A stretch of 63,575 nucleotides of DNA, the filler included, from Octopus bimaculoides (taxonomy: Eukaryota), in NCBI RefSeq assembly GCF_001194135.2. It is 5 parts of 5 records of this genome, joined end to end, with 100 filler letters (N's around TTAATTAATTAA, not from the genome) between each part and the next. Parts side by side here need not be neighbours in the genome. Positions count along the whole stretch, not along the records: positions 46,283 to 52,554 come from NC_069005.1; 4 more parts are not named here. The stretch is one strand, 5' to 3'. Positions 1-63,575 of this stretch are shown here, piece by piece. Position 1 is the first letter of the stretch, and the number at the start of each line of letters is the position of its first letter. The notes under the pieces are model-generated. The model had not been told where the DNA came from. It made no database searches and was given only the letters and a program-made list of their open reading frames with translations. A program made the translations under genes and the position numbers.

Positions 1-856
1 ATCTAGGGCCGTATGTACAACTGTTGTCTCGTATCAACTGTGAATGAAGGATACATGTGTATATTTTCAACCAACTGAGCCAAAAACATTGAATATGTTT
101 ATTCACTGTAATTTCATAGATATTCTATATTAACTCATGAAATATCTTGTGCACAGTAATGCCTCAATATACGAATTAATTCATTCATGGACACTGCTCA
201 TAAAGTGAAAAATCATAAAGCAGAGCAATAATTTCCTATAGTAGCAGTGTTACAAATCGTAATTTGTTTCCATAGAAATATTTTACCTATAAAATTTATA
301 ATACTCCTAAATAAATGGCAATAAAACAACAGTAGAATGTAAAGAATATTTTATGCAAAGTAAAAAGAATGTCAAGACCACTTATAGCAAAAGATATTAT
401 TATCATAATCGTTTTCTGAATCACTTTCATTTGCACTAGACTTGCACACACTATCACTTGAAGACATGATCTCCGATTCACAAGCACCTGTGGATGAACT
501 TCCAGATTTCTTTTTAGAAACAAGTCTCGAGCTGTTTGCTCAGAAGAAGCTTTTTTTTTGCTCGCTATAAATTTTTCAGTGACACACAGAAGCATCCTCA
601 TAACTTAGTGGGTTTGAATAAGAGACTGATATAATAATTACCAGGCTTTAAAAAGTAAGTACTGGAATCAATTCATTCAGCTAAAACCCTTCAAGGTGAT
701 GTCCCCACATGGCTACAGTCCAATGACTGGAACAGATAAAGGGTAAGAGATAAAAGATAGTGCACACATGAGAACAAACTTCTGATATATTCTATAATAA
801 GCTATTAGTTTCTGGGCACTGTATACTTTTCACATTCCTAGATTGTTTTCCCTTTA

Positions 857-1004
857 GCACGCCGGGCAAAATGCTTCACGGTATTTCGTCTGCTGTTACA
901 TTCTGAGTTCAAATTCCACCAAGGTCGACTTTGCTTTTCATCCTTTCGGGATTGATTAAATAAGTACCAGTTATGCATTGAGGTCGATGTAATTGACTTA
1001 ATCC
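857..1004 (+). mobile_element. SINE family B copy truncated by a gap
   Basis: Matches 3020-3170. Confidence 0.8.
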
Positions 1005-1484
1005 NNNNNNNNNNNNNNNNNNNNNNNNNNNNNNNNNNNNNNNNNNNNNNNNNNNNNNNNNNNNNNNNNNNNNNNNNNNNNNNNNNNNNNNNNNNNNNNN
1101 NNNNNNNNNNNNNNNNNNNNNNNNNNNNNNNNNNNNNNNNNNNNNNNNNNNNNNNNNNNNNNNNNNNNNNNNNNNNNNNNNNNNNNNNNNNNNNNNNNNN
1201 NNNNNNNNNNNNNNNNNNNNNNNNNNNNNNNNNNNNNNNNNNNNNNNNNNNNNNNNNNNNNNNNNNNNNNNNNNNNNNNNNNNNNNNNNNNNNNNNNNNN
1301 NNNNNNNNNNNNNNNNNNNNNNNNNNNNNNNNNNNNNNNNNNNNNNNNNNNNNNNNNNNNNNNNNNNNNNNNNNNNNNNNNNNNNNNNNNNNNNNNNNNN
1401 NNNNNNNNNNNNNNNNNNNNNNNNNNNNNNNNNNNNNNNNNNNNNNNNNNNNNNNNNNNNNNNGATGAATTTATGTTATGAGAC

Positions 1485-1594
1485 AGATCTGATGTATTTG
1501 AAGAGATCTGATGTATTTGAAGAGATCTGATGTATTTGAAGAGATCTGATGTATTTGAAGAGATCTGATGTATTTGAAGAGATCTGATGTATTT
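1485..1594. repeat. 19-bp minisatellite (agatctgatgtatttgaag) x ~5.8
   Basis: Five perfect units plus a partial unit, counted directly. Confidence 0.95.
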
Positions 1595-1609
1595 TTGCTT
1601 TTTTTGCTT

Positions 1610-1813
1610 TTATTGTACTTGCTTCAGTTATTAGATTGTGGTAATGCAGGGGCACTGCCTTGAAGAGTTTAATCAAACAAATAGTTCCAAATACTTATTT
1701 TTAAGCTTGGTATCTATTTGTTGGTGCCTTTTGCTGAATTGCTAAGTTATAAGGATATAAACAAACCAACACCAGTTGTCAAGCAGTGGTGGAGAGAAAC
1801 ACAAAGACACATA

Positions 1814-1862
<49 letters not shown>

Positions 1863-2120
1863 ACACACACATATGTGTGTATATGCATATGTGTGTATAT
1901 GCATATATGTGTACAACAAGCTACTTTCAGTTTCCATCTACCTCTGAGATTTCCTGAAGATCTTGTACTTCTTGCTGTGGTGGTAGATTTTCAGTTCAAA
2001 TCCACTCACACAGCTTTGGTCAGCCTGATGCTATAGTAGAAGACACTTGCCCCGAATACCATGCAGTGACACCAAAGCAAAACCATGTGGCTGGGAAACA
2101 AACTTTTTAACCCTACAGTC
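1610..2120 (-). mobile_element. SINE family A copy with a ~55-nt internal insertion
   Basis: Reverse-complement match to family A. Confidence 0.75.
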
Positions 2121-2837
2121 ATTTGACAACATTTTCACTTCCTATTGGTGTGTGGGTTTCTGTTTAAGATCTTGTGTTATAAAATTGTTTGAAATTCTCA
2201 GTAAACAAGAGTGCAACTTTTTATATCTCCAATAATGAAGTAGGAGAAGGAAAACTGAGAAGCAAAATGTCAGTTTTGCCAGTAAAAATACACAATAAGT
2301 CTTTAATGCACTGAAACTATAAAAAGTAATTTGTATTCAATAATAAAAATGTTACTATAGTACTGTTTCACTTCCTTAAAATTTTAAATGTTTCAATTTT
2401 TCAAAGATAAAAATGTAATTACAAATGCAAACAAAATATATTTATATACTTGTATTTACATACATAGTCATCATTTAAATTGGAAATATTGTGAGAATGT
2501 GACAAAGTACTCGTGTTTATTTTATACCTTCCCCTTTCTCACTATACTCTCTCATACTGTCTTTTTCTTTCGTTTTCTCACACTTTCTCCTTTCCCTGTC
2601 AACTAGTCTTTCTCACATAATGAAGTGAAAGAGGAAGAGGAGATAAGAACAGAAAAGTGCGTGATAGATGGCTGCTTTATTAGTCAGTTATAAAGAGAAG
2701 AGTCATAAATATGTGTAATGAAACAAAACTCAAATATGGATGAGACCCCACTTCATCGATTCATTGGAAAAGCTAACAGATAACAATTCATTGAAAAAGT
2801 TAATGGGCTAATCAGACTATATCCATCCATCCGCCCT

Positions 2838-3245
2838 CATAGGCACAGGTATTGATGGGCAGTTGAGAAACTTGCTTCCCAGTCATGTAGTCTAGGATTC
2901 AGTCCTACAGCACAGCCTTTTAGATAATATCTTTTATCATAGCGTCAGGCTAATCAAAACTGCATGAGTGGATTTGGTTGACAGAAACTGAAAGAAGGCA
3001 GCGAGCTGGCAGAAACGTTGGCACGCCGGGTGAAATGCTTAGCGGTATTTCGTCTGCTGTTACGTTCTGAGTTCAAATTCCGCCCAGGTCGACTTTGCCT
3101 TTCATCTTTTCGGGGTTGATAAATTAAGTACCAGTTAAGCACTGAGGTCGATGTAATCAACTTAATCACTTTGTTGTTGTTTGTCCCCTTTATGTTTAGC
3201 CCCTTGTGGGCAATAAAGAAATAAGAAACTGAAAGAAGCCTCTCT

Positions 3246-3286
<41 letters not shown>

Positions 3287-3545
3287 TCCCCATGTTTTGA
3301 CATCATTAGAATGTTGTAAATGAATTCTCCTATTACACAAGTGATGTTATTTGTTTCCAGTCACCCATAAAAAAATGTGTTTGGCTATAGGGAAAAATTA
3401 CTCTGCTTGGAATCAGGTAAGGGTTAGCAACTGGAAGGGTATCCAGCCATAGAAAAAAATCTACCTTAACAAATTCTACATGACCTAAGCAAGCATGGAA
3501 AAATAAATGATGATAGCAATAATGATAATGATGATGGTGATGATG
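2838..3545 (+). mobile_element. SINE A-type head with an RTE-like (GAT)n tail, hosting a nested family B SINE
   Basis: A-type head at 2838-2997 resumes at 3224. The tail is gcaagcatggaaaa...gatgat. Confidence 0.65.
2998..3223 (+). mobile_element. tRNA-derived SINE family B, full length with 15-bp TSD
   Basis: TSD agaaactgaaagaag at 2983-2997 and 3224-3238. Conserved central block aggtcgactttgcctttcatcc...ataaattaagtaccag. Confidence 0.9.
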
Positions 3546-3699
3546 ACATATGTAGAAGCATCTTCTGCTCTACTAAACTGTTGTATTCCTCAAAACTTTG
3601 CTGTAATGCGAAATTCCATAATGAGAAACATATTTCTATGTTGCATGGAAGTAGAAAATAGATTTCAAATTACAGAATTCCACATTATGGGTTTCAAAT

Positions 3700-3910
3700 T
3701 TTGGCACAGGGTCAGCAGTTTCAAGGAGGTGGATAAGTCAATTCCATCGAACCCCAGTACTCAACTGGTACTTATTTTATCGATGCTGAAGGGATGAAAG
3801 GCAAAGTTGCTCCTGGTGGCATTTGAACTCAGAATGTAAACTTTGAATAAAAGCTGCTAAGTATTTTTCCCATCTTTGTTAGTGTGCTAACAATTCTGCC
3901 AGTTCATCGT
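3700..3910 (-). mobile_element. SINE family B-like copy
   Basis: ctggtacttattttatcg...gatgaaaggcaaagt...tttgaactcagaatgtaa. Confidence 0.65.
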
Positions 3911-4339
3911 CTTTGAATTCTACATTATTAAGTAAGACTTTCAGGAAATGCAACATTGGCTATTCTACATTATGTTGGGGTTGAACGATGGAGGAAATGT
4001 CTGTGTATAAGTCTGTATCTTTCTCTATGTGTGTGTGTGTGTGTGTGTGTAGGAATATGTGTTTGTATGTTGTTGAGGACCATCTATTGATTGATGTACA
4101 TAGATCTACATATACATGCCTTAGTGTGTGTGTGTGTGCAAGGTATATGTTAACGTGCATTTGGGTCTGGTGTTATGTCTCCAGGAAGAGCATTAACTTG
4201 TTGACTGATGTATATGATTCTGTATTTGCATGTGGAATGTAATCTATTGACTTCCTGCAATGTCTTTGTCTCGTTTTCTTTTCCCTTAAATGATTCTCTT
4301 TATCTCTTTAACATTCCCTCATAAGAGAATGTTGTGTAC

Positions 4340-4685
4340 GTGCACACACACACACATGCACACACGCAGACATACACACACACAGACACACACAAATGTG
4401 CACATATGCACAGGCACAAATATGCAAGCTTGCAGACATACTAGCATACACACACACACTCACACACACAAATATGCATGCATGCAGACATACAGACACA
4501 CACACAATTTGCATGCATGCACACATACAAGTGTATGCGCACACATACAAGTGTATGTGCACACATGCAAGCGTATGCACACACATACGCACACACAAAC
4601 ATGCACACACATAGAAATACACACACACAAACTCGCACACACACTCCTACACACATGCACACACTCACACACACACATGCACACT

Positions 4686-4716
<31 letters not shown>
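4340..4716. repeat. Degenerate (CA)n tract
   Basis: Direct inspection. Confidence 0.9.
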
Positions 4717-4717
<1 letters not shown>

Positions 4718-5084
4718 TTCTCCCTTTTTTTCTGTCACACTGTCTTTTCCTATTTTTTCCCTCCTTTCACCTTTGCAGTTGTGCTTTGTCGGCCTTTCTT
4801 NNNNNNNNNNNNNNNNNNNNNNNNNNNNNNNNNNNNNNNNNNNNNNNNNNNNNNNNNNNNNNNNNNNNNNNNNNNNNNNNNNNNNNNNNNNNNNNNNNNN
4901 NNNNNNNNNNNNNNNNNNNNNNNNNNNNNNNNNNNNNNNNNNNNNNNNNNNNNNNNNNNNNNNNNNNNNNNNNNNNNNNNNTTAGAACATGATACATCAT
5001 TTCACAACCTTGCTAGCAAGTAGGTGGCTGGTCAAAATTTACTGTAAATTAAAAAGAGAAAGAGAAGAATATATACATATAGAC

Positions 5085-5450
5085 ACAGGAGTGACTGTGT
5101 GGTAAGTAGCTTGCTTACCAACCACATGGTTCTGGGTTCAGTCCCACTGCATGGCATCTTGAGCAAGTGTCTTCTACTATAGTCTCGGGCCGACCAAAGC
5201 CTTGTGAGTGGATTTGGTAGACGGAAACTGAAAGAAGCCTGTCGTATATACATATATAGGTGTGTGTGTGTGTGTATATGTTTGTCCCCCCAACGTCGCT
5301 TGACAACCAATGCTGTTCGGCAAAAGAGACCGATAGAATAAGTACTAGGCTTACAAAGAATAAGTCCTGGGGTCAATTTGCGCTCAACTAAAAGCAGTGC
5401 TCCAGCATGGCCGCAGTCAAAAAAACGACTGAAACGAGTAAAAGAGATAT
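5085..5450 (+). mobile_element. SINE family A copy
   Basis: Near-collinear with 6205-6595. Confidence 0.85.
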
Positions 5451-6204
5451 ATGCAAGCATGCAGACACACACACATATGTATGTATGTATGCATGTATGT
5501 ATGTATGTATGTCATTATTCAGTTTATTTCAATATTTCTCGCTAATAGAGAAAGAGCCAGTTTCTAATGCATATCCAAGGCTCCTTCATTGAAATTTCAA
5601 CATCAATAACAGGGTATTTTTGTATGTATGAATGTATGCATATGTGCAGATTTGTATGTTTAGTTTTATGTATGTATTCTCATGCATATATAGTTGCATG
5701 TCTAGCGTATATACTTAAATGATAAACTTCTGGAAAGTTTTACACATTTCTAATGATCGCTTGGATCTGTAGTCTTTGAATCAGCTTTCTCCACTCTGGT
5801 TTTGAGAAGCTTAATTTCTCAAGATTGGTATTTAGGCTGTGTGTTACATATTCCAGTGAACTTGTAAATTGGATAGAGTAGCTGTAGATTCCTCAATAGT
5901 TCAGCATAGGTATTTCCTTTTTCACTGATCTTTAGCTTTATGTATGTATGTATGTTTGTATATATGTATGTATTTATGTATAGAATTAGTTGGTGAGAGT
6001 AAAATAAGTTTGAACTTAATTTTCAGCCTTTTCATTCAGGGCAAGGCCTATGGCATTGAAAGTAGCTATGAAAGCAATCCAAATTGAGCAGTTTTGGAGG
6101 TAGAAAGGTAGAAAAGCACAGTTTGACTTGAGACATATATTTACAAAGATCACAAAGTTCGGATTACAAAATGAGGGAAAAAGATATAGAAAAAAAAATT
6201 ATTA

Positions 6205-6595
6205 GGCACGGAAGTGGCTGTGTGGTAAGTAGCTTGCTTACCAACCACATGGTTCCGGGTTCAGTCCCACTGCATGGCACCTTGGGCTAGTGTCTTGTAC
6301 TATAGCCTCGGGCTGACCAAAGCCTTGTGAGTGGATTTGGTAGACGGAAACTGAAAGAAGCCCGTCGTATATATGTATATATATTTGTTTGTGTGTCTAT
6401 GTTTGTCTCCCCAACATCGCTTCACAACCGATGCTGGTGTGTTTATGTCCCTGTAACTTAGCGGTTCGGCAAAAGAGACCGATAGAATAAGTACTAGGCT
6501 TACAAAAAATAAGTTCTGGGGTCCATTTGCTCGACTAAAGGCGGTACTCCAGTATGGCCGCAGTCAAATGACTGAAACAAGTAAAAGATAAAAGA
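6205..6595 (+). mobile_element. tRNA-derived SINE family A, reference full-length copy
   Basis: Pol III A-box-like tggctgtgtgg and B-box-like ggttcagtccc, a CORE-like ccttgggcaagtgtctt box and a central microsatellite. Many copies in the window. Confidence 0.85.
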
Positions 6596-6917
6596 GAAAT
6601 ATATGGAAAAGAANNNNNNNNNNNNNNNNNNNNNNNNNNNNNNNNNNNNNNNNNNNNNNNNNNNNNNNNNNNNNNNNNNNNNNNNNNNNNNNNNNNNNNN
6701 NNNNNNNNNNNNNNNNNNNNNNNNNNNNNNNNNNNNNNNNNNNNNNNNNNNNNNNNNNNNNNNNNNNNNNNNNNNNNNNNNNNNNNNNNNNNNNNNNNNN
6801 NNNNNNNNNNNNNNNNNNNNNNNNNNNNNNNNNNNNNNNNNNNNNNNNNNNNNNNNNNNNNNNNNNNNNNNNNNNNNNNNNNNNNNNNNNNNNNNNNNNN
6901 NNNNNNNNNNNNNNNNN

Positions 6918-6969
<52 letters not shown>

Positions 6970-6984
6970 TTACATATATACACA

Positions 6985-7145
6985 ACAGATTGCCTTCAGT
7001 TTCTGTCTACCAAATCTTCTCACAAGGCTTTTGTCAGCTTTAGTTATAGTAGAAGACACTTGCACAAGGTACTATGCAGTGGAATTGAACCTGGAACCAT
7101 GTGATTGGGAAGCAAACTTCTTATCACATGGCTACACCTGTGCCT
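6985..7145 (-). mobile_element. SINE family A 5' half
   Basis: Reverse complement of the A head and body. Confidence 0.75.
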
Positions 7146-7229
7146 ATGTATGTTTATATATTTAAATATTTTGAAATGTGGAATGGAAAATAGAGTTGTT
7201 TCTACTATAGTCACAAAACCTGAAATTTT

Positions 7230-7392
7230 TGGGGAGATATGGGCTAGTCGATTACATCAACCCCAGTGTGTAACTGGTACTTATTTCATCAACCCCAAAT
7301 GGATGAAAGGCAAAGTCAACCTCAGTGGAATTCGAACTCAGAACCTTAGGATGGGCAAAATGTTCTGCTAACGATTCTGCCAGCTCGCCACC
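7230..7392 (-). mobile_element. SINE family B copy
   Basis: gtcgattacatcaaccccagtgtgtaactggtac...gattctgccagctcgcc. Confidence 0.75.
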
Positions 7393-8248
7393 AGAGAGTT
7401 AAGAAGTTGTAAATAATGGCATGTAAATATTGGGTAAGAAAACCGCTTTTGAAAGAAATTATCGAAGGCTGTCCCACAGCTGTCCAAGGGCATTATTTTG
7501 TAACCCAGTATTTAAATGCTATTATTTGTATATTCTATTAGTATTTAGGAGAAGCAACAGAGTGACTCAAGGACTAAGAGTTTCGTGCATTAACACTTAT
7601 CCAACTAGTTAAAAGTTTAGGGGTTGTGAACATATATACTGGTGATAATGGTGTTTTCCTGGATAGTTCAGGAGCAAATTATAAAACCGATTACAGTATC
7701 ATGTGGATTATTGTTATTTTTTAAATAGTTTGCCTGCTATACTGTCCAATAGATAAATAAATACACAAATAAACATATAAAGAAAATTTGTGCATACACA
7801 TACATAAACGAGTGTGTCTGTGAATATATTCCATATATACATATACATACACACATACATATACATATATATNNNNNNNNNNNNNNNNNNNNNNNNNNNN
7901 NNNNNNNNNNNNNNNNNNNNNNNNNNNNNNNNNNNNNNNNNNNNNNNNNNNNNNNNNNNNNNNNNNNNNNNNNNNNNNNNNNNNNNNNNNNNNNNNNNNN
8001 NNNNNNNNNNNNNNNNNNNNNNNNNNNNNNNNNNNNNNNNNNNNNNNNNNNNNNNNNNNNNNNNNNNNNNNNNNNNNNNNNNNNNNNNNNNNNNNNNNNN
8101 NNNNNNNNNNNNNNNNNNNNNNNNNNNNNNNNNNNNNNNNNNNNNNNNNNNNNNNNNNNNNNNNNNNNNNNNNNNNNNNNNNNNNNNNNNNNNNNNNNNN
8201 NNNNNNNNNNNNNNNNNNNNNNNNNNNNNNNNNNNNNNNNNNNNNNNN

Positions 8249-8339
<91 letters not shown>

Positions 8340-8767
8340 AGTGATAGACACACATACTATTATTTATGATTTTATCAACTTCACATTCCACTGTTAAAAA
8401 TGATTTATTTTACGTCTCTTGAAGTTTTAAAATCCTTATGACGTAAAGAGTATATTTATTGTGCTGGAAGTTTTTTCTTAATTATATCTTTGCTTTGTAT
8501 ATCTCTGCATATTAATGTGTAGTCTAGTTTTAGTAATGAACAAGGCAAAAACTTGCTCAGAGCAAATTTAACAAGAGGTTGTATGTAGCATATTACTACT
8601 TTAAAGAAAAAAAAAACAGCGAAAAAGCAAAAAAAAAAACAGCGAAAAAGCAAAAAAAAAACATACAAAAAATAAACAAAACATGTTTCAATCTGAAGTA
8701 GACCTTAGGGTTCTTATTATACAAGAGAATGACAATTTAACTACATAAATTTGCAGTATGTATATGA

Positions 8768-8801
<34 letters not shown>

Positions 8802-9462
8802 GCACACACACTGGCACACACACTCACACACTCATGTACATACACACACACTCTCTCTCTCTCTCTCTCTCCTCTTTCGTACACTCATTCATTTTCCTAT
8901 ACACATACATCTATACTCACAAACTAGCCTTCTTTTCATGTCAGTGTTTCAATACCAGCTTGAGAGGTTGAATAGGTTTGCTACATAACATTTCTCCAGT
9001 TATTTGGCTTTTTTCTCTCCATTTATCTNNNNNNNNNNNNNNNNNNNNNNNNNNNNNNNNNNNNNNNNNNNNNNNNNNNNNNNNNNNNNNNNGGGGATGA
9101 ATAAAAAAAAATAATTAAAATAAAAATTTTTGCAAGGAAAAATATTTTAGAATACTAACTGATTCATCAAAATCTATCCTTAATGCAGCTACTGATGTAT
9201 ATCAGAACATCTTACGTCTCTGATGTTATTTTTGTTTCGACCATTTCAGTATGGTTCTGTTCTTACTGACTGCTGTCATTTTTGTGACGAGTTGTTTGAT
9301 ATCCGCCTTTCTTCTGGCTGTCAAGTCATCTTTTATCAATAAACTTATTAGGTTTAGAAGACGTTGATATATTGTGTCCTTTTATTATCTGTTTTTGACT
9401 TTACTACGTACAGATTTGTTAAGAACATTGTATATGTCTGCCTTTTTAATGTAAAATTTTAA

Positions 9463-9516
<54 letters not shown>

Positions 9517-9536
9517 CATTATTATTATTATTATTA
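9463..9536. repeat. (ATT)n microsatellite
   Basis: Direct inspection. Confidence 0.95.
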
Positions 9537-9997
9537 CTTTTTATATTTATGTCTCCACATTGCCGTATCAATTTATGCCTTCAATCAATAATGTCCTTNN
9601 NNNNNNNNNNNNNNNNNNNNNNNNNNNNNNNNNNATATATATATATATATATATATATAATCACACATATATATATAAATATATACATACAGACGTGTGT
9701 GCGTATATATGTGTATGTGTATCTATATCTATCTGTCTATCTATCTATCTGTGTGTGTGTGTGTTGTACTAGTGAATGGAAATAGTTCCTGCATAATAAT
9801 GAGGGAAAATGAAAATTACCATTTTTGTTGTCAAATGAGATACATAAATAGATCAATACAATAGTGAAAGCCAGCAGGAAGGTGTGTCTGATTTTGGTTT
9901 TAATTTAATAACTGACAATAATAAACAGTCTATGTTCTACTAAGTCAAGAATTCTTATTGGTTCCAATATTAAATTTTTATATATTTTCTTTTGCAG

Positions 9998-10046
9998 GTG
10001 AAGGAAGCTTCTATCATGTATGACTTACAGAAAGGAAGATCTCGAG
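9998..10046 (+). CDS. DAZAP1: Internal 49-nt exon of an RRM RNA-binding protein, DAZAP1/Hrb27C(hrp48)-like RRM2 (VKEASIMYDLQKGRSR-G)
   Basis: Acceptor ttttcttttgcAG (9996-9997) and donor GTTAGT (10047). The peptide ends just before the RNP1 motif (RGFGF) and matches the DAZAP1/Hrb27C pattern V-x-E-x-x-I-M-Y-D-x-x-K-x-x-S-R-G. Phase 0 in, phase 1 out. I found no other exons of this gene; they may lie in gaps or outside the window. Confidence 0.6.
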
Positions 10047-10584
10047 GTTAGTTCTTTGTAAATACAACCTGTCTCTGCCCTGTGTCATCTCTAACATCTT
10101 TCTAGCCGACTAAGATATTTCTCTATATTGCCAAGCAATCATAGATCCAATCAAATTGAATGTTCTGCATATGAGATTTTAGAGACAAAATGGGATTTTT
10201 TTCTTTCTTTATAATGAGATTTTCTTCATAACTATCTGTACCAATTGTATATTTGCTATAAATTACACTTTAGTTAACAATTAGTGAATAATATTTTTTT
10301 GCTGTTGTTTACAATGTAAATTGGTTGGAATATTAATTGCAGTCTTCGAATTGTGATAATTAGATTACGATAGAATAAGTTTAATGCTATCTTAAGGTCT
10401 AACAAATAACGAATTATTAAATAATTCACTGTTCCTGCTATAATTATTAAATTTGCTTACGTAATGTATTTTCCTTTCTTATATTAGTTTGCCACCATGT
10501 ATCTGGTTGTTAGATTCCAGCAACAGCAATAATTAATTTTCTCCTTTGGATTACATACAATACAAATCTCTGCTATCACTACTG

Positions 10585-10589
10585 CTATA

Positions 10590-10637
<48 letters not shown>

Positions 10638-10670
10638 CATATGTATATATGTACACATATATATGTGTGT

Positions 10671-10724
<54 letters not shown>

Positions 10725-11050
10725 GTATATATATACACATATATGCATACAAATATATTTGCATATGTGTATGTAAATGTTTATAGATGTGTGTGAGTGT
10801 ATGTATGTTTATATATGTACATGTGTGTGTGTTTATATATGTATATGTATAAGCATGTATGTGTGTATGTATATATATTTATATATTTGTATGTGTATGT
10901 GTATATATGTATCTATATCTCTACATGTATGTATGATTACACATGCATGCTCATATATATATTTATATATATATATATGTGTATATGTATGTATGTATGT
11001 ATGTATGTGTATATTGTATGTATATGTTGTATATATGTGTATATGTGTGT
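10585..11050. repeat. Degenerate (TA)n/(TG)n tract
   Basis: Direct inspection. Confidence 0.9.
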
Positions 11051-11389
11051 ATTTTTATGATCTCTATTGAAATTAGTTCGATCAAAGTTGACAACTTTCA
11101 AAAGTAGTGCTAAATATATTATACAAGTATTGGGTTTTATATTGTTTTATTTTTAAGAAAAATTAGCAGAAGTGTCATTTTCACTTGTCAGTCATTAGCA
11201 AGTGCAAGTCATTGAAGTTCTATTTTCGTATATCTATGCAAAAAACTCACTAACAACTCCTTAAGTCATAAGTAACATTATAGTGATGTTTATAAGCAGA
11301 TTACAAAAGGATATTTAAAGCAACTGTTGATAATATGTAGAGCTACCAGGGTTATCAACTTTACCTGATTTTCTGCATAACTTTTATCT

Positions 11390-11920
11390 TTTACTTATTT
11401 CAGTCATTAGACTGTGTCCATGCTAGGGCATCACCTTGAAGAAGTTTTAATTGAATGAATTAACCCCTGTACAATTTTTTTTTCAAAGCCTCGTACTTAT
11501 TTTATTGGTTTATTTTGCTGAACCACTAAGTTATGTTGATGTAAGCACACCAACACCTATTGTCATACAGTGGTAGAGGTAAAATGCAGACACAGATATA
11601 GATATACATACCTAGATAAATATGTATAAAGACAGGCTTCTTTCAGTTTCCATCTACCAAATTCACTCATAAAGGCTTTGTTTGGCCTGAGGCTATACAG
11701 GGTGTCCACAAAGCCTGGGTACATGAAGTAAATAAAATCATAACATAAACAATTAAATATAAGAAATAATAATTTCTTAAAGTATGTGTTAATCCCCATG
11801 TATCCAGACTTTATGGACACCCTGTAGTAGAAGACATTGCCCAAGGTGTCACACAATGGGACTGAACCCAGAACTATGTGGTTGGGAAGCAAAACTTCTT
11901 ACCACAGGGCTATGCCTTCA
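11390..11920 (-). mobile_element. SINE family A copy, host of the MITE at 11698
   Basis: Reverse-complement match to family A. Confidence 0.75.
11698..11824. mobile_element. 127-bp Tc1/mariner-type MITE inserted into a SINE at a TA site
   Basis: TIRs cagggtgtccacaaag / ctttatggacaccctg. The host SINE motif ggcTAtagtagaag is split, with TA duplicated. Confidence 0.85.
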
Positions 11921-12268
11921 CTTATTTCTACTTTAATATTTCCTTTTTTTTTATTCATTGATGGTCATTGTTTGTCACTAATTATTTGTGACCAACTTTT
12001 TACTTGCTGGTGGTATTCTGCAGACATACAAGAATACCACTTTAATAAATTGCAGTTGATAATGACCTATAGATTATTGGTCATTGTGCCAAGTTTTAAG
12101 TAAAAAAAAAAGTTTATGTATGTATGCATATATGTCTATGTATGTGCATATGTATATATGTATGTACATATGTATGTTTGAATAAAACACATATATATAT
12201 TAAACATAGAATTTTATAACATATATATATAATCTATATAAACACTTTTGTGTGTGCGTGTCTGCGTG

Positions 12269-12333
<65 letters not shown>

Positions 12334-13146
12334 GTATGTATTGTACAAGATTGCAAATCAAAGTGAAATTAATTTAAACATTAGGAAGCCTCATTAATGT
12401 TTAAATTTATATCAGTTCTTTTGAAATAACACTGTGCAGAAAATAGTTATTGTTTAATTAAGATGTTGAAAGAAAAAATATGCAAATTAGGCTATCCTCC
12501 ATAGAGATAGCCTAATTTATTACTGCCTTATACAGCAGCTGATCTGTTTGGTGAAGAAAGCCATTGTTGTGTTCTCTGAGGAGTAGTAAGCATACTGTGA
12601 AATGGTCCATTGGGAAACACTTCTTTCTTTATTTTAGGCACCTTTAGCGTTGAAAGAATGTCTTTATGTTCTTATTCAATTCCTAGCGAATCGTTGTAAT
12701 GCTTAATAATGTGTTTGGATGTGTATGTAGTTATGTATATATATACATATATATGTGTGTGTATGTATTTATGTATATATATATATATGTCTTTATATAT
12801 GTATTTGTGTGCGTGTATATACATGTGTGTGTGTAAGAATGTATATCTCTTCGAAACGCCAGTGTTATAATGGTGGCAGCTGATGAAGGAAATGTTCTCT
12901 ATGTGGCCTGTGTGTTTTCTGTACCCTGTTTATCATTTTGTCCATGTTTTTTTTACAACATCATGTACCCAAATATCCATCTATATATACATGTAGATGA
13001 AGGTATGTACATACATGTACATATATATGCATATACTCATATATTATTTGTATAAATATATACATATATAAATGTGTGTATAAGAATGTATATATATGTA
13101 TATACACATAGATATATATAAGTGTATATGTATATATATATATATG

Positions 13147-13183
<37 letters not shown>

Positions 13184-13596
13184 TATGTCATAAACACACA
13201 TGTATGTATGTGTATCTATATGTAAACCAGTGTATATGTATACATAAAGGTATTTTCATGGTTGCATGTTTTACTGAAAGTGATGCAAAAGTAGGTGTGA
13301 CTGTTATTAACTGACATGTTGTTCAAACTCACATGTTGGGTGAGAAACTTCCTATGTACAATGGTAGCTACTCCACACCCTCTACATCAGATGTGATGTG
13401 TTTGTGTCATCATTGAATCCACCGCTGGAATCATCTTTGAATGAATTCACGTGTGCACTGCTGTGTCCATCATTTTCACCAACTACTTTCACCTCATCTA
13501 TGTCACAAAATTATTGGGTCCAATAACTGTTATTTTCTTGGGCCAAATAGGGTAAGTTGGAGGGCTCCAGATCTGGGTTATGCTGTTGTTGGCACT

Positions 13597-13967
13597 CCGT
13601 TGCTTACGACGTCGAGGGTTCCAGTTGATCCGATCAACGGAACAGCCTGCTCGTGAAATTAACGTGCAAGTGACTGAGCACTCCACAGACACGTGTACCC
13701 TTAACGTAGTTCTCGGGGATATTCAGCGTGACACAGTGTGACGAGGATGACCCTTTGAATTACAGGCACAACAGAAACAGGAAGTAAGAGTGAAAGAAAG
13801 TTGTGGTGAAAGAGTACAGCAGGGTTCGCCACCATCCCCTGCCGGAGCCTCGTGGAGCTTTAGGTGTTTTCGCTCAATAAACACTCACAATGCCCCGTCT
13901 GGGAATTGAAACCGCGATCCTACAACCGCGAGTCTGCTGCCCTAACCACTGGGCCATTCCGCCTCCA
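13597..13967 (-). mobile_element. tRNA-derived SINE family C, full length
   Basis: Minus-strand head tggcccagtggttagggcagcagactcgcgg...ggtttcaattccc (A/B boxes). The 3' body is shared with 36850-37165 and 41655-41972. Confidence 0.8.
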
Positions 13968-15611
13968 CTGGGTTATGCAGTGAATGGTGAATCAATGACC
14001 AGCCCAATTTGTCAATTAATTTGCCTGGTTTGTTGTTGAAGATGTGTGTGGTTGTGCATTGTCATGCTGCAAGTAGATTGTTTTTAATTTCTTCTTTAGT
14101 TATTTTTTCTCCTTATGTTTTTCTCTAAATATGTTGTATTTTTCAATCTATCGCATGCTGTTCACAGTACAGCCATGTTTCTTCAGCTCAAGGAAAATTA
14201 TGCACTTGTCATCTCTGTAATTGTCACTGTGTCTTTCTGTGCTGATTGTTGGCTCTTGAACTTCTTAGATCTTGGAGTAAACATGTCCAGAATGAAATAG
14301 GACCAAGTGATGAGGATGATGCATGTACAAATGGAAAGTTGAATGATGAAGCAGTGTTTATCACATGACAAAATTGTGGCTAGTATCAATAAGTCATCAG
14401 TAACTAACCTTGTTGATTGTGAAGGTTATGGGGATATATATTTGTTAAGGTCAGTACTGCAAAACATTTGATCGTCTCGCTGGATAATATTAGTTGTAGT
14501 AGCTTCTAGAATTGCAGCACTTTCAATCCTATAAGGGTCACGAGGGCAAAGACCTCACACATGTCAAATGCAACCATCAGCAAATGTTTCCACTGAATGT
14601 CTAAGCAAGTCTAGCTGAGGCCATGATATTATCCAATCACTTCAGTTGTGGTATACTCTTGTGTCACCATCCATATAGCCTTGCCCATCAAAATATGTCT
14701 TGTAACTCCTTTCTTACATATTCTAACCTCCTGTTCATAGTGCCAGTGCTGTGTCTTCTCAGTGTGAAGAAGTAGTGACTTGACCTGGCTTGACTTTTAT
14801 CTCCAAGTTATGCATCCTATTCCAGGAACCCTTCAGAGAAATCCCGCTTTTGCCACTTCTATTTGCATTCATACTCTTTTGGTCATTCTCCAAAATTCAC
14901 AACCACAGGTAAAGTTAGGCCTGAAAGCTGAATGGAAGAAAGTGATTTTTCCTTTTTTCCCCTTCTCCTTCCCTATTGTATAATGACTGAGTATGGTTTC
15001 TGAAGTATATATTACATCAGTGTCTACGATTCTTGTATTCATTTAAGCATCTTAGTTTCCATCACTCACGTCTCATTTAGTTTTGCACTTGCACAACCAA
15101 TTCCAAAATCATCAATAATCCTTTGAGATGAAGCTCTAATGATGTCGCATTATGTATTCAAAACAGTAGATCGTTCACTTCAACATATAATGCAGAAACA
15201 TGTACCATTTGTTGGTAAGTTTATTGTGATTTGTAGTTACTGCCATCAGATCCTCTCGGTCAAAAAGAAAGGCAACTTATGTATTCACAGTTGCTATTAC
15301 TGTAAACTTGTCATTATCCTCAGAATTAAGATGATGCTATTCATTTCAATGCCAACAATTTCCAGTATGACATGCCTTTGCATTATCTCTCAACGAATTA
15401 CTTGGGTAGAGTCTACAAAAGGCTGGTTTATATTTCAAATGCAAAACATTTATTCATACAGCAACTGTTTGTTGCACATCACCAGCAAGTATAAGGGCAC
15501 TGGCATCATTGTAATGCTTTATAGGATCAAAAACACTCTTAATGATAAAGTGTCTCTGATTAATCTGCTACTCCAGTTTACATATTCAATGACAAAAGTA
15601 CAATTTTAGTT

Positions 15612-15890
15612 GTAAGGCAGGTGGCTTAGTGGTTAGGGTAATATATTCACAATCATAAGGTATTGAGTTTGATTCCCAGTGGCATATTGTGTCCTTGAGC
15701 AAGACACTTTATTTCACATTGCTCCAGTCCACTCAGTTGGCAAAAATGAGCTGTACCTGTATTTCAAAGGGCCAGCTTTGTCACATTCTGTGTTATGCTG
15801 AATCTCCCCGAGAACTATGTTAAAGATACTTGTGTTTGTGCAGGCTGTTCTGAACCTTCGTCGTTGTAACTGGTGGGGTGCCAGTTATAG
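15612..15890 (+). mobile_element. SINE family C variant with CORE-like domain
   Basis: gtggcttagtggttaggg head; gtgtccttgagcaagacactttatttcacattgctccagtccactcag. Confidence 0.75.
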
Positions 15891-16142
15891 TTTACACTTG
15901 TTGAAGTAGTATAGTATGGCTCAATGCTTTTCTTACTGCCATTTCTTACTTGTTTCCAAGTAAGGTGCTGCTTATTCCTCTGGTCTTTCAAATGACAGAA
16001 TGCTCAAGTGGCTGGACACTGTTACGTAAATGCTAACATTGTTTCACACTAGGTTTCACAATGTCAAATGGGAAAACACACACACACACACACACACAGA
16101 GGTTTACTTACATACACATATGTTTGTGTGTGTGTGTGTGTA

Positions 16143-16305
16143 TACGATGGGCTTCTTTCAGTTTCCGTCTACCAAATCCACTCAAGGCTTTGGCCGGCCC
16201 GAGGCTATAGTAGAAGACACTTGCCCAAGGTGCCACGCAGTGGGACTGAACCCGGAACCATGTGGTTGGTAAGCAAGCTACTTACCACACAGCCACTCCT
16301 GCGCA
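16143..16305 (-). mobile_element. SINE family A 5' half, apparently young
   Basis: Very close to the family A pattern seen in the other copies. Confidence 0.85.
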
Positions 16306-16867
16306 TATTTAATTTATTTCCATTTATTACAAAGATCTTAAAATTTCTATACATTGGTGATCATGTATAGTACTATTTCATTCTTTTTTAGAAATCGACA
16401 TCATGATATAATCTGTAACCTAATAATTAAACATTTTATGAAGTGAGACATTTCATTAAAGATGGAAATGATTACAGTCTGGAGGAAATTAAGGGAATGT
16501 GTTTATTTTTGTTCTGTTATTTTGAGTCCAAAGTTGGATATAGCAATGCTAGCTTGCTTTGATACTGAGGATTAATAACTTTCAAATGATAGCATTGATT
16601 TAAGCTGCTAGTAACAAGATTGCAAGGATGAAATAACACTAGATTTCAAGTACTTACAGCTTGGAAATTTATTTCTCTAATAGTAACTGCTTCTCATAAA
16701 ATACCATGCAAATACAGTGCATAAGTTCCTGGTAAATGGAAAAATGTATCATGTGTTTGATAATATCAATAGAACAATTCCTTGAGCTTCTGCACTTCTA
16801 TCTAGCCACATTCTGAAACTGATAGGGTTCTTCCCCAACTCTTTCTCTCTCTCTGTCACTAATAATA

Positions 16868-16930
<63 letters not shown>

Positions 16931-16964
16931 GTGGTGGTGATGGTGGTGATGGTGGTGATGGTGG

Positions 16965-17002
<38 letters not shown>

Positions 17003-17030
17003 GTGATGGTGGTGGTGGTGATGGTGATGG

Positions 17031-17062
<32 letters not shown>

Positions 17063-17063
17063 G
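16868..17063. repeat. (GAT)n/(GGT)n compound microsatellite
   Basis: Direct inspection. Confidence 0.95.
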
Positions 17064-17480
17064 TTAATGTCAAGCCTTGAGTAGAAGTTTTGACAATTAG
17101 ATTTAAATTATCTTCAATGACTCTGGTTTAAACTGCTGTCAATCTCGTTATGAAATTACGTTACAGTGAGGGGGCCTTAACTGGAAATAGAACTATCAGA
17201 AAAATATGCATATGTAAATAGGCGTTCACCTATAAATACTCATAGTATTTATATGGTGTTCATGTGTTATAGGAGCTTTTATGGATTTCAGTAATATACG
17301 AGCAAGCTCACTCGCTATGCTGCACTGGGGAAACATTTATAAAAATTTATTCGTTTCTTGCAAGTTGTTGCATGAACACAACTAATGCTAACTAATCAAT
17401 GAATTTTATCAATCCTCTCAAATATATACGAAACTTTGTTTAACTTGTATCATTACTTATTTCAGAAATATGTAAACATC

Positions 17481-18383
17481 CAAAGTGTGTTCGTAAAGTA
17501 TTCAACTTTATCTTTTCCTGCCAAAATTAATGCTATGTGGGCAAAAGCCCTTGGGTGGGAGGTGATACCACCTTTCCTGTACATGTGTGAAACTCTTCAC
17601 ACCGGTAGGTAATGTCAGTTCCCAACTGTTATACTTAGAGGACAGAGGTTTAGTGCATGCTCATTTTCACTGAATGCACCAGGCAGAGATATTGCATCAA
17701 GTTTATTCAAAAACTTGGTGATACTCAAGCTCAAACCATCCAGAAGATTCAACAGATCTGTGGTGATGATGCCATAGGTAAGACTCAGATGAAGGAGTGA
17801 TACAACCACTTTCAACATGGCTCCACCTCAGGAGAGAGCAAGGAACGCTCAAGCAGGCCATCCACAAGCCAAATGAGGAACTGATTGAAAAGGTTTGATG
17901 AATAGTCATGGAAGACCGTTATGTAATAGTCTAGTAAATTGGTCATGAAATGGCAATAAACACAGGATCAGTGCATTCCATTTTAATGGAGGATTTGTGT
18001 ATGCAAAGAGTGCTGACGAAATTTGTCCCTAAAGTGCTGGCAGAGCAGCAGAAATAATTCCGCATGGAAATTGCTCAAGACCTGCTGTAATGTTCAAATC
18101 ACAACCCAGATTTCATGAAGACCATCATCACTGATGATGAGACATGGGTTTGTTGGTCTCTGTTCGATGTGCTCAGCCATCTTGCATGAAAATAAAAATC
18201 TGACAAGTCCACACTACACATCTGTACTCTTGGCATAACAGCTGGAAACTGATGTAGCTTACTGGTGTGAAAGTTTTCACCTAAGCATAGGAAAGTGGCA
18301 TTACCTGTTACCCAAAGGATATTGCCCATGCAGCATTAGTTTTGGTGGGAAAACAAAGTAGGATACTTTTTGGGTGCACCTCA
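17481..18383 (+). mobile_element. Decayed, internally deleted mariner element
   Basis: KFVPKVLAEQQK*FRMEIAQDLL*...PDFMKTIITDDETWV at ~18019-18150. Degenerate TIRs at 17481-17520 and 18345-18383, followed by TA. Confidence 0.7.
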
Positions 18384-19332
18384 TAACTCTTAAAATATAT
18401 AACCGTGCAACTAATCCCAACTCCTTAAAATTACTGGCCTTGTGCTAAAATTTGAAACAATTATTATTACTGTTATCTTAATACAATTTATTGTGATATT
18501 ATTGTCATGTCAGAAATGATGGCACAGATGGTGACATACTGTGCAGCAGTTAATTTCATTGATTAATGACTGAGTTCAAATCCTGCTAGGCAGCTTCAAA
18601 ATTGTATTCTATCACACCATTGATCTGCAAGAAATGTTTACTATATTTAATTCTATAGACTATAGCTGCTCCAACACATTATATGTGTGTGTGTGAGTGT
18701 GTTTGTAGGCAAAATATACAATAGAAATTTATATATAGTCAAGGAGGCCACCAACTGACTACCATTATTTCTTGTCATTTCTGCCTGAAGCAGAATGTGC
18801 ACTGACATGAGATAGTTGCCTTCATAGTATGAATCTATGTTACTGGACATACCTCATGTTAGCCATACACTTCCATGATGGCTTAGGGCATGTTGAAAGA
18901 GGGGTATTAACTTTGGAGTTTTCCTTCTCCTAGACTGATTGTTGTTACAGCGGCTAAGGATCTCAGTTTAGCCTTACAAAAATCTATTTGACTCTTAGAT
19001 GAGACCCTGACAGTTGCTATTGTTTTGGGTAAAAAACATACCCAGTGAATACTGGTAATTAAGAGTTGACTCCATGCTCCCCAAAACTCCAAAACTCCTA
19101 AACTGGAGCCTCACCCCTGGATGCAGTTTAATGTCATACCCAGGTTATACCAACTGACCAGGGTACACCAAGACTAAACTAACATAGTAAACAGAGATGA
19201 CAATATTGGGGTTCTTCATTTGGTTCACATTCATCCATCAAAGCTGTGAGGACCATCTAGTCATCTTTAAGGATGACTGATCACTTGTATGGTGACTTTG
19301 ATTAAAGTGAACAAGAATTGTGCATCGTCAAC

Positions 19333-19368
<36 letters not shown>

Positions 19369-20467
19369 ATATATATNNNNNNNNNNNNNNNNNNNNNNNN
19401 NNNNNNNNNNNNNNNNNNNNNNNNNNNNNNNNNNNNNNNNNNNNNNNNNNNNNNNNNNNNNNNNNNNNNNNNNNNNNNNNNNNNNNNNNNNNNNNNNNNN
19501 NNNNNNNNNNNNNNNNNNNNNNNNNNNNNNNNNNNNNNNNNNNNNNNNNNNNNNNNNNNNNNNNNNNNNNNNNNNNNNNNNNNNNNNNNNNNNNNNNNNN
19601 NNNNNNNNNNNNNNNNNNNNNNNNNNNNNNNNNNNNNNNNNNNNNNNNNNNNNNNNNNNNNNNNNNNNNNNNNNNNNNNNNNNNNNNNNNNNNNNNNNNN
19701 NNNNNNNNNNNNNNNNNNNNNNNNNNNNNNNNNNNNNNNNNNNNNNNNNNNNNNNNNNNNNNNNNNNNNNNNNNNNNNNNNNNNNNNNNNNNNNNNNNNN
19801 NNNNNNNNNNNNNNNNNNNNNNNNNNNNNNNNNNNNNNNNNNNNNNNNNNNNNNNNNNNNNNNNNNNNNNNNNNNNNNNNNNNNNNNNNNNNNNNNNNNN
19901 NNNNNNNNNNNNNNNNNNNNNNNNNNNNNNNNNNNNNNNNNNNNNNNNNNNNNNNNNNNNNNNNNNNNNNNNNNNNNNNNNNNNNNNNNNNNNNNNNNNN
20001 NNNNNNNNNNNNNNNNNNNNNNNNNNNNNNNNNNNNNNNNNNNNNNNNNNNNNNNNNNNNNNNNNNNNNNNNNNNNNNNNNNNNNNNNNNNNNNNNNNNN
20101 NNNNNNNNNNNNNNNNNNNNNNNNNNNNNNNNNNNNNNNNNNNNNNNNNNNNNNNNNNNNNNNNNNNNNNNNNNNNNNNNNNNNNNNNNNNNNNNNNNNN
20201 NNNNNNNNNNNNNNNNNNNNNNNNNNNNNNNNNNNNNNNNNNNNNTTTTTTTTTCTAAAAAAACATTATGAAACCATTACTAAAATTTTCTGAAAAATCC
20301 TCATCAAAAAGTTTCTCAGAAAAATTTGTTCATTACTATTATTACTTTTATCTTGTGTCTATGCAATCTGGTGCAATTTACTATCTACTTTTTTTTTTTT
20401 AGAAATTCCACAGTTGTTAAACCTTGCAAAATATTCTGATTATGAACATGGTTTGTTGTTGTGCTTG

Positions 20468-20527
20468 TTATTGTTATTATTATTATGATTATTATTATTA
20501 TTATTATTATCATTATTGTTATTATTA

Positions 20528-20585
<58 letters not shown>

Positions 20586-20612
20586 CATCATCATCATCAT
20601 CACCACAACCAC
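20468..20612. repeat. (ATT)n/(ATC)n microsatellite
   Basis: Direct inspection. Confidence 0.95.
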
Positions 20613-20892
20613 CACTATTATCATTTATATGATTATTGGTATGAAAAAGAATAAACAACCTTAATTTTGTCAAGCAGTTTCTTTACCTTCTAAATTCTCG
20701 CATTTTTTTTTGTTTTTTTTTTTTTGTTTTTCGTTTTTTGGTTAATGTCTGTATCCAAATTAACATCTTAAGCATATCAATTTCTCTAATGTGGAACTTC
20801 GAAGTTTTTTGGGTTTTTTTTTTTTATGTATATAAAGTCTTTATCAGCTGATTACATTCAAGACTATACATTTATCTTCCTGGAAAAATACA

Positions 20893-20897
<5 letters not shown>

Positions 20898-20926
<29 letters not shown>

Positions 20927-21350
20927 GCACCGTCCTTCCCTGTCTTTATCTCATTCTTTTTCTCTCTCTCTTTATCTCCCTCCTTCTCTGTCTTTCTCTC
21001 CTTCCCTCTTTGTTTCTCTTTCTTCCTGTACCTTTCTACCACTCTCTATTTTTCTTTCACTTGTTCACTCCTCCCCCCTCTCTCTCTCCCTCCTTTTCTC
21101 ACTTTATCTCATTCTTTCTCTTCCTCTCCCTCCCTCTTGTCTCCCCTTCTCACTCCCTCTTTCTCTCCCTCCTCATCTCTTTTTGTGTCTTTCCCTCCTC
21201 TCTCTTGCTTTCTCTGTCTTTGCTTCCCTTCTCCTTTCTCCCACTCTCTATTTTCCTTTCTTCTTCCCCCCCCCCTGTTTCTCCCTCTCTCTCTCCACCC
21301 TCTCCTCTCTCCCCTTTCTCTCCCCCCACTTCCGCCACTCTGTTCTCTGG
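20898..21350. repeat. ~450-nt C/T-rich low-complexity tract
   Basis: Almost purely pyrimidine on the plus strand. Confidence 0.9.
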
Positions 21351-21736
21351 AGTTTTTTTTTGACTAAAATTAGACGACATTGCTTACATCGTTTGGTGCC
21401 CTTTTGGCGGTTCCTTTCAATTCATATTTGACAATAAGTGAAATTTTTTTTTTCTCCTCTATCTTACTTCGTATTATTATTAACTAGTACACACAATTGT
21501 TTACGATTTCCAAAAAAAAACCCAAAAAATACAAACAAACAAATAAACAAAATTGGCTATAAGTATTTAAATTATAGTTTTCTGATGTTTGATATAAATA
21601 TTTTATTAATTTTATGGCTGTCAGTTTCAGATCAATAGCCTGTAAATATTCTCTGATAGCCAAGGTAAAATGAAGGAGACAATTCCATTTCTTGGCAGCA
21701 ACAATTTTTTTTTTCTTGTTTTAACAAATCAGCATA

Positions 21737-21860
21737 CAAATTTATTTATTTATTTATTCTATTTATTTTATTTTTTTATTTATTTATTTATTTATTTACT
21801 TATTTATTTATTTATTTTATTTATTTATTTATTTATTTATTTTATTTATTTATTTATTCT
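21737..21860. repeat. (TTTA)n microsatellite
   Basis: Direct inspection. Confidence 0.9.
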
Positions 21861-23352
21861 GTTTATCTTATTTCTTCAGAAAGTAAGTTTATCTTACAGC
21901 TTTAAAGCAGATGCTGGTCTCTAATTGGAGCTGTGTAAAGAAGAAAAGTAAAGTAGATTTAGATTTAAAATTATACTTACCTACATATGTATATATGTGT
22001 GTGTATGTGTGTGTGTGTGTATACACATATATACATACATACATGCAATAACACACATACATATGTATATATATTTGTATGTACGTACATACATATGTAT
22101 GTATATGTATATATGTGCATATATAAATACACATTATGTAATGCGTATATATGCATGTGTATATATATCATCATCATCATCATCATCATCGTTTAACGTC
22201 CGCTGCTTTTACCTCTAGCTTATTGTAATTAGCTCACAAAACATCTTAATCATGATATCTTTTTAGTAAATTCCTAACTCATAACAATTTGGAATCTCAC
22301 AAGTATTCCTAGTATCAAAAATTTTGCTTTAAAATTCCATCGCAGCAAATAGCTAAAAAGACAATTTTACAGTCAACCAACATATTAGTCATAAGTTCAT
22401 GTCACTTGATTCCAGCTTTGGAGTATGAAAGGATATTGAGCAACTGAGCATCCACTCTTTTGAAATCTGTTGGCTCACCTCCACTGTTTTGTAGTCCACA
22501 GGACTACAAAAGGTGCCTCAGATACAGACTGCTTCATCCAGCATCAGCTATTGGAACTGAAACACAGCCAGTGGGAATCCCTCTTTAGTTGTCAAGTTGC
22601 AAACAAGACAGAGAGGATGTTACTCGCTTAAGGAACATGAACTGTATGTTCCCTTCACAACATCAAAGTGGACAAACAAGAAAGAAAAATTGTGTTCATT
22701 ACAGAAGAACTGTCTTGCAATAAAGATGTATATAACTTTAGAGGTCGAATTTAATTTTTCCATCAAATTACACTTTTACGGAAATTTGCTGGCCGATCAG
22801 AAGAAGTAAGTGATGGTCATTTGATGTCTCCTGTCCATTGTCAGCAAGATTCGAGCCTGTTTCCTGATCAACCATCTTCTGGGACACCAAGAACAAAACC
22901 TGTTGTTCCTAGAGAGTTAATGTGGTTTCCATACTGGTCATTAAACTATGAACTTAATCTCTGCCATACTTGAACTCCAGGAAAGGTACGAAAGGCAACA
23001 CTACATCTCAGACATGCTGGAGGCTTTTTGATATGGAGGACAGTAACAGTTTGTGGAGATCATGAAAAAAACTGGCCACATGAGCAGTAGCCTCTGTTCA
23101 GTTAAAAAGATAAAAAGAGAAAATATGATAGGAGAAAGAACATTATAGGGGTGAGAGGGTGGTAAAGGGGGGAGTAATGGAAGCAATACAATGAATGGTA
23201 GCTACATGTCTGTTGATATGGAGGGTGAATAGGAAAACAGCAAGGACAGCATGATGGGAGAAGAGAGTGTAACAAGAAGGAGGAAAGGTGATGGATTTGA
23301 GGGAGGATGTATAAGTGATTAATATTCATTATGAGTGATAGAAGGGGGAGTA

Positions 23353-23392
<40 letters not shown>

Positions 23393-23632
23393 CTGATGAA
23401 TGTCAGTAAGGAATTAGGAATTGAGAGAGAGTTAACAGAAGAGAGTGTGATGAAAGAAAACAAACTAGGGCAGGAGGATAGGTGATAGAAGAATATGGCA
23501 GGAGAAAGGATATGATAAGGGCGTGAAGAATGAGAATGGTAAATAACAGAAAGGCAATAATAGGCAATGAATTATGGGACTAAACCAGATGTAGATAATA
23601 TTACAACCCAACCTCTGTCAGCATCACTTTAA

Positions 23633-24096
23633 CCCTTTAGCATTTAAACCAGCCATATCTGGCCCAAATATTCTCTGTTTTATGTTCAGGTCTGGTGTCT
23701 CACATGTACCCAACAATGTCATTCTAACATGGAAAATTGCTGCAATGCTGCATGATAGTGGTGTCAGACATGGCATGCAACTTGTTTGACATTTGCATTT
23801 CATTTTCATTCTTCTCTTCCATTTTATTTTGACCTGCACATTGCATTTTTCTTCTTCTCTTCTGTGTTATGAAGCCATTGTGCACATGTGCATTGCGTGT
23901 TCATACAGCACTTGCCAGTTCCTACTCAACACTATTTACAGATCACAACCATCTCATGATCTTGCATTCGGGAGGAGAGTTTTGTGCTCCCCATGGTAAT
24001 AAAAATATATACAATCGCATGATCTAAATCTTGAAGCTACAAAATAATGAATGACTAAGTTGAAACAAAGTGAATAAATAATCTGAATGCAAAAGG
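23633..24096. mobile_element. piggyBac-like MITE (TTAA|CCCTTTAGCATT...AATGC-AAAGG) carrying an internal insertion
   Basis: TTAA at 23629-32, CCCT start and a matching inverted end. The body resembles 24766-24986. Confidence 0.6.
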
Positions 24097-24765
24097 TTAC
24101 ATGTCCATTTTACCATGCTTGCACTAATGGGTGAGTCTTCTGCATTGCGTATTTCCACTTGTTACAGTCATCCCCTTCATGAGTTCTACTCCTTTGAGGT
24201 CAGTTTTGATCACTTCATCTCATATCTTCCTTTGTCTCCATTTCCTGCAGATACCATTCACTTTGTACACTCTGCACTATCCCTATACACTAGCATTACA
24301 TATTCAATAGAGCATGTTCATTTCTTTCCTTTCTAGACTCTGCTAATCCTCTGCATTCACATCTTGCTACATGCATCACATACATCACGTAAACTGCCTT
24401 TTGCTTTGAGAGAAAAACCCATTGTTCTCAGCAATGATAGTAGTTTCCTGAACTTCTTTTCTAGTTGTTCTTATTGAAGCTACTCTGTTTTCAAAACACC
24501 CACCTGCTCTGCTAATTAGGTTGCATAGATATTTGAAAAATATCTATTACATTTGTACTTTTACTGATAATTGCTGAAGAACATTTAACCCATTTGAGGT
24601 CTACTTTTTCTGTTAGCTTGACTGTGATACCAGTCCACTTCTTGTTCATCAATAGTTTACGCTGAGTACACTCTATGGAATTCCTACCTACCCTTTACTG
24701 CAGTAAAGGGTGCTTTCTTTCTTTTCTCCTTACTAATATTTTAGTTTCTGCAATGTTTGTTTGAA

Positions 24766-24986
24766 TCCTTTTGCATTTTAACCAGCCATATCCAGCCAAA
24801 ATATTCAATCAGTTCTATGTTCAAATTGGCCAGATCCAGTCTCTTACGTCTACCCTGCAATGCCATTCTAAAGATAAACAATCACATCATTGAAATCTCA
24901 AATGCAACAAAATACTGCATGATTAATTAAAAACAATGTAAACAAATAAGCATTACATTTGACAGAGTCATCTGAATGCTAAAGGG
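24766..24986. mobile_element. piggyBac-like MITE, second copy
   Basis: Ends tgaatgctaaaggg|TTAA; the left end is degenerate (tccttttgcatt). Confidence 0.6.
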
Positions 24987-25614
24987 TTAAGGTTTCTCAG
25001 TGTAGGTTTGCTAGGGAGTCTAAAATTTCTTCTCTAAACTATCTACAAATTCAACCATAAGGACTGGATCATCGGCACAGGATTTCCCCATTGGCAGCTA
25101 GTTTTAGACTTATTTGTTATAAACACGACTATAATGAACANNNNNNNNNNNNNNNNNNNNNNCTGATAGACTTCTCTCTACATGCTAAATTCCTCATTAA
25201 ACTCATAGCTAATGTTCACATTGCTAACCTCATTCCTGTGCATAGCTTGTTCAGCTTTTACACACAATTTATCTATCCCTAATTTCCATTTATCCCTTCC
25301 AGGCTACAAAATATAGAGCCCTATCAAAGCCAGATTGCTAAATGCTAGGTAGAGTAACTGAGTCTGAGCTTAGTATTTCTCCTTTAGTTTTTTCACTAGG
25401 AAAGCATCCAGAGTACCTTTTCCTAATACGATTCTCTTCCTAATCAGTTGGGCTATAAGTCTTTCGCTGACTTTCATAATATGGTCCATCAATTTAATAC
25501 ATCTAAAGTATCCTTTTTCTAGTGCATGTCATTTCCTTTTATAGGAATTTACAAAGATACTGCTACACAAATCATTGAGTATGATACTTCCCTGTATTCT
25601 CTGATTGGTTATGT

Positions 25615-25930
25615 GACTATCATCATCATCATCATCATCATCATTTAACATTCTTTGTCCATACTGGACGGTGTAACCAGAGCTGGCAAGCCAGGGGACT
25701 GCACCACCAGACTCCAGTGTAATTTAGCAATTGTTTTTATGGCTGGATGCCCTTCCTAATGCCAACCACTTTACAGTGTGTGCTGGGTGCTTTTACATGT
25801 TCCCACACAGGCACTTTTATGTGCCACCGCATGGGTGATTTTACACGTCGCTACATGGGTGCTTTTTTACATGTCACAATGCAGATATTTTTATGTGATG
25901 CCACATGAGTGCTTTTACACACCTCCACAC
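25615..25930 (-). mobile_element. Family D retroposon copy
   Basis: (CAT)n start, ggatgcccttcctaatgccaaccac and repeated gcttttacatg units. Confidence 0.65.
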
Positions 25931-28900
25931 TATCTAGTGTGTAACCTACATCACTTGATAATATCAGTATCTGAAGCTCTGTTTTAAGTGATTCAGCTTC
26001 CCTCTCTGCCTTCATATTGTTAATCATGCTCTCTGCTCTTTTTCGATATACATAGAGTAAGCTCTCTGCTTTGCCTTCTCTTCATTCAGTGATTCCTTCA
26101 TAGCATTTCCATTCTCCTTTCTCTTTAGTGCCAATGAGGGGAAAGTACATATTTTCTTCATGCTATTCCAATTGTTATTTATTTGCTTCTTGAAAACCTC
26201 ACATTTTCAATCCTCGCATCACACACATGTAAGCATCTTACTTTAGTTCCACCTCACTGCACATATAAATGTTGCTATAATATTGTCCAAAAACTTAATA
26301 ATTATTTTATTACACATCATGATTGCATAGTTTGCTTAATTTACTTCATTTCTTTACCAATAATATGCCTTCTCTAACCATTTTGTCACTGTTATCCAGC
26401 CAGAAGAATTTGTACATGTTGTTCTTTGCTTATGAGGAGTCTGGCCAAGGCTCATATCATATTTGTGTGCATCCCCAACAACACAATCATTTTCATATTC
26501 ATATTTCTATGCTGGCATGGATTAGATATGATTTGTGAGGCAGTGTTTTAAGGTCGACTATCTTCCATAATGCCAACCATCTTAGTTGCTTCTTATGGCA
26601 TAGGATACAGTGAGCCTATTCTAAGAACAGGAATGTGCGTGCATGCTCACTCATGCATGCATGCATGCACGCATGCACACACACACACACGTTTAAAAGT
26701 ATGCTTTCAAATACTGCAGGAATGAGCTTCTATCTAATATTGAAGTTCACTTATTATGGCTTGCAACTGAAGATTGGTGTCTTTATATTGTTTAACGATA
26801 ATTCTCTCAGACACAATCTCTGCCTGTAATATTGCAGTCATGATGATATTTTTTCAAAACAACAGATAATTGTGCTAGCAGACTTGACCTTGACTCTGGC
26901 AACAAATAAACAAAAACGTGTACTGCTCAGCAACCACTATCCAAGTATAGGTGTCATCAGAAACTAGCAAAAGAGTGGAAATATGAAAATGACCACCTAC
27001 TTAAAGAATTCTACCTAATCAATGAAGCAAACATGATTGCTGTTAAACCAAGTTACTGGAATGTTTTAACTGCCTCAGGCATATCAAGATGTGTGAGCTA
27101 CAATCTTTAGCTATGTTATATGTGGAGACAGTTTTATTAAACAATATATATTTGTTATAGTGTTTTTGGTAGTGAATTGATTTTGAAAAACATAATTTTG
27201 ACTGATCAGAAAATACCATCCAGCAAATATTCTAGCTATATGATTTTAATTTGAAATTCATAAGATTTCAATTTACATATAAATGTGAATATTTTGTCAC
27301 AAATTTAATAAGATTTTACATGAATATCTCCAGTTTTCTACTTCTATTTATAGAGAATGTTTTCAATAAATCATCTCAGTATTTTTCTCTTGTATATATT
27401 TGATTATGTTCAACAACATGGTTTATGAATGAGGATAATTTTATACAAATTTCACATCTATAAGGTTTTAGCTGTGTTTTTCTAGTAATGATTAATGAAA
27501 TTGTGTCACAGTCGGAAACTCTAATGTCGAATAATAGCAAACAGATCTTTCTTCGGGGTGTATTTGTGGTTTACAAGATGGAACACAGAAAATGAAGAAT
27601 GATTTCCAATGTATTTCACAATGATAATTTTTTTCTCCAGTCTGCATTTAGCTGTGGATTACATGCGTAGTCTTATTTTGCACCGAGTGATTCTTCATAT
27701 ATTTAGCATCGATATAGTTTGTTTTTTTTCTATTGTATATTCATTTATCAACTACATGTTTATAGTTCACCAAGAAGGATTTCCAAATATTTTAGCAAAA
27801 AGCTGTACATCACTATGATTTTACATAGACTTCCATAAAGAATTAGAAAAATAACTATAGAAACTTTATTACTAATAAAAATACCAGCCAAAAATCAGCA
27901 CACATAGACAAATAAAATATCCTGAAATCTATCAGAGCTTGTCATTGATAAATTTGTCAGTTATGAAAATATTCTCATGATCATTTGTGACCTACTGCAA
28001 AGCACATGAACAACATTCTAATATTACCAACCACTACTTCATTCTAATGATAGGGTAATGACCTTCTTGAAATGTTAATGGACTAGTAACAGGTTTCGAA
28101 ATATATACATGTAAATAATACATAAAACACACCCGTATATATTTACACACATGTTTGTTAGCATGGGTTCTACATATAGATACACACACACACACCATCA
28201 TGCACATCATCATCATTACCATCATCATATTGTTTTATTCCAATTTTCATGCTGCTAGGTTGTCAGGGTCCAAATCATTTCTTAGTGGCAGTCACTACTC
28301 CCATAGACTGGTGCTCCTATGTGCCATTTGTCTTAGTTAGATATGCCTTTTGTCATCAACCACCTTACAGTGTGTACTGGTTACATTTACTGTTAACCTT
28401 GGCACTAACATTAGAGAGGTTTAATAGTTGTTGGCAAGACCAACTAAAGTGACCTCATACCCCCTATATTTTCTATACTTATTTTCCAACCACTCTACTA
28501 TAAATACTGGGTTCAGTTTTCATTATATCAGCACTAGAGAGGTAATCTCACTCACCAGTCACCTATAGGTGAAACATAGCTGACAGGGGTATTCTCTCAT
28601 GGCACCATCCAAGATGGGAAATGTCATATATACTATAAATGTAGAAGATACTCAGTAGTCTAAGGCGTTTAGCCCCAGGAGGGATATAGGAGAGAGAGCA
28701 ATATCATCAGAAGGACCAGTATAAGTGGGTGAGTAGAAAGAGCAAGAGTATGATGGAGATAGACAGGGCTACATGGAGTGGAGTTGAAAGGAGACTGATT
28801 AGCAATGGCAGAGGTGGACAAATGTGATGATGAATGATGAGATAAATGGCAAAAGTGAGTGCTTGATGACAATAGAGGGAGTTCAGAGGAGAGAGTGTGA

Positions 28901-30920
28901 GGGAAGGTAGAATATATTGACTTGGAGAATGAGGATGGTCTGATGCAGTCTTTTATACATAGGTTTAGTGAAAAGCTAAGATGTCAAAGTTACAACTCAG
29001 TGTTGGGTAGTGCATTTTGGTATTTATGATGGTCTGTTTATTCCATTTGATGGTGAGAATGAAAGCTATCTGATTTGTGAATTTAACAGATAAGTAAGAG
29101 ATAAGGTGGTTGACTATTTCTTGAATTGTGTGTTGCAAATTGTTAGATCAGTTGCATCACAAATCTTCTCCAGACTTAAACTTTCCACATTTTTCCATTC
29201 CATAGCCATATCTTCCATGATCCTCAGCAAAGCCATCATGGTATTGACCATCATGGCAGTCTTTCACTAACCACAATAATGAAGTTGCCTGTCTACATTG
29301 TTGAGGTAGTCTGCAGAAATGGATTTCTGTGATGCTTTGAAGTGTTGTGATTGCTGTATACATTGCAAAGTGGGGAATGTAGATACGAGAAACATTCTTT
29401 ACTCAAGTACTGGGGTATTTTTTTAAGGCCATTTCAAGGAACTTTCTGATACCACCTTGTCTTTTAAAATAGTGAACTAAATTGATTTTCAGTAGTAGCA
29501 TACAATTACAACATTCAAAAGTTGACCAGAAATTTAAAACAGAGTCTTTTATAGTTTTGTTAGAAAAATATATATAAAATCTAACAACTAAGTAACTGTT
29601 TCTGTTTGTTTTAGCCCTTCACACCTTATGGAGCATTGGCTATTGAGGACTTTTCTAGGGCTGTCTTCCCTGGAAGAGGGTCTTCCTATCTCAGTTCTTG
29701 TTGTTATTTCTGTAGCATTTGCTGTTTTTCTAGTTCGGAGTGTTGGCTCTATGCAAACCTATTTTTACTTTTAAGAAGAGGTAGCCCATATTTGTCTAGC
29801 CTTTACCCTTTAACTAGTCCAACATGAAAGAGTCCACCAGGAGCTTGCCCTTTGTTCATGTAGCTCTTAGGGTCATTGAGGCATATGAGCCACTACACTG
29901 TAACAAACACTAGACCTTGTAGTAGACAAAAATGATTGTGCATCCATTGTAAAAGCTGATGAAATAAATAAGGCTCATTCATGTTGTTATTTATTTCCTT
30001 CCTCATATTGCCACATTTCATTTCTCTAACTATGACTGTCTCTTATCTGAAAATGTGATAGTTTTATTGTACATTGTTTCCAGTACATTTTGAATTGTCA
30101 TCACACATTTACATCATTTAACAAGATACATGCAATTTTCTCCAATGTAACCTAGAGAATATTAATTCACTTAGAAATGTAGATTTCTGAAGGAAATTAA
30201 TGTCACTTTTAAGTTTTAATCCTTACTGTTATCTCTATTCACATTTTATTTCTAGCAATATTTTTCAATGTTCTTCATTTAGTATATTGTTTTGTTTTTT
30301 TTTTCTCTTTTCAGTCAAAAGTATATTTATATTGTTAATATCTTTTCTTCTTGGAAGTTCTCCTTTCATTAGAAAAATTCATGTCATAACCTTTTAACAG
30401 TGCTTTTAATACTTTTGTTCTGTTAATCTTTTATCTTAAATTATTACATATTGAAGAACTTTATAGATAATTAAAAGAAAAAAAAACCAGGAAATAAAAG
30501 GTTTTGGTGCACAACTGTTATTAAAAATACGTAGTTGTAAGAAAACGTGTGAATGTATGGATGCATGTGTGAATATATATATATACATATATATATACAT
30601 ACATATACATATATACATGTGGGTGTAAAAGTGAATGAGAAAGCACTTGGTAAATATTAATGAAGCTAAGTGCATGTATTACAAGTTGACTCAGCCCTGC
30701 ATTGCTTGAAGTTTCATAGCAATAGAATCACATTAGTGATGTGCTCTACTTGGTTTTACGTCATTGAAACTTCAGGTAATTAGGGGAATGAGTTAACGCA
30801 CACACACACACACACTAATGCATATGTATACAAGTGTACATGTTTTAGAAAGTGGTAATAAATGTCACTTGATAATTGCTTAGCATAAGCTAGGTATGAA
30901 ATTAGAAGTTGTGATGGATC

Positions 30921-30969
<49 letters not shown>

Positions 30970-31239
30970 NNNNNNNNNNNNNNNNNNNNNNNNNNNNNNN
31001 NNNNNNNNNNNNNTTAATTAATTAANNNNNNNNNNNNNNNNNNNNNNNNNNNNNNNNNNNNNNNNNNNNTATATGTATGTACGTATGTATGTATATATGT
31101 ATAGATAGATAGATAGATAGATATACACAGACACACATGCATATAAGCATATATACATAGATACATATAAATACATATATATGCATAATATATATGTGTA
31201 TGTGTGTGTGTGTGTGTATGTATGCATGTATGGGTATGG

Positions 31240-31610
31240 ATTTGGTAGACGAAAACTGAAAGATTCCCCTCATATATATGTATATATATATATGTGTCTA
31301 TGTGTGTGTGTGAGAGAGTAAGCATGTGTGTGTGTGCATGTGTGTGTTTCTGCGTGTGCGCATGCGTGCGTACATATATTTGCGTGCTTTTGTGTCTGTG
31401 TTTGTCTCTCCAATATCGCTTGAGGAATGGTGTTGTTGTGGTTACGTCCCCATAACCTTAGCGGTTCGTCAAAAGTCCCCGACAGAATAAATACCAAGCT
31501 GAAAAAAAAAAAAAAAAAAACAATAAATACTGCAGTGAATTCATCCAACTAAAAATTCTTCAAGGCGATGCTCCAACATGGCCGCAGTCTAATGACTGAA
31601 ACAAGTAAAT
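31240..31610 (+). mobile_element. SINE family A 3' part
   Basis: gatttggtagacgaaaactgaaag...aacatggccgcagtctaatgactgaaacaagta. Confidence 0.75.
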
Positions 31611-32692
31611 GGTAAAACAGAAATCTAACTGCAGGACGATTATGTAAAGACGAGGAATTTTTAATAAGGATTGTATCCAAGAAATGGTGGGTATATATAC
31701 TTTGGCGGTGGGTGCAGCGTATGAAGAATTATAAATAGCCAAAATGGTTAAGGTGGGAACAAAGAATGATGCTAAAAGAGAAAGAAATAAAAAGGGGGAA
31801 AATAGAAGGCAGAAAAATTTTAAAAAGTGCGGTTGGAATTGGTTAGCTAATCATTAGGGTTTTATCGAAAAAGAAAAGAAAAACTCCNNNNNNNNNNNNN
31901 NNNNNNNNNNNNNNNNNNNNNNNNNNNNNNNNNNNNNNNNNNNNNNNNNNNNNNNNNNNNNNNNNNNNNNNNNNNNNNNNNNNNNNNNNNNNNNNNNNNN
32001 NNNNNNNNNNNNNNNNNNNNNNNNNNNNNNNNNNNNNNNNNNNNNNNNNNNNNNNNNNNNNNNNNNNNNNNNNNNNNNNNNNNNNNNNNNNNNNNNNNNN
32101 NNNNNNNNNNNNNNNNNNNNNNNNNNNNNNNNNNNNNNNNNNNNNNNNNNNNNNNNNNNNNNNNNNNNNNNNNNNNNNNNNNNNNNNNNNNNNNNNNNNN
32201 NNNNNNNNNNNNNNNNNNNNNNNNNNNNNNNNNNNNNNNNNNNNNNNNNNNNNNNNNNNNNNNNNNNNNNNNNNNNNNNNNNNNNNNNNNNNNNNNNNNN
32301 NNNNNNNNNNNNNNNNNNNNNNNNNNNNNNNNNNNNNNNNNNNNNNNNNNNNNNNNNNNNNNNNNNNNNNNNNNNNNNNNNNNNNNNNNNNNNNNNNNNN
32401 NNNNNNNNNNNNNNNNNNNNNNNNNNNNNNNNNNNNNNNNNNNNNNNNNNNNNNNNNNNNNNNNNNNNNNNNNNNNNNNNNNNNNNNNNNNNNNNNNNNN
32501 NNNNNNNNNNNNNNNNNNNNNNNNNNNNNNNNNNNNNNNNNNNNNNNNNNNNNNNNNNNNNTGGATAGAAAGATAGATAGATAGATACATTTCTTTTATT
32601 AGCCACACAGGGCTCAACGAAGATAGGACAAATACAATGTAGAGCTTTTCTTTTTGGGAGGGGGAAGGAAGGAAAAAAAAAAAGAAAAGAAA

Positions 32693-32735
<43 letters not shown>

Positions 32736-33002
32736 CACCAATGCGTATACAAACATACATGCTAAGAGACACAGGCATATGTGTGTGTATGTAGGAATGC
32801 ATGGATGAAGGGATGGATGGATGGATGCATGTAAATCATGCCTACATACTAGTTTGAGCACATGTATTAACAAGCATTTCCATACATACATACATACATA
32901 CATACACACATATATACATACATATATAAGGATACATATACATATGTATATATATATAAATAGATATATATATATAAATAGCTATATATACATACATATC
33001 TA

Positions 33003-33039
<37 letters not shown>

Positions 33040-34940
33040 NNNNNNNNNNNNNNNNNNNNNNNNNNNNNNNNNNNNNNNNNNNNNNNNNNNNNNNNNNNNN
33101 NNNNNNNNNNNNNNNNNNNNNNNNNNNNNNNNNNNNNNNNNNNNNNNNNNNNNNNNNNNNNNNNNNNNNNNNNNNNNNNNNNNNNNNNNNNNNNNNNNNN
33201 NNNNNNNNNNNNNNNNNNNNNNNNNNNNNNNNNNNNNNNNNNNNNNNNNNNNNNNNNNNNNNNNNNNNNNNNNNNNNNNNNNNNNNNNNNNNNNNNNNNN
33301 NNNNNNNNNNNNNNNNNNNNNNNNNNNNNNNNNNNNNNNNNNNNNNNNNNNNNNNNNNNNNNNNNNNNNNNNNNNNNNNNNNNNNNNNNNNNNNNNNNNN
33401 NNNNNNNNNNNNNNNNNNNNNNNNNNNNNNNNNNNNNNNNNNNNNNNNNNNNNNNNNNNNNNNNNNNNNNNNNNNNNNNNNNNNNNNNNNNNNNNNNNNN
33501 NNNNNNNNNNNNNNNNNNNNNNNNNNNNNNNNNNNNNNNNNNNNNNNNNNNNNNNNNNNNNNNNNNNNNNNNNNNNNNNNNNNNNNNNNNNNNNNNNNNN
33601 NNNNNNNNNNNNNNNNNNNNNNNNNNNNNNNNNNNNNNNNNNNNNNNNNNNNNNNNNNNNNNNNNNNNNNNNNNNNNNNNNNNNNNNNNNNNNNNNNNNN
33701 NNNNNNNNNNNNNNNNNNNNNNNNNNNNNNNNNNNNNNNNNNNNNNNNNNNNNNNNNNNNNNNNNNNNNNNNNNNNNNNNNNNNNNNNNNNNNNNNNNNN
33801 NNNNNNNNNNNNNNNNNNNNNNNNNNNNNNNNNNNNNNNNNNNNNNNNNNNNNNNNNNNNNNNNNNNNNNNNNNNNNNNNNNNNNNNNNNNNNNNNNNNN
33901 NNNNNNNNNNNNNNNNNNNNNNNNNNNNNNNNNNNNNNNNNNNNNNNNNNNNNNNNNNNNNNNNNNNNNNNNNNNNNNNNNNNNNNNNNNNNNNNNNNNN
34001 NNNNNNNNNNNNNNNNNNNNNNNNNNNNNNNNNNNNNNATATATATATATATATATATATACATATATATGTATATATATATAAATCTAGATGTATATGT
34101 ATATAGATCTGTGTGTGCATATATGTATGTATGCTTGTATGCATGTGTGTATATCAAAGTATTTTTTAATGTGTATGTGTGTGTATGTGTGTGAGTGTGT
34201 GTGTGTGTATGTGTGTGAGTGTGTGTGTGTGTATGTGTGTGAGTGTGTGTGTGTAGTTAGATGCCGAGTTATACAATATTATATATGCTGGGTTACATAT
34301 GAATGTTCCACATAAAGTTATTTTAATAAATTCCAAATCATTAGCGCACCAATTCCAGCTATATCCCCTCCCACCCCCGTTTTCCTATTTTCCCTTTTTT
34401 TAAATTTTCCATTTCTTACAACATTACTTTTTTTTTTACCCCCTTCCTTTTAACAATTTATGTAAATCTTTCATAGCTTAACCCCACAACAAGCTGCAAC
34501 CAAGCCTTCTTAAAAACAATCCCTCTTAAAAATAGCTTCTCTTTATACGTATGACCTTGAATTCCATTTCCCGAATCTAAAAATTCCAGTACACTTATAC
34601 CTTGAAGTACTCTCAGACTTACATTCACATTCCCACACCACATTCACACTCACAAACACTCTCAGAAATACAAGCAAACACACACACACATTCACATACA
34701 CACGCAAGCACATAGACACTGACTCACACACACACACAGAGGCATGTTCATTCTTACCAAATTCTTCCCTTACGTCAATTCTGTATTCCCAACAGGATGG
34801 CCGAAAGCAATAGTCTCATCCACAATATCACGCACATACAAGTGCTCAATAAAATTCTGAAATGAGAAAATATAGAGTAAAATGGGTTTATATATATATA
34901 TATATATATATACATGAATATATATATNNNNNNNNNNNNN

Positions 34941-35910
34941 AAATGAAAATAGCCATGACATCTCATTTTAACAGATATATTTACCAAAGTTAAATAAAAG
35001 TATTTTGAAATATTTTAGAGTAAATTTATTCAATAAAGTCGCCATTATCTTCCCCACGGTCTCCAGACAACTTCGGAATCTCCTGCAACTCTTCTGGATG
35101 GTTTCCTTGTTTAAGTTGATGAATCCTGCTATAATCCTTGCCTTCAGTTCATCTTTGGTGTTACAAGGTGTTTTGTTGGTCTCTCACTCAACTGCGCCTC
35201 AGACAATAATCAAGGGCGTTGCAGTCTGCGGAGGTAGGTGGCCAGATGTTAGGGGTGATGTGGTCGCAGAAATCGCCTGACAGCCACGACTGGGTTCTCC
35301 TGCTTGTGTGGTATGGTGCAGGGTCCTGTTGCCAGGCAGGGTCTTCCAGCAGCCACCTTGTTGACCCAGCGCAGCCCTACCTTCTCCAAGCACTTGATGT
35401 AGGCCTCCGTGCTGTGTCTGAGGCCGTGTGGGAAGATGAATGGAGGCATAACGTCGCCATCACTAGTAATCACTCCAAACACCATGATGTCGACTGGATG
35501 TTTGATTTTTGTCACTCTCGGAGTTTGCTTTGAGGACACGGCAAACCAACGGTTGTTCTGTGTGTTCACCATCTGATCCTGGCAGAAATTTTTCTCGTCT
35601 GAGAAAAACCAAAGCATGTTCCGTTGGAGGGGATGTTTGAGTTTGTTCAAAAGCTTCGTAGCGCGCTCTTTCCTCTTGTCCTTGATGGCTTGGGATAAAA
35701 ATTAGACCTTTCTCAACTTGCACGAGGAATTCATGCACTACCTTCCTGATAAGAAACTCAGACACTCTCTTGTCCCTGATGATGGGCCTGATTGACTTGG
35801 AGGGATCGTTGTCAATTACGGCCTGGATCTCACTAAGAAATTCAGGATTTCTTTTCTTATCAGAACGATCAGAATAAGTTTTCCGAGCTGCCGTACCTTC
35901 ATAATCCCCA
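34941..35910 (-). mobile_element. Second maT/DD37D copy, 5'-truncated
   Basis: Homologous by eye to 62390-63355. WFFSDEKNF is present, and I counted 37 residues between the QQD and NALD aspartates. Confidence 0.85.
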
Positions 35911-35926
35911 TATATAGTGGGTATAT

Positions 35927-36150
35927 GGCTCGTCGAGATCTACGGATCTTCCAGGACGAGGTTCGTCTTCTAGGCTGTAGTTTCCGGCTCGGAATTTCTG
36001 GAACCACCGTTGACATTGGCTTACTCTTATTGTCCGATCCCCATATACTGCATTAATATTCCTCGCACTTTCCGTTGCTTTGTTGCCTTTATTGAACTCA
36101 TAAAGCAAAATATGCCGAATATGCTTCTTTATCACGTCCATGAAAGCTTT
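35927..36150 (-). mobile_element. Mariner transposase N-terminal HTH fragment
   Basis: HIRHILLYEFNKGNKATESARNINAVYG...QCQRWFQKFRAGNYSLEDEPRPGRS matches the Mos1-type N-terminus. Confidence 0.85.
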
Positions 36151-36460
36151 GAAAAATATAACTGTTAAAATCTTTACCTGCAAGAAATAGCAACTCGAAT
36201 GCTTTTAAATCAGATCCCAATGCTGGCTGTTCAAGAACCACATGAAGGGCCGATTTTAAATCCCGAGATCATCCTGATTCCAAAAGGGGATAATATGTCT
36301 ATGTGGAGCAAAAGTAGGCTGAGATACAGGGAGTCCCAGTCGGACAGGTAGAATTTCGCTTTTATTGTTATAGAAGTAGCCCTCCGTCTCGTCAGATCCT
36401 GTAAAACCGTCCAAAGCATGTCAGCAAGGAAGCTGGGCATCAAATGATAATGATCACACA

Positions 36461-36505
<45 letters not shown>

Positions 36506-36659
36506 ACATACACACACACACACATACACACACGCACGCACGCACGCACGCACACACATCAAACACTTTATTAATGGACATCCTTTTTTCCCCCGCTTAA
36601 ATCTATTTTCCATAAATAACGTTTGGTACTATTGTCACTAAACGACACACAAATATACG

Positions 36660-36706
<47 letters not shown>

Positions 36707-36849
36707 ACACACACACATTTTTACTAAAATAAGTACATATATACATACACAAATATATATATATAGACATTTACTTAAATATATACATATTACATACACA
36801 TACATACTTAAATACATACATACACACAGATATTCTTACATACCGGCTT

Positions 36850-37165
36850 TCCACCGGTTACGACGACGAGCGTTCCAGTTGATCCAATCAACGGAATAGA
36901 CTGCTCGTGAAATTCACGTATATGTGGCTGAGTACTCCACAGACACGCGTACCCCTTAACGTAGTTCTCAGGGATGTTCATCTGACACAGATTGTGACAA
37001 GGCTGATCTTTTGAAATACAGGAACAACTCATTTTTGCCAGCTGAGTGGACTGGAGCAATGTGAAATAAAGTGTCTTGCCCAAGGACACAACGCGTTGCT
37101 GGGAATCGAACTCGCGACTTGATGATCGTCAGCCGAATATTCTCAACCACTTAGTCACGCGCTGT
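36850..37165 (-). mobile_element. SINE family C (CORE-like) copy
   Basis: ttccagttgatccaatcaacgg...tgagtggactggagcaatgtgaaataaagtgtcttgcccaagg. Confidence 0.8.
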
Positions 37166-37237
37166 CACACATTCTTACTTACATATATGCATCCTTACAT
37201 AGTCAATAGCAGTTACAGCTTTTATATATTTATTTTT

Positions 37238-37420
37238 TTACTTGTTTCAGTCATTAGACTGCGGCCATGCTGGAGCACTGCCCTGAACGACCCGAGTAAT
37301 TAACATTTTGTTTAGCCTGGTACAAATTCTATCGGCCACTTTTGCCGAACCGCTAAGTTTCGGGGACGTAAACACACCAACACCGGTTTGAAGTGGTGCT
37401 GGGAACAAGCACAAAGACAC
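37238..37420 (-). mobile_element. SINE family A 3' part
   Basis: ttacttgtttcagtcattagactgcggccatgctggagcac... Confidence 0.75.
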
Positions 37421-37453
37421 TTACACACACAGAGACATATATATATATTATTT

Positions 37454-37579
37454 TCTGGGGAGAGTTATACTCTTTTAGTGCCTTATTATTTAGCACACCC
37501 ACCGGTTCGATTTCCACGCAAACGAACCGGTGAGTGTGGGAGATTATTAAGGCACTAAAAGAGAATGACTCTCCCCAGA
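37454..37579. mobile_element. Foldback MITE forming a ~56-bp imperfect hairpin
   Basis: The left arm tctggggagagttatactcttttagtgcctt...accggttcg is the near reverse complement of the right arm; the loop is ~13 nt. Confidence 0.8.
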
Positions 37580-37644
37580 TACAATACAATATACTTCAAC
37601 ACACAAATCCACATAAAGAATCTTGCAAACAAAATACAAAAACG

Positions 37645-37694
<50 letters not shown>

Positions 37695-39752
37695 ACAAAT
37701 ATATGAGCAAAAATTTAGATTCAGATGAATATGGTACTTAAGTTGAATTCATATAAATTCATACTTAGCTTATATAAAACTATACTGGTATATTCACTAC
37801 TTATAAAAAATACTGCTTAGATTATAATTTTACTAATATATAATTAGCATGTTCCTTTACCTCAATACTCCTTTATTAATACCAATATTTACCAATTAAT
37901 CAATATTCACAGATACCATCTGATGAGTTAGTATTTAAGTGTACAATATGTATAAATATTAAACTATTTCTGGATAATTTCTTTTCTTCCCTCTATTGTG
38001 GTAAAAGTTTGGTATATACTCAAAAGTATTCATAAATTTCTATCCTTTTGTTATAACATTCTTCTTAATAACCTTCTGAATAGCTCTAAACTGTATACAA
38101 TATAGCAACATTGTTTAAAATATTTAACTATAGTACTACATGATAAGACTTCCCCTGTTTCATTATCAATGGTCTGCTAGTGGCCGACCCCCTTCATTAC
38201 CAGCTAACATCTTGTTTTAAGTTTTCCTTTACGAAACCCCATGATATTGCTTCTAATAAATCTTGATTTTTATGACTATACCAACTATGATGTCTGCCTG
38301 CTCCCTTAGCCTTACACCTAACAAATACTGCCCTCTGTTCTTTCAGCCTTAGATATACAAAGGATTTGATAAACTAATCTATAAATTAAAACTGACCCCA
38401 TAAAAACAAAAAAATCAGTGACAGGCAGAGTCTATAACAATGTATATCTTCTTGAAAATTCAGTAACTTCTAGACTGGAGTGAGACAGCATGTTCTTTGT
38501 CTATCTCCTTAACTTCTTGGAAATTTTAGGTATAATTATACTAATGTGTCCATGTTCTAATTTAATTAAATTCTATGTCTTTGTGCAGCTGAAGATTGCT
38601 CTGCATTTTAAATTGATGTAATGATTGCATTGTTCAATTAAAAAGAGTTGCATGAAACGATCGTACTGCATTACCTTTGGATATCCTTGTTGCTTATGTG
38701 TATATATATATATATATATATAATTGTATATATATATATATATATANNNNNNNNNNNNNNNNNNNNNNNNNNNNNNNNNNNNNNNNNNNNNNNNNNNNNN
38801 NNNNNNNNNNNNNNNNNNNNNNNNNNNNNNNNNNNNNNNNNNNNNNNNNNNNNNNNNNNNNNNNNNNNNNNNNNNNNNNNNNNNNNNNNNNNNNNNNNNN
38901 NNNNNNNNNNNNNNNNNNNNNNNNNNNNNNNNNNNNNNNNNNNNNNNNNNNNNNNNNNNNNNNNNNNNNNNNNNNNNNNNNNNNNNNNNNNNNNNNNNNN
39001 NNNNNNNNNNNNNNNNNNNNNNNNNNNNNNNNNNNNNNNNNNNNNNNNNNNNNNNNNNNNNNNNNNNNNNNNNNNNNNNNNNNNNNNNNNNNNNNNNNNN
39101 NNNNNNNNNNNNNNNNNNNNNNNNNNNNNNNNNNNNNNNNNNNNNNNNNNNNNNNNNNNNNNNNNNNNNNNNNGGGAAGCTAGCTTCTTACCACACAGTC
39201 ACGCCTGCACCTGAAATTATTTTTCAAAGCAACCAAATTTTGATACGGTGGATATTGAAAGTATCAACAAAGCATGTATCTACTTTATGTGTTTATGTCA
39301 ACAACCTCCCCCCCCCCATCCTCTAATGATAATTGTTGTGGAAAGACAATCCCCTTCTCCTCTTCGAATCTAAGCTCACACATACATACATGCAAACAGA
39401 CCCACTAACTCATACATGCAAATGGACATGCAGAGAAACACACTGAATCATGGTTGAGCTGATGCGCACACACGCTCACACAGATACGAGTAGACGAGCC
39501 TATGCAGGAAGATTTTCACATTGTAACACACACGCGCGAGCGCCCGTTCATATGCACAGAGTGAGAAAGAGAGTGTGACAGAGAGAGGGAGAGACACACA
39601 CACACACACACAGATAGACAAAGAGGCAGTTGCAAACACACTGGTACACACACAGGCACACACACTCACATACACACACATGCACACAGGTGTACTAGTG
39701 TGTTTGTATCTATCTGTCTATCTATCTACCTATCGATTTATCTCTCTCACTG

Positions 39753-39792
<40 letters not shown>

Positions 39793-41654
39793 GGTTAAAC
39801 ACACACACACACACACACGCACACACACACACACACACACGCACACACACACACGCACATATATATATGNNNNNNNNNNNNNNNNNNNNNNNNNNNNNNN
39901 NNNNNNNNNNNNNNNNNNNNNNNNATGGTGTAAAGGTAACACACTTAGTCGCGTTCACAAAGGAATGTGGGTTCCACTCCCACATGGATGGGAAAGCCTT
40001 CGTTTTTTCCTGTCGAGGGTTTATATGCCCTTCTATTAGACTATTTTCCTTAGTCATTGCACGGTGATTGTCATAAGCTTTAAGCTTATATAGAAATACA
40101 AAAAATATATAAAATATATAAAATACAAAAATTGGACAAGAACACAAAACAACCAGACAGTTAGGGGATACAAAAAAGGGACAACAAAACATCCAGACAG
40201 ACGATACAAAGAAAACAAGGACGGGTCATTCGGAGTTTTCTTTCTTCAGTCGATTTCCAGATTATCCTTGCAATTTCGGCTGGTTATTCTCGATATTGCT
40301 CCAATCTGACCAGCCCCAAGGAAAAACTAAGCTAAGAAAACTGGAAGAAAGCAGCGAATGTATACGAAAACAATGCCGGGAAAAAAGACAGAGAAATATT
40401 ACACAAATACAATGGCAATTAACAGGACATAACAACAGGTGTCTTTTGACTAAGGACGAATTAAATTAAGCTAGCGTGTACATACATATTCACATACATA
40501 TACATACACACACGCAGGCACACATTTATATGTATATGATATATATATATATGTGTGGTAAGTAGCTAGGTGTAGGAGTGGCTGTGTGGTAAGGATTACG
40601 AAAAAGACAACAGACGAAGACAGGTGGTGTAAACAACAAATGGATGTATTAGCTTAACGCTCGGGAATAGAGAAAGTCTTTGACGTTTCGAGTCTACGCT
40701 CTTCAACTGAAAGGAACGCAGAAAGAAATAAGGAGAGAAACAAGGAGCGAAAAAAAATATAAATGTAGTGGTCAGCGATCTATCATGGCGAATGCCGGAC
40801 AGAAGGATCCTTGTTAGAAACCAACTCCTTCCTCGAAGGAAGAGTTTCAGTATTTAAAAAACAGAAGAGAACCGTACATGCATTTATACATACAAGTACA
40901 CATACATGATGGTTGGCAACTTGTAGACAAGTATGGTTATCGCTGACAAAGCAATGCCTGTGAAAAACTGTAGGTCCAAAAAGGCTTGCAGGACACCTTA
41001 TAGACCTTCACAGCCCTCACATTCTATTGACATGATCTAGAAACAAGCCAAGCCAATATAACCAGTGCCAATATGGGTTGCAGGCTCAGGAATATGGGAA
41101 CGCCATGATCCCAAGTGCAAACAAACTATGTCTAAAATGTCCAGTGCCATTCCTTGCATATCCAGTTTTATTCCAAAGTGACCTTCTCTCAGAGACATGT
41201 TTTAAGAGTAGCTGAGGAGTGCCTCACTCCCAATGGTCTTGCAGCACGCGAGGCACCAACCAAGAATTTCTGAGTGCCCATGATATCTCTAGATAGTCGT
41301 TGAACCCGCCTGGAGCAAAGTTTGGCTGAATTTGAGTTCATTCGGGAGAGAATACCACTCCTTAATTCATATGCTAGAAATTCGACGATATCTGGGACGA
41401 CAAAAATCTGCAAGACCTTATTAGGATTTAAGGGGTTATAAACAAGATTAAATACTTTTCTTCACAACCTTACTACAAATTAGGTGACCGGTCAAAATTA
41501 ACTCTAGAAAACAAAAGAGGAAAAGAAACGTACGTATATCGCATTTATTTCGCGGGTTTGGGTAAAGAAATTCTTCGAAAACTACTTATGACTGTTTCTG
41601 GAGACATGGCAAGAAACCGAATCCTGTTGCCACACATATGGCCTTCCAGTAGCA

Positions 41655-41972
41655 ACAGTCCGTCGGTTAAGACAACGAAGGTTCCAGTTAATCCGATCAA
41701 CGGAAAAGCCAGCTCGTAAAATGAACGTGTAAATGGCTGAGAACTCCGCTAACACGCGTAACCCTTAACGTAGTTTACAGAGAGGTTCAGCGTGGCACAG
41801 ACTGAGGACAAGGCTGGCCCTTTGAAATTCAGGCGGAATTAATTTTTGCCAGCTGAGTGGACTGAAGCAACGTGATGAAAGAAAGTGTTTTGCCCAAGGA
41901 CATAAGGTGCCGCCCGGAATCGAACTCACTGCCGTGAGTCGAATACCCTAACCACTAAGCCACGCGCCTTCT
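41655..41972 (-). mobile_element. SINE family C (CORE-like) copy
   Basis: Collinear with 36850-37165. Confidence 0.8.
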
Positions 41973-42199
41973 TTCTCACTCTTCCTCTTTCCGCTTCCTT
42001 GTGTGTGTGTNNNNNNNNNNNNNNNNNNNNNNNNNNNNNNNNNNNNNNNNNNNNTTAATTAATTAANNNNNNNNNNNNNNNNNNNNNNNNNNNNNNNNNN
42101 NNNNNNNNNNGGAGAAAAAAAATTGAATAGTGTTCAGTCAACGGTCAATCATAATAATATATATATATATCTGTAAAAATATGTGACAATTATTCGGTA

Positions 42200-42269
42200 G
42201 CCATGATAAAACTCAGAGTTTCAGATGTCGGGGCGCAAACTCACGCCGGTATCTCTTCAGTTATCGGGC
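42200..42269 (-). ncRNA. Type I hammerhead-like motif in a short repeat (probable PLE-end remnant)
   Basis: Minus strand reads gcc-c-GAUAA CUGAAGA gau...auc-u GAAAC ucuga GUU UUAUC-au-ggc. Stem I has 5+3 bp and the core is intact. Predicted cut is between 42210 and 42209. Confidence 0.6.
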
Positions 42270-42534
42270 CATCAAAAAAAAAAAAGGCATAGTTGTGACA
42301 TGAGAAAGATAAAACTCCACACGATCGTCCAGTGTTGAGAGGTTATGATGTCAGGGTTTGTTTTGGTTTTTCAGATGTCAGCAGCCAGCAACACATCACA
42401 GGAGGTTGAGCAGACAGTTGAGAAACGAGGGAGGTTGGTCAAATAAAGTAATGCCTTCAGAAAGTGCTTCCAATGCCATGCAATTAACTCCCACCACAAG
42501 GAAAGAAAGGGAGGGAAGGAGGAAGAAAGGGAGG

Positions 42535-42566
<32 letters not shown>

Positions 42567-42675
42567 GAAAGAAAGAAAGATAGAGAAAGAAAGAAAGATA
42601 GAGAAAGAAAGAAAGAGAAAGAAGAAGAAGAGATTCGACCCTAATCGCACAAGTGAAATAAATATTTCGTATCAG

Positions 42676-42825
42676 GACAATCCCCACCCCCTAAGACAAT
42701 TACTCCCCCACTGTTTAATTACCCCTTCTCCAGTATATTAAGAAGTTTTAAATCGTCATCTGTTGTTCTCGGGGGTAATTGTCCTTGGGGGAGAATGGTT
42801 ATTGTCCATGGGGGTAAATGTCCAA
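42676..42825. repeat. Short inverted-repeat element built of gacaattacccc-like units
   Basis: gacaattactcccc versus gggggtaattgtc, plus further degenerate units. Confidence 0.5.
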
Positions 42826-45222
42826 GACTCAAATAGTTAAAAACAAATTGTTGAAAAAGCTCCACTTTTGAAAAATATGCTCAGAAGGAGCGGTCGCTCG
42901 CTTTGTCCCCCTNNNNNNNNNNNNNNNNNNNNNNNNNNNNNNNNNNNNNNNNNNNNNNNNNNNNNNNNNNNNNNNNNNNNNNNNNNNNNNNNNNNNNNNN
43001 NNNNNNNNNNNNNNNNNNNNNNNNNNNNNNNNNNNNNNNNNNNNNNNNNNNNNNNNNNNNNNNNNNNNNNNNNNNNNNNNNNNNNNNNNNNNNNNNNNNN
43101 NNNNNNNNNNNNNNNNNNNNNNNNNNNNNNNNNNNNNNNNNNNNNNNNNNNNNNNNNNNNNNNNNNNNNNNNNNNNNNNNNNNNNNNNNNNNNNNNNNNN
43201 NNNNNNNNNNNNNNNNNNNNNNNNNNNNNNNNNNNNNNNNNNNNNNNNNNNNNNNNNNNNNNNNNNNNNNNNNNNNNNNNNNNNNNNNNNNNNNNNNNNN
43301 NNNNNNNNNNNNNNNNNNNNNNNNNNNNNNNNNNNNNNNNNNNNNNNNNNNNNNNNNNNNNNNNNNNNNNNNNNNNNNNNNNNNNNNNNNNNNNNNNNNN
43401 NNNNNNNNNNNNNNNNNNNNNNNNNNNNNNNNNNNNNNNNNNNNNNNNNNNNNNNNNNNNNNNNNNNNNNNNNNNNNNNNNNNNNNNNNNNNNNNNNNNN
43501 NNNNNNNNNNNNNNNNNNNNNNNNNNNNNNNNNNNNNNNNNNNNNNNNNNNNNNNNNNNNNNNNNNNNNNNNNNNNNNNNNNNNNNNNNNNNNNNNNNNN
43601 NNNNNNNNNNNNNNNNNNNNNNNNNNNNNNNNNNNNNNNNNNNNNNNNNNNNNNNNNNNNNNNNNNNNNNNNNNNNNNNNNNNNNNNNNNNNNNNNNNNN
43701 NNNNNNNNNNNNNNNNNNNNNNNNNNNNNNNNNNNNNNNNNNNNNNNNNNNNNNNNNNNNNNNCAGTCTACGTCGGCTTTTATGTGGAGAGGTTACATCT
43801 TATAATACTTGCTTTCTTGGCAAACGCAGACCCCACGCGACCTCCTGATATGTATCTTACGTTCTTTAATGACGATGTCGCCTTTAAGAAACATTCTTTG
43901 ATTACCTAAATGGATATTTTCCCCACCAAACATGAAAGAACGCCGAAAACAGAAACTCGGGCATGTAAACGAACATCAAAGCTAAGAGAGACGGACAAAT
44001 AGAGATACAGGAACGTTAACAAAGCTTTTATCCTGTCAGCAAGGAATAGATGACAAGAAAACCATAGCGATGGTGCGTCGCCCTAGTGTCCAATAGTGGT
44101 TTACATCAAGTTTATTACATCTTGTATGACAGTCCTTTTGACCAAAACATAAACAACTATTCCGTTTATAGGAAAGAAGACAGAAAATAAAGGGCGGCGA
44201 AGTGGCAAAATCGTTACCAGGCCAGCGAAAAGTACTTACCTGCATTTCGTCCGTCTTTACATTCTGAGTTCAAATTCCACCGAGGTCGACTTTGCCTTCC
44301 ATCCTTTCGGGGGTTGAAGAAAACCATAGCGATGGTGCGTCGCCCTAGTGTCCAATAGTGGTTTACATCANNNNNNNNNNNNNNNNNNNNNNNNNNNNNN
44401 NNNNNNNNNNNNNNNNNNNNNNNNNNNNNNNNNNNNNNNNNNNNNNNNNNNNNNNNNNNNNNNNNNNNNNNNNNNNNNNNNNNNNNNNNNNNNNNNNNNN
44501 NNNNNNNNNNNNNNNNNNNNNNNNNNNNNNNNNNNNNNNNNNNNNNNNNNNNNNNNNNNNNNNNNNNNNNNNNNNNNNNNNNNNNNNNNNNNNNNNNNNN
44601 NNNNNNNNNNNNNNNNNNNNNNNNNNNNNNNNNNNNNNNNNNNNNNNNNNNNNNNNNNNNNNNNNNNNNNNNNNNNNNNNNNNNNNNNNNNNNNNNNNNN
44701 NNNNNNNNNNNNNNNNNNNNNNNNNNNNNNNNNNNNNNNNNNNNNNNNNNNNNNNNNNNNNNNNNNNNNNNNNNNNNNNNNNNNNNNNNNNNNNNNNNNN
44801 NNNNNNNNNNNNNNNNNNNNNNNNNNNNNNNNNNNNNNNNNNNNNNNNNNNNNNNNNNNNNNNNNNNNNNNNNNNNNNNNNNNNNNNNNNNNNNNNNNNN
44901 NNNNNNNNNNNNNNNNNNNNNNNNNNNNNNNNNNNNNNNNNNNNNNNNNNNNNNNNNNNNNNNNNNNNNNNNNNNNNNNNNNNNNNNNNNNNNNNNNNNN
45001 NNNNNNNNNNNNNNNNNNNNNNNNNNNNNNNNNNNNNNNNNNNNNNNNNNNNNNNNNNNNNNNNNNNNNNNNNNNNNNNNNAACCAATCACTGACAAGTA
45101 TTCAGTTGTTTACATTTACTCCTTTGGCTGATTAAGCCATAGCTTCGTTTTATGTGCTTTTTTCATTTTCTTTTTTTTTTCTTCGTTTTATTTGCTTTTT
45201 TCTTTTTAAATTTGCTGTTTTA

Positions 45223-45258
45223 CCCTAACCCTAACCCTAACCCTAACCCTAACCCTAA
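45223..45258. repeat. Interstitial telomeric repeat (CCCTAA)6
   Basis: Six perfect CCCTAA units counted directly. Confidence 0.95.
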
Positions 45259-45724
45259 AAAAGATCCCCTAAGTGTCATTGTTATGAGTATTAGTGCAAT
45301 TACAAAAAGTAACGGAGAAAATGAATCACCTTGTAAGATTCCCTTTTTAATATTAACTTCTCCAAGGAATACATTACTTGAGTACAATTTGGTTTTCCAC
45401 TCTTTCATGCTATGCATCAGAAAATTTGTAATGTTGTCAGCAACACCAAACATCTGCAGGCATTCAACGATCCAAGAATGAGGCATCATATTGCCTTCTT
45501 AAAGTCAATCCAAGCCATAGACATGTTTGTATATTTTTTTACAATGCCTCAAAACTTTTATCGATGACCAAGTGATCCTTGGTACCATGAGAACTCCTCC
45601 TACATTTTTGTTCCTTTGGTAGTATTTCTTCTTGTACCAGGAAAGTGTATGTCTTTGCAACACATATTCCAGTGAGTATCTTCCAGATTATGTTTAGGCA
45701 TGCTATGGGACGGTACTTTCCCAC
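45259..45724 (-). mobile_element. R4/Dong-type non-LTR retrotransposon RT fragment
   Basis: YRPIACLNIIWKILTGI...EQK.CRR...GTKDHLVIDK; MAWIDFKKA...PHSWIVECL; IKKGILQGDSFSPLLFVIAL. Confidence 0.8.
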
Positions 45725-48073
45725 AATATTCCCCCTTTCTTCTATCTTTCATTACAAGGGTTCATTGTAGAACGTTCCTGTTCCTCATCCTTAACAGCCC
45801 CCTCATCATTCCCCTGGTCCTACTGTCTACTCTTCTCCCTGCTTTCAACTCCTACCTCTCTGTTTTCAACTCCGACCATCCGCAGGGTCTCTCAGACTCT
45901 CACTAGTCCAAGATATTTCTACTCCAGTTAAGTAACCCTTCCTCCTAATCACTCTCACTTGACTCATTAGTTTATATTCTGTCATTGAACACATGTAATA
46001 ACTTCTAAAATACGAAATTTTGTCAGAAAGGTTGAAAGTGAGAAATAGCACCAGTATACGAAGTTTCAAACTGTATAGTTAAAATATAACAATTTAAAAA
46101 CTCAATAAGCGAAACTGAAGAGATCCAGCATGCATTCTTTCATTCTTTTGAATGGGAAGCAATTTTTTTTTAAGCAACAAGANNNNNNNNNNNNNNNNNN
46201 NNNNNNNNNNNNNNNNNNNNNNNNNNTTAATTAATTAANNNNNNNNNNNNNNNNNNNNNNNNNNNNNNNNNNNNNNNNNNNNATATATATATATACATAT
46301 ATATATATACATATATATATATACATATATATATATACATATATATATACATATATATATATACATATATATATACATATATACATATACATATATATAC
46401 ACATATACATATATATATACATATATATATATATACATATATATATATGTATTTGTTTATACATATATATATACACACACACATATATGTATATATACGC
46501 ATATATTTATATGTATGTATACATACATATATATTTATATATATATATATACACATATATTTGTTTATGTGTATATATATGTATATATAAACACGCATAC
46601 AGGATTCACCAAAAGCCAAAGAGATAGACGAAATGATGCACCAATTGTCCACAGAAGAGATGTATGTCCACTGTTGCTGAGTTTGAGAAAGTAAAGTAAA
46701 AAAAATTAAGCCACATATTGACAAGCATTAAACATTATGAGTTGGAATATGAATTTAGTTAAACTGTTCAGTTGAACTGAAAAGAAAATAACCTGCTGCA
46801 CTCATTTGAAGTTTTGTCACAGAAGACAAATAATAGTATGCAGGTTGTGTGTGGAGTGGTGGAGCATGAAGAGAGCGTGGTGTTAGTAAGTTATCAGTGT
46901 TGTTTTGTATGTAAATTACACCCGGAACCATGTCCTGTGATGTGTTTTTTTCTTTTAATTTGATACTGGAGAAACGAAAGCGAGTGCTAAGCTCAAAACT
47001 TATTTACTGTTTGATCACTAACAGATCTTTGTAGCTGTTGTTATATTCATCCTTGTTGTGAAGCCCCTAAGGAAGCTCCAATGAACACTATGATGTACAG
47101 GCATTGGATTTAATGACAAAGCTATGAGTCATACATCTGTTGTTTTTCAATCAATCACCATGCCCCCTCCCCCTCTCAACTCTGATATGAAGAGATTGAG
47201 TGTGAGTGACTGCACATGTTGCAGTCACTTCCCTTCCACTTGCCTCGTATATTTTTGAGCAGCTGTTGTTGTTGTTGTTGTTAGGTCTAGCTCTGCCTTC
47301 ATTGAGCAAACCTATGAGGACTAAAAACATTCCAGTTATGCCCATCACCTCTACTTTCCAACATGCAAAAAATCCAGTACCACATTATCTAACATGTCCT
47401 TTTCTCAGGTAGTAAGGTGTGATGTGAGGAAGATTTAGCTAAGAATAAGTTCCCAATGGTAGACAGGTGGACACTTGCTGTTCCTCTACTCTTCACATAG
47501 ACGGTGTGGATCCCAACATTGTATTTAAAGGCTGATGACATCACTGATGGTAGCAGCTATATTTTGTGCATGTGTTTTTGGTTTACAAGTTTGTCTATGG
47601 AAGCAACAAAGTTTTAGGATGGCATTGTAGATGTACCTGGCTTTTGGGGGTGGTATTTAGATGTATCTGGTTGTTTTAGGATGGTGTTGTAGATGTATCA
47701 AGTTATTTTGGGGGTGATTTCACACATCCATCCATTTGTGTCTCATTTTTGATATTGTATCTTTATATAAGTGATATTTGCATGCAACTTGTGATGGTGC
47801 AAAGTTCAGTTTTGTGTTCTTTGTAGCTAGTTTAGAAGCTGAGTCAAGGTTGCAATAATATCTGATGAATCTAATATATTCTTTGTAGACCAGTTTTGTT
47901 GTTGTTGTTGTTGTTGTTGCAGCTTTGTTTTGATTGAATGTAGCAGTGTAGAGCACTCTTAAGTATGACAGTAGATCATTTTGCTTTCTTCACCATGTCT
48001 TCTGTATGGGTGTGTGATGAATATCATAAAGGTGTTGCATGCAACCCCTGGCATCTTGCTTCAGTGTGTGTGG

Positions 48074-48075
<2 letters not shown>

Positions 48076-48127
<52 letters not shown>
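48076..48127. repeat. (GA)n microsatellite
   Basis: Direct inspection. Confidence 0.95.
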
Positions 48128-48130
<3 letters not shown>

Positions 48131-48826
48131 TGTGTGTGTGTGTGTGAATGTGATGGTTGGTGGTATTTGATACTCTGTCTGCAGGTGGAGGCAGGTGACT
48201 TCATAGGTGCTCCTTCAAGTATGTTGATTTAGAACCAAGTTTCAAGATGAATGATGCAGAGGTTGAAGTTGTACAGCTAAGCCTGGAGAACGTTGAGGAG
48301 AAGGTGTGAGTGTGTCATCGACTGCACAGGAGTCTGCCGTGTGGTGTGCTTCGTCAAGTCATTGAAAGGACGGGTCCTTGCTGTACTCCATTTAAGATAT
48401 TTTAAACTTTTGAAAGTATTGTTTTTCTGTACAACATACAAAGATCTGCTGTTGATGGGTGAATGAGAACACCCGACCCCCCACTGCTAAATCTGTCCCT
48501 GGACAATGGTTCTGTTTCAAGGACCAGAGAAACATGATGCAAATACACAATGGCATAGATCCATACTGTTTTGTTGTAGATCTTTAGGGGACAGCAAACT
48601 GTACATAGATATAAGGACAGATTTCAAAAGTGTTTTGCTATCCCCTCCAGTAGGAAAATACAGAAGCTTTGGCTCAAACTATGGCTTACAAACTTCAGGA
48701 ACAGCTGGATAACACAGCCAAGAGGATCTACACTGGTATGTAGAATTTGAAGTATATCTATCACACATACAGTAAGCATATCACCAGCAATTGAACCTTC
48801 ACTCAGCTGTATGTTTTTTTTCTTTC

Positions 48827-50038
48827 TTATATCTGGCCTGGTGGTGCTCCAACACTTTGGAGGACACTATTGGTTATTAAAGCATCACAACAGATATTGG
48901 TGGGATTGCTGGATCGGCACGGATTTGTGTGGATCTTAAAATGTCTTTTAAGGAGACTCTGTGTTGCGAACGCTCCATTACACACTTGGCATTTGAATGG
49001 TCGAATCCCAGTGTGAATTGTAATGTGCTCCTTTAGAGAGCTGCTCCGGGAGAATGATGACCCACATTCAGAGCAATGGAAAGCTTTGATGCCAGTATGT
49101 ACTTGGTTGTGCTTCTTCAGGTCACTTCGTTGTATAAATGCTGCAGGGCACAGAGGGCATTTGAATGGTTTGATTCCCAGATGAATTTTGCGATGGCGCT
49201 TTAGCAGGCTCTGTGTTGTGAAAGCTACGCCGCAGTCTTCACACTTGAGTGGTTTCTCGCCATTATGAATTGCATGGTGTTGCTTTAAGGAATGTCTGCG
49301 AGAAAAAGCAGCCGGACAGCTTGTACACTTGAACGGTCTTTCACCAGTGTGGACTCGACCGTGTTTAACAAGGTCACTGTTTTGTGCAAAAGCGGCATCG
49401 CACAAATCACAGGAATATGGTTTGACTCCAGCATGGAGAAGTCTGTGCCGATTGAGAAGGCTGTGTGTGGTGAAGCCAGAACCACAGAATTGGCAGACAT
49501 ATGGCTTTTCCCCAGTGTGGCACATGCGGTGCTGTTTGAGTGAGCTGCGGCGGGAGAAAGCTGCAGAGCAGAGGTCACACAAGAAGTCTTTTTCTCCAGT
49601 GTGTGTCTTGCGGTGTTTTGAGAGGTCACTACGCTGAATAAAGGCAGCAGGACACAGGTCACATTGGTGTGGCCTGATGCCCGAGTGAATCATAGCATGT
49701 CTTTGGAGTAGGCGTTGAGTGGAAAAGGCTGATGTACAAGACATCACAGGGCATGGGAAGGGTTTGTCACCAGAGTGGTTCATTTTGTGCTGCTTGAGTG
49801 AGGTGTTGCGTGAAAATGCAGCTGGACAAACGTCACATTTAAAGGGTTTCTCACCTGTGTGGACACGTCGGTGCTTCACAAGGTCACTGTTTTGGGAGAA
49901 GGAAAGAGGGCAGAGGTCACATTGAAATGGTTTTTTGTCAGAATGGATTGTAGCATGTCTTTTCATAAGATATTCAGTAGCAAATGTAGAGCCACATGTT
50001 TCACAGCGAAAGGATTTTATTGGTACCAACTCTGACAT
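48827..50038 (-). CDS. Tandem C2H2 zinc-finger protein, 403 aa, 13 fingers, no effector domain within this exon
   Basis: Uninterrupted ORF with 13 C-x2(4)-C-x12-H-x3-H units (aa ~10-370) joined by TGEKP-like linkers (TGEKP, SGDKP, TGERP, TGIRP). GC content is higher than in the flanks. Consistent with the known cephalopod C2H2 expansion. Confidence 0.95.
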   Translation of the reverse strand: MSELVPIKSFRCETCGSTFATEYLMKRHATIHSDKKPFQCDLCPLSFSQNSDLVKHRRVHTGEKPFKCDVCPAAFSRNTSLKQHKMNHSGDKPFPCPVMSCTSAFSTQRLLQRHAMIHSGIRPHQCDLCPAAFIQRSDLSKHRKTHTGEKDFLCDLCSAAFSRRSSLKQHRMCHTGEKPYVCQFCGSGFTTHSLLNRHRLLHAGVKPYSCDLCDAAFAQNSDLVKHGRVHTGERPFKCTSCPAAFSRRHSLKQHHAIHNGEKPLKCEDCGVAFTTQSLLKRHRKIHLGIKPFKCPLCPAAFIQRSDLKKHNQVHTGIKAFHCSECGSSFSRSSSLKEHITIHTGIRPFKCQVCNGAFATQSLLKRHFKIHTNPCRSSNPTNICCDALITNSVLQSVGAPPGQI

Positions 50039-51605
50039 TATGGTGTATTTGACAGACTAAGAGGTCAACTATATATTACATAATCACTTAAAATGATGTT
50101 TTACTTTGAATTTGGTTAAACCAATGTTGATACCAGAAAGTGTCACCTGAACCGAATGTGTCAAGTGAGCTTTAAATTTCATTTAAAAACGGGTTTGGTT
50201 TTGGGCATGTGCCTGTATGTAGATAAGTGAAAATGGTGGGGAAAGGTTTATCAAATGACTTTTTGAAATTATAGGATTTTTGGAAGTTGTTCTAAAAATA
50301 ATATGTGCTTCTCATTATTGTTGTTAATATTATTACTATAATGAAATATTTGCATGCTTGTATTTCATATCATTAGCATCACTAAAAGCAAGCTACCACA
50401 ATGTAAACAGACAAATGCTCTTGTCTCAAATATTAACAATATTCAAATGTATATTGTAAAATCTGGGTATTAATCCCAGTAACATAGAGAAAATCATTCA
50501 AGCTTCATACCATCTCACCCTCTCTCTCTCTTTCATTTACAAAGGAAGAACAACAATTTCAATACAGCTTCATCAAGTTAGAACCTTTGTTCTTCTTCAG
50601 CTTGCTTTCTCCTCTTTATGCTTTTGCTAACAATTAAGAATAGGGTTATGACTTTTAGGCTTTTCAAAAAGGTTCATTTCATTAAAGAGAACAAACACCA
50701 CAGACAAAACAATCATCCGATGATAAAGTTGAAATGATAGCATTGAAACATTAAAAACAAAAATTAAATAAATAAAAATAAAATTTAAATATTAGTTTCT
50801 TTCCTTTTACCCCTCTATTGTTTTTTTTTTCTTTTTGTTACTACCTTTGTCACAGATATAATGATATCATTAAAACATAGGTTCTAGTATTAAATAACTG
50901 TGACGATGGAAGAATCATGGTGCCTTTTGATGGTTTTATCACCTCCCAATTTTCATCAAGTGGTAGGAAGGAAGACTTTTCATTCTGAAGCATATATTCA
51001 GATTCAATGCATCAAGCTGTCCCTTAAATGTAGTTTCTTGCAGGTTGTCAGAACAGAAGTTAACTCCTTCATTGGAACAGATAGTAGTAGTAGTAGTAGA
51101 AGTGCTGGTGCAATAATGAAGATGATGACAATGATGATGATGGTGGTAGAAGTATTCTTGCAAGTAAAACCTGCCAACAGAAAGTGTTAGAGTTATTAAG
51201 GTTACGACACACTTCAAACTGAAAAAAAAAAACATAATTCATTACAAATATGAAAGGATATATGATATGAGGGAGCATTCTCAAACAGTGCACCACAAGA
51301 GACATCTAAGTGTCTTGCAGATTTAAAAAAAATATAATTTAACCCTTCTCATATAAACTGGCCGGAAATTATCCCTGATTCTATGCTGTAGCTTTCCTAT
51401 TTAAAAATGCTATAAATTACAAGCCTCCATCAAAATATTGTTTTAATTTATGTTTCAGACACCAACTTAATGATCACAAAGTTAATTCTTACAGGCTGTA
51501 AGTGTTACAAAGTTCACTTTGCAACCACATCTTCTACTATAACCCTGAGCCAACCAATACCTTGTGAGTGAATTGTGGAGACAAAAACTGAGGAAGCCTG
51601 TCATA

Positions 51606-51660
<55 letters not shown>

Positions 51661-52109
51661 ATATATACATATATATATATATACATACACACATATATAG
51701 TCAACAGATGAGAACCAGAGATTCTCAATACAAGAGACACTTAGTAATGCTCAAATGATTCAAACTTAGACTGATATTTACAGGGGATCAATTCTGAAGG
51801 GTAAAGAATGGTTATAAGAATCCACCTTTGCACTTCTTTGCATTATGATCTGAAATATAAGATCTTTTCTACCCTCACGAACGTACATCTACCAACATTA
51901 TAATGGATCTCTGAGACCCCAGAAACAGTTGTTGGACTTAAAACACCTTTCTTGCACCCCTTTAATTTTCTCATTCATTCATACTCTGTGTAATTTGAAC
52001 CTGCCAATATATATTTTTATCTATATTTTTATTCTTAAATATTCATCGTCTGAAAGTCTCCCATTTTGCTTTTTCTCATTTTCCATTTATACATATATAC
52101 ATATGACTC

Positions 52110-52465
52110 GTCCCATGCCGGTGACACATGAAAAGCACTATTCAAGTGTGGTCATTGCCTGTTCCACTTGATTGGCTCCCATGCTGGTGGCAAGTAAAAA
52201 GCACCATTTGGTCCGGTGCCGGTGGCATGTAAAAAACACACTTTGAGTGTGGTCATTGCCAGTGCCGCCCTACTGACTACTGTGCTAGTGGCACATAAAA
52301 GACACCTACTACACTCTCGGAGTGGTTGGCGTTAGGAAGAGCATCCAGCTGTAGAAACTTTGCCAGATCAGATTGGAGCCTAGCGCAGCCTTCTGGCTTG
52401 CCAGCCCTCAGTCAGACCGTCCAACCCATGCCAGCATGGAAAGTGGATGTTAAACGATGATGATA
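52110..52465 (+). mobile_element. Family D retroposon with internal tandem subrepeats and an RTE-like (GAT)n tail
   Basis: Repeated gccggtggcacgtaaaaagcac-like units; gtggttggcgttaggaagagcatccagc; ends ccatgccagcatggaaagtggatgttaaacgatgatgat. Confidence 0.7.
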
Positions 52466-52966
52466 TTTTGTATTTCATACCCAAGCTATTATATCTAATA
52501 TGTTTATCCACATAACCACCTCTCTCTCTCTCTCTTTATGTCCCTCTCTCTCTTNNNNNNNNNNNNNNNNNNNNNNNNNNNNNNNNNNNNNNNNNNNNTT
52601 AATTAATTAANNNNNNNNNNNNNNNNNNNNNNNNNNNNNNNNNNNNNNNNNNNNATATATATATATATAACCAGTTATGTATTATTCATAAAGAATCAAG
52701 TCACTTGAACGTATAACACACCACTAACTGGCTAGATAGAATCTTACAGAGCAGAGAGTGAAGTAATCTATTATCAGAACAGAAGGCATCAATGAATAGT
52801 AAAACACTGAGCGTGGTGTAAAACAACAATAAACAAACATACAAATGGATATTAAATATTGCAACAATTGTTTTGCTAAGAATTTTATTTTGATGCAAGC
52901 ACAATACAGTTCTTTGGATTATGTAATTCTCACACTCATGAGGCAATATTCTAAATACCGTGATAT

Positions 52967-53020
52967 CAGGGCTGGATTAGGAACGGTAGAGACCCTAAGC
53001 ACTTAAAAAGATTTTGATGC

Positions 53021-53059
<39 letters not shown>

Positions 53060-54803
53060 ATTCAATATATAAACAATAACAAAACCATAAAACAAAAATT
53101 TATTTTTCAAAATGAAACAAAACTTGCAGTAAGATGGAAAATAATGTTTAATTTTGTATACTTTCACTTTATATTTGAAAAGTTTTCTCCTTTTTTTTTT
53201 AATTGCAAAGTCTTTGATCAGATCTTCCAAATCAATCTTATGTAACACTTCAGCTTCTTTACTTAGTAGAGATAAAGCATCCAGCCTGCCTTGTTGCATA
53301 GTTGTTCTGATAGGATTTTTACATAATTCAACTGAGAAAAATGAACCTTCAGCTGAGCAATTTGTGACCATTAATGTTAAAAATATAGGAAAGGCAGTGT
53401 CTACATTTAGAAAGGCACTCTCAATATTGTCTTCTACAATTGTTTTATAAAGTTCAACATGACTGAATCTTGTTTTACACAACAAGAAACTGTATGTATA
53501 TTGTATCGTACATATAGAAACTAAAACACAAAGTAGTCTTAATTAAAATAATAAATTTTTCAATATATTAACATAATATACACTCTATAAATGTGTAGAT
53601 TCTAACAACAATCAGTTTTTCTGATTGTATACACCATGTATACCATGGGAAAATTGGTGGTGATGACAGTATCATCACCACACCTCAGCACATGGAGACA
53701 TCACCAGTACCATGTAAATTGATGGAATGTTATACAAACTCAGCTTTCATCACCAGTCCAACACCATGTGAAAAATAAAAATCAGAAAATACATGCATTG
53801 CCAAAATCAACACCATGCACCATTTGGCCATTTTCATGAGTTTCATGACATTTCATTAGCACTACCAGTCTACAAAATTATGATACATTAATTATGTTAT
53901 TTGTTGTCAGTGTTATGAAAATGGAAAGGAAAGACTGAGAAAAAAAGGAAACAACTTACAAAGTTACAATATTACCATATGTGTTGTTAGCATGCTGAAT
54001 GCTGTGTGAGCCACTGAGCATTGCTGCACTCACTTCTCAGTGAATGACTGAATGAGATAGCTGACAAGAGTAAGACAAGAAGAATCACGTGTACCTCCAT
54101 GAATCGTGACACAGTTACCAGATTTTGATTTTGTTGTATTTTCAAGATGAATGATTATAATTAACTTCTATTATTGCTATTTTATTCTATATTTTGTGTC
54201 AAGAAAAAAATGCTTTTAAAAGGAAAAATATTAATAAATTGTGGGGCAATATAATTAATAATTATGATATATAACATAATTTAAACTTACAATACATTTA
54301 CACACACACACACACACACACACATGGCTAAAATGACTAAAGTTTTTGTTTTGGACTCTGCCTTTAAAATTAGGTTAGGTTATAAAAGGCAGCTACCAAA
54401 ATGAGCACTTTTGGTAAGGGTACAGATGAACACTTTTACCATATATATTTATGTAGAGAAAGAGTTATCTGAATCAGAATTTAGCATTTTCACTCTATAA
54501 ATTATTGTGTGTTGTCATTGTAAATTTGAGAAGAAATAAACTCCACACATAAATGCATTCACCAATGCATGAAACTGACTGGTAAATAATACCAACCAAC
54601 ATGTGAATAAATCATAAACTCCACCCATCTTGGTTATGATTGGTTAATTTTATATGATGTCACTATGACATTATGAAGACTTCGAAATTATATTTCCAAT
54701 CTTATAAGCCACTTCAAATATTATTTTAGCAAGTTTAAAGTGATTTTTTTGGTACCCGCTTCTCTTAATATGCTTATTTTGCTTAATGGTTAATCCAGCC
54801 CTG
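52967..54803 (-). mobile_element. Non-autonomous hAT element with a residual C-terminal dimerisation domain
   Basis: TIR CAGGGCTGGATTA at both ends. 8-bp TSD cgtgatat (52959-66) / agtgatat (54804-11). Peptide FLTLMVTNCSAEGSF...RTTMQQGRLDALSLLS...DLIKDFA at ~53170-53450. Confidence 0.9.
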
Positions 54804-56114
54804 AGTGATATAATGACTAATTAAGTAATCAATTGATTCTCAGTAAGTGGAGTTGCAAACAAAGGTGCTGATTTATAAAAAGTACAAATTGGGTGTCATG
54901 AAACTGACATTTAAGAATACTATAGAACAGGANNNNNNNNNNNNNNNNNNNNNNNNNNNNNNNNNNNNNNNNNNNNNNNNNNNNNNNNNNNNNNNNNNNN
55001 NNNNNNNNNNNNNNNNNNNNNNNNNNNNNNNNNNNNNNNNNNNNNNNNNNNNNNNNNNNNNNNNNNNNNNNNNNNNNNNNNNNNNNNNNNNNNNNNNNNN
55101 NNNNNNNNNNNNNNNNNNNNNNNNNNNNNNNNNNNNNNNNNNNNNNNNNNNNNNNNNNNNNNNNNNNNNNNNNNNNNNNNNNNNNNNNNNNNNNNNNNNN
55201 NNNNNNNNNNNNNNNNNNNNNNNNNNNNNNNNNNNNNNNNNNNNNNNNNNNNNNNNNNNNNNNNNNNNNNNNNNNNNNNNNNNNNNNNNNNNNNNNNNNN
55301 NNNNNNNNNNNNNNNNNNNNNNNNNNNNNNNNNNNNNNNNNNNNNNNNNNNNNNNNNNNNNNNNNNNNNNNNNNNNNNNNNNNNNNNNNNNNNNNNNNNN
55401 NNNNNNNNNNNNNNNNNNNNNNNNNNNNNNNNNNNNNNNNNNNNNNNNNNNNNNNNNNNNNNNNNNNNNNNNNNNNNNNNNNNNNNNNNNNNNNNNNNNN
55501 NNNNNNNNNNNNNNNNNNNNNNNNNNNNNNNNNNNNNNNNNNNNNNNNNNNNNNNNNNNNNNNNNNNNNNNNNNNNNNNNNNNNNNNNNNNNNNNNNNNN
55601 NNNNNNNNNNNNNNNNNNNNNNNNNNNNNNNNNNNNNNNNNNNNNNNNNNNNNNNNNNNNNNNNNNNNNNNNNNNNNNNNNNNNNNNNNNNNNNNNNNNN
55701 NNNNNNNNNNNNNNNNNNNNNNNNNNNNNNNNNNNNNNNNNNNNNNNNNNNNNNNNNNNNNNNNNNNNNNNNNNNNNNNNNNNNNNNNNNNNNNNNNNNN
55801 NNNNNNNNNNNNNNNNNNNNNNNNNNNNNNNNNNNNNNNNNNNNNNNNNNNNNNNNNNNNNNNNNNNNNNNNNNNNNNNNNNNNNNNNNNNNNNNNNNNN
55901 NNNNNNNNNNNNNNNNNNTATATTCACATGTATCTTTATCTACATTCATAATTTTTATATATATATATTTATATTTATATTTCGTATATCTTAAATTTTA
56001 AATTTATTATATTACCATGTCCTATTGGATATGTATCTTTTGAAATTTAAATATTAAATATTGATTTCCTGCGAATATTATTGATAATTTTATGAATTTA
56101 TTAATAATATAAAA

Positions 56115-56156
<42 letters not shown>

Positions 56157-56344
56157 TTGCTCAAAATAATAGAGCACTTAATATAAGTTCAGTTACATAT
56201 TCTTTTAGAATATTCCTTATAAAAGTTATATATATATGAAGGGGTACCCAAAACAAGTGGGAACGTTTTTTTCTGTGGGGCAAACCCGTTGTAGTTCAGG
56301 CTTGCACTGCTAGAATGCACTTGATGCAACCCTCTGGTATCAGT

Positions 56345-56578
56345 CTTATTTCTTTATTACCCACGAGGGGCTAAACACAGAGGGAACAAACAAGGACAGG
56401 CATAGGGATTAAGTCGATTACATCGACCCCAGTGTGTAACTGGTACTTAATTTATCGACCTCGAAAGGATGAAAGGCAAAGTCAACCTCGGCGGAATTTG
56501 AACTCAGAACGTAATAGCAGACGAAATACTGCTCAGCATTTCGCCCGGCGTGCTACCGATTCTGCCAGTTCGCCACCT
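56345..56578 (-). mobile_element. SINE family B, full length, inside the mariner element
   Basis: Reverse complement of the 2998-3223 pattern. Confidence 0.85.
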
Positions 56579-56591
56579 TCAAGACGGCATG

Positions 56592-56756
56592 CCAGTCCAT
56601 CGCAGCGTTACTCATTTTTGCCAGCTGAGTGGACTGGAGCAACGTGAAATGAATTGTTTTGCTCAAGAACACAACGCGTCGCCTGGTCCAGGAATCAAAA
56701 TCACAATCTTACGATCATGATGCTGACACCCTAACCACTAAGCCACGCACTTCCAC
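56592..56756 (-). mobile_element. SINE family C 5' part, inside the mariner element
   Basis: ctcatttttgccagctgagtggactggagc...ctaaccactaagccacgc. Confidence 0.75.
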
Positions 56757-56982
56757 TGGTATCAGTCTGCCAACCGGCAGCAGCAGCAGCTGAAGTCATA
56801 CTGCCATGTGGTGCATCTTTGTTTTGCAGTGCTTCTCTCCTGTTGGGGATGCTGCCATGAGCAAAACACAAGTTTATGATTGGTTTCCAACCTTCTTCAG
56901 GATGATCGTCAACCACCTGGACGAATGAAAACATCATAAAAATTCATGAACTGATCTTGGAGGACCATCACCAAACAATTTT

Positions 56983-57325
56983 ACTTGTTTCAGTCGAGCA
57001 AATCGACCCCAGAACTTATTTTTTGTAAGCCTAGTACTTATTCTATCGGTCTCTTTTGCCGAACCACTTAGTTATTGGGACGTAAACACACCAGCTTCAG
57101 TTGTCAAGCGACGTTGTGGAGACAAACACAGACACACAAACACACACACAGACATATATATATACATATATATGACAGGCTTCTTTCAGTTTCTGTCTAC
57201 CAAATCCACTCACAAGGCTTTGGTCGGCCCAAGGCTATAGTAGAAGATACTTGCCCAAGGTGTCACGCGGTGGGACTGAACCCTGAACCATGTGGTTGGT
57301 AAACGATCTACTTACCACACAGCCT
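56983..57325 (-). mobile_element. SINE family A, inside the mariner element
   Basis: Reverse-complement match to family A. Confidence 0.85.
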
Positions 57326-57829
57326 GACAAACTTGACAAACTTGTTGATATAACTGGTGTGTCTTGGAACTCTTGTCAACAAATTTCGAGCAAGGAATTG
57401 TGAATGAAGAGTTGCAGTAAGATTTGTGCCTTGCTTGTTCACGAAAAATCAAAAGCAGTCACAATTGAATGTGTGTCATGGACTGAAAGAACAATTGGAA
57501 GTTGATCCGAACCTTTTTTTTTAAAGTCATCACTGGTGATGAAAGCTGGTGGTATGGAATTTGCAGATATGGGAGAGGTGAATAAAAAAATGATGGAGAC
57601 ATTAAAAGGTATCACTTTGCGAGAGTGCCAGCACTGCTTTAAATAGTGGAAAACACATCTGGACCGATGCATTACTTCAAATTGAGAATACTTTGAAGGC
57701 AATAAAAGTGTAAACTTGTAAAACTAAATGAATAAAATAACATTACAAAATTCTGATTTCTTTTGGGTACCCCTTTGTATGTATATATATCCATAATACA
57801 TTAAAAGTCAGTTTGAATCTTGCTTGCCT

Positions 57830-58167
57830 GCAATATTACCCAGCCAAACTGGAGCATAATGGGAAAATACTATGAATTAACTTTACTCTGAATGTTAATA
57901 TGAACAGAATGAAACAAGTATCGCATAAATCGGAGCTGCAGTCATTGAGATATTCAGGGTTTTGGGGTATAAATACCCAAAATGGTGCATAATGGGAAAA
58001 TATTCCGAATTTGATTTTATCCTGAAAAGGAAGAAACTCTAACCTTTCGATGTCACATTCATTGAAAGCATGTGAAATAACCTGGAAAAGATAAAACCCA
58101 CAAAACATAACTCCATTGCTGGGAAACTCAGAGTTTCCCGGTGATCTAATGGGTCATGGGTAGTCTA

Positions 58168-58168
<1 letters not shown>
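57830..58168 (+). mobile_element. Possible Helitron/Helentron-type non-autonomous element 3' end
   Basis: Hairpin gggaaact-cag-agtttccc (58121-39), then CTAG|T at 58165-69. Internal repeat cataatgggaaaata occurs twice. Confidence 0.4.
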
Positions 58169-58204
<36 letters not shown>

Positions 58205-58675
58205 TATATTAGTTTATGTATATATTAATATTATCTCAGTTTAAAAAANNNNNNNNNNNNNNNNNNNNNNNNNNNNNNNNNNNNNNNNNNNNNNNNNNNN
58301 NNNNNNNNNNNNNNNNNNNNNNNNNNNNNNNNNNNNNNNNNNNNNNNNNNNNNNNNNNNNNNNNNNNNNNNNNNNNNNNNNNNNNNNNNNNNNNNNNNNN
58401 NNNNNNNNNNNNNNNNNNNNNNNNNNNNNNNNNNNNNNNNNNNNNNNNNNNNNNNNNNNNNNNNNNNNNNNNNNNNNNNNNNNNNNNNNNNNNNNNNNNN
58501 NNNNNNNNNNNNNNNNNNNNNNNNNNNNNNNNNNNNNNNNNNNNNNNNNNNNNNNNNNNNNNNNNNNNNNNNNNNNNNNNNNNNNNNNNNNNNNNNNNNN
58601 NNNNNNNNNNNNNNNNNNNNNNNNNNNNNNNNNNNNNNNNNNNNNNNNNNNNNNTGAGGTAACTTACGAGCTATA

Positions 58676-60550
58676 ATGTTACATGTTATTTGTCCCTCTA
58701 GGTCTGACATAGGCATTCTTAGTAAAAACATTCTGGACAAATATATACCCACTATAATTAATAAGTTAAAACTGAATCTTTGGTCTAATTCTTCTCAAGT
58801 AATAGATTGGTTTAATTCAATTAAAGATAAGAATAATACCAAATTTATACAGTTTGACATTTCTAGTTTCTACTCTTCTATTAACCCTATTATCCTTAAC
58901 AAAGAGCTTTGGTTCGCACACAATAAAGCAGGTCTTTCTAGGGATGAAATTAATGTAATTTTAGTGGCTCATAAATCTATCATTAAATTTAACAATAAAC
59001 TTTGAATCCGTAAAGATACTTCGGAGGCTTTTGATGTTCCTATCGGAAGTTCGGACTCAGCTCAAATAGCTGATGTGGTCTGTTCGTATTTATTGTATGA
59101 AATGGCAGACCAGTTCCCTAACATAAATGGAGGTCTTTACAGGGACGATTGTCTGCTATACCTCCATAAGGCGTCTGCCTAGAGCATACAAAAAGTTAAA
59201 AATAGGTTAGCTAGATTTTTCAAAAGAATGGGCTTTGGCATCGTTTTTGAGGATGAGGTCTCTGTAGCAAACTTTCTAGACGTTACTTTAGACTTACATA
59301 GTAATACTCACTTTCCCTTCCATAAACCATCAACTAATCTCAAGTACATAAGCCCCTTTAGTAACCATCCAAGACATATAACTAGTAATTTGGTTAGGAA
59401 TATCTCAATTAGGCTTTCCAAACTTTCCTCTAACTCCCAAATTTTCAATAAGGAGGCTGACTTTTATAATTCAGCCTTATTGAAGGCAGGTTAAAAGGAC
59501 AGGGTAAGGTACATCAACTCTTCTAGTGATCTTTCTCCTTCTACACAACATGATACCCCCTTTACTAGCGTGGATGAACCCACTTCTATTTCTTCCCATT
59601 CTTCTCACTTTACTGAGAAAGTGGGACATCCTTATCATTCACATAAGAGAGGTGTCCCAACTGGCTCTAAACACTTTAACAAATTCAAAATTTTTTGTTT
59701 ATTTAACCACACTAATATTGTATCTATATCTGTTGATGATAATAATATCTGGCTCATCCTCCCGTTTGAGAAGCAAGTTAAATCAAATTTGGTCCAGCAG
59801 TTCTGAGACGCGGTGAGTAGGAACTTTCCTAAGGGTTCCCACTATTACCCAATAATTAACTCGCATAAGGTTAGATTTGGGTTTTCGAATACTAAAAATT
59901 TGTTACAGATTATATTTTCCCATAATCTCAGGTTTTTAGATTCTTCTCTAGACAGCCATCCTAGATATGATTATAATATTAGTAATGTTCATACCAATAA
60001 CAACGATAATAATTACTCCGATAATTTAACACACACAAATGAAGGCAATAGTCATTTAGGTATTAATGTAGGTAGTATGTACAATATTAGGAATCATAAA
60101 AATATCTGTAACAATAATAAGATTAGCATCTCGGAATTAAATCCTAATAGAATTAAGTTTTTAAGTGCGAATGCAAGGACCAAGAATGTAGTTTACCAAT
60201 GCAAGGTAATGTCTCACGCTGATGTCTCGTTTTACATAGGTAGCTCATCGACGCAGGTCTCCAAGAGAATATCGAATCATTATTCGTCATTTAGGGATAG
60301 GAATAAAGCTAGCACCACTGGCCTAGGTAAATTTATTTGGGAACTGAAAGATTGCAATAAGCAATTCTCTTTGGAATGGTCGATACTGGCTACTTCAGTT
60401 CCCTACGACAAAGGTAAGGATTTTTGTCCTCTTTGTAACTTGGAGCTTTTCCATATTCTGTTCTCTAAGAATCGCCTAGTTAACCAAATAACACAGAGGG
60501 AGTATCGTTGTCAGCACTACAAGAGACATACCTTTATTTATTATTGTTGA
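58676..60550 (+). pseudogene. PLE RT-GIY-YIG polyprotein pseudogene, four in-frame stops and no frameshift
   Basis: Stops at TGA 59003, TAG 59180, TAA 59492 and TGA 59804, all in the frame of the RT and endonuclease motifs. Confidence 0.85.
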
Positions 60551-60650
60551 CTCCATCGTTCCAACTAGGTTAGGTTTTAAGCATTATTATTTTTTTTTTT
60601 TTTTTTCCACTAAATGTCCTCTGAATGATATCTACTTCTACATCCACCGA

Positions 60651-60962
60651 CACTTGTCTTTTATTTTCCCCTTCTATAGTTGATTAAGTAATTTCCTTCC
60701 CAGTAATGCTACTTGAGTTGCTTTGTACCACTAATTACTTTGCTTTATATATCTGATCTTCTCCTTATAAGCATGTATTTTGTTGTTATTATTTCTCAAC
60801 AAAATATCTTGTACCTTGTTCTTCCATTGATTTGCGTTAACATCAGTATATTAATATATCACAAGGTAATGATGTTTCATTTATCATGTTTACATTCTTC
60901 GCTTCAAATCAGTATGTTATTAATCTTAATTTTTTAAATATAATCTTAATATAATCTTAAAC

Positions 60963-60993
<31 letters not shown>

Positions 60994-61290
60994 TTCGGCC
61001 TCAATCACCACTAGTTCTTTATTTTCCCCTTCTACAGTTAGCTAAGTAAATTCTTCCTAGTAATGTCACATTGGTTGTTGTTCGTACCATCGGTAACTTC
61101 AACTAAGTATTTCCAATCTTCTCCTTGTAAGCGTGCACATTATTATCATTATTATTTCTCCACTAAATATCCTGTACCTTGTTTTACCATTAACTAGCAT
61201 TAATATCTGTTTAATAATACAATATATTACTAGGCTATGATGCTTTATTTATTTTTATATTCACTTTCTTCACTTCATATTAAGCATCTC
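60651..61290. repeat. Diverged ~280-bp tandem duplication in the PLE 3' region (60651-~60930 and 61009-~61290)
   Basis: Shared blocks ttttattttccccttcta, aatcttctcctt(a/g)taagc, ttattatttctc, tgtaccttgtt and tgatg.ttt.attta. Confidence 0.75.
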
Positions 61291-61593
61291 ATTAGGTTTT
61301 TCTTTAAGGAGAAAATGTTTTATATTTGATGAACTCCCTTGGTTCTCTCCCTTCCACCACTTTTGACTTAGCAATTAGCTTACGATTTTTAGTTTACTTT
61401 ACTGTGATCTATTTTGCCTTCCTCCCCCCATTTTAATCATTTAATTTAAATCTTTAACATTATGTTTACAGCCCCTTCCCTTTATAACTCTATGTAAACA
61501 AGCGTTCTTACTTCTAACGGTCACTTACTTGGCCATGTAACATTATAGCTCGTAAGTTACCTCATTATTTCGCATTTGTCTTGCTTTTATATG

Positions 61594-61688
61594 TTGATTC
61601 CCTGAAGATGAATATATGTGGAATTCCAGCAGCTCTTACTTCTTTGGAGGAGAGCACACATATATTTTGAAACATGTGTAGGAATTAA
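61594..61688 (+). ncRNA. Type I hammerhead ribozyme in the PLE terminal repeat
   Basis: Stem I UUGAUUCC (61594-601) pairs with GGAAUUAA (61681-88). Core CUGAAGA is at 61602-08. Stem II GAAUAUAUGUG pairs with CACAUAUAUUU (11 bp). GAAAC is at 61669-73, followed by a minimal palindromic stem III (ACAUGU). Predicted cleavage is after GUA (61680). Confidence 0.8.
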
Positions 61689-62140
61689 AGGAGCTTTTAT
61701 TTATATGCGTTTTGCTCCATTTATTATTNNNNNNNNNNNNNNNNNNNNNNNNNNNNNNNNNNNNNNNNNNNNNNNNNNNNNNNNNNNATTGCTATTATCT
61801 TAAACTCTTGTTGTCCAAATTTGGCCAAATGCCTTTTTTTTTTTCAATGTTTAATTTTGCTTGCAATAGCTGGTTCTTTTGGTCAAACTGTCTTATCTCC
61901 AGCTACTTCAGATGAAAATTGTCAAAGTGTAATACATTGGTTTAGCATCTTTCAAAAGTGTAATGAGTCCCACATACAACAGTTTTGCAAAAATATTTCT
62001 GGCTTATTATACATTCATGGGGTTACGATTTTATGCACCCAACAAAGTATTATTGTTAAGCTGAAACTGTTGCTTTTCTGAAAAAGCGTTTTGGACTTAT
62101 GACACTGTTGCATAATAGCAACGATACGCACACACACACA

Positions 62141-63392
62141 GAGGGTGCAATGGATAAATTGTCACCATTTTATACTTTTAATTTCGCATATGCGCACTGT
62201 TTGCTTTTGATTTTGTCGACTACACATTATGATAGGGTCAGTTGGGCACTGTCTGTGAGAAAAGCACCACCATGATACAATTCTCTCTGCTAGGAATTTG
62301 GAAACAACAAGCTCCAATAGGAACATTTCAGAGTGTTTGGATGTCAATCTGAGGATAGTGCAGAGGATTCAGAAAGAGTTAGATGAGTCTCAGGGTGATT
62401 ATGAAGGTACAGCAGCTCAGAAAACTCACTCTCATCATTCTGATATGAAAAAACTCCTGAATTTGTTGGTGAGATCCAGGCCATTATTGACAATGATTCC
62501 TCCAAGTCAGTCAGGTCCATCACCAGCAACATGAGAGCGTCTGAGTTTCTTATCAGGCAGCTAGTGCATGAAGACATTCAGCATTTCTTATACAAGATGA
62601 GAAAGGGCTAATTTTTATCCCAAGCCATCAAGGACAAGAGGAAAGACTGTGCTATGAAACTTTTGAACAAACTCAAACATCCCCTCCAACCAAAGATGCT
62701 TTGGTTTTTCTCAGACGAGAAAAATTTCTGCCAGGATCAAATGGTGAGCACACAGAACAACTGTTGGCTTGCCATGTTCCCCCAAAACATGTACTAAGAG
62801 TGGTAAAAATCAAATGTCCAGTCAGCATCATGTTGATTGGAGTGATCACTAGGGATGACAGCATTATGCCTTCATTCGTCTTCTCACACTTATCATGGAG
62901 GCCTACATCAAGTGCCTGGAGGAGGTAGTGTTGCCCTGGGTCAAGCGGGTTGTTGCTGGAAGACCCTATGTCTGACAACAGGACTCTACACCATGCCATA
63001 CAAGCAGGAGAACTTAGTCATGGCTGTCAGACAGTTTCTGAAACCACACCACCCCTAACATCTGGCCATCTAACTCTCCAGACTGCAACCTCCTTGATTA
63101 TTATGTGTAGGGTGTAGTTGAGCAAGAGAACAACAAAACTTCTCATGAACTGAAGGCAAGGATTATGGCAGCATTCACCAACTTAAACAAGGATACTGTC
63201 CGGGAGAGTTGCAGAAGATTCTGAATTCATCTGGAGGTCATGGTTGAAACCAATGGTAATTTTATTGAATGCATTTACTCTTTAGTATTTCAAGATATTT
63301 TCATGTAATTTCGGTAAATGTATCTGTTAAAAAAAGATGTCAGCATTATTTTCATTTTTGTGTAATTTAGATGACAATTTATTCAATGTACC

Positions 63393-63395
<3 letters not shown>
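62141..63395 (+). mobile_element. Tc1/mariner superfamily maT-type (DD37D) transposon, near full length, decayed
   Basis: Imperfect TIRs agggtgcaatggataaattgtcac / gatgacaatttattcaatgtaccctg. Transposase remnants: N-terminal HTH, WFFSDEKNF, QQD...H and WPSNSPDCNLLDYY. Confidence 0.85.
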
Positions 63396-63432
<37 letters not shown>

Positions 63433-63575
63433 GGCGTAGGAATACTTCTAGCGGAGAAATGGGTGGATAAGGTAATCGAGGTCGTTAGAGTAAGTGACAG
63501 AGTACTTAAGATCAGACTAGTGCTTCATCATAGATTAGCTACTGTCATCTCAGCCTATGCACCTCAACCTGGGCT
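63433..63575 (+). mobile_element. RTE LINE apurinic endonuclease fragment, running off the window end
   Basis: Open frame GVGILLAEKWVDKVIEVVRVSDRVLKIRLVLHHRLATVISAYAPQPG. Confidence 0.85.

What the first reader, a model, noticed from the sequence alone, without database searches (positions are those of the whole stretch)
48929..50011. 13-finger ZNF with a strict three-finger ABC code, predicting a reader of a 9-bp-periodic DNA repeat
Seen: helix positions -1/3/6 are T-L-R in fingers 1,4,7,10,13; Q-D-K in fingers 2,5,8,11; and R-S-Q in fingers 3,6,9 (R-S-E in finger 12). Meanwhile the C-x-x-C knuckles and linkers have diverged (CETC, CPVMSC, CQFC, CEDC, CQVC). Established: each C2H2 finger reads ~3 bp through these positions. 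Inference: an 84-aa trimer was amplified ~4.3 times long ago and selection kept the contact residues in phase. The protein should therefore bind ~39 bp made of a tandem 9-bp unit, roughly NNG-(G/T)CA-GNN by the crude code (low reliability), such as a satellite, minisatellite or TE-internal repeat. This would be a candidate KRAB-independent repeat-recognition factor in a TE-dense genome.
Basis: partly seen in the sequence, partly recalled or inferred. Interest (0 to 1): 0.85.

Follow-up and report, generated by a model that had tools for sequence, protein, structure and literature searches.

The report
Octopus 13-finger protein with repeating code
An unannotated octopus gene encodes 13 zinc fingers whose DNA-reading residues repeat strictly every third finger and have been kept by selection while the rest of each finger drifted, so it probably reads DNA with a 9-bp period, though no target, relative or transcript was found.

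Summary
The ORF at window 48827..50038 (- strand, 403 aa; Octopus bimaculoides chromosome scaffold CM046625.1) encodes 13 contiguous C2H2 fingers. Helix positions -1/3/6 read T-L-R, Q-D-K and R-S-Q (R-S-E once) in strict A-B-C order.

The duplication is not recent. Synonymous sites between same-class fingers are saturated (pS 0.85), and TRF finds no 252-bp DNA period. Contact codons are as constrained as the zinc ligands (pN 0.04 vs 0.02). Other variable positions have pN 0.48. None of 265 long finger arrays from retrieved homologues comes close to this periodicity (best 0.5 vs 0.9).

An ancient three-finger unit with purifying selection on the recognition code is therefore well supported. Binding to a 9-bp-periodic DNA, crudely 5'-(A[T/n]G-GCA-GTT)n, is the most economical reading but is untested. 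I found no target array, no orthologue, no effector domain and no evidence of expression.

Internal finger-array duplication is common in human ZNFs. Long-term conservation of a periodic code is the unusual part, so I call this a new variant of a known kind, of moderate to high interest.

The parts
48827..50038 (-). Complete ORF, 403 aa plus stop. ATG lies 9 codons before finger 1. It holds 13 C2H2 fingers and a 33-aa C-terminal tail.
   Evidence: Pfam zf-C2H2 196 bits and zf-H2C2_2 304 bits, with no other domain type. The exact protein is encoded on O. bimaculoides GCA_001194135.2 CM046625.1.
49943..50011 (-). Finger 1, class A (T-L-R), helix TEYLMKR, followed by linker SDKKP.
49859..49927 (-). 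Finger 2, class B (Q-D-K), helix QNSDLVK, linker TGEKP.
49775..49843 (-). Finger 3, class C (R-S-Q), helix RNTSLKQ, linker SGDKP.
49685..49759 (-). Finger 4, class A (T-L-R), C-x4-C knuckle CPVMSC, helix TQRLLQR, linker SGIRP.
49601..49669 (-). Finger 5, class B (Q-D-K), helix QRSDLSK, linker TGEKD.
49517..49585 (-). Finger 6, class C (R-S-Q), helix RRSSLKQ, linker TGEKP.
49433..49501 (-). Finger 7, class A (T-L-R), helix THSLLNR, linker AGVKP.
49349..49417 (-). Finger 8, class B (Q-D-K), helix QNSDLVK, linker TGERP.
49265..49333 (-). Finger 9, class C (R-S-Q), helix RRHSLKQ, linker NGEKP.
49181..49249 (-). Finger 10, class A (T-L-R), helix TQSLLKR, linker LGIKP.
49097..49165 (-). Finger 11, class B (Q-D-K), helix QRSDLKK, linker TGIKA.
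49013..49081 (-). Finger 12, class C variant (R-S-E), helix RSSSLKE, linker TGIRP.
48929..48997 (-). Finger 13, class A (T-L-R), helix TQSLLKR. Last finger.
48830..48928 (-). 33-aa non-finger C-terminal tail (TNPCRSSNPTNICCDALITNSVLQSVGAPPGQI). No domain match and no homologue found.
   Evidence: the tail was left unmasked in the query and recruited nothing
50057..50059 (-). In-frame TAG, 7 codons upstream of the ATG. Its AG (50058..50057), preceded by gacctctt, is a possible splice acceptor, and the frame is open from 50056 to the ATG.
   Evidence: Whether an upstream exon joins here is not known.

Best explanation
The ORF encodes a stand-alone poly-C2H2 zinc-finger protein of Octopus bimaculoides. 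It is built from an ancient three-finger (84-aa) unit present four and one-third times. After the duplications the scaffolds, knuckles and synonymous sites diverged to saturation. The three canonical base-contacting residues of every finger were held fixed, finger class by finger class, by purifying selection as strong as that on the zinc ligands (shown). All 13 fingers are therefore constrained as readers of the same three triplets in the same order. All 12 linkers have the canonical five-residue length, so neighbouring fingers should read adjacent triplets (inference from established C2H2-DNA docking geometry). The most economical target is double-stranded DNA with a 9-bp period. By the classical -1/3/6 code it is roughly 5'-(A[T/n]G)(GCA)(GTT)-3' repeated, read antiparallel, with F13 at the 5' end (inference, low reliability for individual bases). 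On such an array the protein could dock in any 9-bp register and with any number of modules. This gives length-dependent avidity without needing all 39 bp engaged at once. The non-canonical linkers after every class-A finger suggest slightly flexible joints between B-C-A modules (inference). With no effector domain in the ORF, it would act as an occupancy or architectural factor, or recruit partners through an undetected upstream exon or its tail (speculative). The confidence given is for the whole statement, including the 9-bp-periodic DNA target. The evolutionary part alone (ancient unit plus selection on the code) I put at about 0.85.
For: The code is strictly periodic, with P about 5e-16 against an empirical background, and it is unmatched in 265 long arrays. 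The duplication is ancient: same-class pS is 0.85 and nucleotide identity is 0.58, and TRF finds no coding-repeat period. Selection is site-specific: contact codons have pN 0.04 with pS 0.85, structural codons pN 0.02, and other variable codons pN 0.48. Contact residues are encoded by different synonymous codons in different copies: Thr ACT/ACA, Leu CTT/CTA/CTG/CTC, Arg AGA/CGG/CGC, Ser TCA/TCC/TCT. Common descent of the classes is supported in two ways. There is residual class signal outside the contact and structural columns (+0.081, permutation p=0.007). Ser codon families are also frozen: position 2 is always AGY and class-C position 3 is always TCN. All 52 zinc ligands are intact in a 403-codon ORF whose GC content is 0.45-0.50, against flanks of about 0.3. 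Long contiguous arrays can track DNA: the best PDB match is ZFP568, an 11-finger DNA complex. The nearest sequence relative retrieved, Solemya velum P0203 at 54% identity, shows the usual opposite pattern, with scaffold identity 0.69 and contact identity 0.19. This underlines that the constraint here is on specificity.
Against: No 9-bp-period array matching the predicted unit lies in the 21 kb around the gene, and the genome could not be scanned. No orthologue or paralogue with the code was found. This covers the word-indexed searches and the 150 best hits listed by the exhaustive representative search. Conservation across species is therefore untested. The protein is absent from the 15-billion-protein collection, and no transcript-derived contig encodes it. 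No AATAAA or ATTAAA occurs within 800 nt downstream, so expression is unproven. GHT-SELEX work on human ZNFs reports that alternative, partial engagement of finger sub-arrays is the norm (PMC13541613), so full contiguous 39-bp reading is not required by the data. The T-L-R triple is rare (1 of 5,955 background fingers), and its base preference is poorly known.
Confidence: 0.45

Rival explanations
1. The protein carries four equivalent three-finger modules (B-C-A) that each recognise the same isolated 9-10-bp motif. It binds dispersed or loosely clustered copies of that motif, for example in a TE family or in promoters, by alternative engagement of modules. It does not read a contiguous tandem array.
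For: Modular, alternative engagement of sub-arrays is reported as the norm for human C2H2 proteins. Internally duplicated sub-arrays (ZNF775 arrays 1-3, 5-7, 9-11) bind related sites (PMC13541613). Linkers after every class-A finger are non-canonical, which marks possible module boundaries. No tandem 9-mer was seen nearby.
Against: All inter-module linkers keep the canonical five-residue length, with G at L2 in 3 of 4 and P at L5 in 4 of 4. This is what contiguous reading needs, and independent modules have no reason to preserve it. Redundant modules for one isolated site would not be expected to stay under ligand-level constraint in all 13 fingers across saturated synonymous divergence. In human internal duplications the specificities diverge, whereas here they do not.
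Confidence: 0.25
2. The array binds a periodic RNA, single-stranded nucleic acid or a protein partner rather than double-stranded DNA.
For: Some multi-finger C2H2 proteins bind RNA, for example TFIIIA fingers 4-6 (established knowledge). Pfam gives weak overlapping matches to the dsRNA-type zf-C2H2_jaz family. Half of the linkers are non-canonical.
Against: The residues under class-specific constraint are exactly -1, 3 and 6, the canonical major-groove base contacts, and not other helix or sheet surfaces. Six of the 12 linkers are canonical or near-canonical: TGEKP twice, TGERP, TGEKD, NGEKP and SGDKP. The jaz match overlaps much stronger classical zf-C2H2 matches.
Confidence: 0.08
3. The ORF is a silent relic. 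The periodic code was shaped by past selection, but the locus is no longer expressed or functional in O. bimaculoides.
For: The ORF is not in the protein collections. Only one genomic contig encodes it and no transcript-derived contig does. No orthologue was retrieved. There is no canonical poly(A) signal within 800 nt. It sits about 14 kb from a scaffold end, among microsatellites and assembly gaps.
Against: The reading frame is intact over 403 codons, with all 52 zinc ligands and 38 of 39 contact residues in class, in an AT-rich, repeat-rich neighbourhood where stops arise quickly. Absence from databases may only reflect annotation gaps. No cephalopod ZNF was named among the listed hits at all (five unnamed hits checked).
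Confidence: 0.12
4. The periodicity is a by-product of recent tandem duplication or ongoing gene conversion among fingers, with no selection on specificity.
For: Internal duplication of finger blocks is frequent in ZNF genes (PMC13541613). Class-B fingers share an invariant 8-nt string, AGTGACCT.
Against: Same-class pS is 0.85, indistinguishable from different-class pS of 0.86. Third-position identity is 0.38 within classes and 0.36 between. TRF finds no repeat. Non-contact residues differ at about half of sites. Conversion tracts confined to three non-adjacent codons are implausible.
Confidence: 0.01

Closest known systems
Human ZNF775 and ZNF721: C2H2 proteins with internally duplicated finger sub-arrays (GHT-SELEX study, PMC13541613)
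   Same: Blocks of adjacent fingers are homologous to other blocks in the same protein. ZNF775 has three homologous 3-finger blocks, retained since before the divergence of marsupials from placental mammals, that bind sites sharing a core. Sequences recognised by duplicated ZNF721 arrays occur in alpha-satellite repeats.
   Different: In those proteins the blocks are separated by extra fingers (period 4 in ZNF775), and their predicted specificities have diverged. The paper defines duplications by <=5 edits per finger. Here the period is exactly 3 with no spacer, scaffolds differ at about 43% of residues, and the specificity residues are nearly invariant. No binding data exist for the octopus protein.
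Engineered polydactyl zinc-finger proteins aimed at 9-bp sites in satellite repeats (Lindhout et al. 2007, PMC2018617)
   Same: A three-finger module reads 9 bp, and tandem genomic repeats supply many sites. The concept is the same as the inferred mode here.
   Different: Those proteins are artificial and carry one three-finger unit per protein. Their targets are one 9-bp site per 180-bp or 234-bp monomer, not a 9-bp-period array. The octopus protein is natural and carries four and one-third units.
PRDM9-type and young KZFP-type arrays, and the closest sequence hit P0203 from the bivalve Solemya velum
   Same: They are tandem C2H2 arrays generated by internal duplication. P0203 shares the CDLC-x-AAFS beta-hairpin scaffold of classes B and C (54% identity).
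   Different: The evolutionary signature is the opposite. There the scaffolds are near-identical and the contact residues are diversified (P0203: 0.69 vs 0.19). Here the scaffolds have diverged and the contact residues are conserved (about 0.39 vs 0.95).
ZFP568 (11-finger KZFP; PDB 5v3m, 5wjq)
   Same: It is the best solved-structure match (272 bits). It shows that a long uninterrupted array with canonical spacing can follow the major groove over tens of base pairs.
   Different: ZFP568 has a KRAB domain, a non-periodic code and a unique target.
ZFX/ZFY (13 fingers with a two-finger periodicity; from my own knowledge, not tested here)
   Same: It has 13 C2H2 fingers and an internal periodic architecture that is conserved over long times.
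   Different: The period is 2, not 3. It is carried mainly by scaffold and linker features rather than by identical contact triples. ZFX/ZFY also have a large acidic activation domain.

Membership tests
Classical (Krueppel-type) C2H2 zinc-finger array, Pfam PF00096 / PF13465 | C-x2-4-C-x12-H-x3-5-H ligand spacing with the conserved F and L core in each unit | tested here: met
   All 13 units conform. F4 has C-x4-C, and the core position 4 is L in 12 fingers and M in one.
Classical (Krueppel-type) C2H2 zinc-finger array, Pfam PF00096 / PF13465 | Profile-HMM score above the curated threshold | tested here: met
   PF00096 scores 196.2 bits (cut-off 25.2) and PF13465 scores 304.2 bits (cut-off 40).
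Classical (Krueppel-type) C2H2 zinc-finger array, Pfam PF00096 / PF13465 | Seven-residue H-to-C link (TGEKP-type, five linker residues) between consecutive fingers | tested here: met
   All 12 linkers have five residues. Six are canonical or near-canonical. The four that follow class-A fingers are non-canonical in sequence but not in length.
Effector-domain ZNF families (KRAB, SCAN, BTB/POZ, ZAD, FiNZ, PR/SET) | N-terminal effector domain in the same protein | tested here: not met
   Only zinc-finger families match the ORF. The ATG lies 9 residues before F1. An upstream exon joining at the possible acceptor (50058..50057) cannot be excluded. ORFs in the 10-kb flanks gave no domain match.
Minisatellite-encoded, rapidly evolving arrays (PRDM9-like or young KZFP-like) | Near-identical DNA repeat units with variation focused on contact residues | tested here: not met
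   TRF finds no coding repeat. Same-class nucleotide identity is 0.58 and pS is 0.85. Contact residues are conserved rather than variable.
ZNFs with internal finger-array duplication (as defined in PMC13541613) | Two or more adjacent fingers homologous to a second such block in the same protein | tested here: met
   There is a period-3 class signal, including outside the contact and structural columns (p=0.007). Ser codon families are frozen by class.
ZNFs with internal finger-array duplication (as defined in PMC13541613) | Five or fewer edits per finger between the duplicated blocks (the paper's operational criterion for recent duplication) | tested here: not met
   Mean same-class amino-acid identity is 0.57 over 28 residues, which is about 12 differences. 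The duplication is far older than that criterion captures.
Cephalopod-specific C2H2 expansions (Albertin 2015; Holzinger 2025, PMC12513265) | Phylogenetic placement inside an octopus-, squid- or coleoid-specific expansion clade | not testable with these tools
   No cephalopod homologue was named among the listed hits (five unnamed hits checked).
Tandem-repeat or satellite-binding zinc-finger proteins | Demonstrated preferential binding to a tandem repeat, in vitro or in vivo | not testable with these tools
   This needs SELEX, DAP-seq or CUT&Tag, or at least a genome-wide scan. Only 21 kb of octopus DNA was available, and it holds no match to the predicted unit.

The most novel reading that the evidence does not exclude
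This is a natural 'polydactyl' reader: four in-phase three-finger modules kept by selection to bind a 9-bp-period satellite or minisatellite of cephalopod genomes in any register. It would be a sequence-specific, effector-less repeat-binding or chromatin-architectural protein, possibly marking a centromeric, subtelomeric or TE-internal array. It would also be the first natural case in which the periodicity of a zinc-finger code mirrors the periodicity of its DNA target.
Probability: 0.35. Interest if true: 0.8.

Novelty: new variant of a known kind. Interest (0 to 1): 0.6.

Why it matters
Poly-zinc-finger genes are usually discussed as fast-evolving. Their scaffolds are homogenised by duplication and their contact residues are diversified in arms races with transposons. 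This ORF shows the mirror image: scaffolds have drifted to saturation while a periodic recognition code has been held as tightly as the zinc ligands.

If the inferred target exists, the protein gives a simple, falsifiable link between a protein repeat and a DNA repeat. It would be a first functional handle on one of the roughly 1,500-1,800 uncharacterised octopus ZNFs, whose binding sites are described as an open question (PMC12513265). It would also be a natural template for register-independent recognition of short satellites.

If the target is not periodic, the gene still shows that redundant sub-arrays can be maintained with identical specificity over very long times. That contrasts with the divergence seen after internal duplications in human ZNFs (PMC13541613).

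Tried and rejected
1. Recent duplication or gene conversion is rejected. pS is 0.85 both within and between classes, third-position identity is 0.38 vs 0.36, and TRF finds no 252-bp period.

2. The full-length word-indexed orthologue search returned only generic vertebrate and arthropod ZNFs at <=46% identity, none with the code.

3. A query with knuckles, H-x3-H and linkers masked to X, which leaves only helices and tails, gave 1,079 candidates. The best scored 94 bits and none carried the ABC code.

4. The exhaustive phmmer search against 1.84 billion representatives lists only its 150 best hits, and these were swamped by giant poly-ZNFs. The only outlier was Solemya velum P0203 (54% identity), which has the opposite pattern.

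5. A single-trimer query was uninformative, with only 13 candidates. All three word-indexed searches are now used.

6. An exact look-up shows the protein is not in the 15-billion collection and is encoded on a single genomic contig.

7. The predicted tandem unit (GCAGTTANG x2, <=3 mismatches) and the telomeric (TTAGGG)2 were sought in the 21-kb locus, with 0 matches each. With G in the middle of the class-C triplet the predicted unit would read GTTAGGGCA, which contains TTAGGG, and the gene lies about 14 kb from a scaffold end. I treat this as coincidence, because Ser at +3 does not favour G and the telomere period is 6, not 9.

8. The only 9-bp-period TRF row in the piece (51111..51137, CAATGATGA x3) is part of an (ATG)n-like microsatellite. 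It matches the predicted unit at 6 of 9 positions in its best rotation, which is not significant once the 18 rotation-and-strand comparisons are counted.

9. TE or retrocopy origin has no support. No flanking TIR or LTR pair surrounds the ORF, and flanking ORFs have no Pfam match.

10. Rfam and tRNA scans gave only sub-threshold miRNA-model hits inside (TA/TG)n microsatellites, which are artefacts.

11. Structure prediction was not run. The fold is not in question and it would not bear on the target.
Full report
**What is there**

The finding's piece (window 46283..52554) holds one long ORF, 48827..50038 on the minus strand, of 403 codons. The ORF is richer in G+C (0.45-0.50) than its flanks (about 0.3). 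An exact look-up places it on Octopus bimaculoides assembly GCA_001194135.2, chromosome-scale record CM046625.1. It lies about 13.6-14.8 kb from the record's start. That call also gave a 21-kb locus (L001).

The protein starts nine residues before the first finger. It contains 13 uninterrupted C2H2 fingers and ends in a 33-residue tail. Pfam matches only zinc-finger families: zf-C2H2 at 196 bits and zf-H2C2_2 at 304 bits. No KRAB, SCAN, BTB, ZAD or SET domain is present.

**Check of the observation**

Positions -1/3/6 by class are:

| Class | Fingers | -1/3/6 |
|---|---|---|
| A | F1, 4, 7, 10, 13 | T-L-R |
| B | F2, 5, 8, 11 | Q-D-K |
| C | F3, 6, 9 | R-S-Q |
| C variant | F12 | R-S-E |

I built a background of 5,955 fingers from 283 retrieved ZNFs. 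In it, two fingers of one protein share this triple with probability 0.0156. That gives P(>=9 of 10 offset-3 pairs identical) of about 5.5e-16. None of 265 arrays of nine or more fingers exceeded a periodicity of 0.5 at any offset, against 0.9 here.

**Age of the repeat and selection**

- TRF finds no 252-bp period in the coding DNA.
- Same-class fingers are only 58% identical in DNA and 57% in protein.
- Their synonymous difference is saturated: pS is 0.85, against 0.86 for different-class pairs.
- Third-position identity is 0.38 within classes and 0.36 between.

Pooling all 22 same-class pairs gives a sharp contrast:

| Codon set | pN | pS |
|---|---|---|
| Contact codons (-1/3/6) | 0.04 | 0.85 |
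| Zinc-ligand and core codons | 0.02 | 1.18 |
| Remaining variable codons | 0.48 | 0.83 |

Per-column identities tell the same story. Within-class identity is 1.00, 1.00 and 0.86 at -1, 3 and 6. It is 0.14-0.45 at every other non-structural, non-linker position.

The conserved residues are spelled with different synonymous codons in different copies:

- Thr: ACT/ACA
- Leu: CTT/CTA/CTG/CTC
- Arg: AGA/CGG/CGC
- Ser: TCA/TCC/TCT

This is the signature of purifying selection on the amino acid, not of shared recent ancestry or gene conversion.

Descent from a three-finger unit, rather than convergence, has two supports. First, there is a weak but significant class signal outside the contact and structural columns (+0.081, permutation p=0.007). 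Second, the serine codon families are frozen: Ser at position 2 is always AGY, and Ser at position 3 of class C is always TCN.

**Refinement of the anatomy**

The periodicity is not confined to the helices. Every linker that follows a class-A finger is non-canonical: SDKKP, SGIRP, AGVKP and LGIKP. Linkers after B and C fingers are mostly TGEKP-like. All 12 linkers keep the canonical five-residue length.

Classes B and C share a CDLC-P-AAF hairpin, whereas class A has C-x2-C-G-x-x-F. The array therefore reads naturally as A | B-C-A | B-C-A | B-C-A | B-C-A. The joints at A|B are softer but do not change the spacing.

**What it most likely does**

The shown steps are the ancient trimer amplification and the ligand-level constraint on the three canonical base-contact positions of all 13 fingers.

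The inferred steps start from established docking geometry. Each finger reads about 3 bp through -1/3/6, the array runs antiparallel to the primary strand, and canonical linker length places neighbouring fingers on adjacent triplets. A strictly periodic code then implies a target with a 9-bp period.

The classical code and published GNN/ANN modules are my own knowledge and are of low reliability for single bases. They give:

| Class | Reasoning | Predicted triplet |
|---|---|---|
| B | Q-D-K resembles the GCA module QSGDLRR | GCA |
| A | -1 T gives T, +3 L gives T, +6 R gives G | GTT |
| C | -1 R gives G, +3 S is weak or T, +6 Q gives A | A(T/n)G |

The predicted target is therefore 5'-(A[T/n]G GCA GTT)n-3'.

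On a tandem array the protein could engage in any register and with any number of modules, giving length-dependent avidity. ZFP568, an 11-finger protein-DNA complex and the best PDB match, shows that long contiguous arrays can follow DNA.

I put about 0.85 on 'ancient unit plus selection on the code' and about 0.45 on 'binds a 9-bp-periodic DNA'.

**Rivals**

1. Four equivalent modules bind the same isolated 9-bp motif by alternative engagement. GHT-SELEX reports this as the norm for human ZNFs (PMC13541613). It fits the soft A|B joints. It explains less well why linker length and all 13 codes stayed fixed.
2. RNA or protein binding is unlikely, because the constrained residues are exactly the major-groove contacts.
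3. A silent relic cannot be excluded:
   - The protein is absent from the 15-billion-protein collection.
   - Only one genomic contig carries it.
   - No orthologue was retrieved.
   - No AATAAA or ATTAAA lies within 800 nt downstream.
   - Against this, the ORF keeps all 52 zinc ligands in an AT-rich, microsatellite-rich neighbourhood.
4. Recent duplication or conversion is refuted.

**Search for relatives**

- The full-length word-indexed search returned generic ZNFs at <=46% identity, none with the code.
- A helix-only query, with everything else masked, found nothing above 94 bits among 1,079 candidates.
- The exhaustive representative search lists only its 150 best hits, which were dominated by giant poly-ZNFs.
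- The one outlier in that search, P0203 from the bivalve Solemya velum (54% identity), shares the CDLC-x-AAFS scaffold. Its pattern is the opposite: scaffold identity 0.69 and contact identity 0.19.
- A trimer query was uninformative.

No cephalopod ZNF was named among the listed hits in any search, and the window's own protein is not in the collections. Absence of an orthologue therefore says little. This is the main gap.

**Gene structure and neighbourhood**

An in-frame TAG at 50059..50057 lies seven codons upstream of the ATG. Its AG, preceded by a short pyrimidine-rich stretch, could be a splice acceptor, so an upstream exon with an effector domain is possible but unsupported.

The 10-kb flanks contain four assembly gaps, microsatellites and minisatellites. 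They hold no other ZNF ORF and no ORF with a Pfam match. No TIR or LTR pair brackets the gene. Neither the predicted 9-mer array nor telomeric repeats occur in the locus.

**Comparison with what is known**

Internal duplication of finger blocks is common in human C2H2 proteins. About 25% have near-identical finger pairs, and 140 proteins have duplicated arrays. ZNF775 carries three homologous three-finger blocks, and sequences recognised by duplicated ZNF721 arrays occur in alpha satellite (PMC13541613). There the duplicated blocks tend to diverge in predicted specificity. The paper's operational criterion (<=5 edits per finger) captures recent events only.

Engineered three-finger proteins have been aimed at 9-bp sites in satellites (PMC2018617). 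PRDM9-like and young KZFP-like arrays show conserved scaffolds and variable contacts.

The octopus protein is a classical C2H2 array and a case of internal array duplication. Its signature is scaffold divergence to saturation with a strictly conserved, spacer-free, period-3 code. I did not find that signature described in the library searches. The binding sites of cephalopod ZNFs are stated to be an open question (PMC12513265). I therefore class it as a new variant of a known kind.

**Verdict**

The evolutionary interpretation is supported. The functional interpretation is plausible and sharply testable, but it is unsupported by any target, orthologue or expression evidence. Interest is 0.6.

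Noticed in passing
window 49097..49927 (class-B fingers F2, F5, F8, F11): All four class-B helices share an invariant 8-nt string, AGTGACCT (codons Ser-AGT, Asp-GAC, Leu-CTn), although the surrounding synonymous sites differ. TGACCT is the reverse complement of the nuclear-receptor half-site AGGTCA. With only two Asp codons and AGY-locked Ser, the chance probability is only about 0.02-0.03, so this is probably coincidence.
   Followed up: partly
window 46283..46589, 51616..51699, 48076..48146: There are long (TA)n / (TATACA)-like microsatellites, the first of which abuts an assembly gap, plus (GA)26 followed by (TG)9. Rfam gives sub-threshold mir-297, mir-466 and mir-1277 matches inside them. 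These are low-complexity artefacts, all well below the gathering scores.
   Followed up: yes
window 52110..52306: Two adjacent 96-nt direct copies (72% identical, 101-nt spacing) begin GTCC..TGCCGGTG.CA..T.AAAA.CAC. This may be a SINE-like or other dispersed-repeat fragment. No tRNA or Rfam match was found.
   Followed up: no
window 47611..47699: A 31-bp tandem repeat, about 2.8 copies at 76% match, lies about 1.1 kb downstream of the ORF's stop.
   Followed up: no
window 51082..51142: An imperfect (TAG)n/(ATG)n trinucleotide run also scores as a 9-bp period (CAATGATGA x3) about 1.1 kb upstream of the ATG. It does not significantly match the predicted target unit (6 of 9 in the best of 18 rotation-and-strand comparisons).
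   Followed up: yes
L001 20712..21049 (about 3.8-4.1 kb from the start of CM046625.1): A G+C-rich minisatellite with 20-bp and 60-bp periods (about 10-14 copies, 70-76% match) lies close to the end of the chromosome-scale scaffold, beyond an assembly gap. It could be a subtelomeric array. No TTAGGG repeats occur in the 21 kb held.
   Followed up: partly
L001 3991..4234: A 93-bp tandem repeat (2.6 copies, 88% match) lies about 6 kb upstream of the gene, and an ORF on the opposite strand runs through it. No Pfam match.
   Followed up: partly
L001 2785..3247, 5541..7480, 13757..17300, 19760..20700 (approximate): Four runs of N (assembly gaps) total roughly 7 kb within the 20 kb of flanks. Nearby genes, exons or repeat arrays could therefore be hidden.
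   Followed up: no
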